A DNA stretch of 61,212 nt, taken from an uncultured Gammaproteobacteria bacterium. GTDB taxonomy: Bacteria; Patescibacteriota; Patescibacteriia; 2-12-FULL-57-11. Numbering within the stretch: the stretch's first letter is position 1; the number at the start of each line of letters is the position of its first letter. A program made the translations under genes and the position numbers. Positions 1 through 61,212 of the stretch are shown piece by piece. The notes below the pieces were generated by a model. That model was not told where the DNA came from, ran no database searches, and saw nothing but the letters and a program-made list of their open reading frames with translations. The stretch spans positions 1 through 61,212 of the forward strand of contig CAZYLV010000006.1 of the NCBI GenBank assembly GCA_964648865.1, written 5' to 3'.

Positions 1-622
1 CGACGTTGTCCGCGATGACCGCGGGGTTGCGCGGGTCGTCCTCGGGGATGCCCTTCTCGACCTTGCCGACCATGTCGGCGCCGACGTCCGCGGCCTTGGT
101 GAAGATGCCGCCGCCCAGCCGGGCGAAGACCGAGATGAGCGAGGCGCCGAAGGCCAGGCCCACCAGCGCCGGCAGGTTCTTGGTCGCCGCATAGAAGCCG
201 GCGACGCCCATGAGCCCGAGGCCCACGACCATGAGTCCGGTCACCGCGCCGCCTTTGACGGCCACGCCGAGCGCCGCGTCCATGCCCTTCTTGGCGGCCT
301 CTGCGGTGCGCACGTTGGCGCGCACGGCCACGTGCATGCCGATGTAGCCGGCCAGCGCCGAGAGCACCGCGCCGACCGCGAAGCCCGCGGCGATCTTCCA
401 GTCGAGCAGGAAGCCGATGACCGCGAACAGCACGATGCCGATCCAGAAGACCGTCTTGTACTGGCGGTTGAGGTAGGCCATGGCACCTTCCTGGATGGCC
501 TTGGCGATGCCGATCATCTTGCCCTCGCCGGCAGGCAGGGCGATGATGGAGCGGGTGAGGTAGAGGCCGTAGGCGATGGCCAGCACCGCTGAGACGAGCG
601 CGAAGACGAGCGATTGGTTCAT
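1..622 (-). CDS. hppA: Membrane-bound Na+/H+-translocating pyrophosphatase, N-terminal part (runs off window start)
   Basis: Manual translation from ATG 622: [10 protein letters not shown]...[14 protein letters not shown]...[38 protein letters not shown], which contains the M-PPase signature motifs. Not in the ORF track because it is truncated. Confidence 0.95.
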
Positions 623-667
623 ACTGCGGCGTAAGAAAAAGCCCGGAATAGGGGCAGAACGCCATCC

Positions 668-697
668 ATCATAGGAAGCGGCGCCCCCAGGTGTCAA
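668..697 (-). promoter_or_regulatory. sigma70-type promoter of hppA
   Basis: On the minus strand, TTGACA (692-697), 18-nt spacer, TATGAT (668-673). Confidence 0.55.
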
Positions 698-711
698 ACG
701 TCTTCCCCAGC

Positions 712-1326
712 ATGTCCACACCCGGTTTCCACAGGGAACGCGACTGGTACGCCCGCGGTGCGCGCCTCGTCCTCGGCGCGGACGAAGCCGGCGCCGGCGC
801 GTGGGCGGGCCCCATCGTGGCCGCGGCCGCGTCCGTGCCGCTCACCTCCCGTCTCGGGGGCATCGACGATTCCAAGCGCATCGGCGCGGCTGCCCGCGAG
901 CGGTTGCTGGCGTCGTTCCCGACGCGGGGCGTGCGCTTCGCCACCGGGGAGGCCACGGTGGAGGAGATCGAGGCGCTGGGGCTGCGGCAGGCCAATCTCT
1001 TGGCGCTCAAGAGGGCGGTCGAGGCCTTCGGCGAACGGCCGGACGTGGTGCTCGTGGATTACTACCGCATCCCGGGCCTCGCCTGCCCGCAGGAGCCGAC
1101 GGTCCATGGCGACCGTCTGGTGAAGTCCATCGCCGCGGCCTCGATCGTCGCCAAGGTCACGAGGGATCGCCTGCTCGCAGCGGCGGACGCCACGTATCCC
1201 GGCTACGGTTTGGCGGTACATAAGGGGTATGGGACGCCGGAACACGCGGCGGCGCTTCGTCGCCTCGGTCCGTCGCCGATCCACCGCCTCCGTTTCGCCC
1301 CGGTGGCCGCGACCCTCGCCGGTTGA
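712..1326 (+). CDS. rnhB: Ribonuclease HII
   Basis: [34 protein letters not shown] and HKGYGTPEH motifs. ATG 712 is preferred over GTG 691, which overlaps the hppA -35. Confidence 0.93.
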
Positions 1327-1332
1327 CCCTCC

Positions 1333-2760
1333 GTGGACGGCTTGTTATGGTTGAGCGGCTGCCTCGAGAATAATGATTCCTTTTTGGCCCTGTTAAGCCA
1401 ATCTGTGAAGAATCGACTCGCGCAAATCGCCCTCGCTTTCGCTCTCCGGGTCCTGACGGCACTGACCGCCCCCGAGGGTCCGCTGCCCAAGACGCTGCGG
1501 TTCCTGGCCGCACCGCTGCGCGGGCTCGGGCGCGTCCTGTTCAAGTACGGGTTCGTCCCGCTCTACGCCGTGGGCTACGCCCTCAAGCGTGCCGTCCGCC
1601 GTGTCGTCACCCCGGCCAAGAACCGCTTCATGTTCCTGATGGCCAACCGCTATCTGGCGCATGGGCTGATCATCGCCATCGCCCTGGTCACCTCAGCGGT
1701 CTCGTTGCGGGCCCGTGAGGTGCGCGCCGAGAATCTCGGGGAACAGAGCCTGCTGTTCCGGCTGGTGCGCGGCGAGGACTATGGGCTGACCGAGGAAGTC
1801 GCGGTGGGCGCCGTGACGCGTCCGATCTCCTACTTCGAGCCGCTGGCCGTGGAAGCCGGTCTCGACCTCGACGACATCGGGCCGGAAGATGCCGACCTGC
1901 TGACGGCCGGCGGCGGTCTCGCCGTGGTCCAGCCGACCCTGACCGACACCGACGTCACGCCGATCGGCACCCGCACGAAGACCGAGTCTTATGTCGTGGC
2001 CGAGGGCGATACGCTCTCCGGCATCGCCAAGCGTTTCGGCGTCTCCATCAACACCATCCTCTGGGAGAACGGCCTCTCCCCGCGCGACCTCATCCGCCCC
2101 GGACAGTCGCTGCGCATCCTGCCGGTCTCCGGCCTGGCGCACACCGTGAAGAGCGGCGACACGCTCCAGCGCATCGCCGCGCGCTACGCCGTCCCGGCCG
2201 ACGACATCGTCTCCGCCAACCAGCTGGCTTCGGCCGACGACCTGCGCATCGGGGAGAAGCTCATCGTCCCGGGCGGCGCGCCGCCGACGCCGGTCGCGCC
2301 CGCCGCGCCGCCGCGCCAGGTGGCGTCCGTCCGGCAGATCCTCACCGTGGACCGCTCCACGGCCGCTCCCGCCCCGAGCGCCGCGCAAGGCACCGCCCGC
2401 ATGGTCTGGCCCACGGCCTGGCGGATCATCACCCAATACTACGGCTGGCGGCACACCGGCATCGACATCGACGGCGACTACACCACGCCCATCTACGCGG
2501 CGGACGGCGGCATCGTCACGCACGCCGGCTGGGGCCGCACCACCGGCGGCTACGGCATCTACGTCGACATCGACCACGGCGGCGGCATCAAGACCCGCTA
2601 CGGCCACGCCTCCAAGCTCTTCGTCAACGTCGGCGACCAGGTGACCAAGGGGCAGAGCATCGCCATGGTCGGGACGACCGGCCGTTCCACCGGCACGCAC
2701 CTCCACTTCGAGGTCATCGTCAACGGCAAGTTCACCAACCCGCTGCAGTGGATCCGTTGA
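1333..2760 (+). CDS. LysM-domain M23 family peptidoglycan endopeptidase
   Basis: Two LysM repeats (YVVAEGDTLSGIA, HTVKSGDTLQRIA), plus HTGIDID and HLHFEV M23 motifs and an N-terminal TM. The true start may be GTG 1405. Confidence 0.92.
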   Translation: MDGLLWLSGCLENNDSFLALLSQSVKNRLAQIALAFALRVLTALTAPEGPLPKTLRFLAAPLRGLGRVLFKYGFVPLYAVGYALKRAVRRVVTPAKNRFMFLMANRYLAHGLIIAIALVTSAVSLRAREVRAENLGEQSLLFRLVRGEDYGLTEEVAVGAVTRPISYFEPLAVEAGLDLDDIGPEDADLLTAGGGLAVVQPTLTDTDVTPIGTRTKTESYVVAEGDTLSGIAKRFGVSINTILWENGLSPRDLIRPGQSLRILPVSGLAHTVKSGDTLQRIAARYAVPADDIVSANQLASADDLRIGEKLIVPGGAPPTPVAPAAPPRQVASVRQILTVDRSTAAPAPSAAQGTARMVWPTAWRIITQYYGWRHTGIDIDGDYTTPIYAADGGIVTHAGWGRTTGGYGIYVDIDHGGGIKTRYGHASKLFVNVGDQVTKGQSIAMVGTTGRSTGTHLHFEVIVNGKFTNPLQWIR

Positions 2761-2801
2761 TGTAAGCGTTTCTTGCGGCGCGCGTAGGCACTTCAAGTAA
2801 C

Positions 2802-3161
2802 ATGCCCCATATGAACCAGCGCAACCGCACCATCGCCATCGTCGTGCTGCTCCTGCTCCTCGTCGGCATCGTCGGCTGGGTCGCCTACACCAGCGGCAAG
2901 TCGGCGGGCACTGCCGGCACGAAGACGGACGAGACCACGGAGGTGATGGAAGGCGGCACCGACGCGCCGACCGACGTCAACGCCGCGCCCGCAGCGGGCA
3001 CCGACACCGGCGCATCGGCCGGGACGACGTCCGGCGGCGCGACGGGCGGTTCGGCCTCCGGCGCGGCGTCGGCCAAGCTCAAGCCGAGCACCGGATCCGG
3101 AGCGCTGCCGGCCAAGACCGGCGGTGACGTCACCGGCGACCTCGGCCAGCCGATGTTCTGA
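2802..3161 (+). CDS. Hypothetical membrane-anchored low-complexity protein
   Basis: N-terminal hydrophobic helix followed by a G/A/T-rich tail; followed by a terminator. Confidence 0.7.
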   Translation: MPHMNQRNRTIAIVVLLLLLVGIVGWVAYTSGKSAGTAGTKTDETTEVMEGGTDAPTDVNAAPAAGTDTGASAGTTSGGATGGSASGAASAKLKPSTGSGALPAKTGGDVTGDLGQPMF

Positions 3162-3212
3162 AAGAAAAAAGACCGCCGTGCGGTCTGAGGCCGACCCTTC
3201 GGGGTCGGTCTT
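3162..3212. terminator. Back-to-back hairpins between convergent genes
   Basis: GACCGC-cgt-GCGGTC (3171-3186) preceded by an A-tract, and CCGACCC-ttcg-GGGTCGG (3191-3208). Confidence 0.6.
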
Positions 3213-3214
3213 GG

Positions 3215-3850
3215 TCATCCGGGCGGAGCCAGGCCCGGCAACCAGAGCGTCGCCGAGGGCGTCCGCGGTCGGCGGGCGCGCGCGGAGGGGCGCGCGGGCC
3301 GAGGAAGCGGCGTGCGGATGCGCGTGGTGGGCTGCTCCTCGAGGAACGGCTCCGGGGGCGGTGCGGGGTCTGTCGGCGCCAGCGGGTCCACCGGGACAGG
3401 CAGCTCCTGCTGGGCCGGCGGCGTGGGCTCCGAGACCTGGGCCGGTCGCGTCGCGGGCAGGTCCGGGAAGACCGTCGCGTCGAGCTCCTTGCTGCGGGTC
3501 TGCTCGAGCCAGGTCTCGTACTCCAGCGCCAGGTAGCGGCCGGTCGGCCAATCCTCCATGCCGCGGAGCTTCCGCAGGCAGAAGCCCAGCGCCGCCGCGG
3601 CGCTGTGGCCCCAGTACGAGCGGCCGATGCCCTGGTCGCCGTCGCGCGGATGGCCCCGGTCGAACGGCCGGAAGAGGCTGGCCTTGAAGAGCAGATGCCC
3701 CTCGTGGACCGGTCTCGAGCCGCCGTGGGCCAGGATCATCTTGTCGCGCAGCAGCCACAGGTCGACGATGCGGAACGGCTTGCGTCCCGGATCGTCGGGA
3801 TGCGGTTCGAAGGGTCGCCCCTTCGCCGCCTTCTTCTTGGTTCGTGCCAA
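3215..3850 (-). CDS. Hypothetical protein with Pro-rich C-terminus
   Basis: 211-aa ORF filling the gap between convergent/divergent neighbours; no recognisable motif. Confidence 0.55.
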   Translation of the reverse strand: MARTKKKAAKGRPFEPHPDDPGRKPFRIVDLWLLRDKMILAHGGSRPVHEGHLLFKASLFRPFDRGHPRDGDQGIGRSYWGHSAAAALGFCLRKLRGMEDWPTGRYLALEYETWLEQTRSKELDATVFPDLPATRPAQVSEPTPPAQQELPVPVDPLAPTDPAPPPEPFLEEQPTTRIRTPLPRPARPSARARRPRTPSATLWLPGLAPPG

Positions 3851-3954
3851 GGAACGACCTCCTTCCCTCCGAACGTGCCCAAAAACTGGGGAATCGTCAA
3901 GGGGGCGTTGCCTTTTTCCTGCCGCGATGTATGCTCCGGCCGAGGAGGGACGTG

Positions 3955-4518
3955 ATGGCTTCCATCGATCGGTTCTTGCGGCCGCTCACGGCGCGGCTGC
4001 CCTCCTGGGTGACGCCAAACAGGATCACCGTCCTGCGCGGCACCCTGGTCCTGCCCATCCTGGCGCTCCAGGCGGAACATCCGCTCGTGGCGGGCTGGGG
4101 GATCTACCTGCCGGCGATGCTGCTCGATGCCCTCGACGGGCCGCTCGCGCGCCATCGCGGCATCACGAGCGAGACCGGCGCCATGCTCGACGCCACGGTC
4201 GACAAGCTCTTCCTGCACGGCATCGTCTGGCTCGCGCTCCTCCCGCTCGTCGGGGTGCGGGTCGCCGTGCTGTTGCTGGGGCTCGACATCGCCCTGACCG
4301 CGGTCCGCCCGCTCAAGCGGCGCTTCGGCAGGACGGCCCGCGCAAACGGCTTCGGCAAGCTGAAGACGGTCGTCATGGCGTTCGGGGCCGGCTTCGTCCT
4401 CACCCGCACGCCGGACCTCGTCTCCGTAGGGTTGCCGTTGCTGGACATCGCCGCGGCGCTCGCCGGGGCGTCCCTGGCGCTGCACATCATCGATCTCTTC
4501 CGGACGGACGCGTCCTGA
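3955..4518 (+). CDS. CDP-alcohol phosphatidyltransferase family protein (PgsA-like)
   Basis: TPNRIT..R and DALDGPLAR...GAMLDATVDK signature. Start set at ATG 3955. Confidence 0.9.
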   Translation: MASIDRFLRPLTARLPSWVTPNRITVLRGTLVLPILALQAEHPLVAGWGIYLPAMLLDALDGPLARHRGITSETGAMLDATVDKLFLHGIVWLALLPLVGVRVAVLLLGLDIALTAVRPLKRRFGRTARANGFGKLKTVVMAFGAGFVLTRTPDLVSVGLPLLDIAAALAGASLALHIIDLFRTDAS

Positions 4519-4530
4519 AGGGGTCGTTTT

Positions 4531-4932
4531 TCATTTCGAGAAGTACTGCCCGAGCACCGCGTCGCGCGTCATGAGCGCGACGTTCGCCTTGTAGCGCATC
4601 CAGAAGCGCGGATGATGCACCATCCAGACGAGCCGGAACCACTGGCGCACGCGCCGTGGCGGTTCCTGGTGATGGGCGAACTCATGGGCGATGACGCGCA
4701 GGATGGCGTCGGTGCGTCGGGGCTTCATGGTCCGCGGCGTGTACAGGTCCACGGTCATGCTCTTCTCGCCGGGCGTGGTGTAGCCGAGCCGCAGGTAGTG
4801 GAACGTGCCGCGGCCGCGCGAGCGGCGACGCAAGGGCTTCAATTCGAAGCCGGAAAAGCCGAACAACGCTTCGGCGCGGCGGAAGAGGTGTTCGACGAGC
4901 GCCTCGTGGCGCGGATCCAGGAGGTCGGCCAT
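4531..4932 (-). CDS. Small HExxH zinc-metallopeptidase-like protein (SprT/WLM/YgjP-like)
   Basis: IAHEFAHH plus downstream HHPRFW. Start at ATG 4932, 6 nt after TACAAT. Confidence 0.65.
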   Translation of the reverse strand: MADLLDPRHEALVEHLFRRAEALFGFSGFELKPLRRRSRGRGTFHYLRLGYTTPGEKSMTVDLYTPRTMKPRRTDAILRVIAHEFAHHQEPPRRVRQWFRLVWMVHHPRFWMRYKANVALMTRDAVLGQYFSK

Positions 4933-5009
4933 GCCGGCATTGTAGCGTTGACGTCGTGCATCGCGCGAGCTAGGGTCCACCAAGCGTTACGGCAACTGAG
5001 GAGGACGCG

Positions 5010-5252
5010 ATGACGGAGAAAGAAGACGAGCGGGTCACGGTCACGGCGTCGCGGGAGGTGCTCCGGCGCGACCCGCCCATCCACGGGTTCGTGCTGACCA
5101 TCGAGCACGGCGAGGGCCTCTGGGAGGACGGCTACGGCTCCGAGGCCGAGGCGGCCGCCTGGCTGCGCGGCGCCGAGGCCATGGCCCGCGTGCTCGGACG
5201 GTACGGCATCCGCATCCCGGCGGTGCCGGGCCGTAACGAGGCCAAGGGTTAG
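5010..5252 (+). CDS. Hypothetical protein (80 aa)
   Basis: GAGGAGG SD-like sequence upstream, typical codon usage, and a terminator-like hairpin downstream. Confidence 0.6.
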   Translation: MTEKEDERVTVTASREVLRRDPPIHGFVLTIEHGEGLWEDGYGSEAEAAAWLRGAEAMARVLGRYGIRIPAVPGRNEAKG

Positions 5253-5314
5253 GGCGCGATCATGCGCCCTCTTTTTATAAAAAAGCCGCCCGATGGGCGG
5301 AGGGCGCGCGCGAG

Positions 5315-5716
5315 TCAGGTGTAGAACACGGCGTTCGCCCCGAGACACCCCGGGAAGTCGAAGCGGCCCTCCGTCCCGCAGTGTGGGCAGGCGATGGTCC
5401 GGCTTTGCGTCGACCTGACCAGGGTCCGGACCTCCGCTTCGGTCAGGCCGTGATCGAAGTAGTGCCGACATCCCCTGCAGAGGAGCATCCTCGGGATGCT
5501 GATTTCGGCGGCATGGTTCACCTCGAAGCGGATCTCCGCGCCACAAGCGCTACAGGGAAGCGAGAGCTCGGCCCAATTCGCGAACATGCCGAAGCCTAGG
5601 TATCCCAAGAATCGGATGCACGGGACATCGCCATCGTGGACCGTATGCCGTGCCCTGCATGATGGGCACGTGAGGGTCGAGTCGGCGAAGTCCTTGTACG
5701 GTATGGGATTCTGCAA
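5315..5716 (-). CDS. Hypothetical multi-zinc-ribbon protein (4 x CxxC)
   Basis: CPSC, CSAC, CRGC and CPHC motifs. TTG start with AGGAGAAAGGAG upstream and its own promoter. Confidence 0.7.
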   Translation of the reverse strand: MQNPIPYKDFADSTLTCPSCRARHTVHDGDVPCIRFLGYLGFGMFANWAELSLPCSACGAEIRFEVNHAAEISIPRMLLCRGCRHYFDHGLTEAEVRTLVRSTQSRTIACPHCGTEGRFDFPGCLGANAVFYT

Positions 5717-5740
5717 CGCCTGCTCCTTTCTCCTGGTTTG

Positions 5741-5768
5741 AGTATGGCAACTCTGCTGCGGGTGTCAA
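5741..5768 (-). promoter_or_regulatory. sigma70-type promoter of the zinc-ribbon gene
   Basis: TTGACA (5763-5768), 16 nt, then TG-n-CATACT (5741-5746). Confidence 0.55.
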
Positions 5769-5771
5769 GGA

Positions 5772-7286
5772 TCATTCCGACCGCAAGCGATACTGGAGCG
5801 CCTCGGCCACGTGGGCGGCGGCGATGCGTCCCTCGCCTGCGAGGTCGGCGATGGTCCGTGCCACCTTGAGGACCCTGCTCCAGGCGCGTGCCGAGAGCGT
5901 GAGCCGCTCCACCGCGGCCGAAAGCAGCGCCTTGCCCGGCGCGTCGAGGGCGCAGTGCTCGCGCAGCAGCCGCGTCGTCATCTCGGCGTTCACCGCGGCG
6001 CGCGTCCCGGCCAGCCGCCGCTCCTGGATGGCGCGGGCCGTCTCCACGCGCGTCCGGATGGCGGCCGTGGGCTCGGCGTCGCCCTCGGCGGCGAGCTTCT
6101 CCACCGGCATGCGCGGCACCTCGACGTGCAGGTCGATGCGGTCGAGGAGCGGTCCGCTGACCTTGCGGCGGTAGCGATCGACGCTCTGCGGAGGACAGTC
6201 GCAGCGGCCGGAGCTGTCCCCGGCGTAGCCGCAGGGGCAGGGGTTCCGGGCGGCGACGAGCGTGAAACGCGCCGGGAAGCGGACCGAGCCGGCGGCGCGG
6301 GCCACGGTCACGAAGCCGTCCTCGAGCGGCTGGCGCAGCGCCTCGAGCGCCGCGCGACCGAATTCCGGAAGCTCGTCGAGGAAGAGCACGCCGCGGTGCG
6401 CCAAGGAGACCTCGCCGGGCTTGGGGGCGGAGCCGCCGCCGATGAGCGCCACGCCGCTCGCCGAGTGGTGCGGGGCGCGGAAGGGCCGCTCGGCCAAGAG
6501 CGCGCGCTCGCCGAGCGCGCCAGCCACGCCGTGGATCTGGGTGACCTCGAGCGCCTCGGCCCGGCCGAGCGCCGGCAGGATGCCGGGCAGCGCGCGGGCC
6601 AGGAGCGTCTTGCCGGAGCCCGGCGGTCCGGCGAGGAGCACGTTGTGTCCGCCCGAGGCGGCGATCTCGAGCGCCCGCTTGGCGTGCTCCTGGCCGCGGA
6701 TGAGCGCGAAATCGTGCTCCGGCGCGCCGCGCATCTCCGGCGGAGGCGATGCCGCCGCCCGCGGCAGCGGGGTCTCGCCGGTGAGATGCGCGGCCAGCGC
6801 GCGCAGGTCCGGCACGCCGACGGCATCGACCCCGTCGACAAGCGCGGCCTGGACCGCGTCCGCGGGCGACAGGTAGATGGGACGGAAGCCCTCCGCCGCG
6901 GCCAAGCGCGCCACGGCCAGGGCGCCGGGCACCGGGCGCAGCGCGCCGTCGAGCGCCAGCTCACCGACGAACAGCGGCCGCTCGTCGCCGCGCACGGCCG
7001 AGAGCGCACCGGAGGCCTCGAGCAGGGCCACGGCGATCGGCAAGTCGAACCCTGAGCCCTCCTTGCGCAGGTCGGCCGGAGCCAGGTTCACCGTGAGGCG
7101 CGTCCGCGGGAAGCCCAACCCGCAATTGCGCAGCGCGGCCCGGACGCGCTCGCGGGCTTCCTGTACCGAGGCGTCAGGCAGGCCGACCACCGCGAAATGC
7201 GGCAAGCCTTGGCTGATGTCGGCTTCGACGGCGACCGGCAGGGCGTCGATGCCGACGAGCGTCGCGCTCCAGATGCGGGTGGACAT
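5772..7286 (-). CDS. comM: YifB/ComM Mg-chelatase-like AAA+ ATPase
   Basis: VGLPDASVQEARERVRAAL, GPPGSGKT, PFRAPHH, GVLFLDELPEF and NPCPCG motifs. Confidence 0.95.
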   Translation of the reverse strand: MSTRIWSATLVGIDALPVAVEADISQGLPHFAVVGLPDASVQEARERVRAALRNCGLGFPRTRLTVNLAPADLRKEGSGFDLPIAVALLEASGALSAVRGDERPLFVGELALDGALRPVPGALAVARLAAAEGFRPIYLSPADAVQAALVDGVDAVGVPDLRALAAHLTGETPLPRAAASPPPEMRGAPEHDFALIRGQEHAKRALEIAASGGHNVLLAGPPGSGKTLLARALPGILPALGRAEALEVTQIHGVAGALGERALLAERPFRAPHHSASGVALIGGGSAPKPGEVSLAHRGVLFLDELPEFGRAALEALRQPLEDGFVTVARAAGSVRFPARFTLVAARNPCPCGYAGDSSGRCDCPPQSVDRYRRKVSGPLLDRIDLHVEVPRMPVEKLAAEGDAEPTAAIRTRVETARAIQERRLAGTRAAVNAEMTTRLLREHCALDAPGKALLSAAVERLTLSARAWSRVLKVARTIADLAGEGRIAAAHVAEALQYRLRSE

Positions 7287-7378
7287 GGCTTGAGCGTACC
7301 GCAGCCACGGCCGGAGCGCCTTGTCAAGACCCGCGCGGGGAGATGTGATATACTATGGACGGTTCTCATTAATACAGT

Positions 7379-7495
7379 ATGGCCAACGCACGCAACGAAT
7401 TCACGAGTGGCGTCCTGGCCGCCATCCTCATCGTGGTGTCGGTGATCGCGGTGCTCGAGGCGATCGCCATCGGCATCCTCATCGGCCTGCGCTGA
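7379..7495 (+). CDS. Small single-TM membrane protein (38 aa)
   Basis: MANARNEFTSGVLAAILIVVSVIAVLEAIAIGILIGLR. Extended -10 TG-a-TATACT at 7346-7354 and a terminator right after. Below the ORF-track cutoff. Confidence 0.6.
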   Translation: MANARNEFTSGVLAAILIVVSVIAVLEAIAIGILIGLR

Positions 7496-7508
7496 GGCGC
7501 TCAGGAGG

Positions 7509-7545
7509 AAAAGCCGCTCCCGTCGCATGACGGGGCGGCTTTTTT
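7509..7545 (+). terminator. Intrinsic terminator
   Basis: AAGCCGC..CCGTC-gcat-GACGG..GCGGCTT followed by a T-run. Confidence 0.7.
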
Positions 7546-7600
7546 GATGGCCGCCCCTGCCGGGTGTTACACTCCGACCGTAACGCTTGAACCATCGGCT

Positions 7601-8359
7601 ATGCGGAACCTCGTGGAGAAGTCAGGCGCGTTGGCGCTCGCGCTCGTCCTGCTCGGTGCCGGTTGCGGCCCGGCGGCGGCCCCTGGCCCGACCGGCGGGA
7701 GCCCGGCGTCGGTCTCGTCCGGCGGCGGCAACGAGTGCGACCATCCGTACTTCCCGAGCGGCGAAGGCCACCTCATCACCTACCGTATCGCCGACGCCGC
7801 CAGCGGCGGTCCCTCGACCTACACCATGACGGTCACCGAACGGACGCGCGACGGCTTCACAGCGAGTTATGATTTCGAGGGCGACCTCACGGTCACCCAG
7901 CGCGTGCGCTGCGACGGCGGGGAGCTGCGCGCCGACGGCGTGCTCGACCTCTCCGCGGCGCTGGGCGGCGCCGAACTCACCTCTCGCGTCACCAAGGTGT
8001 CCGGCGTCTTCCTGCCGGAGACCTTGGCCGTCGGGACGCGTTGGGAATCGTCTTGGGAGAGCCAGGTCGAGTTCGGCGGGGCCATGGCCGGCGCGCTGCC
8101 GCCGGGCATGGATCGGCAGGTCACCGTCACGCTCACGGCCGTACGTGAGGTGGTCGCCGATGAGGAGGTGACCACGCCGGCCGGCAGCTTCCGGGCCGCC
8201 AAGGTCCGGGCGCTGCAGACCACCGGCGCGATGTCCTTGGGTCCGGTCTCGGTCCCGCCGCAGACGAGCGAGGTCTTTGAGTGGTGGGTGCGCGGCGTCG
8301 GTCTGGTGAAGACCTCCGGCGACTTCGGCAGCATCGAGGCCATCGAGGTCCGTCGCTGA
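7601..8359 (+). CDS. Hypothetical lipoprotein
   Basis: Signal peptide ending LVLLGAGC (lipobox), then a beta-rich body. Confidence 0.75.
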   Translation: MRNLVEKSGALALALVLLGAGCGPAAAPGPTGGSPASVSSGGGNECDHPYFPSGEGHLITYRIADAASGGPSTYTMTVTERTRDGFTASYDFEGDLTVTQRVRCDGGELRADGVLDLSAALGGAELTSRVTKVSGVFLPETLAVGTRWESSWESQVEFGGAMAGALPPGMDRQVTVTLTAVREVVADEEVTTPAGSFRAAKVRALQTTGAMSLGPVSVPPQTSEVFEWWVRGVGLVKTSGDFGSIEAIEVRR

Positions 8360-8373
8360 AACGCCTGGCACGG

Positions 8374-8401
8374 AAACGCCCCGTCATCCGACGGGGCGTT
8401 T
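8374..8401. terminator. Bidirectional terminator hairpin
   Basis: AAACGCCCCGTC-atcc-GACGGGGCGTTT between convergent genes. Confidence 0.7.
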
Positions 8402-8402
8402 C

Positions 8403-8963
8403 TCATTTTTGGCCGTTGCAGGTCTCAGGGCTCCACAGGCCTCTGTCGGCCTCCTGCGCCTGCCGCTGCGCCTCGCGGAACTCCTTCTGGTAGCGGTACG
8501 CCCGCTCGTATGTGTACTCGTAGGCGTAGCCTTCGGAGACCATCAGGAGGTTGGCGAAGCGGCCGTCGGCGAGGAAGACGAAGCGCAGCAGCCGTCCGTA
8601 GCGGTCGCGGTCGTCCTGGGAGGGGTCGGCTTCGAGACGCACCTCCTGGCCGGCCAGCAGCTCCTTGGCGTACGCCGAGGCCTCCTTGCCGAAGCATTGG
8701 ACCGGCCGGCGTGGATCCACGGTCTCCGGCGTGTTGATGCCGATGAGCCGCACGCGCGCCTCGCCGTCCGGCCCCACGACGTCGATCGTGTCGCCGTCGA
8801 CGACCTCCGTCACCCGCCAGCCCGAGGGCCGCGGCGCCTCAGTCGTCTGCGCGTCCGGCAGGATCTCCGGGAGGACGAGCGTCAACAGCAGGACGGCGAC
8901 GAGCGTCCCCAGCCCTTGGAGGGTGCGCAGCTTGCGGTACGGCCCCGCGTGATGTCCGGACAT
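8403..8963 (-). CDS. Thermonuclease (SNase-like) family protein
   Basis: VVDGDTI, VRLIGINTPET and DRYGRLLRFV motifs, with an N-terminal TM. Confidence 0.93.
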   Translation of the reverse strand: MSGHHAGPYRKLRTLQGLGTLVAVLLLTLVLPEILPDAQTTEAPRPSGWRVTEVVDGDTIDVVGPDGEARVRLIGINTPETVDPRRPVQCFGKEASAYAKELLAGQEVRLEADPSQDDRDRYGRLLRFVFLADGRFANLLMVSEGYAYEYTYERAYRYQKEFREAQRQAQEADRGLWSPETCNGQK

Positions 8964-9123
8964 GGCGACTCAGGATGTCTTTGAATCGTTCCTCACGCCT
9001 GCGCCGCTCGCGGCGCGGCCGATCCACCCAAAGATACACGACGAGGCGCAGCAGCGCGACGCCCGTCAAGACGAGCAGGACATGCCCGAGATCGGAGGCG
9101 ATCTCCGGGTCGTGGAGATCCAT
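8839..9123 (-). CDS. Possible small membrane protein (overlaps the nuclease start)
   Basis: Starts 2 nt after the livF stop and has a hydrophobic helix plus a basic patch. The 125-nt overlap with the nuclease makes it uncertain. Confidence 0.35.
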   Translation of the reverse strand: MDLHDPEIASDLGHVLLVLTGVALLRLVVYLWVDRPRRERRRREERFKDILSRHVRTSRGAVPQAAHPPRAGDARRRPAVDARPPGDPAGRADD

Positions 9124-9124
9124 A

Positions 9125-9841
9125 TCAGGCGCCCAGGTACAGCCGGCGCATGCGCTCCGGATCCTGGAGCTCCTGCGCCGTGCCCGAAAAGGCGAGGCGT
9201 CCGCCGACGAGCAGGTAGCCGCGGCGGGCGATGGTGAGCGCCAGGCGCACGTTCTGCTCGACGACCATGAGCGTCATCCCCTCCGTGACCATGGCCGCGA
9301 GCGTCCGGAAGATGTCATGTGCCGTCTGCGGGGCGAGCCCCAGCGACGGCTCGTCGAGGAGCAGCAGCGACGGCCGCATCACCAGCGCCCGGGCGATGGC
9401 CAACATCTGTCCCTCGCCGCCGGAGAGCGAGGCGGCCGCCGCCGCGAGCTTGGGGCGCAGCGCCGGGAAGCGCTCAAGGACGAAAGCCACGTTCTCGTCG
9501 CGCGAGAGGCGATGGTCGAGCAGGAATCCGCCCATCTCGAGGTTTTCGCGCACCGAGAGCGACGGGAAGTTGATGCGCCCCTGCGGGACGTAGGCGATGC
9601 CCAGCTCCAGCAGTTCATGGGTGTGGAGCGCCGTGATGTCCCGGCCGCGGAAGGAGACGCTGCCGCGGTGGACGTCGGCGGTCTTGGCGATGGCCCTGAG
9701 GACGGTGCTCTTGCCGGCGCCGTTTGGCCCCAGCAGGCAGACCGTCTCGCCCGGGGCCACGGCCAGCGAGACGTCGCGGATGACCTCGGAGCGGCCGTAG
9801 CCGGCGGTCAGTCCCGTGCAGGTGAGGAGGGCGTCGGCCAT
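9125..9841 (-). CDS. livF: Branched-chain amino acid ABC transporter ATPase LivF
   Basis: GPNGAGKST, LSGGEGQMLAIARAL, LLLDEPSLGLAP and VEQN motifs. Confidence 0.92.
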   Translation of the reverse strand: MADALLTCTGLTAGYGRSEVIRDVSLAVAPGETVCLLGPNGAGKSTVLRAIAKTADVHRGSVSFRGRDITALHTHELLELGIAYVPQGRINFPSLSVRENLEMGGFLLDHRLSRDENVAFVLERFPALRPKLAAAAASLSGGEGQMLAIARALVMRPSLLLLDEPSLGLAPQTAHDIFRTLAAMVTEGMTLMVVEQNVRLALTIARRGYLLVGGRLAFSGTAQELQDPERMRRLYLGA

Positions 9842-9842
9842 A

Positions 9843-10571
9843 TCAGAGTTGGGCGCCGAGATAGGCGGCCAGCACCGCCGGGTCCGCGCGGACCGCATCG
9901 GGCGCGCCGGCGGCGAGCACGCGCCCCTGGTCCAGGACCACGACCTGGTCTGCCAAGGGCATCACGAAGTCCATGTCATGCTCGATGACGAGCATGGTCT
10001 CGCCGCGGTCGCGCAAGGTCCGCAGCAGCGCCGCGACGGCCTCGCGCAGCGCCGGGTTGACCCCGGCCACCGGCTCGTCGAGGAGCAGGATCGCATGCGG
10101 ATGCAGCAGCGCCATGGCCAAGGCCAGCAGTTTGGATTGCCCGTAGGAGAGGTCGGCGGCCGGGGTCGTGAGCGGACGGTCCAGCCCGACGAGCGCCAGC
10201 GTCTCCTCGGCCGCGGCGGCCGGGCGCGGCGCCGCGCACAGCGCGCCCGGACCGTCGTCGCGGTCGTCGGCCGCGAGCCGCAGGTGCTCGCCGAGCGTCA
10301 GGTTCCGGAAGGGGCGGGCCAGCTGGAAGGTGCGCGAGATGCCGCGGCGGGCGCGCGCCTCGGCAGGGAGCCGGGTGACGTCCTGCCCGTCGAGGGCCAC
10401 CGTCCCGCGGTCGGCGGAAAGCGTGCCCGAGAGCAGGTTGAAGAGCGTCGTCTTGCCGGCGCCGTTGGGGCCGATGAGCGCGGTGATGCGTCCGGCCGGG
10501 ACGCGCAGCGAGACGCCGTCCACGGCGCGGTTGCCGCCGAAGGACACGGAGAGGTCAGTCGTGCTCAGCAT
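9843..10571 (-). CDS. livG: Branched-chain amino acid ABC transporter ATPase LivG
   Basis: GPNGAGKTTLFN, RTFQ, LSYGQ, LLDEPVAG and IEHDM motifs. Confidence 0.92.
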   Translation of the reverse strand: MLSTTDLSVSFGGNRAVDGVSLRVPAGRITALIGPNGAGKTTLFNLLSGTLSADRGTVALDGQDVTRLPAEARARRGISRTFQLARPFRNLTLGEHLRLAADDRDDGPGALCAAPRPAAAAEETLALVGLDRPLTTPAADLSYGQSKLLALAMALLHPHAILLLDEPVAGVNPALREAVAALLRTLRDRGETMLVIEHDMDFVMPLADQVVVLDQGRVLAAGAPDAVRADPAVLAAYLGAQL

Positions 10572-11439
10572 AGGAGGACGGCAGCTCGACGGTGCCGAAG
10601 AGGCCCTTGGGCCGCACCAGCATGACGGCCAAGAGCAGCGCCGAGAAGACCATGCCGCGGACCGCGCCGACCGCGGCCGACGGCAGCGTCACCAGCGCGT
10701 CCACGAGTTCGGGCAGGAGCGTCATGAGGAGGGCGCCGGCGAGCGCCCCGCGCACCGAGCCGATGCCGCCGACGAAGACGATCGACAGGAGGAAGACCAG
10801 CTGGTGGAGGAAGAAGGAATTGGGGTCGACGAAGCGGATGAGGAGCGCATAGAGGCCGCCGGCCGCCGCGGCCAGGGCACCGGCGAGCGCCATCGCCACG
10901 AGCGTGGCTCGCAGCGTCCGTTTGCCGAGCACCCGGGCATGGAGCTCGTCGTCGCGACGGGCGGCAAGCACCAGGCCGAACGGCGAGCGGCCGATGCGCC
11001 GGACGAGCGCCGCGGCCGTGAGGAACGCCACGACGCAGGCGGCCGCGAGCGCCGTGTCCTCGCGCAGCAGCTCCGGACGGGGGATGTCCGGGATGCCCAG
11101 CGCGCCACGCGTGAGATCGGTGAGGTTGAATCCCAGCGACCAGACGGCGAAGTTGAAGCCGAACAGCACCACGGCCAGCGCGTCGCCCGTGAGCCGTCGG
11201 GAGAGAAGGGCCAGCAGCACGTTGGCTGCGCCGGCGAGCGCCACGCCGAGCGCCAGGGCGGCCGGGAAGCTCCAGCCGTGGACGGTCGTCAGGATGGCGA
11301 CGGCGTAGGCGCCCAGCGCCATGAGTCCCATGTAGCCCAAGTGCACGATGCCGCTGTTGCCGATGAGCAGGGTCAACCCCAACGCCGCCAGGCCGAAGAC
11401 GGCGAAGAGCGACGCCAGATGGGTGAGGTAGGCGGCCAT
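10555..11439 (-). CDS. livM: Branched-chain amino acid ABC transporter permease LivM
   Basis: Multi-TM protein with SPFG..L.A.RDDE and GGIGS motifs. Confidence 0.9.
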   Translation of the reverse strand: MAAYLTHLASLFAVFGLAALGLTLLIGNSGIVHLGYMGLMALGAYAVAILTTVHGWSFPAALALGVALAGAANVLLALLSRRLTGDALAVVLFGFNFAVWSLGFNLTDLTRGALGIPDIPRPELLREDTALAAACVVAFLTAAALVRRIGRSPFGLVLAARRDDELHARVLGKRTLRATLVAMALAGALAAAAGGLYALLIRFVDPNSFFLHQLVFLLSIVFVGGIGSVRGALAGALLMTLLPELVDALVTLPSAAVGAVRGMVFSALLLAVMLVRPKGLFGTVELPSSYAEHD

Positions 11440-11440
11440 G

Positions 11441-12319
11441 CTAGATGCTGCGGCGTCGGGCGCCGAAGAGCCCCTGCGGACGGACGGTGAGCACCGCGAA
11501 GGTCAGCAGGAAGGATGCCAGGTCCGTCCAGGCGCTGTTCACGTACCAGGCGGTCAGCGCCACGCCGGTCTCGGTGACGAGCGAGCCGACGACCGCGCCG
11601 CCGATGGAGCCGATGCCGCCGAGCACGGCCCGGAAGAACATGCGCAGGGCCACGCTGACCCCCATGCCCGGCTCCAGGTTATACTCGATCGACAGGAGCA
11701 CGCCGGCCAGCCCGGCCAGCGCCGAACCCAGCGCGAAGGCCATGGTGCGCATGCGGCGGCTGTCGATGCCCACGACCTCGGCCACGGTCTCGTGGTCGGC
11801 GACGGCGCGCAGCGCCGTGCCGGTGCGGCTGCGGGAGAGCCACAGGGCGAGCGCCGCCAAGGCTGCCGGACCGATCGCCAGGATGCGCAGCTCGTGCGTC
11901 GTGAGGATGACGCCCAGGACGTCGCGCGTCCGGCCTTGGAGCGCGGCCAATGGCACCGTGCCGGCGCCGAAGAGCGCCGTCAGGGCGTTCTGGACGATCA
12001 GCAGCAGGGAGAGCGTGGCGATGAGGATGCCGGCAGCGGAGACGGCGCGTCGGCCGCGGAGGCGCTCGTAGACCGCGACGTTCATCCCGACCCCGAGGGC
12101 CACGGCCGCGGCGACCGCGACGGCCGCCGCCAAGAGCGCGGGCAGGTCGAGCGCGCTCCAGCAGAACCAGAAGACGTAGCCCGCGGCGACCGTGACGCCG
12201 CCGTGGGCGACGTGGATGACGCGCGTCACGGCGTAGATCAGGGAGAAGCCGGCAGCCACGAGGGCGAACAGCGTGCCGGGGATGAGGACGTTGGAGAGCA
12301 ACGGGAGGATCACGTCCAT
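11441..12319 (-). CDS. livH: Branched-chain amino acid ABC transporter permease LivH
   Basis: AGFSLIY...HVAHG, G.ALRAVAD and RPQGLFG motifs. The real start is ATG 12319 inside the long track ORF. Confidence 0.9.
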   Translation of the reverse strand: MDVILPLLSNVLIPGTLFALVAAGFSLIYAVTRVIHVAHGGVTVAAGYVFWFCWSALDLPALLAAAVAVAAAVALGVGMNVAVYERLRGRRAVSAAGILIATLSLLLIVQNALTALFGAGTVPLAALQGRTRDVLGVILTTHELRILAIGPAALAALALWLSRSRTGTALRAVADHETVAEVVGIDSRRMRTMAFALGSALAGLAGVLLSIEYNLEPGMGVSVALRMFFRAVLGGIGSIGGAVVGSLVTETGVALTAWYVNSAWTDLASFLLTFAVLTVRPQGLFGARRRSI

Positions 12320-12352
12320 ACCGTCGGCATCGTAGCACGCGTCCGGACATGG

Positions 12353-12379
12353 AAAAACCGCCCTCGTGGGGCGGTTTTT
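12353..12379. terminator. Terminator-like hairpin between livK and livH
   Basis: AAAAACCGCCC-tcgtg-GGGCGGTTTTT. Confidence 0.55.
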
Positions 12380-12387
12380 CGGGCAGG

Positions 12388-13602
12388 CTAGTCGAGCGTG
12401 TAGATCTCCTTGCGCGTCACCTCGCCGCCGCGCGCCTCCTTGATGGCGTAGCTCCGCCAGGCGACGTCGCCGTTGCGGTCGAGCGTCACGTCGGCAAGCG
12501 CGCCGCCGTCCCACTCGGTGAGCGAGGAGAGCGTGCGCTGCATGGCGGCGCCGTCCGCGCCGTGGGCCTCGATGAGGTCCTTGGCCAGGTAGACCATGGA
12601 GTACATGTTGGCCATGAAGAAGGGATAGGCCAGGTCCTCGCCGTAGCGGGCGCGGTATTTCTCCGCGAACCGGCTGGCGCGCTCGGTGGTCTCGTCGAAA
12701 TGCGCCTCGAAGCCGATGATGCCGTCGAGGGCCTCGGCGTTTTCGGCCACGAGCTTGGGTCCGATGAGGATCTCGGCGGTCAGCACCGCCGCGCCGACCT
12801 GCTGGTCCTTGAGCGCCTTGGCCGCGGCGATGCCGGGTGCGTCGCCCTGCGGCACGAGGTAGACGACATCGACGTCGGCGTTCTTGATCTTCAGCGCCTG
12901 GGTGCGGAAGTCGGTCTGCCCCTTGTTGTAGGTCTCGTCCACGACCACCGTGCCGCCGAGCCTCCGGAACTCCTCGGTGAAGACGCGGCGCAGGCCCTGG
13001 GCGTAGTCCGTGGTCTCGGAGATGACCGCGGCACGCGTCTTGCCGAGCGTCTCGCGGGCGTAGGTCGCGGCGACCTTGCCGGCCAGGGCGTCCGAGGGGG
13101 CGAACCGGAAGAAGTAGTCGTCGCCGCCGGCCGAGAGGTCCGGCGAGGTCGCGGACGGGGAGATGGCCACGACCTGTTTCTCGTTGGCCGTGCCGAGGAA
13201 CCCGGACGTCTCGCCCGAGCAGACGCCGCCGAGCACGATCTTCACGCCGGTGACGTTGATGAGCTTCTGGCCGGCGGTCGCGGCCTCCTTGGGGTCGCAC
13301 ATGCCGTCCTCCACGGCCACCACCAGCCGCTTGCCGCCGACCCCGTTGGCGGCGTTGATCTCGTCGACCGCAAGGTTCAGGGCCTTTTGGATGGGGAGGC
13401 CGTAGGAGGCGGCGTCGCCGGTGAGCGGCAGGATGGAGCCGATGGTCACGTCACCGGTGAGGTCCGGATTCGCGGCAGGCGCGGCCGCCGGGGCGTTCGC
13501 GGCAGGCGCCGGGGTTTCGGCGCGCTTCGTGGCCACGAACCAGATGATGCCGACGACGGCGATGGCGGCGATGCCCCACCAGAGCAGGCGATTCTTTTCC
13601 AT
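12388..13602 (-). CDS. livK: Branched-chain amino acid ABC transporter substrate-binding protein
   Basis: IGSILPLTG..A.YG, EDG.CDP and FFRFAPSD motifs; N-terminal TM anchor; heads the liv cluster. Confidence 0.9.
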   Translation of the reverse strand: MEKNRLLWWGIAAIAVVGIIWFVATKRAETPAPAANAPAAAPAANPDLTGDVTIGSILPLTGDAASYGLPIQKALNLAVDEINAANGVGGKRLVVAVEDGMCDPKEAATAGQKLINVTGVKIVLGGVCSGETSGFLGTANEKQVVAISPSATSPDLSAGGDDYFFRFAPSDALAGKVAATYARETLGKTRAAVISETTDYAQGLRRVFTEEFRRLGGTVVVDETYNKGQTDFRTQALKIKNADVDVVYLVPQGDAPGIAAAKALKDQQVGAAVLTAEILIGPKLVAENAEALDGIIGFEAHFDETTERASRFAEKYRARYGEDLAYPFFMANMYSMVYLAKDLIEAHGADGAAMQRTLSSLTEWDGGALADVTLDRNGDVAWRSYAIKEARGGEVTRKEIYTLD

Positions 13603-13615
13603 AAGGCGCAGCGGG

Positions 13616-14044
13616 TTAATGCTGATTCGACGCTATTGTACGGTGAAAAAGCATCAAGCGCGCAAGTCCGGCGACGATCAGGCCGTCGGCGAGGTTCACG
13701 AGCGACCACGGCCCGAGTCGGACGTAGTCGAAAGTCACGCCGAAGGTCAGGCGATCGATGGCGTTGGACAGCCCGCCAGCGGCCACGAGCGCGGCAGGCA
13801 GACTGTCGCGGCGGGCGGCATAGGCACCGAAGCCCAGGGCAAGCAACAGGCTGCCGAGCGTCAACACGATGCCGGGCACCGGGATGCCGAAGGCGACGCC
13901 GGGGTTCTGGTAGGGCTCCAAGGCCAGGAGGCCTGGAACGAGAGACACCCCCTGCGGCGGCAGGAGGTGTCGGCTGGCCCATTTGCATCCCTGGTCGGCC
14001 AGCAGCGCAGCCGCGGGCAGGAGCCAGAGGAGCGCGCGGCGCAT
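13616..14044 (-). CDS. lspA: Lipoprotein signal peptidase (signal peptidase II)
   Basis: DQ..K, NPGVAFG, GGLSNAIDR and NLAD motifs. Confidence 0.88.
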   Translation of the reverse strand: MRRALLWLLPAAALLADQGCKWASRHLLPPQGVSLVPGLLALEPYQNPGVAFGIPVPGIVLTLGSLLLALGFGAYAARRDSLPAALVAAGGLSNAIDRLTFGVTFDYVRLGPWSLVNLADGLIVAGLARLMLFHRTIASNQH

Positions 14045-14046
14045 GC

Positions 14047-14418
14047 TCAGGCCTCCTGGGTCAGGCGCTTCTTGCACTCGACGCAGGCCGAGGAGGTCGG
14101 GCGCGCCAGGAGGCGCTTCGCGTCGATGTCCTTGCCGCAGTATTTGCAGACGCCGTAGGTGCCCTTCTCGATGCGCTCCAGTGTCTTGTTCACGTCGCGC
14201 AGCGCCGACTCCAGGGTACGCTCCAGTGTCAGGTTCGTGGAGTAGGTCTCGACCTCGGCGGCGTTCTCGTCCTCCTTGTCGCCGATCTGCGGGAATTCGG
14301 CGTCGTAATCCTGCGCGTTGTGCGGGTTGCGGTGAGCGAAGGCCGCCAGCTGCCCTTCGAGCTGGGTCTTCTCGGCCTGCAGCTTCTCCTTGATTTGGGC
14401 GAGAGTGGTCTTATCCAT
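14047..14418 (-). CDS. dksA: TraR/DksA C4-type zinc-finger protein
   Basis: GDKEDENA.E, ALRDVNKTLERIEKGTYGVCKYC and RL.ARP...CVEC. Start at ATG 14418. Confidence 0.88.
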   Translation of the reverse strand: MDKTTLAQIKEKLQAEKTQLEGQLAAFAHRNPHNAQDYDAEFPQIGDKEDENAAEVETYSTNLTLERTLESALRDVNKTLERIEKGTYGVCKYCGKDIDAKRLLARPTSSACVECKKRLTQEA

Positions 14419-14480
14419 AGCGGTGACCGAAAAAGGCCAGAAAAGCGCTGCGGTTTGGAAAACTGTAGCAGGTCGATAGC

Positions 14481-14542
14481 AAAAAAAGAAGAGGCGCAAG
14501 CTGCAGGCCATGCATGTGTATGTATGTGCCTCGCTGCGCCTC
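14481..14542 (-). terminator. Intrinsic terminator (long hairpin plus U-tract on minus strand)
   Basis: GAGGCGCA (14491-14498) pairs with TGCGCCTC (14535-14542). On the minus strand the hairpin is followed by TTCTTTTTTT. Confidence 0.7.
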
Positions 14543-14855
14543 GCGGCGCCGCGCCGGGGATTACTCCCCGGGGGAAGCGGTCCTCTGCGGAGAACCGATT
14601 TCCTTGGGGAGTAACGCCACAAGCTGTGCGGTGCCAGGTCCATCTCCTCAACCGCTCTAGGGCTGTTCGACCTCTCGGGCCAGGCGAAACCCTGGACCCA
14701 TGATGAGAGGAAGCCACACTGCTTTTCCTTTTGTTTTTGTGTCAAAGGAAGGGAGAGCAGTAGAGGAGAGAGAAATACGCCCCTCCGGATGAGGAACATC
14801 TCTCTGTTGGACACGCGGGATGTGGAAGGAGCGACGGTACCTTGTTTAGGGTACG
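14481..14855 (-). ncRNA. Putative ~370-nt structured non-coding RNA of unknown family
   Basis: Bounded by a near-consensus promoter and a terminator. Contains at least three further long stems (14561-14614, 14671-14710, 14767-14805) and no credible ORF. Confidence 0.5.
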
Positions 14856-14860
14856 TACAC

Positions 14861-14889
14861 ATCGTACCAAAAAAGTGTTCACCTGTCAA
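14861..14889 (-). promoter_or_regulatory. Near-consensus sigma70 promoter
   Basis: TTGACA (14884-14889), 17-nt spacer, TG-g-TACGAT (14861-14866). Confidence 0.75.
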
Positions 14890-14962
14890 TCGTGCTTTGT
14901 TGAGCAGATTATCAGCGATATCCCCAACTGGTTGAGTCGATTCGCTCGGTTGGAGTCTGGAC

Positions 14963-15003
14963 TGTGTATAACTCTGTGGATGACGGCTCCAATCTGGGGA
15001 TAA
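14963..15003 (-). promoter_or_regulatory. Cluster of three DnaA-box-like 9-mers
   Basis: TTATACACA (14963-14971, consensus), TCATCCACA (14975-14983) and TTATCCCCA (14995-15003), all in the same orientation. Confidence 0.55.
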
Positions 15004-15018
15004 GTGCTGGAAAAGGTG

Positions 15019-15864
15019 TCACTTCCGTGGGGAATTGCAGAAGTTCTCAAGGAAAATAGGCACTTCATCGAGCGTCACGGATGCGGACCTGGTGGGGAGC
15101 AGTGCCGGAATGGTGAGAGGGAGGCTACGGACCAGCGACCATCGGGGAGGGAGTTTGGCGGGAAGAATGATCGGAAATCCCTCGAGGCAGGCGCTTCGGG
15201 AGGCCGGTACTGTCCCCTGGTTCACGACATCCTGAGGGGAAAAGCTCAGGAAAGCGAAGCTGCTCTCGTCGGATCGGAAAGCCACGTCTTGCTCGGCGAT
15301 CGGCAGCACGAGCCAGTCCGTGCCTGCGACGCGCTCCAGGCGTGCCGCCACGGCCGCCGGATCTTCGATAAGCTCCTCCGTCGCGCTCTTGTCGGGGAGA
15401 TGCAGCGTCCGGCCGACAGGGGCGGTCCGGGCCAATGCCGTCAGGACGGCTCCGCGCGGCCCCGGAGTCGGAAGCTCGAGAAGGAAGCGTGCCGCGCCGG
15501 TTGTCGTGGTCGGGAACAGGGTCAGCATCGCCGTCCCTTCGCCGACCAGCGCCGTTGCCAGGTCAGGATTGGTCTCGGTAAAGCGCAGCAGGGCCTGGGA
15601 TTCCTGAGGAAACTGTCGGGCCAGGGCTACGCTCGCTGTCGCGAGCGGCCGCTCGGCGGGGACGGCAAGGGTCAGGAGCGCCCCGGTGGGGAGGGGACCG
15701 GAAAGCGCGGGGATAGGCGAGTATCGGATGCCGATGGCGATGCCGATGCCGAGGACCAGTGACGCCACAGCCAGGACCGCGGAAAAGCGGCGTGGCTCAT
15801 CGGAAAATGGGAATTGGGCCCAAAAACGGCGCATGGCAGGCGTAGTGTACGGCCCGTCGAGCAA
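15019..15864 (-). CDS. Hypothetical membrane-anchored protein
   Basis: 281-aa ORF with an N-terminal TM (VLAVASLVLGIGIAIGI); start uncertain. Confidence 0.55.
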   Translation of the reverse strand: MLDGPYTTPAMRRFWAQFPFSDEPRRFSAVLAVASLVLGIGIAIGIRYSPIPALSGPLPTGALLTLAVPAERPLATASVALARQFPQESQALLRFTETNPDLATALVGEGTAMLTLFPTTTTGAARFLLELPTPGPRGAVLTALARTAPVGRTLHLPDKSATEELIEDPAAVAARLERVAGTDWLVLPIAEQDVAFRSDESSFAFLSFSPQDVVNQGTVPASRSACLEGFPIILPAKLPPRWSLVRSLPLTIPALLPTRSASVTLDEVPIFLENFCNSPRK

Positions 15865-15882
15865 AGAAAAAAGCCGGGGATA

Positions 15883-16353
15883 TCACCCAGCCTTGTCCGG
15901 CTCCCAGAACACCCAGCGGTAGACATTGGTGTCCCGGAGCGTCCCGCGGAGCTTGTCGCGGTAGATGTGGTTGGCCGCCGCGCGGTGCGAGGCGCTCGAG
16001 AGCTCGACGTAGGCGAGCCCGAGGTTGCGGCCCTGTTCGATCAGTCGGCCGGTGATCTCCGTCGCGACACCGCGTCCTTCGTGGCTCGGGAGCACGGCCA
16101 CGTCGTCGATGTAGCCGTAGCTCTCGGAGAGCGTGGTGACCAGGTTCATGGTCCCCATGCCGACGATCGGCGCTTTGCCCTCCGTCGTGATGTCCCGGGC
16201 GACGATGAGCTGCGCCCGAAAGAGCAGCTGCGCCACCGCTTGGTGGTCCGTGCGGACCTCGCGCCGCGTCAGCACGTGGAGCAATGCGTTCAGCGAGGCG
16301 ATGTCGCCGTCACGCAGCTCGTTCCGGCCCAGAAGGAATCGGTACTCGATCAC
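15883..16353 (-). CDS. GNAT family N-acetyltransferase
   Basis: YIDDVAVLPSHEGRGVAT acetyl-CoA motif A and ELSS....AAN.IY; GGGAGG SD upstream. Confidence 0.85.
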   Translation of the reverse strand: MIEYRFLLGRNELRDGDIASLNALLHVLTRREVRTDHQAVAQLLFRAQLIVARDITTEGKAPIVGMGTMNLVTTLSESYGYIDDVAVLPSHEGRGVATEITGRLIEQGRNLGLAYVELSSASHRAAANHIYRDKLRGTLRDTNVYRWVFWEPDKAG

Positions 16354-16508
16354 GTCGCCTCCCTGCCCTGTCGCATGACGGGGCGTGGCCGGTTTCTACG
16401 GCATCCCGGGCGGAGTGTCAATGGATGCACGGCCTCCTCGCGCGCACGGACCCGTCGCGTCTTCCGTACGAAGACACCCGGCGTGCGCCGGGTGTCTGTC
16501 GGTCATCT

Positions 16509-18731
16509 TCAGCGTCCGCCGCGGAAGGGCGGGCGTCCGCCGCCGTTGCCGCCGCGGGCAGGCGGGCGCTTGGGCGCCTCGGGAGGCGCGCTCGGGTCCT
16601 TGGCCTGGCGGATGGAGAGGTTGATGCGGCCCATGGAGTCTATTTCCACGACCTTGACCTCCACTTCCTGGCCCGGCTTGACCACGTCCTCGACGCGCTC
16701 CACGCGGCCCTCGGCGAGCTCGCTGATATGCACGAGCCCTTCCTGCTTGGGCAGGATCTCGACGAAGGCGCCGAAGCCCATGATGCGCGTCACGGTGCCC
16801 TTGAAGATCTCGCCGACCTTCACTTCGCGCGTCAGCTCCTTGACCCAGTCCACGGCGCGTTGCATGGCCTCGGCGTTCTTGGAGGTCACCATCACGAGCC
16901 CCGAGTCCTCGATGTCGATCTGCACGCCGGTGGCGTCGATGATCTCGTTGATCTGCTTGCCGCCCGGGCCGATGACGTTGCGGATCAGCTCCGGGTTGAT
17001 CATGAAGGAGACGATGCGCGGCGCGTACGGCGAGAAGTCCGGCCGCGGCGTGGCGATGACCGTGTCCATGGCGTCGAGCACCTGCATGCGGCACTCCCGC
17101 GCCTGGGCGAGCGTCCGCTCCACGATGTCCGGAGAGAGCCCGATGGTCTTGGTGTCGAGCTGGATGGCCGTGATGCCGTTCCGCGTGCCGGCGATCTTGA
17201 AGTCCATGCCGCCTTTGCCGTCCTCGAGGTCCTGCAGGTCGGTCAGCACCTTCCACTGCGACATGTCCGGGACCGAGGCGAGGCCCATGGCCACGCCCGC
17301 GACCTGCGCGGCGATGGGGACGCCGGCGTCCATGAGCGCGAGCGAGGAGCCGCAGACGCTGGCCTGCGAGCTGGAGCCGTTGGAGCCCAGCACCTCGGAG
17401 ACCACGCGCACGGCGTAGGGGAAGGTCTCCTTGTCCTGCGGGACGACCGGCAGGAGCGCCCGTTCGGCGAGCGCGCCGTGGCCGATCTCGCGGCGGCCGG
17501 GCCCGCGGTTGGGGCCGGTCTCGCCCACGGAGTAGGCCGGGAAGTCGTAGTGGTGCATGTAGCGCTTCTTGCCGACGTCCTCCATGCCGTCCATGGTCTG
17601 CTCGTCGCCGGGGGAGCCCAGCGTCACCACGGAGAGCACCTGCGTCTCGCCGCGGGCGAAGAGCGCCGAGCCGTGGGTGCGCGGGAGCATGCCGACCTCG
17701 ACCGAGAGGGGACGGACGTCCGTGAGCGCGCGGCCGTCGACGCGCTTGTCCTCCTCAAGGATGGCGCGGGAGACTTCGGCCTCCACCCAGCCGTCGATGG
17801 CGTCGGTCGCCGCCTCGATCTGCGCGGCGTCCCAGCCCTGCTCGGTGAGATGTTTGGTCAGGATGTCGCCGAGCGCATCCACGGCATCGGCGCGCTCGCC
17901 CTTGGTGACGAGCGGACCGGTGAAGAGCGCCTCGCGGATCTTGGGCATCAGCCACTCGCGGGCTTCCTTGCGCGCGGCGGCCAGCGCTTCCTGCGCCGCG
18001 AGCTTCTCCGCGCCGATGATCTCCTCGGCCGTGGCCTTGCGCTTGCCGGCCTTGGCGCGGATGTCGTCCAGGAAGGCGGTGACCTCGCGCAGGTGTTTCT
18101 GGCCGAAGGCGATGGCCTGGAGCATGGCCTGCTCCGGGACCTGCTGGGCGTTGGCCTCGATCATCAGCACGCGCTCGCCCGTGCCGGCGACGATGAGGTC
18201 CAGGTCGCTCTTGGCCTTTGCCTCGAACGTCGGATTGATGGCCCATTCGCCGTTGATGCGGCCGACGCGGATGCCGCCGATGGGACCGTTCCAGGGGATG
18301 TCCGAGACGGTCAGCGCCGCCGACGCGGCGATGAGCCCGACGATGTCCGAGTCGTTCTCGAGGTCGGCGCACAGCACCGTCGTCCACACCTGGACGTCGT
18401 TGCGGATGCGGTCGTCGAAGAGCGGGCGGATGCTGCGGTCGATCATGCGTCCCGTGACGATGGCCTCGTCCGTCGGCCGGCCCTCGCGCTTGATGAAGCG
18501 CGAGCTCTTGATCTTCCCGGCGGCGTAGAGCTTCTCCTCGAAGTCGACCATGAGCGGGAAGAAGTCGATGCCGTGGCGCTGGCCGCCCATGGTGGCCGTG
18601 CCGAGCACGACCGTGTCCCCGTAGCGGACCAAGCACGAGCCGTTGGCCTGCTTGGCCACCTTGCCGGTGGTGATGCTGAGTGTCCGGCCGCCCCACTGCG
18701 TCTCAAAGGTCTGCGTCTGCGAGTATGGCAT
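16509..18731 (-). CDS. pnp: Polyribonucleotide nucleotidyltransferase (PNPase)
   Basis: [32 protein letters not shown] and DFKIAGT motifs, with C-terminal KH and S1 domains. Confidence 0.98.
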
Positions 18732-18822
18732 AGTGCGCGTTCTGGTCGCGCGCAGACGTGAGATCTCCGAGATCTCCGTGTCTGCGTACGACCGTGATTA
18801 TCTGGTTACGTCAGGCCCGTTG

Positions 18823-18843
18823 GGGCGGGTCTCAGACCCGCCC
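18823..18843 (-). terminator. Hairpin downstream of the NYN gene
   Basis: GGGCGGGTC-tca-GACCCGCCC perfect stem. Confidence 0.5.
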
Positions 18844-18858
18844 TTACCGGACTTGTTG

Positions 18859-19467
18859 TCAGACCGGGATCTTCTTGCCGCCGCGGATGATGGCCCCGTG
18901 GCCCGCGGCCTCGCCTTCGTCCGGAGGCGCTTTGGCCTCGCTCCGGGCGCTGCGGCGCCGGCCGCCGCCCTCGCGGATGAGGTAGCTGTCCTTGTCGGCC
19001 GAGAGGTCGGTGTAGGTGTCCGCGGCCTCGACGAGCTTGGTCGAGCTGGACTCGCGGAAGGAGACGACCTCGACCTGCTTGCCCTGGTTGCGCAGGTACT
19101 CGACGAGCGGCACGAAGTCGCCGTCGCCGGAGACCAGGATGATGACGTCGAGCGTCGCCGCCACGCGGATGGCGTCCACGGCGATGCCCACGTCCCAGTC
19201 GGCCTTCTTGGCGCCGCCGGCGAACTCCTGGATCTCCTTTTCCTTGTACTCGATGCCGGCGTGGTAGAGCGCCTCGAAGAACGGCTTCTCCTCGCCGGTC
19301 TTGGTGCGCACCACATAGGCGATGGCCCGGATGAGCTGGCGGCCCTCGACGGACTTGCGGACGATCTCGCCGAAGTTGGCCTTGGCGCCGTGGAGGTTGC
19401 GCGCCGAGTAGTACATGTTCTGCACGTCGATGAACACGCCGACGCGCTGGCTGGGGTGCTTGATCAT
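18859..19467 (-). CDS. NYN domain (LabA/DUF88) protein
   Basis: VFIDVQNMY, KKADWDVGIAVD and LVSGDGDFVPLV motifs. Confidence 0.93.
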   Translation of the reverse strand: MIKHPSQRVGVFIDVQNMYYSARNLHGAKANFGEIVRKSVEGRQLIRAIAYVVRTKTGEEKPFFEALYHAGIEYKEKEIQEFAGGAKKADWDVGIAVDAIRVAATLDVIILVSGDGDFVPLVEYLRNQGKQVEVVSFRESSSTKLVEAADTYTDLSADKDSYLIREGGGRRRSARSEAKAPPDEGEAAGHGAIIRGGKKIPV

Positions 19468-19525
19468 AAAACGCGCTTCGTTGGGAAAAACGCAACGGGA
19501 GCGCAGAGCGCCCCCGGCAAAACGC

Positions 19526-19789
19526 TTACTTCAGCTTGAGTTTCTCGGCCAGCTCGGCGTGGGCCTTGCTGTCCTCGCGCTCCAGGTACCTGAGGAGCCG
19601 ATGCCGCTCGCCGACCTTCTTGAGGAGGCCGCGACGCGAGCTGTGGTCCTTCTTGTGCTCCTTGAGGTGGCCGGCGAGGTCGTCGATCTCCGCCGAGAGG
19701 ATGGCGATCTGGACCTGCGGGGAGCCCGTATCCTTGGCGTGGGTCTTGAACTTCTCGATGATCTTCTCCTTTTTTGCCTTGTCGAGCAT
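19526..19789 (-). CDS. rpsO: 30S ribosomal protein S15
   Basis: DTGSPQVQIAIL, HKKDHSSRRGLLKKVGERHRLL. Confidence 0.98.
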   Translation of the reverse strand: MLDKAKKEKIIEKFKTHAKDTGSPQVQIAILSAEIDDLAGHLKEHKKDHSSRRGLLKKVGERHRLLRYLEREDSKAHAELAEKLKLK

Positions 19790-19952
19790 GTGCGTGTCCG
19801 GGGACGCTCCAGCCGGAGCCGGGCGGCCCTATAAGAATGAACGGCCGCAGCATAGCAGGGATGCTCGCGTGCGTCAACCGGTTGGGGCGTATCGCAATAC
19901 GCCCCTACGCCAGCGTTCGCCGATGTCGTACAATATCCGTTGTCCCGACCCT

Positions 19953-20912
19953 ATGGCCTCCCGCGACATCCGCACCCTGCTCGAGCAGTTCCTCGATCAC
20001 CTGGAGATCGAGCGGAACCGTTCGTTGCGTACGCGCACCAACTACCAGTTCTATCTTGGGCGCTTCCTGGATTGGGCGCGCAGTCGCCGCAAAGGCAAGG
20101 ACGTCTCTCCGGGGGACATCGACGACGAGCTGGTGCGCGAGTTCCGGCTGTGGCTGAACCGCGTCGAGAACGGCCGCGGAGAGGAGCTCAAGAAGAACAC
20201 CCAGAACTACCACCTCATCGCGCTGCGCGCCTTCCTCAAGTACTTGGCCAAGCGCGACGTCAGGACCATGGCCGCCGAGAAGGTCGAGCTCGGCAAGATG
20301 CCGGAGCGCATGGTGGCGTTCCTCGAGCCGACGGACCTCGAGCGCCTCTTGGCCGCTCCGCTCAGCGGGGCGGGCGAGAAGCCCGACGTCATCCGCCTGC
20401 GGGACAAGGCCGTCCTGGAGCTCCTGTTCTCCACCGGCTTGCGCGTCTCCGAGCTCGCGGGCCTGAATCGTGAGGACGTCAACCTGGAGCGCGACGAATT
20501 CACGGTGCGCGGCAAAGGACGCAAGCTGCGCGTCGTCTTCCTGTCCGAGCAGGCCAAGTACTGGATCAAGCAGTATCTCGCCGGTCGCCGTGACGTCTCA
20601 CCGTTCCTCTTCGTGGCCCACGACCGGGCCCGCAAGGGCCGCGAGGACGCGCAGGGGCTCACCCCGCGCTCGGTGGAGCGCATCGTGGCGCGCTACAGCC
20701 GCGCCGCCGGCATCCCCAAGCAGATCACGCCGCACTCCCTGCGCCACACCTTCGCCACCGACCTGCTCATGAACGGCGCGGACATCCGCTCGGTGCAGAC
20801 GCTGCTCGGCCACGCCAGCATCACCACGACGCAGATCTACACGCACGTCACCAACCGGCAGCTCAAGGAGGTCCACAAGGCCTTCCACTCCAGACGCAGG
20901 AAGAAGGGTTGA
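19953..20912 (+). CDS. Tyrosine recombinase, XerC/XerD type
   Basis: N-terminal SAM-like domain, then [35 protein letters not shown] and [13 protein letters not shown]. Confidence 0.93.
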
Positions 20913-20946
20913 CGCAGCGACGGTTCCGGCGTAAGTTCGCGGGTCC

Positions 20947-21023
20947 GCCCTGGTAGCTCAATTGGATAGAGCAGACGGTTTCTACCCGTCAGGTTGCAGG
21001 TTCGACTCCTGCCCGGGGCACCA
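20947..21023 (+). tRNA. tRNA-Arg (TCT)
   Basis: Cloverleaf with anticodon arm GACGG-ttTCTac-CCGTC, TTCGA T-loop and encoded CCA. Confidence 0.95.
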
Positions 21024-21025
21024 GA

Positions 21026-21054
21026 AAACATCCGCCATGCAGGCGGGTGTTTTC
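21026..21054. terminator. Terminator after tRNA-Arg
   Basis: AAAACATCCGCC-atgca-GGCGGGTGTTTT. Confidence 0.65.
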
Positions 21055-21061
21055 TTTGCGC

Positions 21062-21727
21062 TTACGGGTTCTCCACGAGCCGGAACGTGGCGATGATCAT
21101 CTCGATCTGTGCGTCGAACTCGTCCAGATCGAACGGCACGCAGGCCTCGCTCGAGACGGACAGGCCGCTGGCCGGCGGCGTGGCGCAATCCAGCATGCCC
21201 GCGTTGGCGGCCTTCTTGGTGAAGGCGAGGTGCGCGTAGCGCGGGCCCATCTTGGTGACGACGTGTTGCGTCATGTAGACGCTGCCGGCCGCGCCCTCGC
21301 GGAAGAAGCTGCGGCAGAAGGTGAGCCCGTTCGCGGAGAGACGCTCCGGCGAGCGGTCTTCGCTCGCGCCCTGGCGATAGCAGCCGTCGACGATGGCGCT
21401 GTCGCCCTCGGCGACGAAGGTCACCTCCCACGTCGGCGCGTAGCGGCCGCGGGTCGGCGCCTGGAAGGTGAACCCGAGCGCCTCGTTTTCGTAGGTCTGC
21501 CAAGTGGCGTCGACGCCGGCCGCTGCCGGCAGTGCCCGGACGCCCTGGTTCGGCGGCGTCGCCGGCGGGGCGTCGGTGACCGGCGCGTTCACCGGCGGTC
21601 GATTGGCGCTCACTGGTGCGTTGGCGCCCGGCGCATCGGCGGCAGGCGTCTCAGGAGCGGCGCCGCAGCCGGCGCCGATGAGCAGCAGGGCGGCGATGGC
21701 CGCAGGGAGGGAGGTGCGCATATGCAT
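21062..21727 (-). CDS. Hypothetical lipoprotein
   Basis: Signal peptide ending LLLIGAGC, a Pro/Ala linker and a four-Cys extracellular domain. Confidence 0.75.
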   Translation of the reverse strand: MHMRTSLPAAIAALLLIGAGCGAAPETPAADAPGANAPVSANRPPVNAPVTDAPPATPPNQGVRALPAAAGVDATWQTYENEALGFTFQAPTRGRYAPTWEVTFVAEGDSAIVDGCYRQGASEDRSPERLSANGLTFCRSFFREGAAGSVYMTQHVVTKMGPRYAHLAFTKKAANAGMLDCATPPASGLSVSSEACVPFDLDEFDAQIEMIIATFRLVENP

Positions 21728-21815
21728 CTTGGGTACCGCAGGACGGACGTTTTTGCAACCGCGATTTGTCCCCGGGCTGTCCCCTTGACGCACCGCGGGC
21801 AGCGCGGTATATCTC

Positions 21816-22265
21816 ATGCCATCGGCCTACACAGAAGAAAAGCCGCGAACAGATTTTGCACGTATGCGTGAAGAAGCGGAAGCATCCTTGGATGAGATCT
21901 TCTCCGATGCGGGCGTCGCCGAAGACGACGAGCTCCGCGATCGGGCCCAGCGGGTGGTCGACATGCTCCCCGAGTACATCGACCAGGAGGACATCGAGGG
22001 GTTCGTCTCCTTCATCCGCGAAGAGACCTCGGCCTACGGCAACGAGCGCGCGCTCGTGAAGGCCGTGCTCGACCTGCTCCTCGCCGAGGGCGAGGTGACC
22101 GAGGAGTTCGTGGCAAACGTCACCACGTTCCTCGACAAGGAGGCCGCCGGCCCGGCCGACGAGGAGGAAGACGAGGAATACGAGGACGACGAGGAAGAGG
22201 AGGATGAAGAGGAAGAGATGGAGATCTCCGGCATGGACCTCGGCGCCGAGCCGGAACCGGCATAA
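21816..22265 (+). CDS. Hypothetical highly acidic protein
   Basis: 149 aa with a C-terminal D/E tract; followed by hairpin 22276-22297. Confidence 0.7.
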   Translation: MPSAYTEEKPRTDFARMREEAEASLDEIFSDAGVAEDDELRDRAQRVVDMLPEYIDQEDIEGFVSFIREETSAYGNERALVKAVLDLLLAEGEVTEEFVANVTTFLDKEAAGPADEEEDEEYEDDEEEEDEEEEMEISGMDLGAEPEPA

Positions 22266-22300
22266 GAGCGCGTCCCAGCCCCGCCTCGGCGGGGCTGTAT

Positions 22301-22376
22301 GGTGGCCATGGTGAAACGGTTATCACAGCAGGTTGTGGTCCTGCTATTACGGGTTCGATTCCCGTTGGCCACCCCA
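22301..22376 (+). tRNA. tRNA-His (GTG)
   Basis: Anticodon arm GCAGG-ttGTGgt-CCTGC, G-1:C73 pair typical of tRNA-His, and encoded CCA. Confidence 0.95.
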
Positions 22377-22439
22377 GAGAAAAGCGTCCCTCGTCGAGGG
22401 GCGCTTTTCTCTGTTTGCTGTATACTGGCGACGACCGTT

Positions 22440-23437
22440 ATGCCGAGGAGGACCTTGCGCGTCGGCTATGCCGACTTCCCGCCGTTCGTCTCCAAGAGGG
22501 GGACGCGGCTGGTCGGCTTTGAGGCGGCGCTCTGGGAGGCCGTCGCGCGCGAGTTGGGCGTCGCCAGCCGCTTCTCTCGCCACACGCTCAGCGAGCTGCT
22601 CTCGCGGGTCCGCGCCGGCACGCTCGACGTGGCCTTCGCCGGCATCTCCAAGACCGAGGCCCGCGAGCGTGAGGTCGATTTCACCCACGCCACGTACAGT
22701 TCCGGCCTGGCCATCCTGGTACGGTCCGTCGGCCGTTTCCGGATCCTGCGTGCGCTCGGCACTCTGCTCGTGGAGAAGCGCCGGACCATCGGCGAGTCAT
22801 GCTCTGGCTCGGCGGCTTCGTGGCCGCGATCAGCCACGCCGTGTGGTTCGTCGAGCGCGGCAAGGGGGCTTTCTCGACGGACTATCTGACCGGCATCGGC
22901 GACGCCGTCTGGTACACGGTCGTCACCATCAGCACCGTGGGGTACGGCGACTTCGCGCCGGTCACCCTGGTCGGGCGGATCATCGGCGTCCTGACCATCG
23001 TCATCGGCTACGCCGTCTTCGCCCTGCTCATCGCCGAGCTCAACTCGCTCTTGGTGCTGGAGCGGCTGCGCTCGCCCATCCAGGACGCCGGCGACCTGCG
23101 GCGGCGGCGCGTGGCCACGGTCGGCCAGACCGTCGCCGAGACCGTCCTCGACAAGTACCAGGCGGTGGCCGCGCCGTCCTCGACGCTGCGCGAGGCGCTC
23201 ACGACGCTCGAGCGCGGCGACGCCGACGCGCTCGTCTTCGACGCGCCGATCCTCCAGCACTACGTCAAGGAGCACGGCACCGGCACCTTCCGCACCGTCG
23301 GACCGCGCTTCGAGGAGCATGACTACGGCATGATCGTGCCCGAGGGCAGCCCGTGGCGCGAGAAGATCAACCGCGCGCTGCTGCGGCTCGTCGAGAGCGG
23401 GGAGTACGACCGGCTGCAGCGCCAGTGGTTCGCGTGA
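22440..23437 (+). pseudogene. GluR0-like channel (SBP_bac_3 ligand-binding domain plus K+ channel pore), frameshifted near 22795
   Basis: 5' frame: VGYADFPPF...DVAFAGIS...REREVDFT. 3' frame: TISTVGYGD selectivity filter and S2 lobe. A single missing G in 'ggcgagtc' joins the two frames. Confidence 0.75.
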
Positions 23438-23478
23438 GCGCTTCCGCCGACCGACGCCTTCCGGTAGGATAGGGTCGT

Positions 23479-24018
23479 ATGCCAGGGAAACGCGAGACGG
23501 CGGTCTTCGGCGGCGGGTGCTTTTGGTGCACGGAAGCCATCTTCAGCGCCTTGCGCGGGGTGGAGACCGTGACCTCCGGCTATGCCGGCGGCAAGATGGT
23601 CGATCCCGGGTACGACCAGGTGAGCATGGGCACGACCGGCCATGCCGAGGTGGTCCAGGTGGAGTTCGATCCGGAGGTCGTTTCCTACGGGACGTTGCTC
23701 GAGGTCTTCTTCGCCACCCACGATCCGACGACCATGAACCGCCAGGGCGCCGACGTCGGCACCCAGTACCGCTCGGCGGTCTTCACGACGAACGACGCCC
23801 AGACGCAGGCGGCCAAGGCGTATGTCGAGAAGCTCGAGGCCGGGGAGTACGCCGGCCGGAAGATCGTCACCGAGGTCGCGCCGCTCGACCGCTTCTACAC
23901 GGCCGAGGAATACCACCAGAAGTACTTCGAGAAGAACGCCGGGAACCCGTATTGTTCGGTGGTCATCGTGCCGAAGCTCGAGAAGCTCAAAAAGCAGTTC
24001 GCCCATCTCCTGAAGTGA
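23479..24018 (+). CDS. msrA: Peptide methionine sulfoxide reductase MsrA
   Basis: GGGCFWCTE, TGHAEVVQV and AEEYHQKY motifs. Confidence 0.97.
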   Translation: MPGKRETAVFGGGCFWCTEAIFSALRGVETVTSGYAGGKMVDPGYDQVSMGTTGHAEVVQVEFDPEVVSYGTLLEVFFATHDPTTMNRQGADVGTQYRSAVFTTNDAQTQAAKAYVEKLEAGEYAGRKIVTEVAPLDRFYTAEEYHQKYFEKNAGNPYCSVVIVPKLEKLKKQFAHLLK

Positions 24019-24021
24019 CTT

Positions 24022-24420
24022 ATGGATGACGAGAAGATGAAAAAGGACGAGGAGCTCGATCCGGAGCTCCGCCACGTGGCGCGCGAGGGCGGTACCGAGG
24101 CGCCGTTCACCGGCAAGTATTGGGACAGTAAGGAGAAGGGCATGTACACCTGCGCCGTCTGTGGCGCCGAACTCTTCTCTTCGGACACCAAGTTCGATTC
24201 CGGCACCGGCTGGCCGAGCTTCACCGAGCCCGCCAACCTCAAGAACATCGAGCTGCACGAGGACCTCTCCGGTGGCATGCGTCGCACCGAAGTGCGCTGC
24301 AAGAATTGCGGCGCGCACCTGGGCCACGTCTTCGACGACGGACCGCGGGAGAAAGGCGGCAAGCGCTACTGCATCAACTCCGTCTGCCTGAACCTCAAGA
24401 AGGAAGGGGAGGAGACGTAG
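24022..24420 (+). CDS. msrB: Peptide methionine sulfoxide reductase MsrB
   Basis: [26 protein letters not shown] and RYCINS motifs. Confidence 0.97.
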
Positions 24421-24496
24421 CGGCAAGACCGGGACCTCAGGGTCCCGGTCTTGTTTTCTGTCTCCGCTTCGGCTACGGTCGCGGCGAGGAGGAGTG

Positions 24497-25030
24497 ATGG
24501 GATTCTTGATTGTCGGCACTGCAATCGTGCTCGCGCTCGTATCCTTGGCCTACGAGGCCTGGAACAGACCAGACCGCGTCTTGGCGCGGCGGATTGAGGA
24601 GTGTGCCCGGCGCATCCGCTCGTCCGCCCAGGAGATCGCTGATGCGAAGGCCAAGCTCCCGCATCTGGTGAGCGAGGCCCACCTCGCCCAGATGCGTGAG
24701 CGAGGAGCGACGCACGTGGGCCTGCATGGCAAACGCCTGGTCGTCATCGAGGCCCGCAGCGAGGCCGACTTCCGTGTGATGCGTGACATGCAGGTGAAGG
24801 CCATCGAGGGAGAAATCCGCTTCCACGAATGGCGGCTCGATGAGGCCGCAGCGGAGTGGCGGGAGTTGGTGCGGCGCCACCATGCCCAACAGCGGCTGCT
24901 CCAGGAGATCGAAGGACGGAAGGCGACGATGCCCTACCGCTCGGCGGCGCCTCGCCTCACGGCCGTACCGGAGATTACCGCGGTGAACGCCCTACTCAAG
25001 CGGTTGGGGTACGAAGTGCCGGACGCGTGA
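24497..25030 (+). CDS. Hypothetical protein, N-terminal TM plus coiled coil
   Basis: GAGGAGGAG SD upstream and a 178-aa ORF. Confidence 0.6.
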   Translation: MGFLIVGTAIVLALVSLAYEAWNRPDRVLARRIEECARRIRSSAQEIADAKAKLPHLVSEAHLAQMRERGATHVGLHGKRLVVIEARSEADFRVMRDMQVKAIEGEIRFHEWRLDEAAAEWRELVRRHHAQQRLLQEIEGRKATMPYRSAAPRLTAVPEITAVNALLKRLGYEVPDA

Positions 25031-25075
25031 GCGTACCGGTTTTCTTTTCCCCGAAGCGTCTCGTACAATGGCGCC

Positions 25076-25336
25076 ATGCGCACCGTCCGCTTCGTCCCCG
25101 ACTGGAGAGCCGTCGCCGCGTATCTGCGCGATCCGCGGTCGGACTGGAAACCGAAGGCGGCCGTCGTTGCGGCCCTGGCGTATCTCGTCTGGCCTGCCGA
25201 CTTGGTTCCCGACATCGCGCCGCTGCTCGGCTGGCTCGACGACATCGGACTCACCGCGCTCGCGGCGTGGTATCTTGTCCATGCCGCGTCGCGGCGTAAT
25301 GCCCCGCCGGGAACGCCGTACCAACCCAAGAACTAA
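25076..25336 (+). CDS. YkvA/DUF1232 family protein
   Basis: LAYLVWPADLVPDIAPLLGWLDD motif. Confidence 0.88.
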   Translation: MRTVRFVPDWRAVAAYLRDPRSDWKPKAAVVAALAYLVWPADLVPDIAPLLGWLDDIGLTALAAWYLVHAASRRNAPPGTPYQPKN

Positions 25337-25345
25337 CTTTCGCCT

Positions 25346-26164
25346 ATGCGCATGTCTCCTCTCGTCCGTGCGGCTGCCGTCCTTGGTGCGTCCAGCATGA
25401 TCCTCTCCGCCGTCCCTGCGATGGCCGGGGATTGCTTCTCGGATCCGGTCCACGCGCGCGACTGGGGCGCGACCGTGACCACCGGCGCGCGCGTCCGCGA
25501 CGTCGCCTGCATGGAGGGCTCGGTGGTCAAGACGACGCTCGCCGTGGGCACGCGGGTCGCCATCATCGCCGAGACCGACGGCTGGTACAAGGTCCGCACC
25601 ACCACGGGGCTCGAGGGCTGGGTCGGCCAATGGCTGCTCTCCGTGGGCGGCGAGGCGCCGACGACGGCCGCGGCAGAGCCGACGGCCGTCCAGACGCGCC
25701 CCGTGCCTGCGGTCGGGCTCGTGCGCGGCGCCTCGACGCGCGGCGTCTACCTGGTGCGCGAGGGCAAGCGCTACGCCTTCCCCTCGGAGCGCGTCTTCCG
25801 CAGCTGGTATGCCGACTTCAACGCCGTCGTCGTGGTCAGCGACCGGGACCTGGCCGCCGTGCCGCTCGCCGGCAACGTCACCTACCGCCCGGGCATCCGT
25901 CTCGTGAAGCTCGAGACCGACCCGCGCGTCTACGTCGTCGGCCGCTACGGCGTGCTGCGCGCCATCGCCAGCGAGGCCGTGGCCCGTGAGCTCTACGGCG
26001 ATGCCTGGGCCGCGCTCGTCGACGACATCATGGACATCCACTTCGGCAACTATCTGGTCGGCGCGGAAGTGGTCTCCTCCTCGGACTTCGACCGCACGGC
26101 CGAGAGCGCCGTCACCGCACCCACCGAGAACGTCCGTCCGGAGGGGTTCACGGTCACGCCCTAA
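25346..26164 (+). CDS. Secreted protein: bacterial SH3 domain plus conserved C-terminal module
   Basis: Signal peptide, SH3b-like region (GWYKVRT..G.EGWV), and a C-terminal module shared with the genes at 44307 and 46680. Confidence 0.8.
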   Translation: MRMSPLVRAAAVLGASSMILSAVPAMAGDCFSDPVHARDWGATVTTGARVRDVACMEGSVVKTTLAVGTRVAIIAETDGWYKVRTTTGLEGWVGQWLLSVGGEAPTTAAAEPTAVQTRPVPAVGLVRGASTRGVYLVREGKRYAFPSERVFRSWYADFNAVVVVSDRDLAAVPLAGNVTYRPGIRLVKLETDPRVYVVGRYGVLRAIASEAVARELYGDAWAALVDDIMDIHFGNYLVGAEVVSSSDFDRTAESAVTAPTENVRPEGFTVTP

Positions 26165-26238
26165 GACGTCCGGAAGGGAACCGCCGACGCTTGACGCGTC
26201 GGCGGTTTTCGTATATCACCCGGGCAGGAGGTGTTCTA

Positions 26239-27129
26239 TTGCAGAGTTTCATCGAGAGATATCCTGAGGTCTTGCGGCTCTTGGTGATGCGAAAAAGCGG
26301 GAGTGTCCTGCCACGCGCTGGGAGCGCCGTGACCACGGCCTACGAGCATCTGGCGACGGGGTTGCCAGCCGATCATGCCTGGAACCAGGGGAAGATCGAC
26401 CACGCCCGTGAGAGCGCCGCGGAGGCCGCAGCGCTGGCTGAGCGTCTCGGCTTGGGTGAGGACGGAGCGGAGATCCTCGGCTTCCTGCTCTACAGCCACG
26501 ACATCGGACGGCTGGTCGAGGCGCGTCGTCAGGTGCTCGGCCTGCACCGACCGACCTGGCATCACGGCCGTGATAGCGTCGACGTCATCCGTGCGATGAC
26601 GCTCGCCCTCCCCACAGCCGTGCCGTGGTTCGATACGTTGCTCGTGGCCATCGAGCACCATGCCGACCGCGTCACGCCGACGCTGGAGCAGCTCGGCGGC
26701 GACCGCGCGGCCTGGGCGTTCACCACGCTCCTGCGCGACCTGGACAAGCGTGCCGGCTTCAAGCACGCCCGGCGCTACACCGAGGACGCCGCGTTCAAGG
26801 CGGCGCAGGCCGCGGCCAATTGGCCGGAGCGCCGCGCGGAGGATCCGCTGTGGGGGACGGAGATGCGCCGCATCGATCCGTCGGAGCTGCTCGAGACCTT
26901 CGCGCGTCGGGAGGCCCTGGAGCGACAGCGCTGCCGCAGCTACGAGACCTACATGCTGCAGTACCTGGCCTGGGTCTTCGACACTCAACACCCGGAGCTG
27001 CTGCGGCTGACGCTCGAGGAGGGCGGCCCCGAGATCGTCCTGGCCTACCTCGGCCGTCAGCTCGCCGATGCGGAGTTCGTGCGCGTCCAGCGCGCCTACC
27101 GCGGCTTCCTGGCCGAGCAGGGCGCTTGA
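26239..27129 (+). CDS. HD-domain phosphohydrolase
   Basis: DH...HDIGR...HH...RDLDK HD motifs. TTG start 5 nt after the GGAGGTG SD. Confidence 0.75.
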   Translation: MQSFIERYPEVLRLLVMRKSGSVLPRAGSAVTTAYEHLATGLPADHAWNQGKIDHARESAAEAAALAERLGLGEDGAEILGFLLYSHDIGRLVEARRQVLGLHRPTWHHGRDSVDVIRAMTLALPTAVPWFDTLLVAIEHHADRVTPTLEQLGGDRAAWAFTTLLRDLDKRAGFKHARRYTEDAAFKAAQAAANWPERRAEDPLWGTEMRRIDPSELLETFARREALERQRCRSYETYMLQYLAWVFDTQHPELLRLTLEEGGPEIVLAYLGRQLADAEFVRVQRAYRGFLAEQGA

Positions 27130-27193
27130 GGCGACCGCCGCACATCGCGCATGTGCGGCTTTTCTTTTTCCGGCGCGTCCGTACAATGCGCCC

Positions 27194-28555
27194 ATGATGA
27201 CGCTTTCCGCCGCCCAGCGCCGCTTCGGCGCGTACGCCATCGCCGCGACCATCGTCCTCATCGGGCTCGGCATCCGGCTCAACAACCTTTTCGCCTACAC
27301 CACCTGGTGGGCCGACGACGGCGGCGGGCACATCGCCTACGTCGAGACGGTCCTCGCCGGGCGCCTGCCGGTGCCGGAAGAGACGTACCTGGCCTGGCAC
27401 GAGCCGCTCTACTACGTCTTCGTGGCGCTGTGGCACAAGGCCGGGGCGCTCGGCGGTCTCGGCGGGCTCGACTGGTGGGAAGCGGCGAACGTGCTGTTCT
27501 CGCTCGGGCTCTTTGTCGCAGCTGCGCTCGTGGCGTGGCTCCTCACCCGGAGCCGCGCCGTGACGCTCGCCGTGCTGGCGCTCGTCGCCGTGCAGTTCCC
27601 GGCCGTGAAGCTCGCCGCCTACGTCAACAACGAGCTCCTCGCCCAGACGCTCATCCTCTTGGCCATCGCCTCCTTCGTGGGTTGGCGGCTCGGGGAGCGG
27701 GACGTGCCGACGAAGCGCGTCGTGCTCTTCGGCGCGCTGCTCGGCGTCGCGCTCATCACCAAGATCACCACGGTCATCGCGCTCCTCGCCGCGCTCCTCG
27801 TCTGGGCCTGGCGCTTCCTGACGACGCGCGACACGCGGTTCCTCGCGCGCATCGCCGTCTTGCTCACGCTCACCGCGCTCATCCAGGCCCCGTGGCTGGT
27901 CCACAAGGTGCGCACCTTCGGGACGCTCGCCTCCATCAACCTCTACGAAACGCTGCCTCGGTATCGTCCCTGGGATTCGCCGGGGTGGAGGTACATCTTC
28001 GCTTGGAACAACCGAATCCTCACGGATTACCCGTACTGGTACAGCATGCCCCCCTCCGGTCCGGCCGTGCTCCTCGCCGATTCCTTCGGCGACTACTACA
28101 ACCTCTTCGGCAACGTGGACCGGGTCAACGCCCTGCCGGAGGGTGAACGCACGCTCACCGGCAACGGCCGCTACACGACGCCGGCGCTCTGGCGTGCCCT
28201 GTTGGCATCCAATCGGGTCGGGCTGGCTGTCGCCGCGGTCTGGGCGATCGGTATCGTCGGGTATCTCCTGGACCTGGCGCGCAAACGCCGCCTGGATCCC
28301 CAGACGGCGTTCGTCCTGTTCACGCTCGCGGGCGGGTATGCGGCGCTTCTCGTCAACAACCTGCGGCTGCCGTACCTCGAGCGCGGCGTGCTCAAGGCGC
28401 ATTTCATCTATTTCACCTATCCGCTGCTGGCCACGCTCTCCTGGGGCTGGTTGCGGGAACGATTGCCGTCCGCGGCATGGGCGCTCGTCGTCCTGGCGCC
28501 GCTTGCGGCGTCCGTCGCCGTGGCCTGGCCGATGCTGGTGGTCCCCGGCGCTTAG
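27194..28555 (+). CDS. GT-C fold membrane glycosyltransferase (ArnT/PMT-like)
   Basis: Multi-TM protein with DDGGGHIAY first loop and HEPLYY, NNELL and K(I)T motifs. Confidence 0.7.
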   Translation: MMTLSAAQRRFGAYAIAATIVLIGLGIRLNNLFAYTTWWADDGGGHIAYVETVLAGRLPVPEETYLAWHEPLYYVFVALWHKAGALGGLGGLDWWEAANVLFSLGLFVAAALVAWLLTRSRAVTLAVLALVAVQFPAVKLAAYVNNELLAQTLILLAIASFVGWRLGERDVPTKRVVLFGALLGVALITKITTVIALLAALLVWAWRFLTTRDTRFLARIAVLLTLTALIQAPWLVHKVRTFGTLASINLYETLPRYRPWDSPGWRYIFAWNNRILTDYPYWYSMPPSGPAVLLADSFGDYYNLFGNVDRVNALPEGERTLTGNGRYTTPALWRALLASNRVGLAVAAVWAIGIVGYLLDLARKRRLDPQTAFVLFTLAGGYAALLVNNLRLPYLERGVLKAHFIYFTYPLLATLSWGWLRERLPSAAWALVVLAPLAASVAVAWPMLVVPGA

Positions 28556-29616
28556 CCGAAGGTGAAGGCGAACACCTCGACGCCGGCATCGAGGAATTCG
28601 ATCTTGACGATGCCTTCTTCGTAGTCGGTCTGCGTGAGGAGCGTATAGAGATCCTTCTCCTGGACGACGTCTTCTGCGATCAATCTGCCGTCGTGGTACA
28701 CGCGCATCGGCACGGGTCCCGGTGCCCCCATGACGAGATGGACCTGCTTGGCGTTGAAGCGGAAGGTCAGCGTGGCTCCTGCCGACCCCGTGCGCGCGGA
28801 TTCTTCTCCGACCGTCCAGGTGCCGCCCAAGTAGGCACGGTTGAGCGCGGGCGTCATGCTCTCGAAGTAGATGCGCTCGCGGTCCGGGACGATGTCCGTG
28901 TTGCCGAAACGCGTGCCTCGGCCGTAGCCGAGATAGGTCTCAGGCGAGCCGATGCGTCCGAACTCCGGTCCCCCGGCCTCCTCGGTCATCGGCGCGGTGA
29001 CGGCCGCGCCGGCGGCGGCGAGCAGCTCCCGGATCTTTGCTTCGGTCTCCTCGTATCGCCCTTCGCCGAAGTGCGTGAAGACGAGTTTCCCATCGGCGTC
29101 GAAGAGGTATTTGGCCGGCCAGTAGCGGTTGCCGAAGGCGTTCCATGTGGCGTAGCCGTTGTCTTGGACCACGGGATAGCGGATGCCGTATTTCTCGAGC
29201 GCCCGCTCCACGTTGGCGCGGTCCTTCTCGAAGGCGAACTCGGGCGTATGCACGCCGAGGATGAGGAGCCCGTCGTCGGCGTACTTGTCGTGCCAGGCCG
29301 TGAGGTAGGGGAGGGTGCGGATGCAGTTGATGCAGGAGTACGTCCAGAAGTCGACGAGCACGATCTTGCCCCGGAGGTCCGCCGCCGTGAGCGCGCGGCC
29401 GCCCGGGGTGTTGAGCCAGGCAGCGATGCCGGCGATCTCCGGGATGGGGCTCCCCGCGGCGAGCGCCCCGCTGACCATGGCGCGGTCGCCGCGGCTGTCC
29501 GGCAGCGAGGAGAGCGGCGCGATGTCCGGAGCGCGCCGCTGCACCAGGAAGGCACCGAAAAACAGGATGGCGGCGGCGAGTGCGACTGCGGCGATGCGTT
29601 TGGCGCGCGTGGTCAT
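28552..29616 (-). CDS. Redoxin, DipZ C-terminal half (thioredoxin plus DipZ C domain)
   Basis: DFWTYSCINCIRTLP, GVHTPEF, NRYWPA and SPETYLGY motifs. Confidence 0.9.
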   Translation of the reverse strand: MTTRAKRIAAVALAAAILFFGAFLVQRRAPDIAPLSSLPDSRGDRAMVSGALAAGSPIPEIAGIAAWLNTPGGRALTAADLRGKIVLVDFWTYSCINCIRTLPYLTAWHDKYADDGLLILGVHTPEFAFEKDRANVERALEKYGIRYPVVQDNGYATWNAFGNRYWPAKYLFDADGKLVFTHFGEGRYEETEAKIRELLAAAGAAVTAPMTEEAGGPEFGRIGSPETYLGYGRGTRFGNTDIVPDRERIYFESMTPALNRAYLGGTWTVGEESARTGSAGATLTFRFNAKQVHLVMGAPGPVPMRVYHDGRLIAEDVVQEKDLYTLLTQTDYEEGIVKIEFLDAGVEVFAFTFG

Positions 29617-30326
29617 AGGCCGAGCACGGTGGAGGGCGCGGGGAGGTACTGGAGCAGCCATGTGGTCACGTCACGGTCGAATCCGGTGGCGATGGCCAGG
29701 GCGGTGAGCAGCACCAGGACGCCGAGCATGCGGTTGACGAGGTGCGACTTGGCTCCCATCGCCCGCAGCCGCGCCAGCACCGACTGCCCGCCGTAGGCGA
29801 TGCCGAGCATGGGGATGCCTGCACCGAGCGCATAAGCGCCGAACAGCGCGCCGGTGAGGATGGGGTCCTTGGTCTGAACGGCCAGCGTGATGATGGTCCC
29901 GAGGATCGGGCCGGCACACGGCGTCCAGACCAGCCCGAGCGATGCGCCGATGAGGAGCGCCTGGAGCGTCTCGCCTCGCCCCTTGCCGAGCGCCGAGACG
30001 GATGCGCCGGCGCGCTGGAAGAGGGCGGCTACGCGCGCCGTGAGCAGTTGGTAGGGCCTCTCAAAGATGAGCGCCAGCCCGAACAGCCCGAGGATCACCA
30101 CGGCCACCATCCGCAGGGCGTCATTGGTGATGCCGAGGAACGATCCCGCCGTGGCGAAGAACGCCCCGAACAGCGAGAAGGAGGCGATGAAACCGAGGAC
30201 GATGAAGAGCGGCCGGGTGCGCGATGCCGTCCCGCTCGTGCCGAAGAGGATCGGCAGCACCGGGAGGATGCAGGGCGCGATGATGGTCAGGAACCCCGCG
30301 GCGATGGCCAGGAAGAACAGCGCCAT
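29613..30326 (-). CDS. ccdA: Cytochrome c biogenesis CcdA/DsbD-type membrane protein
   Basis: PCILPVLP and WTPCAGPILG motifs. Confidence 0.9.
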   Translation of the reverse strand: MALFFLAIAAGFLTIIAPCILPVLPILFGTSGTASRTRPLFIVLGFIASFSLFGAFFATAGSFLGITNDALRMVAVVILGLFGLALIFERPYQLLTARVAALFQRAGASVSALGKGRGETLQALLIGASLGLVWTPCAGPILGTIITLAVQTKDPILTGALFGAYALGAGIPMLGIAYGGQSVLARLRAMGAKSHLVNRMLGVLVLLTALAIATGFDRDVTTWLLQYLPAPSTVLGL

Positions 30327-30327
30327 A

Positions 30328-30831
30328 TCAGCGGGCGCCCGCGGCCTTCCGCAAGGCCGCCAGGAAGGTGGCCTCGTCCACCGGTCCGGTGAAGCGCGTG
30401 GACTCCGCGCCGTCCGTGCCCAGCATCACCGTGGTGTGCTGGTAGGGGATCAGGAACTGCCGCTTGAGGTCGTCCTGAACGTCGAAGTCCACCCGGAATC
30501 CGGCGATGGGCAGGCCCGAGCCCTCGATGCGCGCCTTGATGAGCGGTTCGTCGGCGCGGCAGATGGGGCACCACGAGGCCCAGAAGTAGAGGACGATCGG
30601 CCGCTTCTCGGCGAGCGCCTTTTGGTATTCTCCCGTGGTATAGGAGATGTAGAACGGCGCCGGGGCTTGCGCGGCCTCTTGCGGCTCAGGCGTTTCCGTC
30701 GCATCGCCGTCCTGCCCCATCATGGCCTCGTCCGTGGCGGGTGCCGGCGGCTCCGTAGGCAGCGTCGGGGTCGTGGGAGCGCAACCTGCGCCGATGAGCA
30801 ATGCCGCCAGGGCAAGTGGGAGAAACCGCAT
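30328..30831 (-). CDS. Thioredoxin-family lipoprotein
   Basis: LLIGAGC lipobox and FWASWCPIC. Confidence 0.85.
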   Translation of the reverse strand: MRFLPLALAALLIGAGCAPTTPTLPTEPPAPATDEAMMGQDGDATETPEPQEAAQAPAPFYISYTTGEYQKALAEKRPIVLYFWASWCPICRADEPLIKARIEGSGLPIAGFRVDFDVQDDLKRQFLIPYQHTTVMLGTDGAESTRFTGPVDEATFLAALRKAAGAR

Positions 30832-30916
30832 AGGCTGGGGATGAATGGTCGAGCTACTACAGAGTGTAGCACAAGAGCGACGACAGACGTACCGACCTGC
30901 GCTATCATGGCCGGGT

Positions 30917-31525
30917 ATGCGCTCCACCTATCACCACCTCGCGCAGGCGCGCGTCGCCCTCCTGACGCTGACCGACGCGCCGCACGCCGCGCTCTGCCGG
31001 AGCCACGCCACGGCGCTCGACGAGCTGCGCGCCGCCTCCCAGGAGACGGAAAAGCTGGCCCGCGTGCATCCCGCCACCGTGACCAAGGAAGCGGCCGTCG
31101 GCGGCTTTTCGGCGCTCTCCTTGCTCGCGGTCCTGGTCTTCGGTCGGAGCTTCTCCCAGGCCTACCTCGAGATGCGTCGGCAGCTCGGTGCCATCGAGAT
31201 TCCCTTCATCGACATCGGCAGCCAGATCGAGCGTCTCCTGCCGGCACCGCAGGTCCTCGAGCAGGCCTCGCGGCTGCCGGAGATCACCTGGGAACAGGCC
31301 GTCTACGGCGCCATCGCCGTGGCCGTCGCGATCCTCCTGTTCCACGCCGCCAAAGCGCTCATCCTCCTGCGCAGGGAGCGGCTCCTGTCCCACGCCGCGC
31401 GCGAGCTCGCCGAGGCCTCGCACGTGCTGCGCGCGGCGGCCGATGCCGCCAGCCGCGAGCAGGCCCTGCTGCTCCTCGCTCAGGGCATGGACACGAGCGA
31501 CGACCGAAAACCGCCCCGTCACTGA
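30917..31525 (+). CDS. Hypothetical membrane protein
   Basis: Two hydrophobic helices; TATCAT upstream and a terminator at the stop. Confidence 0.6.
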   Translation: MRSTYHHLAQARVALLTLTDAPHAALCRSHATALDELRAASQETEKLARVHPATVTKEAAVGGFSALSLLAVLVFGRSFSQAYLEMRRQLGAIEIPFIDIGSQIERLLPAPQVLEQASRLPEITWEQAVYGAIAVAVAILLFHAAKALILLRRERLLSHAARELAEASHVLRAAADAASREQALLLLAQGMDTSDDRKPPRH

Positions 31526-31545
31526 CGGGGCGGCGTCGTGTCCGC

Positions 31546-32202
31546 TCAGCGGCTGGCCGTGAACAGGACGTGCACGTAGACCGTGCCGTCGTCGACCTGG
31601 ATGGTCATCTGGCCGCCCTCCTCGTCGTCCCCATCGCCGCGGGTGAACGACATGATGCTGCCCTCGGCGGACGTCCCGCCGAACGCCTGGCCGATGGTCC
31701 AGCCTTTGGCAGGGAGCTCGCGACGGTACCAGGCGTCGAGTTCGGCGACCGTGGCCGTGCTCTTCCAGGTCGCGGTGTTGAGGTCGCCCTTGGGGGTGCG
31801 CGTGACCGCGCCGCCGACCGCGCTGAGGCTCCCGTGGACGGGGAAGGCCGTGGAGAAGTCGGCGGGGAGCTTGCCCTCCTCGGTGCGCACCGTCGCGGTG
31901 TTGCCCCGGTTGTCCGTGAAGGTCAGCGTCCCGTCGTCGGAGATCCGCATCGAGGTGCCGTCCTTGCCGCCCAGGGTGACGGCGCCGCCGCGCTCGTCGA
32001 TCTGCACGCCTCCCGCCTCCAAGGCCTTCTTGAGGCCGAAGCCCACGGCCTTGGCGGCGATCCATCCGCCGATGACGCTGAGGAGCGCCAGCCCGGCCAG
32101 CACCGCGAGCAGGATCAGGAGCAGCTTCTTTCCGGAGCCGCCGCTCGGCGGCGTCGGAGACGGGGCGCTGGTGGGCGTGGGGGTGGCGGAGGGAGTGTCC
32201 AT
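31546..32202 (-). CDS. Hypothetical membrane-anchored protein
   Basis: Pro-rich N-terminus, one TM and a beta-rich extracellular domain. Start set at ATG 32202. Confidence 0.7.
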   Translation of the reverse strand: MDTPSATPTPTSAPSPTPPSGGSGKKLLLILLAVLAGLALLSVIGGWIAAKAVGFGLKKALEAGGVQIDERGGAVTLGGKDGTSMRISDDGTLTFTDNRGNTATVRTEEGKLPADFSTAFPVHGSLSAVGGAVTRTPKGDLNTATWKSTATVAELDAWYRRELPAKGWTIGQAFGGTSAEGSIMSFTRGDGDDEEGGQMTIQVDDGTVYVHVLFTASR

Positions 32203-32251
32203 AAGGCGGGTGAAGGGTATCTCGGCCAGTGTAGCGGGCCCGGGACGGCCG

Positions 32252-33241
32252 TCAAACCCGGGCGATGGCCCGGCGGATCTCCGTCGCCGGGTCGGCGTCG
32301 CGGAAGAGCACGCGGTCCACGAGGAAGAGCACCGGCGCATCGATCTTCTTGCGTCGGGCGAACGGAGCGATGGCCCGCGTGGCGCGGACCCCCTCGATGG
32401 TCTGGCTGGGATCGCGCATCTTGATGCGGCACGCCGGATCGAGGCAGATCTCCTCGCCGAAGCTGCGGTTGCGGCTGTGCGCCGACGTGCCGGTGACGAA
32501 GAGGTCGCCGAGCCCCGCGAAGCCGTGGACGGCGTCGGTCGAGCGGGCGCCCATGGCGCGCATGATGCGGTTCATCTCCTCCACGGCCAGGGTCAGGAGC
32601 GCGGCCTTGGTGTTGGCGCCGAGTTTGGCGCCGTCGCACATGCCGAGCGCCAGCGCGTAGACGTTCTTGAGCGTCCCCCCGAGCGCCGTGCCGACGACGT
32701 CGGTGGTCGGCCGCAGGCGGAAAGTCGGCGTCTCCAAAAGCCGGGCCACGCGCGTGGCGACGGTGAGCGTGCGGCTGGCGACGTTGACCACGGTCGGCTG
32801 CCCGGCGGCGAACTCCGTGGCGATGGACGGACCGGAGAGCGTCGCCAGGAGCCGTCGATGCGTCGGGCGCAGCTCGTCCTCGATGACGTCGACCATGGGC
32901 GCGAGCGAGGCCTCATCCACGCCCTTTGCGACGTTCAGCACGAGCGCGCCGGCGCCGAGCAGCGGCGCCATCTCCCGCGCGACGCCCTCGACCACATGGG
33001 AGGGCACGGCCACGACCACGAGCCGCGCGCCGCGCACGGCCTCCGCGAGACTGCCGGTGGCGCCGACGTTCCGCGCCAGCCGCACGCCGGCCAGGTACTT
33101 GGTGTTCTCGCGCTTCTTGGCGATGGCGGCGACGACGTCCGGCTCGATCGACCAGAGGATCACCGGTGCGTGGCGCGCGGCACCCACCGCGAGCGCCGTG
33201 CCCATGTTGCCGGCCCCGAGGATGGCGATGTGCTTGGGCAT
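32252..33241 (-). CDS. gpsA: NAD(P)H-dependent glycerol-3-phosphate dehydrogenase
   Basis: GAGNMGTALA, NVAKG, LSGPS.A.E, LKNVYAL, GLGDL..T..S.HSRN and EG motifs. Confidence 0.95.
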   Translation of the reverse strand: MPKHIAILGAGNMGTALAVGAARHAPVILWSIEPDVVAAIAKKRENTKYLAGVRLARNVGATGSLAEAVRGARLVVVAVPSHVVEGVAREMAPLLGAGALVLNVAKGVDEASLAPMVDVIEDELRPTHRRLLATLSGPSIATEFAAGQPTVVNVASRTLTVATRVARLLETPTFRLRPTTDVVGTALGGTLKNVYALALGMCDGAKLGANTKAALLTLAVEEMNRIMRAMGARSTDAVHGFAGLGDLFVTGTSAHSRNRSFGEEICLDPACRIKMRDPSQTIEGVRATRAIAPFARRKKIDAPVLFLVDRVLFRDADPATEIRRAIARV

Positions 33242-33289
33242 ATGCGCGGATTGTAGCAAGAAAAAAGGCCGCCCGGTCAGTGCGGACGG

Positions 33290-33832
33290 CTACGGATAGG
33301 TCAACTCCCGGAAGTCGCCGCGTTCGCGCAACGTCGGCTCGTCGAGGTGGGCCAGCAGGGTGTTGAAGCCGCGGCCATGCCCGACGAGAAGGATGCGCGC
33401 GCCGCTCCCGGCGTGGTCGCCGAGCGCCGCCACGTGCCGCGCGATGACGGTCTCGCGGTCCTCGCCGCCGAAAGGACGGAAGTCGTATGGCTCGTCGTGG
33501 TCCGGCATCGGGCCGCCGAGGCGTTCCTCGATCTCGGCTTGCGTCAGGCCCTCGAGGGAGCCGAAGCCGCACTCGGCCAGACGCCCGTCGACGATCGGGA
33601 CGATGCCGAAGAACGCGGCGATGATCGCGGCGGTCTCCCGGGCCCGCGCCAGCGGCGAGCTGACGATGCCGCCGAGCCGCAGCGGCGGGGCCAAGAGCGT
33701 CGTCAAGGTCTCCGCCAGGACCCGCGCCTGCGCGCGGCCTTCGGCGTTGAGCGGGATGTCCGTACGTCCCTGGGTCCGACCGGCGACGTTCCAGTCGGTC
33801 AGGCAGTGGCGGACAAGCAGGAATTCGGCCAT
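33290..33832 (-). CDS. Histidine phosphatase family protein
   Basis: LVRHCLTDWN...QGRTDIPLN, SSPLARARETA, L.E..FG..EG and VGHG motifs. Confidence 0.88.
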   Translation of the reverse strand: MAEFLLVRHCLTDWNVAGRTQGRTDIPLNAEGRAQARVLAETLTTLLAPPLRLGGIVSSPLARARETAAIIAAFFGIVPIVDGRLAECGFGSLEGLTQAEIEERLGGPMPDHDEPYDFRPFGGEDRETVIARHVAALGDHAGSGARILLVGHGRGFNTLLAHLDEPTLRERGDFRELTYP

Positions 33833-33873
33833 TCGTCCCTCCGACCGCATCTTCCGCGGCCCGGCGTCGGCTG

Positions 33874-35370
33874 TCAACGGGCCGGGGCGGGCGCCGCTTC
33901 CGTCGCCGACGGCAGGAGGATGTCCGGCACCGGTTTGCCGAGGGGAATCGGCTGCGGTTCCTCGACGGCGAAGGCCTCGGGGTCGAGCGCCGGGACGATG
34001 ACGGCGTGCGGATAGCTGTTGCCGGACTGGTCGGTGACGGTGCCGCGGAAGGACACGACCGGGATGAAGTAGGAGGCCGGCGTGCCGTCGATGTCTGCGT
34101 ATTTCTGCAGATAGCCGAGCCGCGCCTCCGTCAGCCGGATGCGCACCACCGGGCGCTTCGCTTCCTCCTCGGGCGTGAAGATGCCGCCGTCCCAGCCCCA
34201 GGGGTTGATGCCGCCGCGCAGCGCGCCGTCGCGGATGGCGTCGGCGGACTGCGTGGGGTAGAGCGAGCGCTCCAGGTCGTCGACGAGCAGGACCGAGCCG
34301 CTCTCGGCGCGACGGTCGCGCGCGGAGACCTGCACGGTGACGGCGCCGCCGTCCGTGCCGTCCCACTCGAGCGTCGGACGGCCGTCGAGGAGTACCGGGT
34401 AGCGGACCGTGACCGAGGGCCAGTACCCGGGGCCTGGCCAGATGGCGGGGGCGACGTCCGCGGCCGGCGTACCCACCGACGATACGGGCGCATCCATGGC
34501 GGGCGCAGGCGCGGAGGATGCGGTTCCGCCCGCGTCGCGGCCTTCGAGGATGCAGGGCATGCCGCGGCCGCACGGGTCGTCGTAGCGCAGGACGCTCGGC
34601 GTGCCGTAGCGGGAAAGGTCGATGCCCAGCTCACGGAGGTATGCATTGGCGATGCGGATGCCGCCGGCGTCGTCGATCTCGGCCGGGGCTTCGTCGGTCG
34701 GCTGGTCGGTCCAGGCACGCTCGGTGTACCACGAGAAGACGCCGCCCGTGCCGTCGAAGCTGAAGACGGACTTGCCGTCGCCGCCGCCGCGCACCGCAAC
34801 GTTCATGAGCGTGAGGTCGCCGGGCAGGCGCAGCCCCAGCCCGCCGGCGATGGCGCGCGCCGCATCGCCGAAGCTGCGGCGGGCCGCCCGGAAGACCGGG
34901 AGCTCGCCCGGGATCTCCGGCAAGGTCGCGCCCTCCCAGGTGGAGACGACGCGCGGCGGCAGGTATTCCTCCGGCGGCACCGGGCGGATCAGCCCGGCGT
35001 CCGGAGCGACCGTGTCGGGCGTCGCCACGGCGATGCCCGCGGAGCCAGGCGCGCCGCCGCCGATCGTGGGCTCTCCGACCATCATCGCGTCGGTCGGAGG
35101 GGCCGTCGGGGCGGGCGCCGGCACACCGACCGTCGGAGCGGCGCTCTCGGCGGCGCGGCTGCCGAGAGCCAGCGTCGATACGGCGTCGCCGGAGGGTTCC
35201 CCGCCGGTGAAGGCCGGGATCCTGCCGAAGCCCATGCGCGTCGCCACCTGCGCGCCGTCGGGCGGCTGGGCCGTGCGGGGCGCGAGTTGGGTCAGGCCGA
35301 CGATGACGGTCACGCCGACGATGGCCAGCGCGAGAGGGACGAGGATGCGGGGCATAGGCGGAAGGTTCAT
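33874..35370 (-). CDS. Hypothetical membrane-anchored extracellular protein
   Basis: N-terminal TM, Pro/Ala linkers and host-like codon usage. Confidence 0.7.
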   Translation of the reverse strand: MNLPPMPRILVPLALAIVGVTVIVGLTQLAPRTAQPPDGAQVATRMGFGRIPAFTGGEPSGDAVSTLALGSRAAESAAPTVGVPAPAPTAPPTDAMMVGEPTIGGGAPGSAGIAVATPDTVAPDAGLIRPVPPEEYLPPRVVSTWEGATLPEIPGELPVFRAARRSFGDAARAIAGGLGLRLPGDLTLMNVAVRGGGDGKSVFSFDGTGGVFSWYTERAWTDQPTDEAPAEIDDAGGIRIANAYLRELGIDLSRYGTPSVLRYDDPCGRGMPCILEGRDAGGTASSAPAPAMDAPVSSVGTPAADVAPAIWPGPGYWPSVTVRYPVLLDGRPTLEWDGTDGGAVTVQVSARDRRAESGSVLLVDDLERSLYPTQSADAIRDGALRGGINPWGWDGGIFTPEEEAKRPVVRIRLTEARLGYLQKYADIDGTPASYFIPVVSFRGTVTDQSGNSYPHAVIVPALDPEAFAVEEPQPIPLGKPVPDILLPSATEAAPAPAR

Positions 35371-35437
35371 CCCTACTGTACGCCACGGAGGGGGTCGACT
35401 TACAGGGAGCGGTTGCGCCTGTTAGGATAGTGGCGCT

Positions 35438-36151
35438 ATGGCGAAGCACTCCAAGTGGGCCAAAGTGAAGAACTACAAGGGCGCAGCCGACGCCAAGCGC
35501 GCCTCGGTCTTCACCAAGCACGCCCGCGCCATCGCCGTGGCGGCGCGTCGCGGCGCCGACCCGGCCACGAATTTCCAGCTGCGGATGGCCGTGGACGCGG
35601 CCCGCGCCGCCAACGTCCCCAACGACAACATCGAGCGGGCCATCGCCCGCGGCAGCGGCGCGGACGCCGCCGAGCAGATGAAGGAGGCCACGTATGAAGG
35701 GTTCGGACCGGGCGGCGCGGCGGTCATCGTCGAGGCGCTCACCGACAACCCGAACCGCACGGTGGCCAACGTCCGCCACATCTTCTCCAAGCACGGCGGC
35801 ACCCTGGCCGGCAGCGTGGCTTGGCGGTTCGAACGGCGCGGCGTGCTGCGGTTGCCTGCCGCATCCGGCAGCGGCGACGATTTCCAGCTCGCGCTCATCG
35901 ACTTGGGCGCCACGGACGTCGAGGCCGACGACGAGGGGACGACGGTCTTCACCGCGCCGGAAGGCCTGGAGCGTGTCCGTGCGGCCGTGGTGGCCAACGG
36001 GTGGGTGCCGGAGGCGGCGGAGGTCGCGTGGATCCCCAAGGAACAGGCGGCGCTCGCGGGAGAGGCAGCCGCGCAGTTCTCCGCCCTCGTCGAGGCGCTG
36101 GACGACGATGACGACGTGCAGCGCGTGGCGACCAACGCGACCTGGGACTGA
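35438..36151 (+). CDS. yebC: YebC/PmpR family protein
   Basis: HSKWAKVK, YEGFGPGG, LTDNPNRT and DDDDVQ motifs; upstream of ruvC. Confidence 0.96.
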   Translation: MAKHSKWAKVKNYKGAADAKRASVFTKHARAIAVAARRGADPATNFQLRMAVDAARAANVPNDNIERAIARGSGADAAEQMKEATYEGFGPGGAAVIVEALTDNPNRTVANVRHIFSKHGGTLAGSVAWRFERRGVLRLPAASGSGDDFQLALIDLGATDVEADDEGTTVFTAPEGLERVRAAVVANGWVPEAAEVAWIPKEQAALAGEAAAQFSALVEALDDDDDVQRVATNATWD

Positions 36152-36153
36152 GT

Positions 36154-36657
36154 ATGGTCGTGCTCGGCATCGATCCCGGACTCGAGCGGCTCGGCTGGGC
36201 CGTGACCACCGAGGAGCGCGGCACGCCGCGGGCCATCGGCTACGGCTGCTTCACCACGGCGCGCGGCGGCGCGGTCGAGGAACGGCTGCGCCTCATCCAC
36301 GCCGAGGTCCGTCGGCTGACCGCGCTCCACGCGCCGACGGTGCTCTCCATCGAGAAGCTGCTCTTCCAGAAGAACGTCAAGACGGCCATCGTCGTGGCCC
36401 AGGCCCGCGGCGTGGCGCTCGCGGCGGCCGCCGAGGCAGGCCTCATGGTGGTCGAGCATACGCCCAACGCGGTCAAGCTCGCGGTCACCGGCTACGGCGC
36501 GGCCGACAAGCGCCAGGTGCAGCAGATGGTCAAGACGCTCTTCGGCCTGACCGAGATCCCCCGGCCGGACGACGCCGCCGACGCGTTGGCCATCGCCTAC
36601 GCCGGGTACGCCACGGCCGCGCTCGCCCGCCGCGCAGGGGGTAACCCCGTCGGTTGA
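36154..36657 (+). CDS. ruvC: Holliday junction resolvase RuvC
   Basis: LGIDPG, IEKLLFQKN, GYGAADK.QV and DDAADALA motifs. Confidence 0.96.
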   Translation: MVVLGIDPGLERLGWAVTTEERGTPRAIGYGCFTTARGGAVEERLRLIHAEVRRLTALHAPTVLSIEKLLFQKNVKTAIVVAQARGVALAAAAEAGLMVVEHTPNAVKLAVTGYGAADKRQVQQMVKTLFGLTEIPRPDDAADALAIAYAGYATAALARRAGGNPVG

Positions 36658-36676
36658 CGGGTGGTACACTGGGAGC

Positions 36677-37585
36677 ATGAAGGGACGGGACGCCGTACGC
36701 ATCGTCGTCGATCCGCTGTCCGGCCGGACGGCGATCTTCTCGCCGCGCCGCGGCAAGCGGCCCATGGGCCACAGCGCCGCCGGCAAGCGCGATTTCCTGC
36801 GTTCGGTCGAAGGGCGCGAGACGGTCTTCGCGCAGCGTGGCACGGATCCCGATTGGCGGTTCCGGGTGGTCGCCAACCGCTATCCGTCCTTCACGCCGGA
36901 CGCGGGACAGGCCTACGGCCATCAGGACCTGATCGTCGAAGGCCGCGACCCGGACATGACGCTCGGGCGCATGGCGCCGGCCCGCGTCCGCGAGCTCATC
37001 GACCTGTGGGCCGAGCGGACCGCCCACCACATGCAGGATGCGCGGATCGGCTACATCGTCGCCTTCCGCAGCCATGGCCAGGCATCCGGGGCGTCCATCG
37101 GCCATCCGCACAGCCAGCTCTACGCCACGGCCTTCGTCCCGCCGTGGCTGACGGCCGAGGCGCGGCGCGCGGCGCGCCATCGTGTCCACCCCACGCTCGC
37201 CCTGGCACGGCGCCTGCGCCGCTCCGCGTCGGCGGTCGCCGCACGCGGCGGGGTGCTCGCCTTCTGCCCGCCGGTCAGCCGCTTCCTCTACGAGACCTGG
37301 ATCGTGCCGCTGCGCGCCGTCGACAACCTGACCGAGCTGCGCCCGGCGGAGAGCGCCGCCATGGGTGACCTGCTGCGGTCCGTGGCGCGGACCCTCGAAC
37401 GGCACGACAAGGCCTTCAACGTCAGCTGCCACCAGCTGGTCGGGACCCGTCGCGAACAGTTGGCGCTGCGCATCACGCCTCGGTTGACCGTCCCGGCGGG
37501 GCTTGAACTCGACGCCGAGATGTACTTGAATCCGGTCTTCCCCGAGCAGGCGGCCAAAGCGCTGCGGCAGGGGAAGATACGGTAG
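36677..37585 (+). CDS. galT: Galactose-1-phosphate uridylyltransferase-like HIT protein
   Basis: RVVANRYP, G.QDLIVE and GASIGHPHSQ motifs. Confidence 0.8.
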   Translation: MKGRDAVRIVVDPLSGRTAIFSPRRGKRPMGHSAAGKRDFLRSVEGRETVFAQRGTDPDWRFRVVANRYPSFTPDAGQAYGHQDLIVEGRDPDMTLGRMAPARVRELIDLWAERTAHHMQDARIGYIVAFRSHGQASGASIGHPHSQLYATAFVPPWLTAEARRAARHRVHPTLALARRLRRSASAVAARGGVLAFCPPVSRFLYETWIVPLRAVDNLTELRPAESAAMGDLLRSVARTLERHDKAFNVSCHQLVGTRREQLALRITPRLTVPAGLELDAEMYLNPVFPEQAAKALRQGKIR

Positions 37586-37604
37586 GCCGGTTCGCGGACT
37601 CGGT

Positions 37605-37676
37605 CGGCCTGTAGCTCAACGGCAGAGCGGTCGTCTTATACACGACTGGTTGGTGGTTCGAATCCACCCAGGCCGA
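37605..37676 (+). tRNA. tRNA-Ile (TAT anticodon)
   Basis: Acceptor CGGCCTG/CAGGCCG, anticodon arm GTCGT-ctTATac-ACGAC, T-arm GGTGG-TTCGAAT-CCACC and discriminator A. The 3' end is followed by CCG, so CCA is not encoded. Confidence 0.88.
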
Positions 37677-37695
37677 CCGATGTCGGGAACCTCCT

Positions 37696-38199
37696 ATGCT
37701 TCGCCTCTTCCGCTCCCAGCCTTACCTGCGCAATTTCATCTTCGGCGTCGAGGACTCCCTGGTCTCGACGGTCGGCCTGCTCTCTGGCGTGGCCATCGCC
37801 GGCGTGCCGCAGCGCACCATCTTGCTGACCGGCGTGGTGCTCATCTTCGTGGAGGCCTTTTCCATGGGGGTGGGAAGCTACCTCTCGGAGCAGAACGCGC
37901 AGGAGTTCACCCGTCGCGCCGAGCTGCCGGTGCGCCAGGCGGTCGTCGGCAGCCTGGTGATGTTCGTCTCCTATTTCGTCTCGGGATTCATCCCGCTCGC
38001 GCCGTACCTGGCGCTGCCGCCGGCGCTCGCCTTCCCGACGTCCGTCGCCGCCTCGCTGCTGGCCCTGTTCCTGCTCGGCGCGCTCGGGGCGCGGCTCTTC
38101 CGGATGTCGGTCGCGCGCCACGGGCTGGAAATGCTCGTCATCGGCGGCGCGGCCATCCTCATCGGCGTCGCCGTGGGCCGGCTGTTGCCCGCGGCCTGA
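37696..38199 (+). CDS. VIT1/CCC1 family transporter
   Basis: IFGVEDSLVST.GL, EAFSMGVGSYLSE and GFIPL.PY motifs. Confidence 0.9.
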   Translation: MLRLFRSQPYLRNFIFGVEDSLVSTVGLLSGVAIAGVPQRTILLTGVVLIFVEAFSMGVGSYLSEQNAQEFTRRAELPVRQAVVGSLVMFVSYFVSGFIPLAPYLALPPALAFPTSVAASLLALFLLGALGARLFRMSVARHGLEMLVIGGAAILIGVAVGRLLPAA

Positions 38200-38242
38200 G
38201 GCTTTACAGGCGTCCGCATCTCGGCTATCGTGTCCCTGCTTT

Positions 38243-38319
38243 GGGCGGCTAGCTCAGTTGGTTAGAGCGTCACATTGACATTGTGAAGGTCAGAGGTTCG
38301 ACTCCTCTGCCGCCCACCA
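38243..38319 (+). tRNA. tRNA-Val (GAC)
   Basis: TCACA-ttGACat-TGTGA anticodon arm; encoded CCA. Confidence 0.96.
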
Positions 38320-38321
38320 GC

Positions 38322-38396
38322 GCCGGGGTAGCTCAGTGGTAGAGCGCAGCCCTGAAGAGGCTGGCGTCGTCAGTTCAATTCTGACCCCCGGCACCA
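38322..38396 (+). tRNA. tRNA-Phe (GAA)
   Basis: CAGCC-ctGAAga-GGCTG anticodon arm; encoded CCA. Confidence 0.96.
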
Positions 38397-38456
38397 GAAA
38401 AGACGGTCACCTTATCGGTGGCCGTCTTTTCGTATATCCTTGTGGCGGAGGTGCGC

Positions 38457-39002
38457 ATGGCGCGTCCAAGGATCCTCTTCCTCTCCGCCATCACGGCGGA
38501 CGAGAACGGCGAACGGCACAGCGACATCACCGATCTGCTCCGCAGGAGAGGGTCGGTGGAGCGGCAGAAGACCAGCGGTTCCTACGCGATCGTCCCAGGC
38601 TCCGACCATCCCGGCGCCGTCGAGGTCGCCGGTCGGAGGCGTGACGAGACCCCGACGACTTTCATCACCGGCAAACTGGAACGGCGCGTCAGCCGTATCC
38701 GGCAGGCGCAGGCGGAGATCCGGACCCGCGCCGCCCAGTTGGTGAGGCAGGTCAACGAGGTCGATTGCGTGGTGGCCGAAGTGACGGTGCCCTGCGTCCA
38801 GCTCGGCATCCTCATCGGCCGGGCCGCGGCGCGCGGCACCCCGGTGCTCTGCCTACGGCGTGACGTCATGCAGTTGCCGCTGCTGCCGATCATCGAGGAC
38901 GACCCGCGCATCACGTTGTGCGACTTCGCCACCCCGGCGCAGCTGCACGATGCGCTCGAGACCTTCTTCCTCCGCCTGACGCACCAGGGCGTCGCGAAGT
39001 GA
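38457..39002 (+). CDS. Nucleoside 2-deoxyribosyltransferase/DNPH1-like protein, degenerate active site
   Basis: EVDCVVAEVTVPCVQLGILIGRAAARGTPVLCL resembles the NDT/Rcl core; GGAGGTG SD upstream. Confidence 0.55.
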   Translation: MARPRILFLSAITADENGERHSDITDLLRRRGSVERQKTSGSYAIVPGSDHPGAVEVAGRRRDETPTTFITGKLERRVSRIRQAQAEIRTRAAQLVRQVNEVDCVVAEVTVPCVQLGILIGRAAARGTPVLCLRRDVMQLPLLPIIEDDPRITLCDFATPAQLHDALETFFLRLTHQGVAK

Positions 39003-39051
39003 GCGGTCTCTTTTTTGTAGGCAAAACGCCCCGTCATGCGACGGAGCGTTT

Positions 39052-39126
39052 TGGAGCGGGCAGCGGGAGTCGAACCCGCGTCAACAGGTTGGAAACCTGT
39101 GGTAATGGCCGTTATACGATGCCCGC
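39052..39126 (-). tRNA. tRNA-Gly (TCC)
   Basis: Minus-strand cloverleaf with ACAGG-ttTCCaa-CCTGT and CCA. Confidence 0.95.
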
Positions 39127-39131
39127 GCGGA

Positions 39132-40094
39132 TCAGCGCATCGTCTCCTGGATGACCAGGAAGACGACGTACGCGGCGTAGAGCGCCGTGAACCCGAATCC
39201 CTGCCAGCGTTCAAGCGTGTGCCGGCGGCCGACGAACATGGCCAGGAACAGCAGGAGCATCGCTCCGATGGCCACAGCCAGGTCGCGGCCGAGCGTCGGT
39301 GAGGCCGGCAACGGCCGGACGGTCGCGCTGAGCCCCAGGATCCAGAAGACGTTGAAGATGTTGGATCCGACCACGTTGCCCACCGCGATGTCGACGTTCC
39401 TCTTGGCGGCGGCGACGGCCGATGTCACGAGCTCCGGCAGCGACGTGCCGACGGCGACGATGGTCAACCCGATGACGGCTTCGCTCACCCCGAGCGCCCC
39501 GGCCATCGAGACGGCGGCGTCGACCACGAGCTTGCCGCCGAATCCGAGCCCGACGAGTCCGCCTACGACGAGGAGCGACGCCAGCGGGAGCGGCACGGCG
39601 CGGACGTCCCCATCGCCACCCTCCACCTTGCCGATCCCGAAGGTGTAGTAGAGGAAGATGATGAAGAAAGCGATCAGCACCAGCCCGTCGATGCGGGTCA
39701 AGGCGGAGGAAGCGGCGCCGTCGATGGCCGCGTCCTGCATCATGACAGCCAGCAGCAGCACGGCCAAGAGGCCCAGCGGTATCTCCTTCCAGACCGTGCC
39801 TTTGGTCACGGCGAGCGGGAAGATGGACGCGGCGATACCGAGGATGAGCAGGACGTTGGCGATGTTCGAGCCGAGCACGTTGCCGATGGCGATGTCGCTG
39901 TTGCCCCCGGCGCTCGCGAAGAGGTTGACGATGAGTTCCGGCGCGGACGTGCCGAAGGCGACGATGGTCAGGCCGATGACCAGCGCAGAGACGCCGAGAC
40001 GCTTGGCGAGCGCCGACGCGCCGTCCACGAGCCAGTTGGCGCCGAAGACGAGCAGCGCGAGGCCGAGCGGGAGGGACAGGAAAAAGGGGAGCAT
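39132..40094 (-). CDS. Ca2+/Na+ antiporter (CaCA/YrbG family)
   Basis: Duplicated alpha repeats GTSAPEL / GTSLPEL and GNVLGSNI / GNVVGSNI. Confidence 0.94.
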   Translation of the reverse strand: MLPFFLSLPLGLALLVFGANWLVDGASALAKRLGVSALVIGLTIVAFGTSAPELIVNLFASAGGNSDIAIGNVLGSNIANVLLILGIAASIFPLAVTKGTVWKEIPLGLLAVLLLAVMMQDAAIDGAASSALTRIDGLVLIAFFIIFLYYTFGIGKVEGGDGDVRAVPLPLASLLVVGGLVGLGFGGKLVVDAAVSMAGALGVSEAVIGLTIVAVGTSLPELVTSAVAAAKRNVDIAVGNVVGSNIFNVFWILGLSATVRPLPASPTLGRDLAVAIGAMLLLFLAMFVGRRHTLERWQGFGFTALYAAYVVFLVIQETMR

Positions 40095-40106
40095 GGCGTT
40101 CCTTAA

Positions 40107-40182
40107 TGGTCGGGCTGGTGGGACTTGAACCCACGACCTCGTGCTCCCAAAGCACGCGCGCTACCGACTGCGCCACAGCCCG
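40107..40182 (-). tRNA. tRNA-Pro (TGG)
   Basis: Minus-strand cloverleaf with CGTGC-ttTGGga-GCACG and CCA. Confidence 0.96.
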
Positions 40183-40266
40183 CGAACCCCCGGAAGATAC
40201 AGGAAAACCCGGCTCCGGTCAATGATGACAGCGCAGACCGCGCGTGGTATCGTCCGGCAGGATTCT

Positions 40267-40929
40267 ATGGACATCTTGGGCACCGCGCTCGACGTCTTCC
40301 TGCACATCGACGAGCACCTCAACACGGTGATCGTCGCCGTCGGGCCGTGGACGTACGTCATCCTCTTCGCGATCGTCTTCGCCGAGACCGGTCTCGTCGT
40401 GACGCCGTTCCTGCCGGGCGACTCGCTCATCTTCGCGGTCGGCAGCATCGCCGCGCTCGGCACCCTCGACGTCTGGTTGGTCTACGTGCTGCTCTTGGCC
40501 GCGGCCATCCTCGGCGACGGCGTCAACTACTGGATCGGTCAGCGTTTCGGCGCGGCCATCGCCGGATACGCCAACGGACGCTGGATCAAGCAGGAGCACC
40601 TCGAGAAGACGCGGGGCTTCTTCGCCAAGCATGGCGCAAAGACCATCGTGCTCGCGCGCTTCATGCCCGTCATCCGCACCTTCGCCCCGTTCGTCGCGGG
40701 CATCGGACGCATGCCGTACGCCACCTTCGCCACGTACAACATCCTCGGCGCCTTCATCTGGGTGACGCTCTTCACCTGGGGCGGGTACTGGTTCGGCAAT
40801 GTCCCTTGGGTGCGGGAGAACTTCGAGTACGTCATCCTCGGCATCGTGGCCACCTCCTTCCTGCCGCCGGCCTGGGAGTGGCTGAGGCGCCGTCGGCGCC
40901 CGGCGGCCGCGCCCGACGTGATAGCATAG
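40267..40929 (+). CDS. DedA family membrane protein
   Basis: FAETGL...FLPGDSL and ARFMPVIRTFAPFVAG motifs. Confidence 0.95.
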   Translation: MDILGTALDVFLHIDEHLNTVIVAVGPWTYVILFAIVFAETGLVVTPFLPGDSLIFAVGSIAALGTLDVWLVYVLLLAAAILGDGVNYWIGQRFGAAIAGYANGRWIKQEHLEKTRGFFAKHGAKTIVLARFMPVIRTFAPFVAGIGRMPYATFATYNILGAFIWVTLFTWGGYWFGNVPWVRENFEYVILGIVATSFLPPAWEWLRRRRRPAAAPDVIA

Positions 40930-40933
40930 GGGC

Positions 40934-42436
40934 ATGAAGCCCACCGCGCGTCTCCTGGCCCGCTGGATCACGCCGGCGCTCGAGCGGGCGCTCCTTGCGC
41001 CTTTCGCCGCGCGCTTCCCGGCGGGCGAGATCTACGTCGTCGGCGGCGCGGTGCGCGACGCGCTGCTCGGCCGCGACGGCCGCAAGGATCTTGACCTCGT
41101 GGTGCGCGGCGTGCCGGGCACCGCGCTTGAGCGTTTCCTGAAGACCCGCGGCCGCGTCCACTACGTCGGACGGACGTTCGGCGTCTGGAAGTTCCGGCCG
41201 ACCGGCGGGACGGAGGAGGTCGACATCGCCCTGCCGCGTACCGAGGCCCCGATGGGCACGGGCGGGTACCGCGACGTCATCGTCAAGAGCCGGGCCGACC
41301 TGCCGATCGCCGACGACCTCGGGCGGCGCGATTTCACCGTCAACGCCATGGCCTGGTCGCTCACCGCCGGGCGTCTCGTCGACCCGTGGAAAGGCATGGC
41401 CGACCTCTCGGCGCGGCGCATCCGCGCGGTCCGCGACGCCGACGAGCGCTTCCGCGAGGACGCCACGCGCGTCCTCCGTGCCCTGCGGTTCGCCGTGGAG
41501 CTCGAGGCGACCGTCGTGCCCTCCACCTGGGCGGCGCTCAAGCGCCACGTGCCGCAGCTCGTGGCCGAGCGTGACGGCCGACCGGTCGTGGCCCGCGAAC
41601 TCGTGGCCAAGGAGCTCCTCAAATCCCTGGCCGCGCGTCCGGCCGCGGCGATCCGGCTCTGGGACAAGGCCGGTGCGCTCGACGGGCTCATGCCGGAGGC
41701 CATCGCCATGAAGGGGTGCCGTCAACCCAGGAATTACCACAGCGAAGGCGACGTCTGGCGGCACGCGCTGCTGGCCCTCGAGACGCTCGAGACGTCCGCA
41801 TTCCGCCGCGAGTTCCCGTCCGGCTGGGACGTCGAGACGGCCCTCGCCGTGTTCCTGCACGACATCGGCAAGCCGCCCTGCCAGCTGACGCCGGCCCGCG
41901 ACAAGGTGGCGCGCATCACCTTCCCTGGCCACGACGTGAAGGGCGCCGAGCTCGCCGCGGCCATCATCGACCGTCTGGCGCTCGCGAGCTACAAGGCCCC
42001 CGGCGTCGACGTCGACCGCGCACGTGTGGCTGCGGCCGTCCGTCACCACCTCATCGCCGTCCACGGGAACCCCAAGGAGATGGCGGCGACGACCGTCGAA
42101 AGGCATTTCTTCCGCGATCCCAAGGCCGCCGATTTGCTGTGCAAGCTCATGTACGCCGACGGCGCCTCGACCATCAGCGACACGGGCCGCCCGCTGCTCG
42201 GCGCCTATCGCGCCATGAAGAAGCGCATCGCCGAGGTGGCCGGCGCGCGCGCGGGCAAGGGCCGGCTCCCGCCGCCGCTCCTGCGCGGCGACGAGGTCAT
42301 GCGGGCGCTCCACATCGCCGCCGGACCGAAGGTCGGGCAGGTCCTCGGCTCGCTGCGTGAGGCGCAGCTCTCGGGTGCGGTGCGGACGGCGGCGCAGGCG
42401 CTCAAGTGGGTGATCCGGACCTATGGCGGGCAGTGA
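40934..42436 (+). CDS. cca: CCA tRNA nucleotidyltransferase with HD domain
   Basis: VGGAVRD, DLD, DL.RRDFTVNAM, F.EDATRVLRALRF and HDIGKP motifs. Confidence 0.9.
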   Translation: MKPTARLLARWITPALERALLAPFAARFPAGEIYVVGGAVRDALLGRDGRKDLDLVVRGVPGTALERFLKTRGRVHYVGRTFGVWKFRPTGGTEEVDIALPRTEAPMGTGGYRDVIVKSRADLPIADDLGRRDFTVNAMAWSLTAGRLVDPWKGMADLSARRIRAVRDADERFREDATRVLRALRFAVELEATVVPSTWAALKRHVPQLVAERDGRPVVARELVAKELLKSLAARPAAAIRLWDKAGALDGLMPEAIAMKGCRQPRNYHSEGDVWRHALLALETLETSAFRREFPSGWDVETALAVFLHDIGKPPCQLTPARDKVARITFPGHDVKGAELAAAIIDRLALASYKAPGVDVDRARVAAAVRHHLIAVHGNPKEMAATTVERHFFRDPKAADLLCKLMYADGASTISDTGRPLLGAYRAMKKRIAEVAGARAGKGRLPPPLLRGDEVMRALHIAAGPKVGQVLGSLREAQLSGAVRTAAQALKWVIRTYGGQ

Positions 42437-43355
42437 GGTGCGCGTCGAGGGGTGGGGGACGGGCCAGCGGCTCGACGTCTACCTGACCAAGGCCGGACAC
42501 TTCCCCTCGCGCAGCAAGGCCCGCGAGGCCATCGACCGCGGGGAGGTGCTCCTCGCGGGCAGGCGCGTCGCCGCGCACGCGCTCGTCTCCGAAGGGCAGG
42601 AGCTGGCCTTCCTCGGTCACGTCGTCGTGACCGCGACACGGCCGGCCGCGCCGCCGCTCGCCGTCGTCCATGAGGACGAGGACTACGCCGTCATCGAGAA
42701 GCCGGCGGGCGTGGTGGTCCACGACGGCCCGGGGGTGCGCGGCGCGCTGCTGACCGACGCCGTCCTGGCGCGTTATCCGGAGGCCGCCGCGGCGGGCGAG
42801 CCGGGACGCCCCGGCATCGTGCATCGGCTCGATCGCGACGTCTCGGGGCTCCTCGTCGTGGCGCGCACGCCTGCGGGGTATGCCCACTTCACGGACCTCT
42901 TCGCCCGGCAGCGGGTGACCAAGGTCTACACGGCGCTGGTGCACGGCGTGCCGGCCGAGGAGTCCGGGGAGATCCGGCTCAAGATCGGCCGCTCCACGCG
43001 CTACGCCCGCATGGCCGCCCGTCCCGAAGGCCAGGAAGGCAAGGCGGCCGTCACGCGCTACGAGGTGCGGGACCGCTTCCCCAACGCCGCGCTGCTGTCC
43101 GTCCGCATCCTCACGGGCCGCACGCACCAGATCCGCGCCCATCTCTTCGCCATCGGGCACCCCATCGTCGGCGACACGCTCTACCCGATGCGCAAGAAGA
43201 CCTCGCTCGCGCTCGGGCGTCCCTTCCTGCACGCCGCCGAGCTGCGCTTCACCGATCCGTCGGGCGTGGAACGCACCTTTGTGAGCCCCCTGCCGGACGA
43301 TCTCGCGGCGATGCTTGACGTCCTGCGCCGGAAGTACCACCATCGGGGCGTATGA
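42423..43355 (+). CDS. rluD: RluA/RluD family pseudouridine synthase with S4 domain
   Basis: RLDVYL S4 domain, IVHRLDRDVSG, TGRTHQIR and GD.LY motifs. Confidence 0.9.
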   Translation: MAGSEVRVEGWGTGQRLDVYLTKAGHFPSRSKAREAIDRGEVLLAGRRVAAHALVSEGQELAFLGHVVVTATRPAAPPLAVVHEDEDYAVIEKPAGVVVHDGPGVRGALLTDAVLARYPEAAAAGEPGRPGIVHRLDRDVSGLLVVARTPAGYAHFTDLFARQRVTKVYTALVHGVPAEESGEIRLKIGRSTRYARMAARPEGQEGKAAVTRYEVRDRFPNAALLSVRILTGRTHQIRAHLFAIGHPIVGDTLYPMRKKTSLALGRPFLHAAELRFTDPSGVERTFVSPLPDDLAAMLDVLRRKYHHRGV

Positions 43356-43894
43356 TCGTGACCGTCTCCGGCCTGCCCGGTTCCGGCAAGAGCACCGTCG
43401 CCAAGATGCTCGCCGCACGCCTCGGCTACCGCTTCTTCTCGATGGGTGACCTGCGCGGCAAGGCTGCGCTCGAGCGGGGCCTGACCATCGACGAGTTCAA
43501 CGCGCTTCCGGAGAACACCGACGCCGCCGTCGACGACTACCAGAAGAGGCTGGGCGAGACGGAAGACGATCTCGTCATCGACGGGCGCATCTCCTGGCAC
43601 TTCATCCCCCGGAGCGTCAAGGTCTTCCTCGACGTCGATCCGCAGGTCGCGGCCGAGCGCATCTTCGCCGGCAAGCGCGGTGCGGACCGCGGCGACGAAC
43701 CGGAGTACGCGGACGTCGCCCACGTCCGCGACACGCTCGAGCGGCGTGTGGCCAGCGACGCCGCGCGCTACCGCGCGCTCTACGGCATCGATTTCGCCGA
43801 TCGCTCCGTCTACGACCTGGTCGTCGACACCAGCCGGAAGACGCCGGAGGAGACGCTCGCGGCCATCCTCGCGGCCCTCCCCCGGGGCGCTTGA
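43352..43894 (+). CDS. cmk: Cytidylate kinase, archaeal/COG1102 type
   Basis: ITVSGLPGSGKSTVA, D..VDDYQ and VIDGRIS motifs. Confidence 0.85.
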   Translation: MIVTVSGLPGSGKSTVAKMLAARLGYRFFSMGDLRGKAALERGLTIDEFNALPENTDAAVDDYQKRLGETEDDLVIDGRISWHFIPRSVKVFLDVDPQVAAERIFAGKRGADRGDEPEYADVAHVRDTLERRVASDAARYRALYGIDFADRSVYDLVVDTSRKTPEETLAAILAALPRGA

Positions 43895-43941
43895 CGCCCG
43901 GCGCGGCCTCGGCTATCCTTCCGGCATTCCTCACCTCCCGT

Positions 43942-44274
43942 ATGGCTGACGAGCAGACGAAAACCCCCGACCTCAAGCCCGGCATGACGGTGGCGGTGCA
44001 CACCCGCATCGTCGAGCCCACCGCCAAGGGCGAGGAGAAGGAGCGCATCCAGGTGTTCGAGGGCATGATCCTCGGCATCCGCGGCGCCGGCGCATCCAAG
44101 AGCTTCACCGTACGCAAGGTTTCCCACGGCGTCGGCGTCGAGCGCATCTTCCCGGTGCGTTCCCCGATGATCGCCAAGATCGTGCCGCTCAAGCAGGCCA
44201 AGGTGCGCCGCGCCAAGCTCGGCTACCTGCGGACCTCCAAGAAGCGCCTCAAGGAGACGGCGCTCGCGAGCTGA
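43942..44274 (+). CDS. rplS: 50S ribosomal protein L19
   Basis: ERIQVFEG, FTVRKVSHGVGVERIFP and KVRRAKLGYLR motifs. Confidence 0.98.
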   Translation: MADEQTKTPDLKPGMTVAVHTRIVEPTAKGEEKERIQVFEGMILGIRGAGASKSFTVRKVSHGVGVERIFPVRSPMIAKIVPLKQAKVRRAKLGYLRTSKKRLKETALAS

Positions 44275-44278
44275 AACG

Positions 44279-44304
44279 AAAACCGCCCCAGTTGGGGCGG
44301 TTTT
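44279..44304. terminator. Bidirectional terminator
   Basis: AAAACCGCCCC-agtt-GGGGCGGTTTT between convergent genes. Confidence 0.75.
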
Positions 44305-44306
44305 GC

Positions 44307-46664
44307 TTAGCGTCCGAAGTCCTGTTCGATGGTCGTGGTGCCGTCACGGGCTGCGGGGGGCGAGTAGTCGCCGGTCGCGGCGATGGGCGACCCGACCGCG
44401 TAGTCGCCGAAGGTGCTCTCGTTGAGGTCGTCGATCTGCGTCGCCCAGGCGCTGCCGTAGAGCCCGGCGGCCACGGCCTCGCCCGCGAGCGCGCGCAGCA
44501 CGCCGCGCTCCAGCGCGTAGACCGACGGCACGCTCGGCACCTTGACGAGCCGCACCCCCGGACGGTAGCGGACGTTGGCCCCCAGCGGGATGGCCGCGAG
44601 CGACGCCTCATCCAAGGTGATGACGCCGGAGAAGTCCGCGAACCAGGAGCGGTAGGTCTTTTCGTTCGGGAAGGCGTGGCGCTTGCCGTCGGCGCCGTAG
44701 TGGTAGACGGCGCGGCAGCGGTGGAAGGCGTCCGGTGCGGCGGGGCAGGCCAGCTTGAGCAGCGTCCCCGGCGCGTAGGCCAGGCCGCCGCTCCCGCCAG
44801 TCGTGAAGCTCACGGTGATGCCGCCCGTCAGCGGCGTGCCGTCGATCGTCGCGGTCAGGGTCGCGGCGCCTGGCGCGGTGGAGCGCAGCGTGAAGACGGC
44901 CGCGCCGCTCGCGTCCGTCGTGCCGACGGTGGCGCTCCAGGCGTCAAGCGCGCCGCGGCTCGATGCCACGGAGACGCCGCGTCCGTTGAGCGGGTTGCCG
45001 GCGGCGTCCCGGGCCGTTACGGTGACGGTGACGGCCGCGACCCCGTCCGCGGCCACCGCTCCGGGCACGGCGACGATGGTCGAGCGCTCGGCCGAGACTG
45101 CCGCCTGGCCGGAGGCGCGCCCGGCCAACGCGCCGGTCGGACCCTCGGCGTCGACGCGCAGGACATAGCGGTACGGCCCGCCGCTCTCGATGTAACCGAT
45201 GGCCTTGGGGTCGGCGGCGCTGCCCCAGGAGACCAGTCCGCCCTTGACGATCCGCACCCAGTAGCGGCCGGTCGGCAGGGCGAATTTGGCCGTGCCGTCG
45301 GTGCCGGTGAGCCTGCTGGCGTCCGTCAGGCCGGCGGTGCGCAGGTCGTTTGCCAAAGCCGTGCCGTACGTCTCGGCCGTATAGATGCCGACGCTGGCCT
45401 CCGGGACCGGGACGCCCGCGGCGTCGAAGACCGTGACGTACATGCCGGCCTCGAGCGGCGGGCCGTCGACCGCGGCACCCCAGGTGCTGCCGGTCGGACC
45501 GTCGTAGTCGACGGTGGCCTGGCCGACGGCCGAGATGTCCACGCGTACCGCGGCGTTGGCGTAGCCGTTGACCTGCGCGGTGAGTTGCGCCGAACCCGGC
45601 GTGGCGACGATATACCACTCGTTGCCGGACCTGCGCATGCCGAGGATGTCGGTGCCGCTCGCCAGGAACGGGGGATCGATGTCCGGGGTCGAGGTCGGGG
45701 TGATGGTGCCGCCGAACTCGTCGGCGATGCCGAGCACCCGTACCGCGAAGAGGTGGCCGGTGAGGACCGCGGTCTGCACGCCGGTCGCCGCGGCGGGCGG
45801 GGCGGCCGCGCCGGTCACGTAGTCCACGTAGCCGGGACGGGTGACCCGGACGGTCGAGGCGCCAGCGCCGACCGGAACCGGGCAGCCGTAGAGGTTGGTG
45901 CCGGTCTGGTTGGGGCAGGCGATCTGCGCGCCGGACTGGAAGAGGGCGCTGCCGCCGCTGCCGATCAGTTCCTGGCCGAATTGGTCCCGGCCGAGCACGA
46001 GCACGCTGAATTGGTTGCGGGAGTTGTATGTGCGCTGCGCCTGGTCGCCCGCGCTCGGGACGGTGATGTCGGCGTGCGTGGTGTTGAGATATCCCAGGCT
46101 GCCGAGACCGGTCACGGTAATCGAGCCGTCGCTGCTGCCGATCGGCACCGGGAACCCCAGCTTCGTGTTGTCGGGCGAGCGCACCCCCGCGACCGTCGTC
46201 CCGTCGGTGAAGGTCCCTGCCGCGTCCGGAGCGGCGAGTTGTGCCTCGCTGAACTCGTCGGTGAGGCGGACCATCACGGTGAAGCGAACCGTCGCGATGA
46301 AGGTGTTCTCGCGCGCCGTGTCGTAGAAGGTCTGCTCGAGCCAGTTGAGGTACCCGGCGCCCGCGAGGTTCTCGACGCGCACCACCAGGTCGTCGGCGAT
46401 GTCGCAGGATGCGGCCACGGCCGGCGTGATGAGGATGGTGCCGTCGGTGGCGTCGAGGTCGTCGGCGCTCTCGTCGGTCACGCTCTGTTCACCGCTGCCG
46501 CAGCTGTAGACCACCGTCCCGCCGAGGATGGGGTTGCCGAAGTCGTCGCGGACGTGGACGCGGATCTGCCCCTCGGCGGCCGCGGCCGAGGAGGGCAGGC
46601 ACGCGCCGGCGGCCAGCAGCAGCAGCGCGACCAGCAGGGAACGGCGCAGCAGCGCGGCACGCAT
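44307..46664 (-). CDS. Large secreted surface protein: Ig-like/invasin Big_1 domain plus conserved C-terminal module
   Basis: Signal peptide, beta-rich repeats, Big_1-like ADGVAAVTVTVTARDAAGNPL...TTDASG.AVFTL, and the shared C-terminal module. Confidence 0.8.
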   Translation of the reverse strand: MRAALLRRSLLVALLLLAAGACLPSSAAAAEGQIRVHVRDDFGNPILGGTVVYSCGSGEQSVTDESADDLDATDGTILITPAVAASCDIADDLVVRVENLAGAGYLNWLEQTFYDTARENTFIATVRFTVMVRLTDEFSEAQLAAPDAAGTFTDGTTVAGVRSPDNTKLGFPVPIGSSDGSITVTGLGSLGYLNTTHADITVPSAGDQAQRTYNSRNQFSVLVLGRDQFGQELIGSGGSALFQSGAQIACPNQTGTNLYGCPVPVGAGASTVRVTRPGYVDYVTGAAAPPAAATGVQTAVLTGHLFAVRVLGIADEFGGTITPTSTPDIDPPFLASGTDILGMRRSGNEWYIVATPGSAQLTAQVNGYANAAVRVDISAVGQATVDYDGPTGSTWGAAVDGPPLEAGMYVTVFDAAGVPVPEASVGIYTAETYGTALANDLRTAGLTDASRLTGTDGTAKFALPTGRYWVRIVKGGLVSWGSAADPKAIGYIESGGPYRYVLRVDAEGPTGALAGRASGQAAVSAERSTIVAVPGAVAADGVAAVTVTVTARDAAGNPLNGRGVSVASSRGALDAWSATVGTTDASGAAVFTLRSTAPGAATLTATIDGTPLTGGITVSFTTGGSGGLAYAPGTLLKLACPAAPDAFHRCRAVYHYGADGKRHAFPNEKTYRSWFADFSGVITLDEASLAAIPLGANVRYRPGVRLVKVPSVPSVYALERGVLRALAGEAVAAGLYGSAWATQIDDLNESTFGDYAVGSPIAATGDYSPPAARDGTTTIEQDFGR

Positions 46665-46679
46665 ACGCGAAGGGCCGCG

Positions 46680-48026
46680 TCAGCGGCCCTGGTCCTGGTC
46701 GATGGTCGCTGAGGCGTCGCGTTCGGCCGCGGGGTCGTAGTCCGCAGCCGTCGCGATCGTCCCGCCGACGAGATAGTTGCCGAACAGCACGTCGGTGATG
46801 TCGTCGACGAGCGTCGCCCACTCGCTTCCGAAGAGGGCGGAGGCGATCTCCTCGCTGGCGATGGCGTGGAGGATGCCGCCCCGGGCGATGGCGTAGACCG
46901 TGGGCACCGTCTCGAACTTGAGCAGCCGCGTCCCCGGACGGATGCGCACGTTGGCGCCGAGCGGGATGGCCGCCATCTGGGCGATGGTGATGGTCTGGAC
47001 GCTCGAGAAGTCGGCGTACCAGGAGTGGTAGACCCGGACGTTAGGGAAGGGATGCCGCTTGCCGTCCGAACCGACGTAGTAGACGGCGCTGTCGGCGCCC
47101 GTCTCCGGATTGCGGTCATCCGGGATCTTGACCAGCGTCCCCGCGGGGAAGACGGTCGTGGATTCTGGCGTCGTGAAGGTGCCGTCCGGCGTGGTCGACT
47201 CGTTGCCGACGGCGTCCCGTGCGCGGACGCGGTAGTGGTAGGTCGAGCTCGAGGCCAAGGGGAACAGCGTCAGGCGATGCGCGCGCGCGGTGGAGGTCGA
47301 GGAGACGCTGCGGCCGTAGGTGTCGTCGAGGCCGAAGTCCACGGTCACGTCGGCGTCCTCGTCGGTGGTGAGCGTCAGGACCGCGCTGGTCAGGCCGATC
47401 TCGCCGACAGTCAGGTCGGAGACGGACGGCCCGAGGACGTCAGCCGCCGGGGTGTAGGTGACCTCCAGCGTCGGCGCGCCGGCCTGCCGCTCCCGGCTGG
47501 CGAAGGCATAGGTGAAGGCTGCGCCGGTCTCCCGGGATGCCAACGCGATGCCGTGGAACGTGGACGGTTCGGCGGCCGCCTCGGCGATGAGCGCGGTCAC
47601 GTCGAAGGCCAGGGTCGGCGTGCTCTTGGTGATCTGGGCCTGCGGCAAGGTCGAGGTCGTGGATGGACGGGTGTCCCAACTCGCGCCCGCTTCGCTCCAG
47701 GTCTCTTCGATCCGAGAGAGGTAGGCGGGGACGGATGCCGTGCCGCTCTGGTACATCTGCAGCCGCAGGGTCGCGGACTCGATGGTCCCGCCGGCCAGCG
47801 AGGAGAGGTCGAAGTCCACCAGCAACCGGCTGCGGTTCGGTGGCGTGCCGAGCACGACGAACAGCAGGTCCTGGCCGCCGAAGGCGTCGGCCGGGTAGCC
47901 TGCGTGCACGTAGGTGTCGGCGGTCGCCGTGAAGGTCGTGGTCTGGCTCTGGGCGTGCGCGCCGGCGGGCAGGAGAGCCAGGGCGAGGACGATCAGCGGC
48001 AGGAAGCGGAGACTCGGACGGGGCAT
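46680..48026 (-). CDS. Secreted protein: DNRLRE/CBM96-like, FN3-like and conserved C-terminal module
   Basis: Signal peptide, ATADTYV...SRLLVDFDL...SATLRL, FN3-like H..TL..L..SSTYHYRV, and the shared C-terminal module. Confidence 0.8.
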   Translation of the reverse strand: MPRPSLRFLPLIVLALALLPAGAHAQSQTTTFTATADTYVHAGYPADAFGGQDLLFVVLGTPPNRSRLLVDFDLSSLAGGTIESATLRLQMYQSGTASVPAYLSRIEETWSEAGASWDTRPSTTSTLPQAQITKSTPTLAFDVTALIAEAAAEPSTFHGIALASRETGAAFTYAFASRERQAGAPTLEVTYTPAADVLGPSVSDLTVGEIGLTSAVLTLTTDEDADVTVDFGLDDTYGRSVSSTSTARAHRLTLFPLASSSTYHYRVRARDAVGNESTTPDGTFTTPESTTVFPAGTLVKIPDDRNPETGADSAVYYVGSDGKRHPFPNVRVYHSWYADFSSVQTITIAQMAAIPLGANVRIRPGTRLLKFETVPTVYAIARGGILHAIASEEIASALFGSEWATLVDDITDVLFGNYLVGGTIATAADYDPAAERDASATIDQDQGR

Positions 48027-48030
48027 AGCG

Positions 48031-48069
48031 AAAAGGAAATATGCTATCCCCAGAAGGATAGCATATTTC
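48031..48069 (-). terminator. Perfect 14-bp hairpin after uvrA
   Basis: GAAATATGCTATCC-ccagaa-GGATAGCATATTTC, followed by CTTTT on the minus strand. Confidence 0.65.
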
Positions 48070-48076
48070 GGTAGGG

Positions 48077-50968
48077 TCAGAGCACCTCCTTGAGCAGTTG
48101 GCCGGTGATGGACCTCTTCTGTTTGGCGATCTCGGCCGGCGTGCCCTCGGCGATGACCTCGCCGCCTCGCGCCCCGCCTTCTGGTCCCATGTCGATGACC
48201 CAATCGGCGGCGCGGAGGACCTCCAGGTTGTGCTCGATGATCAGCACCGTGTTGCCCTTGTTGACGAGCTCATGCAGCACGCCGAGCAGCTTGCCGATGT
48301 CCTCGAAGTGCAGGCCCGTGGTCGGCTCATCCAGGATGTAGAGCGTCCGTCCGGTCGCGCGGCGGCTGAGCTCGGTGGCCAACTTCACGCGCTGGGCCTC
48401 GCCGCCGGAGAGCGTCGTGGCCGGCTGGCCGAGGCGGATGTAGCCGAGCCCCACCTCGGTGAGCAGTCCGAGCTTGTCGGCGATGCCCGGCTGGTCGGCG
48501 AAGAAGGTCTTGGCCTCGGCCACGGTCATCTCCAGGACGTCGGCGATGTTCTTGCCCTTGTAGTGGATCTCCAGCGCCTCGGCGTTGTACCGCTTGCCGT
48601 GGCACTCCTTGCACTCCATGTAGACGTCCGGCATGAACTGCATGTCGATCTCGACATAGCCCTCCCCGGCGCAGGCCTCGCAGCGCCCGCCGCCTTTGAC
48701 GTTGAAGCTGAACTTGCCGGCGTCGTACTTGCGCAGCCGTGCCTCCTGCGTCTCCGTGAAGAGGTCGCGGATGGCGGTGAAGACGCCCGTGTAGGTGGCG
48801 GGGTTGGAACGCGGCGTGCGGCCGATGGGCGTCTGGTCGATGGCGATGACCTTGTCGAGATGGTCGATGCCCTTGATGCTCTTGTGCGCGCCGGGCACGG
48901 CCTTGGCCCCGGCGTACTCGGCGCTGAGCGCCCGGGCCAGGATGTCGATGACCAGCGTCGACTTGCCCGAGCCGGAGACGCCGGCCACGCAGATGAGCTT
49001 GCCGAGCGGGAAGGTCACGTCGATGGCCTTGAGGTTGAACTCGGACGCGCCCTTCACCGTCAGCGATTTCCCGGTGCCTTTGCGGACGTTCTTCGGCGCG
49101 GGGATGCGCTTCTTGCCCGAGAGGTATGCGCCGGTGATGGATTCGGGATCCTTGGCGATGGCGGCCGGCGTGCCCTGGGCGATGATCTCGCCGCCGTATT
49201 CCCCGGCGCCCGGCCCGACGTCGATGACCCAGTCGGCGGCGCGGATGATGGCCTCGTCATGCTCCACGACGATGACCGTGTTGCCGCCGTCGCGCAGCTC
49301 CTTCATGGTCGTGATGAGCTTCTCGTTGTCGCGGCCGTGCAGCCCGATGGACGGCTCGTCCAGGATGTAGATGACGCCGGAGAGTTGGGTACCGAGCTGG
49401 GTGGCCAGGCGCACGCGCTGCGCCTCGCCGCCGGAGAGGGTCGTCGCGGCGCGGTCGAGGGTCAGGTACCCGACGCCGACGTCGAGCAGGTGCGCCAGAC
49501 GGATGCGGATCTCCTTGAGCATCTGCTTGGCGATGCGCATCTGCTCCTCGTCCAGAAGCCCGGCGATGGTCGGGGCGGCGCCGTTCTTCTTGGTGCCGTT
49601 GCCCTTGCCGTTGCCGTTCTTCTCCGCGAAGAGCGGCGTCACGTCGGTCACGGGCAAGGACACCAGGTCGGCGATGCCGAAGGGGCCGATGCGCACCGCG
49701 AGCGCCTCCGGCTTGAGGCGCTTGCCCGCGCAGGACGGGCACTCCAGGACGCGCATGTAGCTCTCGATCTCCTTCCGCAGGTAATCCGAATCCGTCTCTT
49801 TGAACTTCTGTTCCAACCCCGGGATCACGCCTTCGTACGTCAGCGTCTTGGCGCCGACCGCGTACTCCTCCTCGCCGGTGCCGTAGAGCACCGTCTTGAG
49901 CGCGGCGGGAGTGAGGTCGCCGGCCGGTTCGTCCACGGAGAAGCCGTGCGCGGCGCCGACGGCCCTGAGCAGTTCGATCTGCGCCGACTGGTTGCCGGCG
50001 ATGCGCGTCCAGGGCTTGATGGCGCCCTGGGCGATGGTCAACCGCGGATTGGGGATGACGAGCGAGGGTTCGACCTTGAGCGTCGAGCCGAGGCCTGAGC
50101 ACTCGGCGCAGGCGCCGTGCGGGCTGTTGAAGGAGAAGAGCCGCGGCTCGAGCGGAGGTAGCGAGCGGCCGCAGGTCCGGCAGGCGTACTCCTCGGAGAG
50201 CAGCTGGTCCTCGCTGCCGGTACGCGAGAGGATGAGCAGCCCGTTGCCGAGGTCGAGCCCTTTGGTCACGGCCTTCTTGATCTCTTCGGGCTTGGTGGCG
50301 CTGCCGCGAGGCAGGCGCAGCGTGAGGACCGCGATGGTGTGCTTCTTCTGCTTGTCGAGGCGGCGGTCGAGGGCCTCCTCGATGGGGATGAATTCGCCGT
50401 CGAGCCGTACCTCCTTGTAGCCGGCCTTCTCGAGCTCGGCGAGCGCATGACGGTGCTCGCCGCGGGCGTCGCGCACGATCGGCGCGAAGACCAGCGCGTC
50501 GGCCTTGTCGCCGGCCGCGCGGATGACGTCGGTGATCTCGTCCTGGCTCTGGCGCACGGCAGGCGTCCCGCACTGCGGGCAGTGCGGCGTGCCCGTCCGT
50601 GCGAAGAGCAGCCGCAGGTGGTCGTAGATCTCGGTGATGGTGCCGACCGTGGAGCGCGGGTTCTGGGAGACGGTGCGCTGGTCGATGGCGATGGTCGGGG
50701 AGAGGCCGGTGATCTCGTCGACGTCCGGGCGGCTCTGCAGCTCCAGGAACTGCCGGGCGTAGGAGGAGAGCGACTCCATGTAGCGGCGCTGTCCCTCGGC
50801 GAAGATGGTGTCGAAGGCCAACGAGGACTTGCCGGAGCCGGACAGTCCGGTGATCACCACCAGCGCCCCCTTGGGGATGTCCACCGAGACGTTCTTGAGA
50901 TTATGGACGCGCGCACCGCGCACCACGATGGCCTCGTTGCGTGCGTTGCGGGGTGCGGAAGCGGGCAT
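48077..50968 (-). CDS. uvrA: Excinuclease ABC subunit A
   Basis: [23 protein letters not shown], zinc fingers, two LSGGEAQR signatures and GVSGSGKST. Confidence 0.98.
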
Positions 50969-51045
50969 GGGCGAGACGGCCAAAAACAATCGCACGGCAG
51001 CATACATGCGCCGTGCGCCGTTGGCAAGTGTGCCGGGGTGGCCCG

Positions 51046-52476
51046 TCAGGAACCGCCGCCGGAGGGGGCCGGGCCTTCCATGCAGTCCCAGGCGTCGCCG
51101 GCGAATGTCGAGCCGAAGGTGCCGACGTTGCGGACGCCGTGGCAGCCGCCGGAGACGCCGCACGGGTTCATCTGGCAGAATTCGCCGAAGCGCTCCTGGT
51201 CCCGGTCGTTGCCATGGCCGAAGGCCTCGAGTCGGATGTCCTCGTCGCCGTGGGTGACGATGAGGGCGGCGTCGTACTCCCCGCAGCGGTCGACGCGCCC
51301 TCCGTCCTCGCCGCCCGTCGCGCAGTTCACGTGGACGAGCGCGCAGACGTCGTTGCCGATGTCGAATTCGCCGCCCTCGGAGAGGATGCAGGTGTTATGG
51401 GCGTCACCGCGGTCGGGCGGCGTGAACCGGTCGCAGGCCTCATCGCTCTCGGCCAGGCCCCACGCGCCCAGCTCGTTGTCCGTGACGCTGCCGCATTGCA
51501 CGCATCCCCAGCCGGCGCTGCCGCGGCGGATGCAGGTCTCTTCCGGCCGGCTGCAGACCCCCCAGGTGCACGTCGGCGTGGCCACCTGCGTGTCGCCTCG
51601 TGCCGTGACCGTGCCGTCCTCGCCGCAGCGGCCGGTCGCCGGTGACACGTTGAACTGCGAGCGGTCGAGGTCCTCGCAGCGGTTGGTCAACGCCTCAGCG
51701 CGCTGGATGGGCGGGATGGTCAGGTTCCGCAGCTGCACGAGCTGCGGATTGATGGTGTTGAGGATGGTGTAGGAGCCGAGCGCCAACACAAGCCCCACGA
51801 TGGCGTTGGTGATGCGGCTCTTGGCGACGCCGATGGCCGAGGCGTTGCCGCGGGCCACGAGGTACTGGAAGCCGCCGACGACGACCATGACCATGGAGAG
51901 CGTCACGGCCACGCCGATGGCCCAGTTGTAGACGGCCGCGATGTACTGGGCGATGGTCTCGGCGCGGACCAGGCCGCCGATGGCGACCGAAAGGTCCACG
52001 GGGCCGACCTGCGGCGGAGGCGGCGCTTCGCCTCCCGAAGTCGCCGGGCCGCCGGTCGGCGCCGTGCCGCCGGTGGCGGTCACCGTGACCACGGAGCTCT
52101 GCGTGATCTGCCGGCCGTCGAGGAGGATGCGGGCGTAGAAATTGTTGGCGCCCGGCTCCCGCACCGCGGTCTCCCGGAAGTCGAAGGTGTCGTCGGTGAC
52201 GTCGCGCAGGTCGGTCGTCAACGGCCGTTCGCGTTCCCGGACGATGGTGTCCGTGCTGCCGACGGTGTTGTGGACCTCGAAGCGCAGCGTCGTGCCGCCC
52301 TCGCAGGTCTCGTTCCAGCGGTAGCGCAGCCGGAAGAGGCTCGAACCGCCGACCTCGATTTCCGCCGGCTCCACGCCGAAGGTCACGACGCCGCCCACCT
52401 CGCTGCACGGTCGCGCCCAGACGGGCGCGGGCGCGAGCAGGAGGACGGCCGCGAGGAACACGATGAGGTGCCGCAT
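51046..52476 (-). CDS. CPR-type pilin (T4SS_pilin-like two-TM unit) with N-terminal beta domain and Cys-rich C-terminus
   Basis: [11 protein letters not shown]...[11 protein letters not shown]...[24 protein letters not shown], plus a signal peptide. Confidence 0.8.
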
Positions 52477-52479
52477 AGC

Positions 52480-53220
52480 TCAGGCGCCTTGGATGAGCTG
52501 CGCGACGAGGTCGCGCAGGGCCGGGTAGGGGATGGCGCCTTCGACGCGTGCGCCGTTGATGAAGAAGGTCGGCGTGCCGCGCACCCCGGCGGCGATGCCG
52601 TCCGTGATGTCGCGGTCGATTTCCGTGCCGGTGGCGGCGTCCGCCATGCAGCCCTCGAAGGCCGCGGCATCCAGTCCGATCTGCTGCGCGTAGAAGCGCA
52701 GGTCGTGGTCGCGCAGCGCCGTGGCGTTCTGGTAGAGCTTGTCGTGCATCTGGTGGAACTTGCCCTGCGCGGCCGCGCAGTTGGCGGCGCGCGCCGCGGC
52801 GCGGGCCCGCGTGTGGATGGCGTCGAGCGGGAAGTCGCGGTAGACGAGGCGCACCTGTCCCGGGAATTCCGAGAGCACCTGGCGCACGGAGGTGAAGGCC
52901 TCCCGCGAGTAGGGGCATTCGAAGTCGGCGAACTCCACGATGGTCACCGTCGCCTCGGCCGGGCCGATGGTCGGGTCGTCGGCCGTGGCGACGTCGGCGA
53001 CCGGCGCGCTCGGCGTCTCGCGGACGTTGCCCAGCGTCAGCCGTTCGGTGTATTGGGGGAGGGACACGGCGGCGCCGCTCGTCAGCAGCCGGTAATAGAA
53101 GAACACGCGCCACAGGAACAGCAACAGGAGCACCGCCACGATGGCGGCGATCGCCATGCCGACGATGGCCAGCGGATGGCGTCCGCGCGGAGTGCTGGCT
53201 TGCGGCGTCGCGTCGTCCAT
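52480..53220 (-). CDS. DsbA-family thioredoxin-fold protein (CPYS active site)
   Basis: GP.EA.VTIVEFADFECPYS, RDFPL and G.RGTPTFFING motifs; N-terminal TM. Confidence 0.9.
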   Translation of the reverse strand: MDDATPQASTPRGRHPLAIVGMAIAAIVAVLLLLFLWRVFFYYRLLTSGAAVSLPQYTERLTLGNVRETPSAPVADVATADDPTIGPAEATVTIVEFADFECPYSREAFTSVRQVLSEFPGQVRLVYRDFPLDAIHTRARAAARAANCAAAQGKFHQMHDKLYQNATALRDHDLRFYAQQIGLDAAAFEGCMADAATGTEIDRDITDGIAAGVRGTPTFFINGARVEGAIPYPALRDLVAQLIQGA

Positions 53221-53282
53221 AGTCCCGAGCAGTATAACATTGACCCGTGCGTCGGGTCATGGTAGCGTCGGGGGGTTCCCCT

Positions 53283-53504
53283 ATGATGCAGACCGTCTTT
53301 TCCGTAGTGCTGATCGTGCTCTCCGTGCTGCTCACCGGCGCGGTCCTGCTGCAGGCCCGCGGCGCGGGCTTGGGCGCGGCCTTCGGCGGCGAGGGCAATG
53401 TCTTCCGCACCAAGCGTGGCGTCGAGCAGGTGCTCTTCCGCGCCACCGTCATCCTGTCCATCCTCTTCTTCGGCACGGCTCTCGCCAGCGCGATCCTCTC
53501 CTGA
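53283..53504 (+). CDS. secG: Preprotein translocase subunit SecG
   Basis: VLLQ.RGAGLG.AFGG...RTKRG.E..L motif; two TMs. Confidence 0.92.
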   Translation: MMQTVFSVVLIVLSVLLTGAVLLQARGAGLGAAFGGEGNVFRTKRGVEQVLFRATVILSILFFGTALASAILS

Positions 53505-53519
53505 TCGCGCCCTTCCCGT

Positions 53520-55331
53520 GTGGCTTTGACCGATCGCTTCCGGCCGCGCCGTCCCGCACCGTCGGGCGCGCGCGACGACCTCAACAGACGGCTCTTGAGC
53601 CGGCTCTCGGCGCGCCGCGTGCCCACGTGGCGTCAGTTGCGGTACCTGCGCGCCGTGCTCGGCCCCGTCGAGCGCCGCGTCGCGCTGGGGCTCATCGCCG
53701 TCATCGCCGTCTCGCTCGGCGTCATGGGCGTGCGCGTCTGGCAGGAGCACGTCGTCTCGGTGCCGGCACGCGGCGGCGAGTACATCGAGGGCGTCGTCGG
53801 CGCGCCGACCTACATCAATCCGCTCTACGCCGGCGCCAACGAGGTCGACCTCGACCTGACGCGGCTGGTCTACAGCGGGCTGATGCGCATGACGCCCGAA
53901 GGCACTGTCGTCCCCGACCTTGCGGAGACCGTCGAGGTCAGCGAGGACGGCAAGACGGTGACTGCGCAGCTCCGCGGCGGCCTGCGCTTCCACGACGGGA
54001 TCGCGTTGACCGCAGATGACGTGCTGTTCACGTTCGAGGCCATCAAGAATCCGTCCTACAAGAGCCCCTACGCGCCGACCTTCCGCGGGGTGACCGTGGC
54101 CGCGGCGGACGAGCGCACGGTGACCTTCACGCTCACCGAGCCCTACGCGCCGTTCCTGACCGCGCTGACCGTGGGCATCCTGCCCGCGCACCTCTGGCGC
54201 GACATCCCGCCGCAGACCGCGCACCTCGCCGAGTTCAACCATAAGCCGGTCGGCAGCGGGCCGTACCGCTTCAAGGCCTTCGCCCGCGACAAGGACGGCG
54301 CCATCCGCAGCTATACCCTGGAGCGTTTCGCCGAGGCCACGTCGCCGCCGTTCGTCGGACGGCTGGCGTTCCGCTTCTATCCCGACTTCGAGTCCGCCGC
54401 CGAGGCCTTCCGCCTCCGGCAGATCGACGGCCTGGGCTTCCCGCCGGCGACGCTGCGCGAGCGTCTCCGCGGCCGGCTCGACGCCCGCGAGTACCAATTG
54501 GCGCTGCCGCAGTACACGGCGTTGTTCTTCAACCAGAAGCGCGCCGAACCGCTCAAGGACGCCAAGGTGCGCGAGGCCCTGACCCTCGGCATCGACCGCG
54601 AGCTGCTCATCCGCGAGGTCCTGGCCGGCGCCGGGGAGCTCGTCGACGGTCCGGTCTTCGCGGGTTTCGCCGGCGTCACCTCCACGCCGCCCCGCCCGGC
54701 GCTGGACCCGGCGCGCGCCGCGGCGCTGCTCGACGAGGCCGGATGGACGCTGCCCGAGGGCGAGACGCAGCGGGCCAAGCTCGCCAAGGACAGCCGCGGC
54801 CGCGTCACGGCCACGACCAGCTTGTCGGTCACGCTCGTCACCGTGCAGGCCGAGGAGACGAGCCTCGCCGCCGCGCGCGTGGCCGAGGCCTGGCGCGCGC
54901 TCGGGGTCGGCGTCACGGTGGAGGAGGTGCCCGCGGCGCGCCTGCAGCGCGAGGTGCTCCGCCCGCACGCCTACGACGTGCTGCTCTACGGCCAGATCCT
55001 CGGCAAGGATCCGGACCCCTTCCCGTTCTGGCACAGTTCGCAGGCCGCGGAAGGCGGCCTCAACCTGGCGCTCTACGCCAACCGCAACGCCGACGCCCTG
55101 CTCGAGGAGGCCCGCACCGAGCAGGACCCGGAGCTGCGCGGCGCGCTCTACACGCAGTTCGCGACGCTGTTGTCCAAGGAATACGCCGCCGTCTTCCTCT
55201 ATCGGCCGTTGTATCCGTACTTCGTCACCGCCGCGGTCAAAGGCATCCATGCCGACGAGGTGGCCGTGCCGGCGGACCGCTTCGCGGGGGTCAGCGATTG
55301 GTACATCAAGACGCGCAAAGGGTGGAGGTAG
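53520..55331 (+). CDS. ABC transporter substrate-binding protein, family 5 (OppA/DppA-like), membrane-anchored
   Basis: LVYSGL, PDLAE, RFHDG..LTADDV.FT, GSGPYRF and VREAL...IDR motifs. Confidence 0.9.
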   Translation: MALTDRFRPRRPAPSGARDDLNRRLLSRLSARRVPTWRQLRYLRAVLGPVERRVALGLIAVIAVSLGVMGVRVWQEHVVSVPARGGEYIEGVVGAPTYINPLYAGANEVDLDLTRLVYSGLMRMTPEGTVVPDLAETVEVSEDGKTVTAQLRGGLRFHDGIALTADDVLFTFEAIKNPSYKSPYAPTFRGVTVAAADERTVTFTLTEPYAPFLTALTVGILPAHLWRDIPPQTAHLAEFNHKPVGSGPYRFKAFARDKDGAIRSYTLERFAEATSPPFVGRLAFRFYPDFESAAEAFRLRQIDGLGFPPATLRERLRGRLDAREYQLALPQYTALFFNQKRAEPLKDAKVREALTLGIDRELLIREVLAGAGELVDGPVFAGFAGVTSTPPRPALDPARAAALLDEAGWTLPEGETQRAKLAKDSRGRVTATTSLSVTLVTVQAEETSLAAARVAEAWRALGVGVTVEEVPAARLQREVLRPHAYDVLLYGQILGKDPDPFPFWHSSQAAEGGLNLALYANRNADALLEEARTEQDPELRGALYTQFATLLSKEYAAVFLYRPLYPYFVTAAVKGIHADEVAVPADRFAGVSDWYIKTRKGWR

Positions 55332-55502
55332 GCGACGACGGGCGCGCGCCCTTCGGGGCCGCGGTCCGTCCGCGCTGCCGCAGCGGACGTCCGCTGCGCT
55401 CGGCCGACACGGTGGTCGGCCTGCGCGAGCCCCTCAGGCCGCGCGCCCGCCGTCAGTGGGGGTTGTCTGGAAGGGCGGGGCGTGGTACAACAGCGGACCT
55501 AC

Positions 55503-55589
55503 GGGCGAGTGGCGGAACTGGCAGACGCACTAGCTTCAGGAGCTAGCGGGCGCAAGCTCATGCGGGTTCGACTCCCGCCTCGCCCACCA
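55503..55589 (+). tRNA. tRNA-Leu (CAG)
   Basis: CTAGC-ttCAGga-GCTAG anticodon arm, long variable arm and encoded CCA; serves as the integration target. Confidence 0.96.
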
Positions 55590-57122
55590 AACAGGAAATG
55601 TCAAATTTTTCGGCGGCGGCGAACTGGCTGGCTCGTCCCGCCGCCCCTCGGGGCGAGCCAGAAATTCAGCGACAAAATCGTACGGCGACACAAAATCCCA
55701 GTCCGCACATTTGCCCGCAATGCGGCGGTTCGTTCCAATTTTTCTCACCAATTGCGAAATCTCCATGAGAGATTTCGCCGAGGCGATTTTTCCCGCTTGA
55801 ATCAAGGTATTTACGAAGTCCCGCGTTGGTTCGATCCAGCCGCTCATCCGCTTTTGTCCAAGAGTCATTTTCTCACCTTTCAGGGTGATTTTTTGTTCCA
55901 CCAGTTCTTCTTTTTTGCGCTTGTAGGTATCTTCGTCAATAAAGCCGTCAAGATAACCCTCAAGCAGTTTGTCCAGCTTTTCCTGCACCACAGTCATTTT
56001 CTGATTTACCTCTTGGACAAAAGCGTCCGCTGATTGGGCCTGCTTCTTTTCTTCATCTTCCAAATATACCAACATTTCGCTCGCCCAATCAGCGGGCAAA
56101 GCAATTGTTTGCGCTTTCTCTACCATCTGCCGCGCAAGCTCTTGTTCTTGGATGTAGGGTGCGGCGCAATGGCCTTGCTTTCTGGTACAGCGGTAGTATC
56201 TATACAGTCCGCCATTTCCTCGCGCAAACTGCGCCGTGAACATTGCGCCGCAAGTGCAGTGAAACAGTCCGCAAAAAGGAAAATCATGCTTTTGTCTGCT
56301 CTTGCGCGGTTTGCCTCGTTCTTTCAACACTTCCTGCGCCCGCGCAAATAATTGCTTTGAGATGAGCGGCTGGTATTTGCCTTCAAACGGCTCGTCTTTC
56401 CAGCGCATAATGCCGATGTAGAGTTCATTGGTGAGGATGTGATACATGGCAGAATTGGAACGCGGTTTCCCTGTTTCGCTTTTCACGCCAAACTCGGCGA
56501 GGCGATGGGCAATGCTGGTAAGCCCATGATTGCCAGTCGCAAACTCCTCAAAAACCTTCTGCACTGCTTTGGCTTCTTTTGGTTCTGGCACAATATTCCG
56601 CAGTCGGTGGTCATATACATAGCCCAGCGGTTTTTGTCCGGGCCATTCGCCTCGCCGCAGTTTGGCGCGATTCCCTCGCCGAACATTTTCGGACAGATTG
56701 TCCACGTAATATTTCGCGTTAGAGAGAGCAATGGATAAAAAGAACTTGCCTGATGGCGTATTCTCAAATGCGAAGGTAGGAAATTTTAGACCTGCCAATT
56801 TCCCAGTATCCAGTAGGTAAATGATCCTTCCGCCATCAACTGAATTTCTGGACAATCTGTCCGGGTTCCACGCCAGAATACCAATTTGATGAGGAAGACC
56901 GCCCTCAATTTTATCGAGCAGGGCGTTAAACACTTCTCGCCCTGGGACTTTGGCAGTTTGCTTTTCAATGAAGGTATCGATCACCTCAAGTCCCTCGCGT
57001 TCGGCAAACTCTTTTGCCTCATGCAGTTGCGCTTCCAAACTTAACACTTGGCGGTCTTCCTCATCCGTGCTTTTGCGGATGTAGAGAAAGTATTTTGTAG
57101 GTTGTGGTATTGGATTATTCAT
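55536..57122 (-). CDS. Large serine recombinase (resolvase, recombinase, zinc ribbon and coiled-coil domains)
   Basis: YIRKST.EED.Q..SL..Q, PDRLSRN, LSENVRRG...K..RGEW.G..PLGY, YIG, CTCG and YYRCT motifs. The ORF ends antisense inside tRNA-Leu. Confidence 0.95.
   Translation of the reverse strand: MNNPIPQPTKYFLYIRKSTDEEDRQVLSLEAQLHEAKEFAEREGLEVIDTFIEKQTAKVPGREVFNALLDKIEGGLPHQIGILAWNPDRLSRNSVDGGRIIYLLDTGKLAGLKFPTFAFENTPSGKFFLSIALSNAKYYVDNLSENVRRGNRAKLRRGEWPGQKPLGYVYDHRLRNIVPEPKEAKAVQKVFEEFATGNHGLTSIAHRLAEFGVKSETGKPRSNSAMYHILTNELYIGIMRWKDEPFEGKYQPLISKQLFARAQEVLKERGKPRKSRQKHDFPFCGLFHCTCGAMFTAQFARGNGGLYRYYRCTRKQGHCAAPYIQEQELARQMVEKAQTIALPADWASEMLVYLEDEEKKQAQSADAFVQEVNQKMTVVQEKLDKLLEGYLDGFIDEDTYKRKKEELVEQKITLKGEKMTLGQKRMSGWIEPTRDFVNTLIQAGKIASAKSLMEISQLVRKIGTNRRIAGKCADWDFVSPYDFVAEFLARPEGRRDEPASSPPPKNLTFPVWWARRESNPHELAPASS
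55584..55732 (+). repeat. Inverted repeat A, copy 1 (149 bp)
   Basis: Reverse complement of 57249-57397; identical by eye. Confidence 0.92.
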
Positions 57123-57248
57123 AAATTTTGGCGTGGAATAATGATTAATGTTCGGCGAGGGGGAAAAAATCGCCTCGATTCCGCCGAAGGCGGAATAATT
57201 GGTGAGAAAAATTGGAATGAGCTTTGCTCATCAATCGCTTCGCGATTG

Positions 57249-57397
57249 CGAACCGCCGCATTGCGGGCAAATGTGCGGACTGGGATTTTGTGTCGCCGTA
57301 CGATTTTGTCGCTGAATTTCTGGCTCGCCCCGAGGGGCGGCGGGACGAGCCAGCCAGTTCGCCGCCGCCGAAAAATTTGACATTTCCTGTTTGGTGG
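57249..57397 (-). repeat. Inverted repeat A, copy 2 (149 bp)
   Basis: Reverse complement of 55584-55732. Degenerate homology continues left to about 57160. Confidence 0.92.
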
Positions 57398-57405
57398 CCG
57401 ATAAT
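57377..57405 (+). promoter_or_regulatory. Junction promoter spanning the internal att-like core
   Basis: TTGACA (57377-57382, from arm A), 17 nt containing TGGTGG, then GATAAT (57400-57405, from arm B). Confidence 0.6.
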
Positions 57406-57604
57406 ACAATCAGCGCGAACCGAATTTGGAGAGCGGGCGAGCAAAATATGACTGCAAAAATTTTGTTAAAAATTTTTGCAACACACTCGCCGCGCGGATG
57501 CGGGGGCGGGCGGCGCATTCCCTCCCCTTGAACCCCTTCCTGCGCCGCCCGAAAAAATCCGCGCGGCGAGAGGAGTGTTTGCCCCGACGAATTGGGGCGG
57601 GCGC
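57392..57604 (+). repeat. Inverted repeat B, copy 1 (213 bp)
   Basis: Reverse complement of 59252-59464; overlaps repeat A copy 2 by TGGTGG. Confidence 0.92.
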
Positions 57605-57614
57605 GCCACCGATT

Positions 57615-57638
57615 GAACGATCCGAATCGTTCTTTTTT
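57615..57638 (+). terminator. Intrinsic terminator after arm B
   Basis: GAACGAT-ccga-ATCGTTC followed by TTTTTT. Confidence 0.65.
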
Positions 57639-57817
57639 GTTTTTCCCGCGCCTTGCCCCAGCCCGCCCGTGCGCGGCGCGGGTTTATGGAACTCCCTTTG
57701 ATTTTGGCGGGTTGCTATTGACATACGCTAGGAATTTTGCTTAAATAATGAGTCCAACCTGGGTTAGGTTTGGATGAGTTTTCGGCTCTTTACCAACTGA
57801 ACAAGAAGGAGGAAACG

Positions 57818-58306
57818 ATGACCCTGACAGCGAAAGACATTCACGATCAGCTCCACCAACTGCTCGGCTTCCAGCCGGGTGTCATCGTGGACTGCACGCG
57901 TGTCGGCAACCAGCCTGTGATGGACTTCGTCGGATCATCCAGGAGCACCTTCAACAACCCTGGTGCTTACATCATGCTCGCCGACAAACTGGCCGGTCTC
58001 ATGGTGCACCTCTCGGAAGTCGTTCCCAGCGAACAGAACAAGCTCGTCATGCTCTGCGATCTTTTCGCGGAAGGCAACGAGCCCCAGCCAGGCGTCGAGT
58101 GGTCGCACGAGAACCGCGTCAAAGGAGCGATCCTCGGCGTGATGTCGTGCCTGCTCATGCTCTTCCGGCACCCGGCACTTCAACTCGTCTTCGCCGCCCA
58201 GCCGGAAAGCCTCGTCATTGCCACCATCGAGAACGGCAAGATCGTGGTGCAGAAGAAGCAGGGCGAGAAGATGGTGAAGTTCCTGCAGGACAACGAGAAG
58301 AAATAA
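57818..58306 (+). CDS. Hypothetical cargo protein (162 aa)
   Basis: AAGGAGG SD before ATG 57818; TTGACA at 57718 upstream; first gene of the two-gene cargo operon. Confidence 0.75.
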   Translation: MTLTAKDIHDQLHQLLGFQPGVIVDCTRVGNQPVMDFVGSSRSTFNNPGAYIMLADKLAGLMVHLSEVVPSEQNKLVMLCDLFAEGNEPQPGVEWSHENRVKGAILGVMSCLLMLFRHPALQLVFAAQPESLVIATIENGKIVVQKKQGEKMVKFLQDNEKK

Positions 58307-58316
58307 GGAGGTCCAA

Positions 58317-59114
58317 ATGGGAAAAATCTGTGGCGCTCCCGGGTGCGCAAACCTGACGGCAAGCGCCGCAGGTAAGGCTCCTCGGAGAATCAACGGCGTT
58401 GAACTCTGTCGTGGTTGCTACCAGCGCATCTGGGAGCTCTCGAAGAAGATCAACAAGCCGATGGAACAGATCGTGCGTGAAGGTGCGCCGCTTCCCAAGC
58501 GTCCCTTGCCTCGTATCGAGACAACGTGTGCGAGAGAGGGGTGCGATGTGGAATTGCCGGAGAATGCCGGTCCGAACGTGCGTCGGACCATCGGCCTCCT
58601 GCACGTGTGCAATCCTTGCTACCAGTTGGCATGGGAGCACTCGGTGAAGAAGGGAGTTTCGATCGAGGAAGCATTCAGGGAGATGAAGCCGAAGCACTGG
58701 CGGCCCGATCCGCCGAAAACGGTTCGGTGTTGCCTGCCGTGGTGCAACGGTGAATTCGTCCCTGACGAGTCCTCCGAGGTGAGCGACGGCGTTCATGCAT
58801 GCGGTAAGTGCCGTTCCTACCTCAAGGTGCTCGGACAGCGTCCTCGCTACAAAGCCAGGGACTGGAAGGAACTCGCGAAGTATGCCATCAAGGGTATCGT
58901 CGCAGCTCCCAACACGCCGGAGATGTGCGCCATGTCCTGGTGCAGCAACGTAGAGCGCTCTTACCGTCGGGGTCCGAACGGTGAGGCCATCTGCAACTCG
59001 GATGGAATCTACCTCTACCAATACTCCAGGAGGCATGAAATCACATTTGAGGAGGCGTTTCGGACGGCTCCACCCCCGCGGCTTCTTCACACGCGTGGTA
59101 GGAACAAGGGATGA
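58317..59114 (+). CDS. Cargo protein with four tandem C-x4-C...C-x2-C/D zinc-finger-like repeats
   Basis: TAAGGAGGT SD and four Cys-pattern repeats (see findings). Confidence 0.8.
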   Translation: MGKICGAPGCANLTASAAGKAPRRINGVELCRGCYQRIWELSKKINKPMEQIVREGAPLPKRPLPRIETTCAREGCDVELPENAGPNVRRTIGLLHVCNPCYQLAWEHSVKKGVSIEEAFREMKPKHWRPDPPKTVRCCLPWCNGEFVPDESSEVSDGVHACGKCRSYLKVLGQRPRYKARDWKELAKYAIKGIVAAPNTPEMCAMSWCSNVERSYRRGPNGEAICNSDGIYLYQYSRRHEITFEEAFRTAPPPRLLHTRGRNKG

Positions 59115-59251
59115 TTCACTTCCACAAGCGAGAAGGAGGACAACATACGGCCGGTGGGAAATTCGAGAAATCGAAAAGTACCGCCGGCTCTTTCATTTTT
59201 CAAAGAACTGTGATACAATTTTTTTACTTTTCGACCTTTATTACACTTGGT

Positions 59252-59464
59252 GCGCCCGCCCCAATTCGTCGGGGCAAACACTCCTCTCGCCGCGCGGATT
59301 TTTTCGGGCGGCGCAGGAAGGGGTTCAAGGGGAGGGAATGCGCCGCCCGCCCCCGCATCCGCGCGGCGAGTGTGTTGCAAAAATTTTTAACAAAATTTTT
59401 GCAGTCATATTTTGCTCGCCCGCTCTCCAAATTCGGTTCGCGCTGATTGTATTATCGGCCACCA
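59252..59464 (-). repeat. Inverted repeat B, copy 2 (213 bp), ends in CCACCA (attR-like)
   Basis: Reverse complement of 57392-57604. Confidence 0.92.
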
Positions 59465-59470
59465 GAGGAT

Positions 59471-59499
59471 TTGACAGACGCCGCAAAATCTGGCATACT
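59471..59499 (+). promoter_or_regulatory. Host sigma70 promoter upstream of rnj
   Basis: TTGACA (59471-59476), 17 nt, TG-g-CATACT (59494-59499). Confidence 0.7.
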
Positions 59500-59704
59500 G
59501 GCCACGATGATTCCTGCGTCCGGCCCCTCCGCCGGCGCCCGCCGAGCCGAGCTCGGCCCGTTCTTTCCGTAATCAGCGGACGCTCTCCGAAAGGTCCTTT
59601 CGGAGACCCTCCATTGATTATTCGTGACGTCCGTCCGCACGGAGACGCCGGCCTGCGTATCGCCTGCGCCGTCCACGGTATCCGGGACGTCCCTATCCAC
59701 ACAC

Positions 59705-61212
59705 ATGACACCCCAGACGAACCCGTCGCCGTCCGCCCCCCGGCGTGATTCGGCGCATGCCGGCCGCCCGCGCGGCCGCCACTTCCGCGGCCGCGGCCGC
59801 GGTCCGCAGCAAGGCGCAGCGCGGCCCCAGGCCCAGACCGTGAAGGAGTTCACGGCGGCCGACGGCAAGAAGCTCAAGGTCATCGTGCTCGGCGGCCTCG
59901 AGGAGGTCGGCCGCAACTGCACGCTGGTCGAATACGAGAACGACATCATCTTCATCGACATGGGGCTGCAGTTCCCCGAGGAGGACCAGCCCGGGGTGGA
60001 CTACATCATCCCCAACATGTCCTACGTCCGCGGCAAGGAGAAGAACATCCGCGGCGTCATCGTCACCCACGGCCACTACGACCACATCGGCGGCATCCCC
60101 CACATCGTGCCGCGCATCGGCAATCCGCCGGTCTTCGGCCTGCCGATGACGGCCGGCATCATCCGCAAGCGCCAGGAGGACTTCGAGGGCGCCAAGATCA
60201 ACATCCGCGAGGTGCGCATCGACGACCGGCTCGTGCTCGGCAATTTCCAGATCGAGTTCGTGCACATCAACCACTCCATCCCGGACGCCGTGGCCGTGGT
60301 CGTGCATACCCCGGTCGGCACGCTGATCCACACCGGCGACTGGAAGTTCGACTACACGCCCGTCGGCGCGCCGCCGGCCGACTTCATCAAGTTGGCCTCG
60401 CTCGGCGCCCGCGGCGTGCTGGCGCTCATGGGCGACTCCACCAACGCCGCGCATTCCGGACATCAGATCTCGGAACGGGAGATCGCCAACACGCTGCGCC
60501 TGATCCTCGAGAAGGCCGAGGGCCGCGTCATCGTCGGCACCTTCGCGTCGCTCCTCGGCCGCGTCCGGCAGATCTTCGACATCGCCCAGGACCTCGGCAA
60601 GAAGGTCGCGCTCGACGGCTATTCCATGAAGACCAACGTCGAGATCGCGCGGGTCCTCAAGTACATCAACATCAAGCCGGGCACGCTCATCGACATCGCC
60701 CAGATCAACGATTTCCCCAAGGACAAGGTCGTGGTGGTCTGCACCGGCGCCCAGGGCGAAGAGCGCGCCTCGCTGATGCGCATCGCCAACGACGACCACC
60801 GCTCGGTGCGCATCCAGCCGGGGGACACGGTCATCTTCTCCTCGTCCATCATCCCGGGCAACGAGCGCACCGTGCAGCGCCTCAAGGACACGCTCTACCG
60901 CAAGGGCGCGGAGGTCATCCATTACCAGATGATGGACGTCCACGCGGGCGGTCACGCCATGAAGGAGGACATCAAGCTGATGCTGCTCCTCCTCAAGCCC
61001 AAGTACTACATCCCCATCGAGGGCAACCACTTCCTGCTGCGGGAGAACGCCAAGGTCGCCGCCATGATGGGCATCCCCAAGGAGAACGTCTTCGTGGCGG
61101 ACAACGGGCAGGTCATGGAGTTCGTGGCGGGCAAGGGCCGGCTCACGGACACCAAGGTCGTCTCGGACTACGTCTTCGTGGACGGGCTCGGGGTGGGCGA
61201 CATCTCCGAGGT
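59705..61212 (+). CDS. rnj: Ribonuclease J, N-terminal part (runs off window end)
   Basis: Manual translation: ...VIVLGGLEEVGRNCT...IDMGLQFP...PGVDYIIP...THGHYDHIGG...HTGDWKFD...MGDSTNA...HAGGHA. Not in the ORF track because it is truncated. Confidence 0.96.
   Translation, partial: MTPQTNPSPSAPRRDSAHAGRPRGRHFRGRGRGPQQGAARPQAQTVKEFTAADGKKLKVIVLGGLEEVGRNCTLVEYENDIIFIDMGLQFPEEDQPGVDYIIPNMSYVRGKEKNIRGVIVTHGHYDHIGGIPHIVPRIGNPPVFGLPMTAGIIRKRQEDFEGAKINIREVRIDDRLVLGNFQIEFVHINHSIPDAVAVVVHTPVGTLIHTGDWKFDYTPVGAPPADFIKLASLGARGVLALMGDSTNAAHSGHQISEREIANTLRLILEKAEGRVIVGTFASLLGRVRQIFDIAQDLGKKVALDGYSMKTNVEIARVLKYINIKPGTLIDIAQINDFPKDKVVVVCTGAQGEERASLMRIANDDHRSVRIQPGDTVIFSSSIIPGNERTVQRLKDTLYRKGAEVIHYQMMDVHAGGHAMKEDIKLMLLLLKPKYYIPIEGNHFLLRENAKVAAMMGIPKENVFVADNGQVMEFVAGKGRLTDTKVVSDYVFVDGLGVGDISE

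Follow-up and report, generated by a model that had tools for sequence, protein, structure and literature searches.

A candidate structured RNA gene upstream of a dksA-like gene

The analysed DNA, hereafter the window, is a stretch of 61,212 nucleotides from an uncultivated Patescibacteria (CPR) bacterium (assembly GCA_964648865.1, contig CAZYLV010000006.1, positions 1 to 61,212). The region of interest is a 600-nt ORF-free spacer of reduced GC content (about 50-58%, against about 69% around it), located between an upstream 281-aa ORF with no Pfam match (15022-15864, minus strand) and a downstream cluster formed by a DksA/TraR zinc-finger gene, lspA and a Liv-type binding protein, all on the minus strand. 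The first-pass annotation had proposed that this spacer encodes, on the minus strand, a stand-alone and novel structured RNA of about 370 nt with its own promoter, a series of long stems and a terminator, dksA having a separate extended -10 element; an attenuator controlling dksA-lspA-liv was its alternative. Every element listed there was found on the minus strand, and the observation is confirmed. The features of the locus are the following (all on the minus strand):

14963-15003: three DnaA-box-like 9-mers (TTATCCCCA, TCATCCACA, TTATACACA), 75-115 nt upstream of the -35 hexamer; conserved in L001, the closest related locus (see below).
14861-14889: sigma-70-type promoter, TTGACA (14889-14884), 17 nt, TG-n-TACGAT (14869-14861).
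14481-14856: the whole predicted RNA (~375 nt), from the TSS region to the end of the U-tract.
14837-14854: P1, the 5'-terminal hairpin GUACC-CUAAACAA-GGUAC; relatives have GUAG..CUAC or GUGAU..AUCAC hairpins at their 5' ends.
14826-14832: 5'-proximal motif GCUCCUU (family consensus GYUCHUU), aligned in all subgroups by MAFFT.
14767-14805: hairpin AGAGAGAUGUUCCUC-AUCCG-GAGGGGCGUAUUUCUCUCU (the AGAGAGA/UCUCUCU stem), identical in L001.
14752-14766: 5' strand (CUCCUCUACUGCUCU) of the long-range helix P3.
14719-14760: P2, helix CUGCU/AGCAG plus UUCCUUU/AAAGGAA, with the A-rich loop ACACAAAAACAAAAGG; the motif AACAAAAACAAAAG recurs in the related loci L001, L003, L006, L008, L018, L039, L043 and L044.
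14661-14715: P4, GGCU-U-CCUCUC [hairpin] GAGAGG-UCGAAC-AGCC, containing CCUCUC..CCAGG-GUUUCG-CCUGG..GAGAGG.
14641-14658: 3' strand of P3 (AGAGCGGUUGAGGAGAUG); GYGGU is shared with the family consensus AAGYGGUYGG.
14543-14640: 3' domain, a long irregular helix that includes UUACUCCCC/GGGGAGUAA (14614-14561) and an inner hairpin.
14481-14542: intrinsic terminator, long hairpin GAGGCGCAG...CUUGCGCCUC followed by UUCUUUUUUU; CUUGCGCC plus a U-tract is shared with L001, L002 and L018.
14462-14470: extended -10-like TGCTACAGT in front of dksA, the likely separate dksA promoter.
14047-14415: DksA/TraR C4 zinc-finger gene (122 aa; PF01258, E 2e-8), the downstream neighbour and not part of the RNA.

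A consensus scan of 1.5 kb returned this promoter as its only hit, against 0.2 expected, with 10 of 12 positions matched plus the extended TG. The 376 nt from the predicted start to the end of the U-tract folded at -160.5 kcal/mol, against -125.4 +/- 5.2 for dinucleotide shuffles (z -6.76, 0 of 100 shuffles as good), and the fold contained all the stems listed in the first-pass annotation. The opposite strand folded equally well; strand assignment therefore rests on the promoter, the terminator and the many conserved G-U pairs, which would be C-A mismatches on the other strand.

Comparison with Rfam had been named beforehand as a test of novelty. Rfam 15 returned only eight tRNAs in the window at gathering threshold, and nothing but four chance-level hits in 14300-15150 at E<10. 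Twenty related loci gave no gathering-level hit, and eleven loci searched at E<10 gave nothing in the RNA region. ARAGORN found no tmRNA, and literature searches found no description of such an RNA.

Related loci

The DksA-like protein was used to retrieve 48 loci (numbered with the prefix L), almost all from Magasanikbacteria-type Patescibacteria MAGs, and about 40 of them carry an RNA of 290-405 nt in the same slot and with the same layout. The closest, L001 (DksA 85% identical), keeps the whole spacer at 79% identity, including the DnaA-box-like 9-mers, the promoter, the body and the terminator. Ten of the 114 predicted pairs were changed on both sides; four compensatory pairs lie in P4 and six in the 3' domain. 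L018 was found by nhmmer with the window sequence alone (E 3e-5), whereas L002 was recognisable by shared motifs. A simple search with a 16-mer motif (TCTCTCTTCTTTACTG) was too specific.

Most loci have a 500-1100-nt ORF-free gap upstream of dksA. About 37 loci showed a near-consensus TTGACA-17-TGnTATAAT at -440 to -810 from dksA, followed by 290-405 nt, a terminator, and a second promoter (TTGACT-17-TATAAT) about 100 nt before dksA; this second promoter is present in almost all relatives. All-against-all BLAST joined 30 of these spacers into one cluster. In L013 a VIT1-family (PF01988) ORF (2389-2883) is inserted between the RNA terminator and dksA, and L016 also has an extra small ORF in that position. 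Arrays of inverted TACGAAT(T)-type repeats, which may be operator arrays, lie between the RNA terminator and the dksA promoter in L003 (2810-2900) and in L030 (about 290-130 nt upstream of dksA), where Rfam gave only chance-level CRISPR-DR and miRNA hits. An Uhrbacteria locus (L040, 2400-2800) has a look-alike RNA upstream of dksA, with CCUUCAAACUGC, an A-rich stretch, a GGGUAUCCC...GGGCACUACC helix and a terminator, suggesting that the family extends beyond Magasanikbacteria. The longest ORFs of the RNA regions differ in strand, frame and sequence, and the indels against L001 break every frame, so that no conserved ORF was found and the small-ORF hypothesis was rejected.

To measure how far sequence statistics connect the window to the main group of loci (group A), several models were built. 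Model R1 (window subgroup, central domain) found only its own seeds plus L039 (E 0.009). Model R2 (P4 block, 31 seeds without the window and L001) found all its seeds plus L013, which was not in the seed (E 7e-15), but gave the window only 7 bits (E 6). Model R3 and an nhmmer profile, both built from the main group alone, did not reach subgroups B, C or D, and thus did not detect the window, L001, L002, L018 or the L003/L006/L008 group. The cross-group links were weak: L039 with R1, L003 with the window-subgroup HMM (seed C, E 0.045) and L037 with the B+C HMM (E 0.0018). Statistical homology between the window RNA and the main group is therefore not claimed; membership in the same family is an inference from the identical slot, size, promoter/DnaA-box module, topology and short shared motifs (ACUGC/GYGGU, GYUCHUU), which we regard as very likely. 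A weak, non-significant covariance-model hit at 24933-25017 (plus strand; E about 1), driven by CUCAAGCGGUUGGGGUA, is probably due to chance.

Shared architecture and covariation

All subgroups share the same order of elements: a 5' hairpin (one or more) and the GYUCHUU motif; the long-range helix P3 (..YYCC-N-ACUGC with GYGGU-N-GGRR..), which closes a three-way junction with P2 (carrying A-rich single-stranded segments such as AACAAAAACAAAAG) and P4 (GGNN-N-CCYC ... GRGG-NNN-NNCC); a 3' domain, in most members with a GNRA or UUCG tetraloop hairpin; and a long terminator hairpin, whose loop is conserved in the main group (CCUUAAAA). The single-sequence MFE of the relative L026 (z -6.27) independently gave the same P3/P2/P4 junction, tetraloop hairpin and terminator.

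Covariation, the other test named in advance, was supported for P3, P2, P4 and the terminator. Cognate P3 strands paired at -13.8 kcal/mol and non-cognate strands at -8.6 over 33 sequences including the window, and none of 20,000 permutations was as good (p<5e-5). The corresponding values for P2 were -11.4 and -8.3 (p<5e-5). On a plain MAFFT alignment, the helix-bulge-helix design of P4 covaried in 31 relatives, with 96.4% of cells paired (about 45% when slid) and 23 double-change cells against 6.3 in shuffles (0 of 500 as high). P4, the tetraloop hairpin and the terminator together, in 21 sequences, gave 42 double-change cells against 14.4 (0 of 500). In the four-sequence subgroup of the window, L001, L002 and L018, 97.9% of cells in the P3/P4 structure paired, against about 50% when partners were slid. 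A pairing proposed by RNAalifold on the main group, between the AAGYGGUYGG strand (the P3 3' strand) and the segment just 5' of P4 (S2), was not supported in the cognate versus non-cognate comparison (p=0.098), and was rejected in favour of P3 and P2.

The upstream DnaA-box module

Across 38 loci, perfect DnaA boxes numbered 48 in the 13.2 kb upstream of the RNA promoters, against 5 in the remaining 215 kb, an enrichment of about 150-fold, although each locus has only 1-3 perfect boxes. In groups A and B, two copies of a 24-nt palindrome (TTTGTATACACTAGTSTATACAAA; written with its variable position as TTTGTATACACTAGT(C/G)TATACAAA) sit at about -123/-133 and about -250 from the RNA start; it is 96-98% identical between genomes whose DksA proteins are only about 60% identical, and its binding factor is unknown. 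There was no GC-skew or gene-strand switch at 14.9 kb in the window, and no dnaA or dnaN was found in the flanks examined; the position of oriC in the genome was not determined. A regulatory DnaA site is therefore more likely than oriC, although oriC is not excluded. The gene on the upstream side differs between related loci (metallophosphoesterase, AbiEii, methyltransferase, unknown), suggesting a synteny breakpoint. Elsewhere in the window, whose GC content is about 69%, GC drops to 0.51 at 56000-58000, and DnaA-box-like 9-mers lie nearby at 59693 and 60324.

Evidence of transcription

The existence of a transcript had also been set out as a condition of the proposal; expression is only partly shown, and there is no direct evidence of a discrete ~375-nt species, its ends or its abundance. 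Three runs labelled RNA-Seq that contain the window (X3, X5 and X11) showed flat coverage over genes and spacer alike and behave like DNA, giving no evidence of expression. They did reveal a co-occurring strain, which in run X5 (14040-14896) was the more abundant one (contig depth about 23-32, against 7.5), with 11 differences in dksA and, in the RNA, 5 substitutions and 1 deletion, all of which lie in loops or linkers or convert a U-G pair to C-G (the latter in the 3' domain). One metatranscriptome, from a study that also yielded DNA runs containing this stretch, had just two exact contigs on 20 kb, one of which (166 nt, 14607-14772) lies inside the RNA. In three independent freshwater and river metatranscriptomes, the only contigs matching 5 kb of L013 at 85% identity or more lie inside its RNA (2173-2378) and end near its 3' end. 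These data support transcription of the family, but contig depths were low (3-9) and carried no information on ends, strand or abundance, and the data do not settle in either direction whether a discrete ~375-nt species exists.

Interpretation

The data best fit an independent gene for a ~375-nt, highly structured non-coding RNA, the window's copy of a previously undescribed family found in Magasanikbacteria-type (class ABY1) Patescibacteria, an explanation held with moderate confidence. The interpretation given in the first-pass annotation, a stand-alone RNA rather than a leader, is thus supported. What the analysis itself established is the delimitation of the unit by a near-consensus sigma-70 promoter and an intrinsic terminator, its conservation in relatives with helices maintained by compensatory changes, the absence of a conserved ORF and the separate dksA promoter downstream; what we infer beyond this, without experimental or co-occurrence support, is that the RNA acts in trans as a compactly folded scaffold binding a protein partner, as other orphan large bacterial RNAs would, and not as a base-pairing sRNA or a leader, and that its transcription is tied to DnaA. 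Every family member's promoter sits 100-300 nt downstream of a conserved cluster of DnaA boxes, in most of them together with the two palindromes. The partner and the cellular role are unknown.

A cis-acting leader or attenuator, in which transcription from the strong upstream promoter is conditionally terminated at 14481 and read-through adds to the expression of dksA-lspA-liv, the structured body sensing a ligand or protein, seems unlikely but is not excluded. The RNA lies directly upstream of dksA on the same strand in nearly all loci, the tight linkage to dksA-lspA would also fit a cis role through terminator read-through, and in some relatives a segment (UCUCGCC) can pair, as read by eye, with either a 5' partner or the 5' strand of the terminator. 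Read-through itself was not measured. Against this reading stand the near-consensus dksA promoter between the terminator and the start codon in almost all relatives, the ORFs separating the RNA from dksA in L013 and L016, the long stem and 7-9 U tract of the terminator, the lack of covariation in the one alternative pairing examined, and the absence of any match to a riboswitch, T-box or leader family. A very divergent form or functional analogue of RNase P RNA, tmRNA, 6S or Ms1-type RNA polymerase-binding RNA, or SRP RNA is likewise doubtful. The size, the strong constitutive-looking promoter, the terminator and the clade-wide conservation are typical of such RNAs, and the neighbour DksA, as an RNA polymerase-binding factor, would suit a 6S-like role; canonical rnpB, ssrA, ssrS and ffs were not sought elsewhere in the genome, nor was the copy number of this RNA measured. 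However, none of these Rfam families matched at E<10 in the window or in 11 relatives, the 5' and 3' ends do not pair, leaving no acceptor-like stem or 6S rod, the 3' end is a terminator, and no P4-type pseudoknot motifs were seen.

An origin-associated element is also improbable. In this reading the DnaA-box, palindrome and AT-rich module would be the chromosomal origin or a DnaA-titrating locus, and the RNA an origin-proximal transcript that helps opening or priming, or that merely benefits from gene dosage. The box enrichment, the positionally fixed palindromes and the variable upstream genes agree with it, whereas the lack of a skew or strand switch, the absence of dnaA and dnaN in the flanks examined, the few perfect boxes per locus and the covarying multi-helix fold, which points to a function of the folded RNA itself, do not. 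The possibility of no function, with a GC-poor spacer whose stems arise by chance or a decaying gene, is strongly disfavoured: intergenic DNA in high-GC genomes often folds well, and the reverse strand folds equally well here, but the compensatory changes against L001, the covariation (p<5e-5) and the promoter, terminator and size conserved across genomes with 27-63% GC argue against it. A more far-reaching possibility, not excluded but unlikely on present evidence, is a class-wide (ABY1: Magasanikbacteria, Uhrbacteria and relatives) large RNA whose synthesis would be controlled by the replication initiator DnaA, and which would form a new ribonucleoprotein or a catalytic RNA linking chromosome-replication status to transcription or translation control, possibly together with the neighbouring DksA-like RNA polymerase-binding protein; that would make it a new housekeeping RNA class specific to ultra-small bacteria.

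Large, intricately folded bacterial RNAs are rare, and almost every class found so far (RNase P, tmRNA, 6S, OLE, ROOL, GOLLD, raiA) has revealed unusual biochemistry. We found no published description of an RNA class specific to the candidate phyla radiation, a huge, uncultivated and reduced-genome branch of bacteria. The candidate described here combines a consensus promoter, a covarying three-way-junction fold and a DnaA-box module that is more conserved than the neighbouring proteins, a combination that gives concrete, testable hypotheses (DnaA-dependent transcription and a protein partner) and a ready seed alignment for a new Rfam-type family.

Comparison with known RNAs

The raiA motif RNA, an orphan structured ncRNA of Firmicutes and Actinobacteria, is likewise a stand-alone RNA of several hundred nt with its own promoter and terminator, habitually found upstream of one conserved gene without being its leader, with a multi-helix covarying fold and unknown function; the present RNA has no sequence or structure match to it (Rfam E>10), occurs in a different clade (CPR) next to a different gene (dksA-like), and has a DnaA-box module upstream. 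OLE, ROOL, GOLLD and HEARO are unusually large, complex, covarying RNAs with long-range helices and tetraloops, each restricted to particular lineages and presumed to work as RNPs or assemblies, whereas this RNA is smaller (290-405 nt), matches none of those Rfam families, is not phage- or transposon-associated, and has no adjacent partner gene such as oapA/B/C or tnpB/iscB.

6S RNA (ssrS) and Ms1 are abundant housekeeping-type RNA genes with strong promoters, and the DksA-like neighbour offers a possible thematic link to RNA polymerase regulation, but the predicted fold here is multi-branched, without a rod with a central bubble or pairing of the 5' and 3' ends, is about twice the length of 6S and gets no Rfam 6S hit. 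As for tmRNA, which is defined by a tRNA-like domain formed by the 5' and 3' ends plus a tag reading frame, ARAGORN found none, Rfam gave no hit, and the 3' end here is a terminator. Bacterial RNase P RNA (rnpB) has a similar length, a junction-rich fold and GNRA tetraloops, but the present RNA lacks the P1 end-pairing and the universally conserved P4 sequences, and the Rfam RNase P models gave nothing at E<10. T-box and other 5' leaders, such as the ileS leader upstream of ylyA-lspA in Bacillus, share the position upstream of a dksA/ylyA-lspA-type cluster and the terminal terminator; here there is no T-box sequence and no Rfam hit, a separate promoter for the downstream gene follows the terminator, and in L013 the RNA is separated from dksA.

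Follow-up and report, generated by a model that had tools for sequence, protein, structure and literature searches.

A 3.9-kb serine-recombinase element at the end of a tRNA-Leu gene, with an apparently intact inverted attP between its two modules

Why should a small element that has settled at the end of a tRNA gene carry, between its recombinase and its cargo, what looks like a complete attachment site in the opposite orientation? The question is raised by positions 55584-59464 of the window, the 61,212-nucleotide stretch of DNA from an uncultured Gammaproteobacteria bacterium (GCA_964648865.1, CAZYLV010000006.1:1-61212) that was analysed as a whole. This region is a compact 3.9-kb mobile element at the end of a tRNA-Leu gene, and it is real. 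It is bounded by hybrid sites, with CCACCA at both ends and the target tRNA-Leu intact, and its GC content (45-60%, against ~70% in the host) implies a foreign origin. A repeat search of the window finds two inverted-repeat pairs that abut on TGGTGG, with arms overlapping on this core; the layout of two abutting inverted-repeat modules proposed in a first-pass annotation can thus be read directly from the repeats and the TGGTGG and CCACCA cores. The recombinase module is enclosed by pair I2 (55580-55732 and 57249-57401; 153 nt, 99% identity) and the cargo module by pair I1 (57392-57608 and 59248-59464; 217 nt, 100% identity). The arm sizes of 149 and 213 bp given in that annotation coincide with unitigs of the repeats that were assembled independently by Logan (X4 record 26, 55584-55732; X2 record 13, 57392-57604), but are minimum sizes only, since the A repeat resumes further inward, past an indel of ~28 nt, at 55730-55753 and 57197-57220 (I4).

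The three sites share a 6-nt block (coordinates are on the plus strand unless stated). The intact tRNA-Leu(CAG) gene at 55503-55589, identified by ARAGORN and by Rfam (RF00005, 54.3 bits), encodes its own CCA and supplied the original attB with its left, B-type half. Its last six nucleotides are the CCACCA core of site 1 (55584-55589), where the tRNA arm meets arm A, the P′ arm (55590-55732), to give attL. Site 2, TGGTGG at 57392-57397, lies between arm A′ (57249-57391), the inverted copy of A, and arm B, the inverted P arm (57398-57608), and reads as an intact attP in inverted orientation. Site 3, CCACCA at 59459-59464, joins arm B′, the P arm (59248-59458), to the host arm to give attR; a related locus, L095, terminates precisely at this core. 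The right half of the original attB is host DNA and includes a promoter-like site, TTGACA-17 nt-CATACT (59471-59499). Arm B contains a long GC-rich hairpin and arm A a GC-rich palindrome which is maintained through compensatory changes.

The spacing of a T-loop motif bears on the identity of these half-sites. In the window, CGAAC lies at +19 in the tRNA, counted from the tRNA end, and at +24 from the core in arm B (57416-57420), with GGTTCG at 59435-59440 in arm B′. Across the family the offsets in tRNA and B arm are 19/24, 17/22 or 16/21, a shift of 5 bp in all ~30 informative elements. In serine integrases the motif of the zinc-ribbon domain is displaced away from the crossover by 5 bp in attP half-sites relative to attB half-sites (PMC3783163), and the shift seen here therefore supports the assignment of P and B half-sites, although it is confined to the left half-site: A and host, on the right, share no motif. 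The earlier proposal of an attL-like site, an intact inverted attP and an attR-like site around a 6-bp core is borne out.

Each junction recurs in Logan contigs from runs of two separate studies: tRNA-A in X2 record 9, A′-core-B in X1 record 5 and X5 record 6, and B′-core-host in X6 record 15 and X8 record 29. Assembled at k=31, these contigs establish the junctions and the inverted repeats but cannot phase repeats of 150-217 nt or orient the modules, and the module orientation in the window is that of the assembly and the k=31 contigs. The depth of the repeat unitigs is ~2x that of the flanks (in X4, 9.5 against about 5). The contigs of the 8 runs contain no empty-site joint for the copy in the window. 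A junction specific to the circle was not seen for this element either; it would be identical to site 2.

The recombinase is an intact large serine recombinase (LSR) of 528 residues, encoded on the minus strand (55536-57122) by the only recombinase gene in the window; a second gene or remnant was not found there. Pfam places a Resolvase domain (PF00239, 1.7e-18) at residues 12-160, a Recombinase domain (PF07508, 1.7e-18) at 181-269 and a Zn_ribbon_recom domain (PF13408, 4.5e-6; 27.4 bits against a cut-off of 25.3 bits) at 282-334, and Y14, R16, S18 and D88-R89-L90-S91-R92 are invariant across 9 homologues. The serine recombinase and integration at tRNA-Leu, both suggested earlier, are confirmed. 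The relatives in the PDB, the SPbeta and A118 integrases, are distant (E about 1e-11), the C-terminal domain of A118 integrase aligning with residues 171-316; NCBIfam matches fall below their cut-offs, both the best two, CcrB and CcrA (84 against 900 bits), and XisF. Residues ~340-420 are rich in charged heptad-like sequence and may hold the coiled coil that LSRs carry as an insertion in the zinc ribbon.

The end of the gene is where protein and attachment site coincide. The open reading frame crosses arm A, whose minus strand encodes residues ~463-510, a segment conserved among the homologues, then continues through the core and has its stop within sequence antisense to the tRNA, integration having swapped the last ~15 codons for tRNA sequence. 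When the frame is read instead across A-core-B, a recurring tail appears, ..WW AII(E/D)N(A/S)RT(F/Y)F... This tail coincides with a -10 box and with the T-loop-like motif, so that constraint at the DNA level may explain its conservation without any role for the peptide. Upstream of the recombinase, the region 57123-57248 prolongs the inverted copy of the gene's 3′ end inward in decayed form (I4) and is broken by mini-palindromes; in a comparison of 13 elements, variable palindromes directly follow a conserved boundary here, GGCGGTTCG(T). Many elements of the family also have an open reading frame built from the inverted copy of the integrase C-terminus.

The cargo module opens with a terminator-like hairpin and T run just inside arm B (57615-57640), an edge of the cargo frame that is kept in L015 and in groundwater runs. 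It encodes a protein of 162 residues (57818-58306) that has no family match in profile searches and is also called on Logan contigs, and one of 265 residues with cysteine-rich repeats (58317-59114), whose 16 homologues are unnamed and in some cases lie in ordinary chromosomal settings. Across the family the cargo is diverse and swappable, including ProRS, Def, a nucleoside hydrolase, a GNAT acetyltransferase, an SPFH protein and a Schlafen-like protein, and is unrelated between elements; the edges of the cargo frame are conserved. No recombination directionality factor is evident among the element's open reading frames, the only others being these two cargo genes without family match, a point against the present reading as far as excision is concerned.

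The inner site also appears to hold a promoter. A predicted split promoter at 57377-57405 matches consensus at 11 of 12 positions, with its -35 box (TTGACA) in arm A′, a spacer of 17 nt and its -10 box (GATAAT) in arm B, and reads into B, towards the cargo. Promoters of this kind, with 10-11 of 12 matches, occur in 21 of 54 distinct site-2 sequences compared with 1 of 45 for site 1; one large subfamily is without it. The inner attP would preserve this promoter and would also keep for the recombinase gene its native 3′ end; both would be lost on integration if there were only a single attP. It may also render each module invertible, mainly by homologous recombination.

Is this arrangement peculiar to the present genome? 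A/A′ repeats surround the recombinase gene in about 65 related loci, whose recombinases are 53-92% identical, and the abutting B/B′ pair surrounds cargo in at least 23 loci, with recombinases down to 53% identity; the layout recurs across the family. The related loci are nearly all from Patescibacteria, and the elements are 2-6 kb long, without phage genes, and sit at tRNA genes for Val, Ile, Lys, Arg, Tyr, Leu and Ala. Two of them, L019 and L020, share 99.6% identity along the 5.2 kb between the outer B end and the outer A end, yet one is at tRNA-Ala and the other at tRNA-Val, with unrelated flanks, showing that the two-module element moves as one unit. The recombinase modules of L078 and L081, at tRNA-Lys and tRNA-Val, are likewise 98.9% identical. 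Arms are 0.95-1.00 identical within an element against 0.66-0.95 between elements, a concerted evolution that points to ongoing recombination between them. Tandem arrays with decayed older copies are found in L014, L035, L041 and L051. The element thus belongs to a large and apparently undescribed family, which numbers hundreds of members in the ultra-small Patescibacteria.

We consider it probable that the window holds an integrated copy of a family element that carries its whole attP region twice, in inverted orientation, as an inherited design, and that moves as a unit. On this reading the element bears a ~370-bp attP region (B′-core-A) in two oppositely oriented copies, and the recombinase inserted it by ordinary attP x attB recombination, crossing over within the CCACCA at the 3′ (CCA) end of tRNA-Leu. 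In the chromosome one copy is split into attL (tRNA-core-A) and attR (B′-core-host), and the second remains intact between the recombinase and cargo modules. Were the recombinase module to invert, the gene would come to lie downstream of the tRNA with its native end restored.

One orientation dominates everywhere. In 61 loci a tRNA gene has its 3′ end next to that of the integrase gene, and of 62 host-anchored contigs 61 have the integrase 3′ end towards the tRNA, the exception being L027, which reads tRNA-Val, then A′, then the integrase 5′ end. In four short contigs with no host DNA (L018 and L047-L049) the integrase 3′ end is joined to the B arm. Flipping is therefore possible and, where it occurs, probably proceeds by homologous recombination. 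If the two attP copies are equivalent, the 61:1 bias requires a further assumption, namely selection against flipped integrants.

These counts weigh against the first-pass suggestion of a two-switch inversion system. On that reading the recombinase often flips its own module, by site 1 x site 2, and that of the cargo, by site 2 x site 3, toggling its own C-terminus, the promoter context and cargo expression, with both states common in the population. Neighbouring site pairs do share one identical arm, so that inversion would regenerate the same sites, and the homogenised arms, the flipped L027, the four contigs with the integrase 3′ end on a B arm and the cargo genes oppositely directed in 4 of 21 cargo modules all fit such phase variation. 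A frequent switch, however, should break assemblies at A or mix orientations, where a single one is seen in 61 of 62; the short host-less contigs could also be circles, or paths taken arbitrarily through the assembly graph; and the rules of serine integrases bar attL x attP and attR x attP pairings (PMC3783163). Phase variation thus seems unlikely.

The duplication might instead serve mainly the free circle, a flip-flop molecule like the 2-micron plasmid in which two attP regions would permit integration in either orientation or replication-coupled amplification, the inner attP being a passenger in the chromosome. The circle would consist of two unique segments and ~370-bp inverted repeats with the core in mid-repeat and the recombinase gene in one segment, and L018, whose order is A′(partial)-int-A-core-B-cargo-B′(partial) and which lacks host DNA, has the look expected of an assembled circle, short of proof. 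Against this, the 3.9 kb show neither an evident replication gene nor an origin, different elements carry unrelated cargo, IMG/VR contains no relatives, and if integration were indifferent to orientation about 50% of integrants should be flipped, compared with the 1 of 62 observed. We regard this explanation as improbable.

A chance nested or tandem insertion of two siblings, one of them inverted, as also suggested at first, would be an event peculiar to the source genome. It would accord with the tandem accretion of siblings in L014, L035 and L051 but is scarcely credible for a two-module layout that is standard in at least 23 loci, moves as a unit (as L019 and L020 do) and has one recombinase gene in the window. 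Just as hard to credit is an assembly artefact, a chimeric path through mixed integrated and excised forms: the source is a low-depth metagenome (about 5-10x), but in independent Logan assemblies from two studies each unique segment runs into the same repeat end on both sides, which requires inverted repeats whatever the molecule, and the layout is found again in dozens of unrelated assemblies, among them the 867-kb contig L007.

If the element does carry its attP region twice by inheritance, what might the duplication be for? That it is a purpose-built control device and not a relic seems to us a rather doubtful idea. Were it so, integration would sever the recombinase from its native end and leave it convergent with the tRNA, a quiet and stable state, and a rare A/A′ flip would rejoin the spare native end under read-through from the tRNA, an active state leading to excision or to a jump to another tRNA. 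Directionality of a serine integrase would then be controlled without a separate directionality factor, and the inner attP would provide the exchangeable cargo cassette with a promoter under integrase control. The family could in that case be a main gene-shuttling system of the Patescibacteria, landing on the universal T-loop plus CCA of any tRNA gene.

Among known systems, the phage-type large serine integrases (A118/LI, SPbeta SprA, phiC31 and Bxb1) share the Resolvase-Recombinase-zinc ribbon order, a short common core and a half-site motif that is shifted outward by 5 bp in attP relative to attB. The present recombinase differs in its distant sequence, in targeting the generic 3′ ends of many tRNA genes and in an open reading frame that crosses an attP which is itself duplicated and inverted, and the elements, at 2-6 kb, have neither phage genes nor a visible directionality factor. 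SCCmec (CcrAB/CcrC), Tn4451 (TnpX) and Tn5397 (TndX) are likewise small non-phage cargo elements moved by LSRs; their targets, however, are rlmH or GA dinucleotides, they have no inverted inner attP, and scores here are far below the family cut-offs.

The first-pass annotation knew of no described element with this geometry, and literature searches likewise found no published description of such an element; as a circle, however, it would share its geometry with the yeast 2-micron plasmid. That plasmid carries Flp/FRT inside 599-bp inverted repeats, together with an origin and partition genes, and does not integrate. The hypothetical circle would resemble it in its two unique segments, its long inverted repeats holding the recombinase target and its recombinase gene in one segment; the 2-micron plasmid, in contrast, is eukaryotic, uses a tyrosine recombinase and is non-integrating, whereas the present element uses a serine recombinase and integrates. 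Serine DNA invertases are small recombinases of ~190 residues with a C-terminal helix-turn-helix, 26-bp sites and a Fis-bound enhancer, and do not integrate; in Salmonella the hin gene lies within the invertible H segment, and Gin, Cin and Min form multi-site systems. The recombinase gene between inverted site copies and the adjoining invertible modules with a shared site recall these systems, but the 528-residue LSR, the arms of 150-217 nt and the single dominant orientation place the element outside the invertase class.

An attP within the integrase gene is not in itself new. Myxococcus phage Mx8 has its attP within its own integrase gene, intP, which encodes a tyrosine recombinase. In the SSV-type 'suicidal' integrases, too, attP lies inside the integrase gene, which integration rewrites (PMC7253208). 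Compared with these tyrosine recombinases, only the extreme tail changes here, and a spare intact 3′ end is kept in the element. We know of no duplicated inverted attP in tycheposons. These elements are reported to be hosted by Prochlorococcus and mostly to use tyrosine recombinases (bioRxiv 10.1101/2020.12.28.424599), but they resemble the present family as small cargo elements that sit at tRNA genes, form arrays and carry housekeeping-like genes.

We regard it as well supported that the feature at window 55584-59464 is an integrated large serine recombinase (LSR) element in which an inverted duplicate of the ~370-bp attP region is an inherited design, a judgement that covers both its identity and its architecture. 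A complete tRNA-Leu(CAG) gene (55503-55589) ends in CCACCA (55584-55589), and the repeat finder places arms A and A' at 55580-55732 and 57249-57401 of the window (153 nt, 99% identical, with the homology of arm A extending inward past a ~28-nt indel). Between these arms lies a minus-strand ORF of 528 aa (55536-57122). The site-2 core, TGGTGG at 57392-57397, joins A' to B. Arms B and B' (57392-57608 and 59248-59464; 217 nt, 100% identical by the same method) enclose two plus-strand cargo ORFs, and the site-3 core, CCACCA at 59459-59464, separates B' from host DNA. The GC content of the element is 45-60%, against a background of ~70%. At a permissive threshold the tRNA was the only Rfam match. 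The host DNA has a strong promoter-like site (TTGACA, 17 nt, TG-CATACT; 59471-59499) that begins 7 nt past the right core, so that the insertion separates the tRNA from the promoter of the following host gene.

The 528-aa ORF is by its sequence a large serine recombinase, with Pfam matches to Resolvase, Recombinase and Zn_ribbon_recom, catalytic residues that are invariant across homologues, and a distant relationship to the integrases of SPbeta and A118; matches to the Ccr and XisF models fell far below their cut-offs. Its reading frame crosses arm A and the core and extends into the antisense strand of the tRNA, and the part specified by arm A shows conservation at the protein level. Exact-protein look-up gave no match for the LSR or for a flanking ABC-type protein, and no directionality factor is visible in the element.

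Relatives of this recombinase (53-86% identical) were found on 14 genome contigs, every one from a Patescibacteria MAG, and the assignment of the window's host to the Patescibacteria rests on the taxonomy of these relatives. Together with 80 loci retained from more than 437 metagenome matches they form the family analysed here; IMG/VR contained no relatives. The first-pass annotation had suggested looking among homologous recombinases for recurring A'-core-B junctions, and self-BLAST of the family loci shows that the two-module layout recurs: among the loci listed, the recombinase gene lies inside an A/A' pair of 100-170 nt (96-100% identical for the most part) in about 65, and an abutting B/B' pair of 88-250 nt surrounds the cargo in at least 23. 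Many contigs terminate within A' or B, as expected if arm repeats break assemblies. The target tRNAs comprise Val, Ile, Lys, Arg, Tyr, Leu and Ala. The window also carries a tRNA-Ile with the UAU anticodon, a rare isoacceptor (37605-37678), which related elements use as their target in other contigs of Patescibacteria (L002 1763-1839, L051 and L085). Elsewhere in the window, a 458-aa tyrosine recombinase ORF with Phage_integrase and SAM-like N-terminal domains (19536-20912) ends 35 nt before a tRNA-Arg(TCT) (20947-21023), and could represent a Xer-type gene or mark one end of a second integrated element.

How does one enzyme family use so many tRNA genes? Read on the core-outward strand, the CGAAC motif of the T-loop is at a distance of 19 nt from the tRNA 3' end, a spacing set by tRNA structure, compared with 24 nt in every B arm; where the mapped tRNA 3' end sits 2-3 nt further in, the spacings become 17/22 or 16/21. 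All of the ~30 informative elements have a 5-bp shift. In serine integrases the motif for the zinc-ribbon domain is 5 bp further from the crossover in attP than in attB half-sites (PMC3783163), implying that B' is a P-type half-site and the tRNA a B-type half-site. This pattern supports, at the level of sequence, canonical attP x attB integration, in which recombination would insert the element at the tRNA while the second attP copy stays intact inside. The T-loop motif within the tRNA half-site would also explain the wide choice of target tRNAs. For the right half-sites, arm A and host flank, no obvious common motif was seen, and no core-like motif is conserved at the inner B boundaries.

What, then, might an intact inner attP do? 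From its contents we infer that it may supply the cargo promoter, preserve a spare native 3' end for the recombinase, act as a possible autoregulation site and offer a substrate for rare module inversion. A promoter-like sequence is split across site 2, with TTGACA in A', 17 nt spanning the core and GATAAT in B. Scores of 10-11 of 12 are reached by 21 of 54 distinct site-2 sequences, which belong to three subfamilies, compared with 1 of 45 for site 1; one subfamily lacks the split sequence. This putative promoter points into B and towards the cargo, with which it is co-oriented in 17 of 21 elements, and a terminator-like hairpin lies downstream (57615-57640). The recombinase frame read across A-core-B ends in a recurring tail, WW-AII(E/D)N(A/S)RT(F/Y)F, and at site 1 this native tail is swapped for tRNA-antisense residues. 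We rejected conservation of the tail as proof of a functional peptide, since the conserved part overlaps the -10 box and the invariant CGAAC. A separate ORF of 60-80 aa arises from the inverted repeat of the recombinase 3' end and comprises the C-terminal ~50 aa and the native tail (57224-57451, plus strand, in the window; likewise in L003, L019, L022, L031, L033, L037, L075 and other family loci); its product could be a small regulatory protein.

Each arm also has a GC-rich palindrome ~45 nt from the core (55640-55680 and 57300-57340 for arm A; 57485-57575 for arm B). In arm A this shows double changes in 6 of 9 pairs (alignment A2), compensatory across subfamilies despite the coding sequence. 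These palindromes were considered as intrinsic terminators and rejected, the T run being on the wrong side whichever direction is read. A' has a constant inner boundary at ACGAACCGCC, beyond which lie mini-palindromes, one or two in number, whose sequence varies. At least 13 elements have a start codon (ATG or TTG) exactly at the inner boundary of the repeat, just past a conserved CATAAC..GTTATG mini-palindrome.

The two copies of an arm share 95-100% identity inside one element, compared with 66-95% between related elements, implying that substitutions are copied from arm to arm. Excision and integration do not regenerate the arms, and homologous recombination or gene conversion between them is thus indicated; by the same sequence reasoning such events would occasionally invert a module as well. 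This speaks for two-switch phase variation, in which both modules would flip frequently, yet orientation in the assemblies is nearly uniform. Among the loci listed, the integrase 3' end meets the tRNA 3' end in 61 contigs, and a single contig is flipped (61:1): L027, in which tRNA-Val is followed by A' and then the integrase 5' end. Phase variation by frequent, recombinase-driven switching is therefore unlikely; module inversion probably occurs, with one state dominant. Sequencing runs were examined as Logan k=31 contigs (12 of the 25 runs found), a k at which module orientation is beyond resolution. The integrase 3' end is joined to a B-type arm in 7 contigs; of the loci named for this join, L014, L041, L063/L064 and L069 look like arrays, and L018 and L047-L049, short contigs without host DNA, might represent circles, flipped forms or arbitrary paths through repeat nodes. 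The inverted cargo of L049 relative to L032 was rejected as proof of flipping, L049 being also a legal walk through the repeat node. That the duplication serves mainly a circle of the 2-micron type, for which such circle-compatible contigs might be cited, seems to us quite improbable.

The two modules move as one. Loci L019 (4364-9606) and L020 (810-6053), from two samples of one project, are 99.6% identical over 5.2 kb, a stretch bounded by the outer ends of B and A, and carry prolyl-tRNA synthetase (ProRS) and a radical-SAM enzyme as cargo, but they occupy different tRNA genes, tRNA-Ala(TGC) in one case and tRNA-Val(GAC) in the other, and their flanking DNA is unrelated. Such identity indicates, from sequence comparison, a recent jump between different tRNA targets. 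A shared unit at two tRNAs excludes chance nesting of two siblings, and the first-pass suggestion of a nested, inverted insertion is contradicted and has become highly implausible. L078 and L081 share a B'-core-A'-int-A block (98.9% identical) at tRNA-Lys and tRNA-Val. Upstream of it both have more than 7 kb of mutually unrelated, AT-rich DNA (L078 1-7286, L081 1-7250; GC 31% and 37%, compared with 42% in the host), and both contigs begin ~7.25 kb upstream of the shared module. The upstream DNA is probably large swapped cargo, with the far B arm breaking both assemblies. In the arrays of L014, L035, L041 and L051, a newcomer sits between arm A of an older copy and the tRNA, and the older recombinase gene has decayed, an order that suggests insertion of newcomers at this position. 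Sequential integration of two palindromic-site circles was rejected, since it predicts three direct cores and the middle core is inverted. In L014 (4320-8600), L035 (1-3120) and L051 (1-1660) a core links the B arm of the next element to a decayed recombinase remnant, which has an A-type arm of its own.

An assembly artefact is scarcely credible, since independent Logan assemblies from two studies (bioreactor runs X1-X5, and runs X3, X6 and X8 from a second study) contain all element junctions, and the two ends of each unique segment meet the same repeat end, which requires inverted repeats whatever the molecule. Contig breaks in these assemblies coincide exactly with the repeat ends, and the repeats form separate nodes at about double depth. 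The joint expected of the empty site (...CTCGCCCACCA directly followed by GAGGATTTG...) was not seen in the Logan k=31 contigs of the 12 runs. The layout first proposed, tRNA-core-A, recombinase, A'-core-B, cargo and B'-core-host, is borne out by repeat finder, sequence and Logan junctions.

Cargo varies widely across the family. Besides ProRS with a radical-SAM enzyme, examples are peptide deformylase (Def) with a nucleoside hydrolase, GNAT acetyltransferase, SPFH protein, Schlafen/AlbA protein, DUF2330, and a fusion of sigma-70 region 4 with the RNA polymerase alpha C-terminal domain (sigma-r4/alpha-CTD). The window and L015, its closest sister element, have arms and inner cargo-frame edges in common but different cargo, and in a groundwater run other DNA follows the same B arm and frame edge, implying that cargo is swapped inside a conserved frame. 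Neither cargo ORF of the window matched Pfam, NCBIfam or PADLOC. The 265-aa cysteine-rich cargo protein has 16 unnamed homologues, some in ordinary chromosomal settings with no recombinase gene called within ~6 kb. In L100 (2718-4304), a chromosomal contig with no recombinase gene called near the pair, a homologue of this protein (window 58317-59114; 54% identical) adjoins a sigma-r4/alpha-CTD fusion homologous to the L015 cargo (413-1798; 36% identical, E 2e-24). The two cargo proteins may have a joint role in transcription.

A literature search found no description of this family or of a retained or duplicated inverted attP, in agreement with the earlier claim that no element of such geometry had been described; an intact inverted attP kept inside an integrated element thus appears to be undescribed. 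Such a site would provide a way, open to test, of controlling directionality or expressing a cassette where no directionality factor exists. The Patescibacteria account for a large part of bacterial diversity, and little is known of how they exchange genes; this family represents abundant, minimal cargo shuttles bearing housekeeping-type genes such as ProRS, Def and nucleoside hydrolase, whose arm repeats systematically break short-read assemblies of these genomes. The recombinases apparently accept nearly any tRNA 3' end, with the T-loop motif as target of the zinc-ribbon domain, and so broad yet precise a natural landing site is relevant to integrases for genome engineering. Among known systems, the phage-type serine integrases share the mechanism of this element, and the Hin H segment resembles its recombinase module. 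A circle of the element would resemble the 2-micron plasmid in its geometry, and the rewriting of the integrase end recalls the SSV-type integrases and Mx8.

Follow-up and report, generated by a model that had tools for sequence, protein, structure and literature searches.

A tRNA-end element of Patescibacteria with a candidate attP crossover inside its own large serine recombinase gene

Here, we describe an integrated element of ~3.9 kb (55590-59464) in a 61,212-nt stretch of DNA, which is referred to as the window. The element is probably one that integrates at the CCA end of tRNA genes with the crossover inside its own recombinase ORF, such that integration would swap a conserved C-terminal tail and leave the integrated enzyme functionally different. 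We show the anatomy of the element, its recurrence across a family, the coding-type conservation of the tail, and the occurrence of both arrangements among close relatives. The family is large, mostly found in Patescibacteria (ultra-small bacteria) and apparently undescribed; a literature search found no paper describing it, or an intragenic attP in a serine integrase.

In the mechanism that we propose, a large serine recombinase would carry out the insertion, and the attP crossover would lie ~13-17 codons ahead of the natural stop of its ORF. The C-terminal part of the protein would then consist, in order, of the last ordered helix, a flexible linker encoded by the P' arm, and a short conserved amphipathic helix (PIIQSARTEFGERASKI here), which would be encoded across the crossover, in the P arm. 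Integration, the state seen here, would fuse the ORF to antisense tRNA-Leu and replace the native helix, in the conserved last ~17 residues of the enzyme, with 15 unrelated disordered residues. Excision would rejoin the attR copy of the native tail to the recombinase gene, and flipping of the recombinase module would rejoin to it the native tail stored at an internal inverted attP.

Anatomy of the integrated element

On its left side, the element adjoins an intact tRNA-Leu(CAG) gene (55503..55589, plus strand; detected by ARAGORN in the window and the whole genome), which forms the B arm of attL and is the single copy of the CAG isoacceptor in the ARAGORN search of the whole genome. The recombinase ORF in this integrated (attL) form (55536..57122, minus strand) encodes 528 residues and reads ...KNLTFPVWWARRESNPHELAPASS at its C-terminus. 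Residues 1-511 are encoded by the element and the rest, WW plus ARRESNPHELAPASS, by the tRNA gene, inside which both W codons and 15 further codons amount, with the stop, to 54 nt. The stop codon, TGA, reads as TCA on the tRNA strand at 55536-55538 and overlaps the anticodon CAG at 55537-55539. An earlier note on this DNA had claimed that the ORF has no stop before the core, continues antisense for 54 nt into tRNA-Leu and ends in a TGA over the anticodon, and the ORF list and ARAGORN confirm all of this. The tRNA-antisense tail ARRESNPHELAPASS (55539..55583, minus strand) is predicted to be coil with pLDDT <50, as part of a stretch of coil covering residues 495-528 in the AF2 model of the integrated form.

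The attL core TCGCCCACCA (55580..55589) lies where repeats I1 and I2 overlap and differs by one mismatch from the element core TCGGCCACCA; the crossover must fall within CCACCA at 55584-55589. The adjacent P' arm (55590..55753; repeats I2 and I3) is at once the coding 3' end of the recombinase gene and the left arm of the repeat pair flanking the recombinase module. I2 pairs 55580-55732 with 57249-57401 (153 nt, 99%), and I3 extends it across a 28-nt indel. The right arm is part of P' arm b (57197..57391, plus strand), an orphan copy of the recombinase 3' end in inverted orientation, which is 79% identical to residues 454-519, contains one TGA and carries a 28-nt insert at 57221-57248. It abuts the core of an internal, inverted and complete attP (TGGTGGCCGA, 57392..57401, again at the I1/I2 overlap). 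Across this second junction, the frame reads ...KNLTFPVWW followed by PIIQSARTEFGERASKI, with the stop at 57449-57451 (ORF 57224..57451). The native tail coding segment, PIIQSARTEFGERASKI and stop, spans 57398..57451 on the plus strand, as defined by the ORF list and family conservation, and includes CGAACC at 57416-57421.

The second module starts with P arm copy b (57402..57608), the left arm of the 217-nt repeat I1 that brackets the cargo. The cargo (57770..59114, plus strand) consists of two ORFs of 178 and 265 aa without a family match; searches of Pfam and PHROG gave no match for either, and no RDF or other function was recognisable. In the repeat analysis, P arm copy a at attR (59248..59454) is 99.5% identical to copy b and holds a second native-tail coding copy on the minus strand; it is followed by the attR core TCGGCCACCA (59455..59464) and the host B' flank GAGGATTTGACA... 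The attP-type junction belongs to a complete inverted attP, overlooked in the earlier note, which splits the island into two modules, each bracketed by inverted repeats. The native tail sequence is present twice, at the internal inverted attP and, also overlooked, at attR. The earlier note was right that the attP-type junction encodes the alternative tail PIIQSARTEFGERASKI, but what adjoins this junction is the orphan inverted copy of the last ~175 nt of the gene rather than the full gene. The attP-type isoform is therefore only potential here and would need excision or inversion. The broader claim that the att crossover lies within the recombinase ORF, and that two junction types give two tails, is borne out by the ORF translations and the family loci.

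Enzyme class, family recurrence and the two arrangements

Several lines of evidence place the recombinase among the large serine recombinases. First, PF00239 (Resolvase) covers residues 12-160 (E 1.7e-18), corresponding to the N-terminal catalytic domain, in which Y14, R16, S18, D88, R89 and R92 are invariant across 32 and across 49 homologues. Second, PF07508 (Recombinase) at 181-269 is followed by PF13408 (Zn_ribbon_recom) at 282-334, with C289, C291, C312 and C319 invariant among homologues, and the model has long helices at 344-391 and 397-424, as in a zinc ribbon with a coiled-coil insert. Third, Foldseek matches 9y66, 9dxh, 9iu2, 4kis and 9tep (E 1e-13 to 1e-20), the fold matches the SPbeta, Bxb1, LI and phiC31 integrases, and the PHROG match is phrog_95, integrase. 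By domain content, the protein is a serine integrase, for which attP x attB catalysis is predicted. A small serine DNA invertase of the Hin/Gin/Pin type (~190 aa, C-terminal HTH, short inverted sites and an enhancer) is ruled out by the length of 528 aa and the large serine recombinase domains. Some relatives are named 'Pin-like invertase' in database records, which is an automatic label only. The domains are exclusively those of serine recombinases, excluding tyrosine recombinase chemistry of the Mx8 type; the other feature of the Mx8 type, a crossover inside the integrase ORF with C-termini that differ between the free and integrated forms, is present.

The fusion to a tRNA gene recurs across the family. 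The earlier note had proposed to ask whether homologues, too, run into their tRNA target without a prior stop, and this is the case: the ORF enters the tRNA in 53 of the 56 loci in which a convergent tRNA adjoins the recombinase gene. Within the 120 nt before the tRNA, these 56 loci contain 4 stops in the recombinase frame and 53 and 79 in the other two frames, a pattern that is not due to chance. Tails derived from tRNA genes range from 2 to 57 codons, show no conservation and are predicted to form coil, and recombinases at least 90% identical bear different tails, of the tRNA type or the attP type. Most loci share the repeat pair that flanks the recombinase, and 19 related loci, as well as the window, have a second pair abutting it. 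The integrated form with a tRNA tail and an intact ORF greatly outnumbers the other states, and near-identical recombinases are located at different tRNAs; the tail-less form is thus no dead end for the family, which counts against our reading.

In a second arrangement (L003, L023, L045, L056, L068, L079, L086 and the closest relative, L087), the tRNA lies upstream and the gene reads away from it; in L087, a premature stop precedes the linker, which also counts against our reading. The second arrangement bears on two further readings of the element. It is possible, if somewhat doubtful, that the recombinase module (55590-57391) is an invertible ON/OFF switch that turns over between attL and the internal inverted attP, the exchange being catalysed by the recombinase or arising by homologous recombination of the 150-nt repeats, with one orientation native-tailed and co-directional with the tRNA and the other, seen here, tail-less and convergent. 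Both orientations occur among relatives, the closest one included, as such a switch would have it, and the repeat arms are mostly 95-100% identical whereas family members share only 40-50%, which points to ongoing exchange between the arms. Very many MAG contigs also end inside the repeats of the element; however, such breaks are expected from any repeat exceeding the assembler word size, and the Logan contigs (about 5-7x depth) break exactly at the repeat arms, making the orientation unreadable. Moreover, classical serine integrases do not recombine attL with attP (PMC3783163; PMC11722253). No matched pair with the same insertion in both orientations was found, the cluster-3 loci lying in different host contexts, and an exact-pattern scan of metagenome contigs for this recombinase copy joined to the native tail gave 0 matches.

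Alternatively, and with a similarly modest probability, the free form would be a small circle with two inverted attP-bearing repeats, resembling the 2-micron plasmid and able to integrate through either attP, so that the two arrangements of the relatives would be alternative integration products rather than the outcome of in-place flipping. A circle of precisely this layout would arise if attL recombined with attR in excision, the internal attP is complete and matches the outer arms almost perfectly, and the finding of both arrangements fits this reading as well. However, equal use of the two sites does not predict the inequality of about 56 versus 8 between the arrangements. Also against it, no circular contig was found, with no terminal direct overlap among short contigs that carry attP-type proteins (L003-L006, L088-L092 or L099-L101), and viral contigs gave only 7 weak matches. 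A terminal inverted repeat of 125 nt is present in L061.

The native tail as protein and as DNA

Sequence comparison and structure prediction indicate that the attP-side tail is the native C-terminus, encoded past the crossover, because it is conserved, has a coding-type codon signature, lacks in-frame stops and is predicted to be helical. In 46-55 loci, it follows the pattern h-h-x-x-h-R-T-[FYH]-F-[EQ]. The native tails end in ..FERN, ..FEQNP, ..ERASKI and similar; none ends like an ssrA tag, which rules out a degradation tag of the ..LAA type. Independent translation of the orphan copy, supplying the tail in trans, is unsupported: the start codon is inconsistent and a Shine-Dalgarno-like motif is present in 5/49 loci.

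Conservation of the tail is, on the evidence of the alignments, partly a matter of DNA. The motif CGAAC overlaps the native tail and mimics the tRNA T-loop. In the window, the T-loop GGTTCG (55565..55570; CGAACC on the recombinase strand) lies 13 nt from the core and the same motif in the P arm lies 18 nt from it; in the family, the motif is 12-14 nt from the core in tRNA arms, compared with 17-19 nt in P arms, giving a shift of 4-6 bp in 32/35 loci for the left half-sites, which this comparison covered. The shift agrees with the zinc-ribbon-domain model of serine integrases, in which the distal half-site motif is ~5 bp nearer the centre in attB than in attP (PMC3783163). By eye, the right half-sites of the window (P' versus B') have no clear common shifted motif.

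These observations feed a different account, which we judge quite unlikely, in which the swap is a neutral by-product: attP would overlap the 3' end through compactness, the P half-site would be constrained as DNA, by a T-loop-like motif for the zinc-ribbon domain and by the -10 box of a promoter, giving the tail its apparent conservation, and the isoforms would behave alike. Consistent with it, the Arg codon of the native tail is CGA, as part of the T-loop mimic, in 44/55 loci, and CGAAC keeps its fixed distance from the core. Many P arms have a TATA-like sequence after the core, and in the window a sigma-70-like promoter match (57377-57405) straddles the core of the internal attP. The freedom of the tRNA tails in length and sequence, in genes without visible decay, fits as well, as does the low confidence of the tail helix, which AF2 places at 509-521 in an attP-form homologue with pLDDT <50 and undocked in the monomer model. 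Against a purely DNA-level origin, codon positions 1, 2 and 3 of the tail carry 0.73, 0.99 and 0.49 bits of information, so that conservation is highest at position 2 and lowest at position 3, and this order is reversed just upstream of the core. Furthermore, the hydrophobic positions -5, -4, -1, +2 and +3 relative to the Arg use many different codons; the AT-rich sequence contains 0 in-frame stops, compared with 24 and 23 when read in the other frames; and the position of the stop varies little, being 7-13 codons past the Arg in 41/46 loci. The earlier note had held that a disordered, unconserved tail would speak against its interpretation. This describes the tRNA-side tails but not the attP-side tail. 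Altogether, its observation on the recombinase tail is confirmed and its interpretation as tail switching is partly supported; the effect on directionality or stability and the mRNA antisense to the tRNA that it envisaged are putative.

Because the native tail appears to be under protein-level selection, we infer that the integrated enzyme functions differently from the free form. By analogy with the C-terminal element of SprA, the difference between the isoforms would most likely be one of activity or directionality, and an effect of the tail swap on either is plausible. In SprA, F532 and the extreme C-terminal element matter for directionality, and DBD2 and the coiled-coil hinge accommodate the RDF helix between them (PMC11722253). 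A bolder version, which we consider unlikely, is that the conserved C-terminal helix takes the place of a separate RDF, controlling directionality or activity from within the enzyme, with the gene structure recording the state of the element. The free circle or the flipped module would then make the full-length enzyme for attP x tRNA integration. Integration would remove the helix, set the gene convergent with a strongly transcribed tRNA, and leave an enzyme that is much less active or prefers other site pairs. With the internal inverted attP and the orphan 3' end as a spare part, the module could regain the full-length form without excision.

Finally, an assembly artefact, in which chimeric metagenome joins created the inverted repeats and the second junction, has next to no probability: the window does come from a metagenome-assembled genome and repeats this long are hard to assemble, but dozens of assemblies, obtained independently in different studies and with different assemblers, have the same layout, independent runs give the repeat arms as separate contigs at a depth of about 8.6-9.5 versus 2.9-7.3 for most neighbouring pieces, and the repeats meet exactly at the tRNA-end core.

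Known systems and implications

With large serine integrases (SPbeta SprA/YokA, Listeria A118/LI, Bxb1 and phiC31), the element shares the order of catalytic domain, recombinase domain and zinc ribbon with coiled-coil insert, the attP x attB logic leading to attL and attR, and the distal motif lying ~5 bp nearer the centre in attB than in attP (PMC3783163); in SprA, the extreme C-terminus bears on directionality (cited in PMC11722253), as the native tail may do here. In contrast to them, it has the crossover inside its own ORF, a conserved C-terminal helix encoded across that crossover, a second inverted attP and no RDF candidate recognised among the two small cargo genes. Also in contrast, its family targets many different tRNAs at their CCA end, the T-loop serving as distal motif.

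In myxophage Mx8 (IntP/IntX) and SSV1, attP lies within the integrase gene, and integration rewrites or splits that gene, altering its C-terminal part. An intragenic attP and a C-terminal change on integration are common to these systems and the present one; however, those systems use tyrosine recombinases and are not known to keep a spare inverted attP or to take the replacement tail from an antisense tRNA. In mycobacteriophages of clusters G, N and P, attP lies in the repressor gene, and integration removes a C-terminal ssrA-like degradation tag, changing the behaviour of the protein; here, the recombinase itself is affected and its tail has no such tag. As in Gin/Cin/Hin segments and shufflons, inverted sites bracket a segment and an intragenic crossover swaps C-terminal ends. 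Those systems, however, rely on small serine invertases or, in the case of Rci, on a tyrosine recombinase, and the genes that they switch encode tail fibres or pilins, whereas the candidate switched gene here is the recombinase itself and inversion is putative. The yeast 2-micron plasmid is likewise split by two inverted recombinase targets into two unique segments, but Flp is a tyrosine recombinase and the plasmid is not known to integrate, whereas the present element is known only in integrated form.

Serine integrases are leading tools for the insertion of large DNA into genomes, and their one-way behaviour normally needs a separate directionality protein. The distal half-site recognised by the family described here appears to be the T-loop, universal among tRNAs, which would explain why near-identical enzymes sit at different tRNAs and is of interest for retargeting. 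The elements are common in Patescibacteria, in which their repeats break assemblies and they cause recombinase genes to be mis-annotated. If our reading is correct, a helix encoded across the enzyme's own crossover would tie the form of the enzyme to the integration state of the element without an accessory protein.

Two tails of the recombinase gene

The minus-strand ORF at 55536..57122 (528 aa) matches PHROG 95, integrase, and in domain searches contains Resolvase (residues 12-160), Recombinase (residues 181-269), and Zn_ribbon_recom (residues 282-334) domains. Its fold, domains, and invariant residues identify the enzyme as a large serine recombinase. The ORF runs without a stop into the convergent tRNA-Leu(CAG) (55503..55589, plus strand): its last 17 codons plus stop, which read WW, ARRESNPHELAPASS, and TGA, correspond in reverse complement to the 3' 54 nt of the tRNA, and the TGA, which reads TCA on the tRNA strand (55536-55538), overlaps the anticodon (55537-55539). 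An ORF fragment at 57224..57451 (plus strand) repeats ...RRIAGKCADWDFVSPYDFVAEFLARPEGRRDEPASSPPPKNLTFPVWW and then continues into PIIQSARTEFGERASKI and a stop. Thus, the earlier note had described both tails, including the stop at 57451, correctly. The attP-type junction and the alternative tail that it proposed are also real; however, they are joined to an orphan inverted copy of the gene's 3' end and not to the full gene. The database record of the gene (P0121; 55536-57122, minus strand) has 503 aa and starts at an internal GTG (MLSLEAQ...), in that way dropping 25 N-terminal residues, among them the catalytic Ser18 motif, and retaining the antisense-tRNA tail. tRNA-Leu(CAG) is present in a single copy in the genome; a UAG isoacceptor exists.

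Readthrough into the tRNA is a family trait. The recombinase has >4000 database relatives, and the C-termini of the best matches share a conserved ..P(V/I)W(W/C) before splitting into two classes, i.e., antisense tRNA (..ESNP.., ..DSNL.., ..GSNQRP..; the T-loop reverse complement) and tails similar to the second tail of the window, e.g., PILVNARTNFERGDG and PLFENARTFFERN. Within 90%-identity clusters, near-identical enzymes have differing tails, e.g., PVWWTVRESNP, PVWWAM, PVWWAVQDSNL, PIWCAGEDSNLHAFRH.., and PVWCPLFENARTFFERN. From species-representative genomes, the majority of them Patescibacteria MAGs, we collected 80 loci; their recombinases mostly share 40-50% identity with that of the window, two being closer (79% and 86%). 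Among these, the window, and the contigs of four database relatives, 56 loci have an adjoining convergent tRNA. The earlier note asked whether homologues also lack a stop before their tRNA target, and the ORF does run into the tRNA in 53 of the 56 loci, stops earlier in two, and reaches the contig end first in one; in the 120 nt preceding the tRNA, the recombinase frame has 4 stops versus 53 and 79 in the other frames. The target tRNAs include Ser, Glu, Gln, Leu, Pro, Val, Ala, Arg, Lys, Gly, and Asn, and the repeat–tRNA junction lies within the last 4-7 nt of the tRNA. In a sequencing run from a different study (X3), the recombinase half (window 55481-57262) is on a single contig with 6 differences over ~1.8 kb, three of which are in tRNA-Leu (55549, 55550, and 55557). 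The upstream flank of this contig differs; the element is thus present, arranged as in the window, in a different strain or host.

A two-module island with an internal attP

Host DNA has a G+C content of ~70%, and bases 55590-59464 of ~45-60%. Two inverted repeats, I1 (57392-57608 versus 59248-59464; 217 nt) and I2 (55580-55732 versus 57249-57401; 153 nt, 99% identical, and extending as I3 past a 28-nt indel), abut and overlap by a 10-nt core, which is TCGCCCACCA at the end of the tRNA and TCGGCCACCA at the remaining two sites. Two abutting inverted repeats with a shared core create three junctions: attL (55589/55590), joining the tRNA to the P' arm on the side of the recombinase 3' end; a complete, inverted attP (centre at 57392-57401), joining P' to the P arm that encodes the second tail; and attR (59464/59465), joining P to the host flank. 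The island, therefore, consists of two modules, i.e., a recombinase module with P' arms on both sides and a cargo module of two ORFs with P arms on both sides. Domain and PHROG searches gave no family match for the two cargo ORFs. In a whole-genome search, the recombinase gene and the orphan copy were the sole matches, and no repeat arms were found elsewhere in the genome.

A near-consensus sigma-70-like promoter (57377-57405, plus strand; TTGACA, 17 nt, GATAAT; 11/12 matches) spans the core of the internal attP, the -35 being on the P' arm and the -10 on the P arm, and is directed toward the P arm and cargo; attL and attR each lack one half of it. A hairpin followed by a T run is located just beyond the repeat end (57615-57632). 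The 265-aa cargo ORF has a 35-nt direct repeat at 201-nt spacing (58415-58650), consistent with an internally repeated Cys-rich protein. Immediately past attR and upstream of an RNase J-like gene is a host promoter-like site (59471-59499, plus strand; TTGACA, 17 nt, TG-CATACT); the element is inserted between this site and tRNA-Leu. Elsewhere in the window, tRNA-Ile with a UAU anticodon is encoded at 37605-37678, and the genome also has the GAU isoacceptor.

The native C-terminus

The tRNA-derived tails are 2-57 codons long (median 19) and terminate inside the tRNA in 39 loci and past it in 14, a scatter as expected of unselected sequence. We obtained the attP-side tails by reading the orphan copy across the internal attP, locus by locus. 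In 55 loci, these follow the pattern h-h-x-x-[A/I/V]-R-T-[F/Y/H]-F-[E/Q]-x-[N/K] with a stop soon after. Three lines of evidence from 46 distinct sequences argue for protein-level selection on this tail. First, conservation at codon positions 1, 2, and 3 is 0.73, 0.99, and 0.49 bits, i.e., position 2 > 1 > 3, the reverse of the order directly upstream of the core (0.35, 0.52, and 0.59 bits). Second, the 12 codons around the tail Arg contain no in-frame stops and 24 and 23 stops in the other frames. Third, the stop lies 7-13 codons past the Arg in 41 of the 46. Moreover, many different codons are used at hydrophobic positions -5, -4, -1, +2, and +3, and this spacing (i, i+1, i+4, i+7, i+8) fits a single helix face. 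In the AF2 model of P0013, a homologue in the attP form, the last confident helix (477-492) is followed by a disordered linker (493-508) and a helix assigned at 509-521 with pLDDT <50; in the predicted model of the window's own form with the tRNA tail, residues 495 to 528 are coil. Altogether, these sequence patterns identify the attP-side tail as the native C-terminus, encoded past the crossover and replaced upon integration via attP.

The conservation of the tail is nevertheless partly at the DNA level, and a neutral reading, therefore, keeps some weight. In 44 of 55 loci, CGA encodes the tail Arg, and in the window, the sigma-70-like promoter over the internal attP is a further DNA signal in these bases. 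Measured from the end of identity, CGAAC is 17-19 nt away in the P arm and 12-14 nt away in the tRNA arm, where it is in the T-loop, a shift of 4-6 bp in 32 of 35 loci. This shift matches a model for serine integrases in which the motif of the zinc-ribbon domain is 5 bp nearer the centre in attB than in attP (PMC3783163), and supports the assignment of the arms as attB-type and attP-type.

Arrangements and probable consequences of the tail swap

Most loci share the layout of the window, in which gene and tRNA converge. In seven loci (L003, L023, L045, L056, L068, L079, and L086), the tRNA is ~200 nt upstream on the same strand as the gene. The sequence of L003 has the full upstream layout, in which tRNA and orphan copy are directly adjacent and the gene crosses the internal attP with the native tail. 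The upstream arrangement also occurs in L087, the closest relative (87% nt identity), in which the orphan copy lies beside the 3' fragment of a tRNA, not detected by ARAGORN; the gene copy of L087 is interrupted by a premature TAA (..DFVA*) at a codon that is GAA in the orphan copy (L087:551-845 and 2290-2302). Within an element, the repeat arms mostly share 95-100% identity while elements are highly diverged from each other, implying exchange between arms. The two arrangements may arise from flipping in place, either site-specifically or by homologous recombination, or from a circle with two attP sites that integrates via either site. The sequencing-run data are short contigs that end at repeats. 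One exact-pattern scan of metagenome contigs gave 0 cases of this element's gene joined to the native tail, and no circular contig was found among the contigs checked.

Other layouts were also observed. L061, a 4.9-kb contig, has a perfect 125-nt terminal inverted repeat of P-arm sequence (1-125 and 4785-4909) and a GC hairpin in place of the tRNA upstream of its orphan copy; we could not match it to either arrangement. L004, with two diverged recombinase genes in inverted orientation, and L101, with a third, 91%-identical P-like arm past the recombinase, are compound, suggesting tandem or nested elements. Very many MAG contigs (L009-L084) start 50-400 nt upstream of the recombinase start, within the internal attP repeats; this recombinase family systematically fragments short-read assemblies.

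Among tyrosine integrases, those of Mx8 and SSV1 are known to have an intragenic attP and an altered C-terminus, and mycobacteriophage repressors are known to have a different form of this. By contrast, the enzyme described here is a large serine recombinase, and a literature search gave no account of this element family or of any serine integrase whose C-terminus changes through an intragenic attP.

The crossover is inside the ORF, and the conserved native tail is on its far side. In the integrated state, this tail is swapped for tRNA-antisense residues and is stored at both attR and the internal attP. The swap likely changes the enzyme, and we infer a functional difference by analogy to the SPbeta integrase SprA, in which F532 and the element at the extreme C-terminus bear on directionality and an essential helix of the RDF fits between the coiled-coil hinge and the second DNA-binding domain (PMC11722253). 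A short amphipathic tail helix tethered by a flexible linker could work at this site; that the tail is a built-in directionality switch is a rather unlikely extension of this analogy. From the present arrangement, in which the gene converges on the tRNA gene, lower expression and RNA antisense to the tRNA would be expected. Finally, the position of CGAAC suggests T-loop recognition by the family, which, if true, would explain near-identical enzymes at different tRNAs.

Follow-up and report, generated by a model that had tools for sequence, protein, structure and literature searches.

In insertion sequences that pass through a circular form (IS911 with its pjunc promoter, IS2 and IS30), a promoter formed at the circle junction drives the transposase and exists in the circle only, its -35 coming from one end and its -10 from the other, so that it is lost when the ends separate on integration. 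In the integron platform, the Pc promoter beside attI drives promoterless cassettes. Two unique segments bracketed by inverted repeats, with a recombination or junction site, make up both the yeast 2-micron plasmid and the class-E genome of herpes simplex. The tycheposons of Prochlorococcus are reportedly small cargo-carrying integrative elements that reside at tRNA genes in streamlined genomes, some of them with large serine recombinases; to our knowledge, none has an internal inverted attP, modules bracketed by inverted repeats, or an attP that mimics the T-loop. IS110 elements produce a bridge RNA from a promoter that is restored at the junction (PMC11208160). In serine integrases, the distance from the centre to the outer DBD2 motif is reported to be 5 bp greater in attP than in attB (PMC11722253).

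The window analysed here, a 61-kb contig stretch, contains a 3.9-kb integrative element (W; L-numbers denote loci of related elements) that encodes a large serine recombinase and is inserted at the CCA end of a tRNA-Leu(CAG) gene (Table 1). Similarly to the tycheposons, W is a small cargo-carrying element at a tRNA gene. Its parts follow in the order tRNA-core'-A'-recombinase-A-core-B-cargo-B'-core'-host. The 528-aa ORF carries the Pfam domains Resolvase (PF00239), Recombinase (PF07508) and Zn_ribbon_recom (PF13408), the same Resolvase, Recombinase and Zn-ribbon domains as the large serine integrases of phages and islands (Listeria A118/LI Int, SPbeta SprA, Bxb1 and phiC31), and has 94 relatives at 53-92% identity. 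The frame crosses A' and the core, site 1 encoding residues ~464-513, and then continues past the core into the tRNA body, antisense to it, for 44 nt. Arm A, in which the recombinase frame has its final ~50 codons, forms an inverted repeat with 55580-55732 (153 nt, 99% identity), and arm B (57392-57608) forms one with 59248-59464 (217 nt, 100% identity). The core in which the two arms overlap appears as its reverse complement at site 3 (TCGGCCACCA) and as TCGCCCACCA at site 1; CCACCA is common to the three sites and the core is identical in all of them apart from a single mismatch (C versus G), which travels with the left half, as expected for the attP of a large serine recombinase. Site 2 (A-core-B) is a complete, inverted attP that resides permanently, as a spare, inside the integrated element. 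As in the phage systems, attP and attB share a short core; here, however, attB is the generic 3' end of a tRNA (T-loop and CCACCA), the recombinase ORF runs across attP, and a second intact, inverted attP is kept, flanked by perfect repeats of 150-217 nt.

Table 1. Features of the element and of its integration target, in window coordinates.
Feature	Position	Strand	Basis
tRNA-Leu(CAG), integration target	55503..55589	+	ARAGORN; Rfam tRNA 54 bits
Large serine recombinase, 528 aa	55536..57122	-	ORF list; Pfam
T-loop GGTTCG of tRNA-Leu(CAG), 13 nt from CCACCA	55565-55570	+	sequence
Site 1, attL type: core TCGCCCACCA + arm A' (reverse complement of arm A)	55580..55732	.	inverted repeat I3
CCACCA, last 6 nt of tRNA-Leu(CAG), crossover region	55584-55589	+	sequence
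Relic: diverged continuation of spare recombinase 3' end	57163..57248	+	alignment A2
Open frame carrying recombinase C-terminus across core into arm B (...VWWPIIQSARTEFGERASKI)	57224..57451	+	ORF list
Arm A of site 2, P half of spare inverted attP	57249..57401	+	inverted repeat I3
Promoter-like TTGACA, 17-nt spacer, GATAAT, straddling core	57377..57405	+	11/12 consensus matches
Core TGGTGGCCGA, common to arms A and B, 10 nt	57392..57401	.	overlap of repeats I1 + I3
P' half-site of attP with tRNA T-loop mimic	57398..57423	+	sequence
Distal arm B, palindromic hairpins	57454..57605	.	folds
Intrinsic terminator (predicted), 7-bp stem + T6	57615..57638	+	terminator scan
Conserved backbone motif TTGCCCCAGCCCGCCCGTGCGCG, start of cargo module	57653..57675	+	12 loci
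Cargo's own promoter-like site TTGACA, 17 nt, TTAAAT	57717..57745	+	sequence; also in L015/16
Cargo: ORFs of 178 aa and 265 aa	57770..59114	+	ORF list
Site 3, attR type: arm B' + core TCGGCCACCA, then host DNA	59248..59464	.	inverted repeat I1; unitig 59435-59900

Left of arm A, the relic aligns with the recombinase 3' end apart from one swapped hairpin and a 30-nt insert, and the terminator scan placed two terminator-like hairpins on its minus strand (57232-57216 and 57189-57173), a short distance ahead of the recombinase start. On the other side of site 2, the motif TTGCCCCAGCCCGCCCGTGCGCG that begins the cargo module is present at 12 loci with unrelated cargo and adjoins site 2 in 11 of the 12. 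No Pfam family was found for either of the two cargo ORFs, the second of which consists of Cys-rich repeats. An apparent hairpin followed by a T-tract was seen by eye at ~59141-59195, before B'; it is not among the hits of the terminator scan.

The complete layout recurs in at least 13 distinct related elements of Patescibacteria (L007, L014, L015/16, L019/L065, L022, L024, L029, L030, L035, L045, L049, L050 and L063), and the A pair flanks the recombinase at about 50 further loci, every one beside the 3' end of a tRNA. Patescibacteria carry elements of this family in abundance, and no earlier description of the family or of the layout of W was found in the literature searched. A search of viral contigs and plasmids for further copies of the W type returned no match. 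An excised-circle junction wrongly joined into an integrated copy during assembly could imitate such a layout; repeat-rich graphs of related elements do mislead assemblers, and one locus (L020) is a palindromic contig with a tRNA flank at both ends, itself a graph-walk artefact. However, the junctions between relic and arm A (57248/57249) and between arm B and cargo (57608/57609) are impossible from a mixture of the simple integrated form with the circular one, and both junctions nevertheless occur in unitigs of public runs, where 57200-57421 (run X1) spans relic-A-core-B and 57392-57720 spans B into the cargo. Other unitigs cover the attL junction (55200-55613) and B'-core-host (59435-59900), and tRNA-A'-recombinase-A is present in a run of another study. 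The two repeats, A and B, form separate unitigs with a depth somewhat above that of most neighbouring unique unitigs, which lends weak support to two copies of each. Moreover, the homology to the recombinase 3' end continues, diverged, left of arm A, and the layout is found in many independent assemblies, including an 867-kb contig that carries L007. On these grounds (junction unitigs, diverged relic, recurrence) an assembly artefact was rejected, its probability being negligible.

The first ~30 nt of arm B constitute a recombinase half-site. Within it, CGAACC (57416-57421) lies 18 nt from TGGTGG, as against 13 nt in the tRNA; the 18-nt spacing is also found in L006, L007, L015, L019, L041 and L063, and is 17 nt in L014. 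The difference between 18 and 13 nt agrees with the 5-bp outward shift of the DBD2 motif in attP relative to attB described for serine integrases (PMC11722253). Near-identical attP sites and B arms (L019, L022, L024 and L030) are inserted in different tRNA genes, including those for tRNA-Ala and tRNA-Val, and L015/16, whose recombinase is 92% identical to that of W, are inserted in a tRNA-Val gene. Because attB is a generic tRNA 3' end, relatives use many tRNAs, and an attP that imitates the universal T-loop and CCA end with a 5-bp shift explains how one recombinase family can serve so many targets. These sequences indicate that the target is chosen by the protein, which would read CCACCA and the T-loop, and not by an RNA. 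Past the half-site, the recombinase frame that entered arm B from arm A ends at a TGA (57449-57451); in relatives the equivalent frame, read by hand, gives ..ENARTFFE.. and a stop. This frame would be the end of the recombinase gene in the attP or flipped configuration, and its tail up to 57451 is the only plausible coding sequence in arm B, where ORFs of 91 and 104 aa had no match in Pfam.

It was originally predicted that a promoter is assembled at this junction, with the -35 taken from arm A and the -10 from arm B at 17-nt spacing. The sequence bears this out: TTGACA (57377-57382) and GATAAT (57400-57405) match the consensus at 11 of 12 positions, and the repeat boundaries agree, since the -35 lies in arm A while the -10 has its first two bases in the core and its last four in arm B. 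Sites 1 and 3 each miss one half, as had also been claimed; in the same sense, site 1 reads GCGAGG (antisense tRNA) at the -10 position and site 3 reads GTCTGT at the -35 position, and a promoter scan of both in the orientation of site 2 returned no promoter-like site. The further claim that the promoter exists only in an attP-type junction is correct with regard to sites 1 and 3, but the junction is permanent and not a transient state of the circle; as site 2 is fixed in the integrated element, the promoter is always assembled. The likeness to the circle junction promoters of insertion sequences thus extends to the origin of the two hexamers from two ends, whereas here the promoter points away from the recombinase body, to the cargo, and, thanks to the spare attP, is still intact after integration.

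Matches of at least 11/12 number two in the 61-kb window against 0.04 expected from GC-preserving shuffles, and matches of at least 10/12 number five against 0.86; TTGACA is perfect in all five, and since the other strong matches share it, the consensus is apparently in use in this genome. A match of at least 9/12 was found at the same aligned place in 10 loci; the closest relatives with such a match are L001, L015/16, L019, L022, L024, L030, L035 and L045, several of them with a perfect TATAAT. In 12 more distant relatives of the same architecture it is weak or absent (7/12 or less), and it therefore cannot account for the existence of the spare attP. Among the close relatives, the promoter's conservation is confounded with the constraints of the attachment site and of the coding sequence. 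The main cargo ORFs point from site 2 towards site 3 in all 13 complete elements, and in two of them (L024 and L029) a cargo ORF starts 14-61 nt past arm B, no other promoter-like site having been found in their gap between arm B and cargo or in their distal arm B. Like the layout with its conservation, the half-site register and the lack of covariation with the target, the quality of the promoter sequence is a direct observation; the firing of the promoter, termination at the hairpins and the purpose of the spare attP are inferred. The promoter is plausibly functional, and the pair of hexamers most likely represents a real outward promoter of the spare attP.

Beyond the recombinase frame, the distal part of arm B comprises an AT hairpin (57454-57479), a 14-bp outer stem (57486-57499 with 57557-57570) enclosing a GC hairpin module (57507-57551, loop TTCCCTCCCCTTGAACCCCTTCC), and a further hairpin (57573-57605). 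The GC module is seen only in B arms, in either orientation relative to the core. The hairpin-T6 terminator that had been predicted ~225 nt downstream of the promoter and before the cargo is present in the sequence, just outside repeat B: GAACGAT-CCGA-ATCGTTC (57615-57632) followed by TTTTTT, detected on the plus strand only and kept, with a different loop, in L015/L016. The segment 57411-57640 folds with -107 kcal/mol (z = -5.2), and the complementary strand with -99 kcal/mol (z = -3.8), as expected because the DNA is palindromic. The plus strand is better by 5-8 kcal/mol in W and L015; among 16 arms, the A->B strand is the more stable in only five, with no consistent strand bias. Alignment between clades is possible for no more than the ~41 nt of arm B nearest the core, which make up the half-site. 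Between W and L015, distal B is 83% identical, as against 88% for the recombinase DNA; in the L019 group the relation is reversed (95-99% against only 85-87%), and since this constraint exceeds what a terminator needs, it hints at a further sequence-specific function or at frequent exchange. Rfam searches of the W arm and the L019 arm at permissive thresholds gave only noise. What stands of the ~225-nt structured RNA in the original prediction is the strong fold; a conserved RNA does not emerge, as the arms align between clades in the half-site only, the module orientation varies and Rfam is empty. For covariation among homologous arms, the one distinct relative of the W-type arm B (L015/16) is too few, and an alignment of ten sequences is homologous in the half-site only.

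The three metatranscriptomes of the source study contained no sequence of the host or the element. In three other biomes, metatranscriptome contigs, which come without strand or end information, cover arm B of L019-type elements only; such contigs fit an abundant stable RNA, and carry-over of multi-copy DNA explains them equally well. One contig from the RNA libraries extends through the core and into arm A, which lies upstream of the predicted start. If the junction promoter made a discrete structured RNA of ~225 nt that acted in trans and not as a guide, either as an antisense RNA perfectly complementary, over 217 nt, to the B' in cargo transcripts that read through or as a regulator of recombinase activity or module flipping, it would account for a unit delimited by promoter and terminator, for the strong fold with its better plus strand in W and L015, for the exact reverse complementarity of arm B and B', for the high conservation of distal B in the L019 group and for the arm-B contigs. 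It is nevertheless quite unlikely: distal B is unalignable between clades and, between W and L015, less conserved than the recombinase DNA, the module orientation flips, the A->B strand is favoured in five of 16 arms only, one RNA-library contig reaches back beyond the predicted start, and the cargo operon apparently ends in a hairpin and T-tract of its own before B'. A combined reading, in which the spare attP is an operator-promoter occupied by the recombinase and also the source of a functional B-arm RNA acting in trans on recombination or flipping, for instance bound to the serine recombinase or paired with the inverted B', is very improbable; if true, it would place directionality control at the RNA level instead of in a protein directionality factor. 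Less credible still is a bridge-RNA-like guide, in which the B-arm RNA would pair with target and donor and programme the serine recombinase. Its one argument is the analogy with IS110, where a structured non-coding region beside the recombinase gene is combined with a junction-spanning promoter (PMC11208160); both systems have a promoter across joined ends and a structured non-coding stretch downstream. The enzyme there, however, is a DEDD RuvC-like/Tnp protein, and here it is a large serine recombinase of the standard kind, equipped with DNA-binding domains of its own; the junction is permanent, guide loops for target and donor are absent, the arms do not covary with the target, no RNA structure is conserved across clades, and the register shift between attP and attB fits recognition by protein. 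When distal B was compared with attB for the longest common substring and complement in 10 elements, with 200 shuffles each, nothing was significant. One 11-mer in L015 was borderline in that comparison. Near-identical attP sites in different tRNAs, together with the lack of complementarity to the target beyond chance, lead us to reject a bridge-RNA-like role, and nothing that was tested speaks for the proposed junction RNA as partner or guide of the recombinase. To find that a large serine recombinase works with an RNA partner would have been highly surprising; as such a partner is unsupported, the system of W gives genome engineers no reason to expect a programmable RNA.

The whole is best explained, with a probability of roughly 55%, by taking 57377-57638 as the B-side arm of the spare attP, with a real promoter and with an RNA that is neither guide nor cofactor. 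From the core outward, arm B carries the P' half-site, whose T-loop mimic is set further from the crossover, by 5 bp, than the T-loop of the tRNA, and then the final 17 codons of the recombinase frame with their stop, which would be used in the excised circle or in a flipped recombinase module. The GC-rich palindromic hairpin modules and the plus-strand terminator follow, and would probably close transcription that enters or starts in attP and insulate the cargo module. The hexamers overlap the recombinase binding sites, and bound recombinase could occlude the promoter. In W, the transcript would stop at 57638 and be a leader-like by-product; in relatives that lack a terminator or a promoter of their own (L024 and L029), it would enter the cargo genes. 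The main competitor is that the hexamers are a mere by-product of recombinase-binding and coding sequence, with no start there, and that the hairpins work as DNA (in protein binding, as cruciforms or in replication) or are selfish palindromic insertions. The -35 does sit in recombinase codons and the P half-site, and the -10 in the AT-rich linker between core and T-loop mimic; 12 relatives have lost the promoter while retaining the architecture, hairpin modules occur in both orientations without strand bias, and hairpins have been swapped for one another in the relic. We consider this account unlikely, given that so good a match is very rare in this genome (0.04 expected), that a terminator predicted to act on the plus strand only lies just downstream, and that the cargo is co-directional in 13 of 13 elements, two of which have no other candidate promoter.

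With the spare attP read as a site with a real promoter, a strong promoter-like sequence is built into an attachment site that is kept permanently as an inverted copy, and the site becomes a candidate control point at which recombinase occupancy, cargo expression and module orientation may meet. Similarly to the 2-micron plasmid and the herpes simplex genome, W consists of two segments in inverted repeats, and on excision it would form a circle that carries two sites in inverted orientation; it differs from them in being a bacterial chromosomal integrative element in which no replication function was identified and in which flipping by the recombinase is putative. With the integron it shares an outward promoter at a recombination site, co-directional with variable cargo, although the recombinase is of the serine and not of the tyrosine type and a single cargo module is bracketed by inverted arms. 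In W, the terminator and the cargo's own promoter intervene between the site and the cargo, while in L024 and L029 the cargo follows directly after the arm, without a promoter of its own.

Site 2, the inverted spare attP at which arm A, the core and arm B meet, belongs permanently to the integrated element and is not confined to a transient, circle-type junction as the original prediction had supposed. Two inverted repeat pairs sharing a 10-nt core, detected by a repeat search, delimit three sites around a recombinase and a cargo region, and the GC content of ~70% falls to 50-60% over 55.6-59.5 kb. In public DNA runs each junction was recovered in a unitig of its own: attL (55200-55613), relic-A-core-B (57200-57421), B into cargo (57392-57720), cargo into B' (57729-59275) and B'-core-host (59435-59900). 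The A and B repeats formed separate unitigs, and their depth, somewhat above that of most neighbouring unique unitigs, points weakly to two copies of each; in a run of another study, tRNA-A'-recombinase-A is present next to a host flank that differs slightly. A mis-joined circle junction is ruled out by the stretch leftward of site 2's arm A, which remains homologous, though diverged, to the 3' end of the recombinase gene, with one hairpin swapped and a 30-nt insert (the relic, 57163-57248).

Features of the element and of the adjoining host sequence
Feature	Coordinates	Strand	Description
tRNA-Leu(CAG)	ends 55589
Site 1 (attL type)	55580-55732		tRNA...TCGCCCACCA, then A'
Recombinase	between sites 1 and 2		large serine recombinase, 528 aa, reads towards tRNA; Resolvase, Recombinase and Zn-ribbon domains
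Arm A pair	55580-55732 and 57249-57401		inverted, 153 nt, 99%
Site 2			A-TGGTGGCCGA-B; complete attP, inverted
Arm B pair	57392-57608 and 59248-59464		inverted, 217 nt, 100%
Promoter-like site	57377-57382 and 57400-57405	+	TTGACA, 17-nt spacer, GATAAT; 11/12 in consensus scan, top site of region
Main hairpin module	57507-57551 and 59305-59349
Hairpin and T6	57615-57638	+	terminator scan; just outside repeat B
Separate cargo promoter	57717-57745		TTGACA-17-TTAAAT
Cargo	between sites 2 and 3		two ORFs without Pfam family
Site 3 (attR type)	59248-59464		B'...TCGGCCACCA, then host
Promoter-like site of host	59471-59499		TTGACA-17-CATACT; begins 7 nt past attR, just upstream of RNase J gene
RNase J gene	59624-61210		GTG start as listed would give a ~75-aa low-complexity N-terminal extension

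The same architecture recurs among 94 relatives of the recombinase, which come from Patescibacteria MAGs and from metagenomes and share 53-92% identity with it. Inverted repeats of 100-180 nt, mostly 94-100% identical and in some cases decayed (80-93%), flank the recombinase in ~60 of the 94 loci; where no pair was detected, the contig mostly breaks off within the gene or close to it. The recombinase 3' end adjoins that of a tRNA in most loci, and the tRNAs involved include Val, Ala, Leu, Arg, Lys, Ile, Tyr and Trp. The complete three-site layout, of which no description was found in the literature searched, is present in at least 13 distinct elements (loci L007, on an 867-kb contig, L014, L015/16, L019/L065, L022, L024, L029, L030, L035, L045, L049, L050 and L063), and the attP-type junction is therefore fixed and conserved in the integrated form.

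The promoter-like site itself was found as proposed: the locus reads ...GAAAAATTTGACATTTCCTGTTTGGTGGCCGATAATACAATCAGCGCGAACC..., with both hexamers at the claimed spacing and split across the arms, so that site 1 retains only the -35 (its -10 position being GCGAGG) and site 3 only the -10. Scanning both strands of the window gave two sites scoring at least 11/12, against 0.04 expected, and five scoring at least 10/12, against 0.86 expected, all five with a perfect TTGACA. The RNase J gene has one of these five immediately ahead of it, which suggests that this genome uses the canonical consensus. The aligned position scores at least 9/12 in the window element, L015/16, L001, L019, L022, L024, L030, L035 and L045, several of which carry TTGCAA-17-TATAAT.

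On balance we consider that the site-2 promoter probably fires. This judgement rests on the quality and rarity of the sequence, on its conservation in the close clade, on the direction of the main cargo ORFs, which run from site 2 to site 3 in all 13 complete elements, and on L024 and L029, where the first cargo ORF begins 14-61 nt past arm B and no further promoter-like site was found in that gap or in distal arm B. It is also favoured by the predicted terminator ahead of the cargo, which in the window lies downstream of the promoter on the plus strand only and is retained, with a different loop, in L015/16. Against firing stand scores of at most 7/12 in 12 relatives of the same architecture, the separate cargo promoter carried by the window element and several relatives, and the overlap of the hexamers with recombinase codons and binding sites, which confounds promoter conservation in the close clade. 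Should the promoter fire, a recombinase occupying the spare attP would probably block it. In addition, the relic has two terminator-like hairpins on the minus strand, immediately ahead of where the recombinase gene begins, so that site 2 is bracketed by predicted terminators facing outward.

The original prediction further held that the transcript is a structured RNA, speculatively one for the recombinase, with the IS110 bridge RNA as precedent; an RNA associated with the recombinase finds no support here, and its guide form is contradicted. TGGTG(G/C)-18 nt-CGAACC is common to all clades (spacing 17 nt in L014), and in the tRNA 13 nt separate CCACCA from CGAACC, which is antisense to the T-loop GGTTCG; attB and attP are known to differ in that the DBD2 motif is 5 bp nearer the centre in attB (PMC11722253). 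The shared motif and the shift in spacing mark the ~30 nt nearest the core in the proposed RNA, on sequence grounds, as a recombinase binding site. The recombinase frame has no stop ahead of the core: at site 1 it enters the tRNA on the antisense strand, and at site 2 it gives ...VWWPIIQSARTEFGERASKI with a stop at 57449-57451, and in relatives hand translation of the same frame gives ...ENARTFFE..stop. As the invariant part is GCGCGAACC, conservation of the peptide is inseparable from that of the site.

As for a guide function, L019, L022, L024 and L030 have a near-identical attP and arm B and target tRNA-Ala, tRNA-Val and other tRNAs, and the L015/16 recombinase, 92% identical to that of the window, targets tRNA-Val(GAC); what these targets share is limited to CCACCA and the T-loop. 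In the 10 elements compared, distal arm B was no more identical or complementary to attB than in 200 shuffles, one 11-mer match in L015 being borderline. Together with the recombinase's own DNA-binding domains, these results set arm B of the window apart from the bridge RNA, whose defining features (PMC11208160) it lacks. The 11-nt GCGAGAGGAGT, present at window 57565-57576 and in L015 distal B, matches at every position the acceptor/T-arm antisense of the tRNA-Val that L015 targets and may be a relic tRNA fragment, albeit statistically borderline.

Beyond ~45 nt, arm B consists of palindromic modules. The predicted fold of 57411-57640 is strong (-107 kcal/mol, z = -5.2). The complement also folds well (-99 kcal/mol, z = -3.8), which is attributable to palindromic DNA, and only 5 of 16 arms fold more stably on the A-to-B strand. 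The main module, a 7-14-bp GC stem whose loop carries two C4-6 or G4-6 runs around TTGAA-like centres, was found in the B arms of 16 loci besides the window, in either orientation relative to the core, and never outside B arms; about half of the loci miss it. On the A-to-B strand it takes the C-form in the window, L015/16, L038, L054 and L055, and the reverse-complementary G-form in L001, L019, L022, L029, L030, L035, L045, L047 and L050. Its stems vary by compensatory substitutions (L019 vs L045 vs L038). In a ten-sequence alignment of the arms, the window/L015 and L019 groups are homologous only in the first ~41 nt. Distal arm B shows 95-99% identity within the L019 group, against 85-87% for recombinase DNA (L019, L001, L022, L024, L029, L030 and L049; ~100 nt, e.g. 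L019:5547-5660), so that this non-coding stretch either changes more slowly than the adjoining gene or is passed between elements; the window and L015 show the opposite (83% against 88%). A sequence-specific function of L019-type distal B, or its frequent exchange between elements, thus seems likely from these comparisons.

The organism was not found in the metatranscriptomes of the source study. Three RNA libraries from groundwater, digester and wetland (X24, X25, X26) each contain a unitig of L019-type arm B only (L019:5565-5724; depth 2.5-3.9), none of which covers the recombinase or cargo of these elements. They may represent a stable RNA, or DNA carry-over, in keeping with the two copies of L019-type arm B and its near-identity across many elements; one unitig reaches over the core to arm A sequence lying ahead of the predicted start, and one continues into host-like flank.

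The window-like orientation of the recombinase module occurs in ~50 loci. In eight others (L017, L032, L057, L060, L083, L090, L092 and L093) the tRNA, on the plus strand, lies just upstream of the recombinase, abutting the arm on that side of the gene, and the module is flipped between its inverted repeats, the gene reading towards site 2, where it would regain its arm-B-encoded end and a 57615-type terminator. Each of these eight contigs breaks off within the far repeat or close to it, and the flip may be either a real inversion or the assembler's choice. The L020 contig (L020:1-7050), with a 2-kb terminal palindrome and a tRNA-Ala flank at both ends, is a graph-walk artefact arising from element repeats, a caution for automated annotation of these tRNA-targeting recombinase elements. 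Cargo differs completely between relatives (L019/L022, L024, L045, L049, L063, L007, L050), and by N-terminal sequence appears to include prolyl-tRNA-synthetase-like, radical-SAM-like, nucleotidyltransferase-like, HAD-like, pyrF-like and band-7-like proteins and XRE-type regulators. At the start of the cargo module, a 23-nt motif, TTGCCCCAGCCCGCCCGTGCGCG (window 57653-57675), is kept in 12 loci with unrelated cargo, adjoining site 2 in 11 of them and the outer arm in L014.
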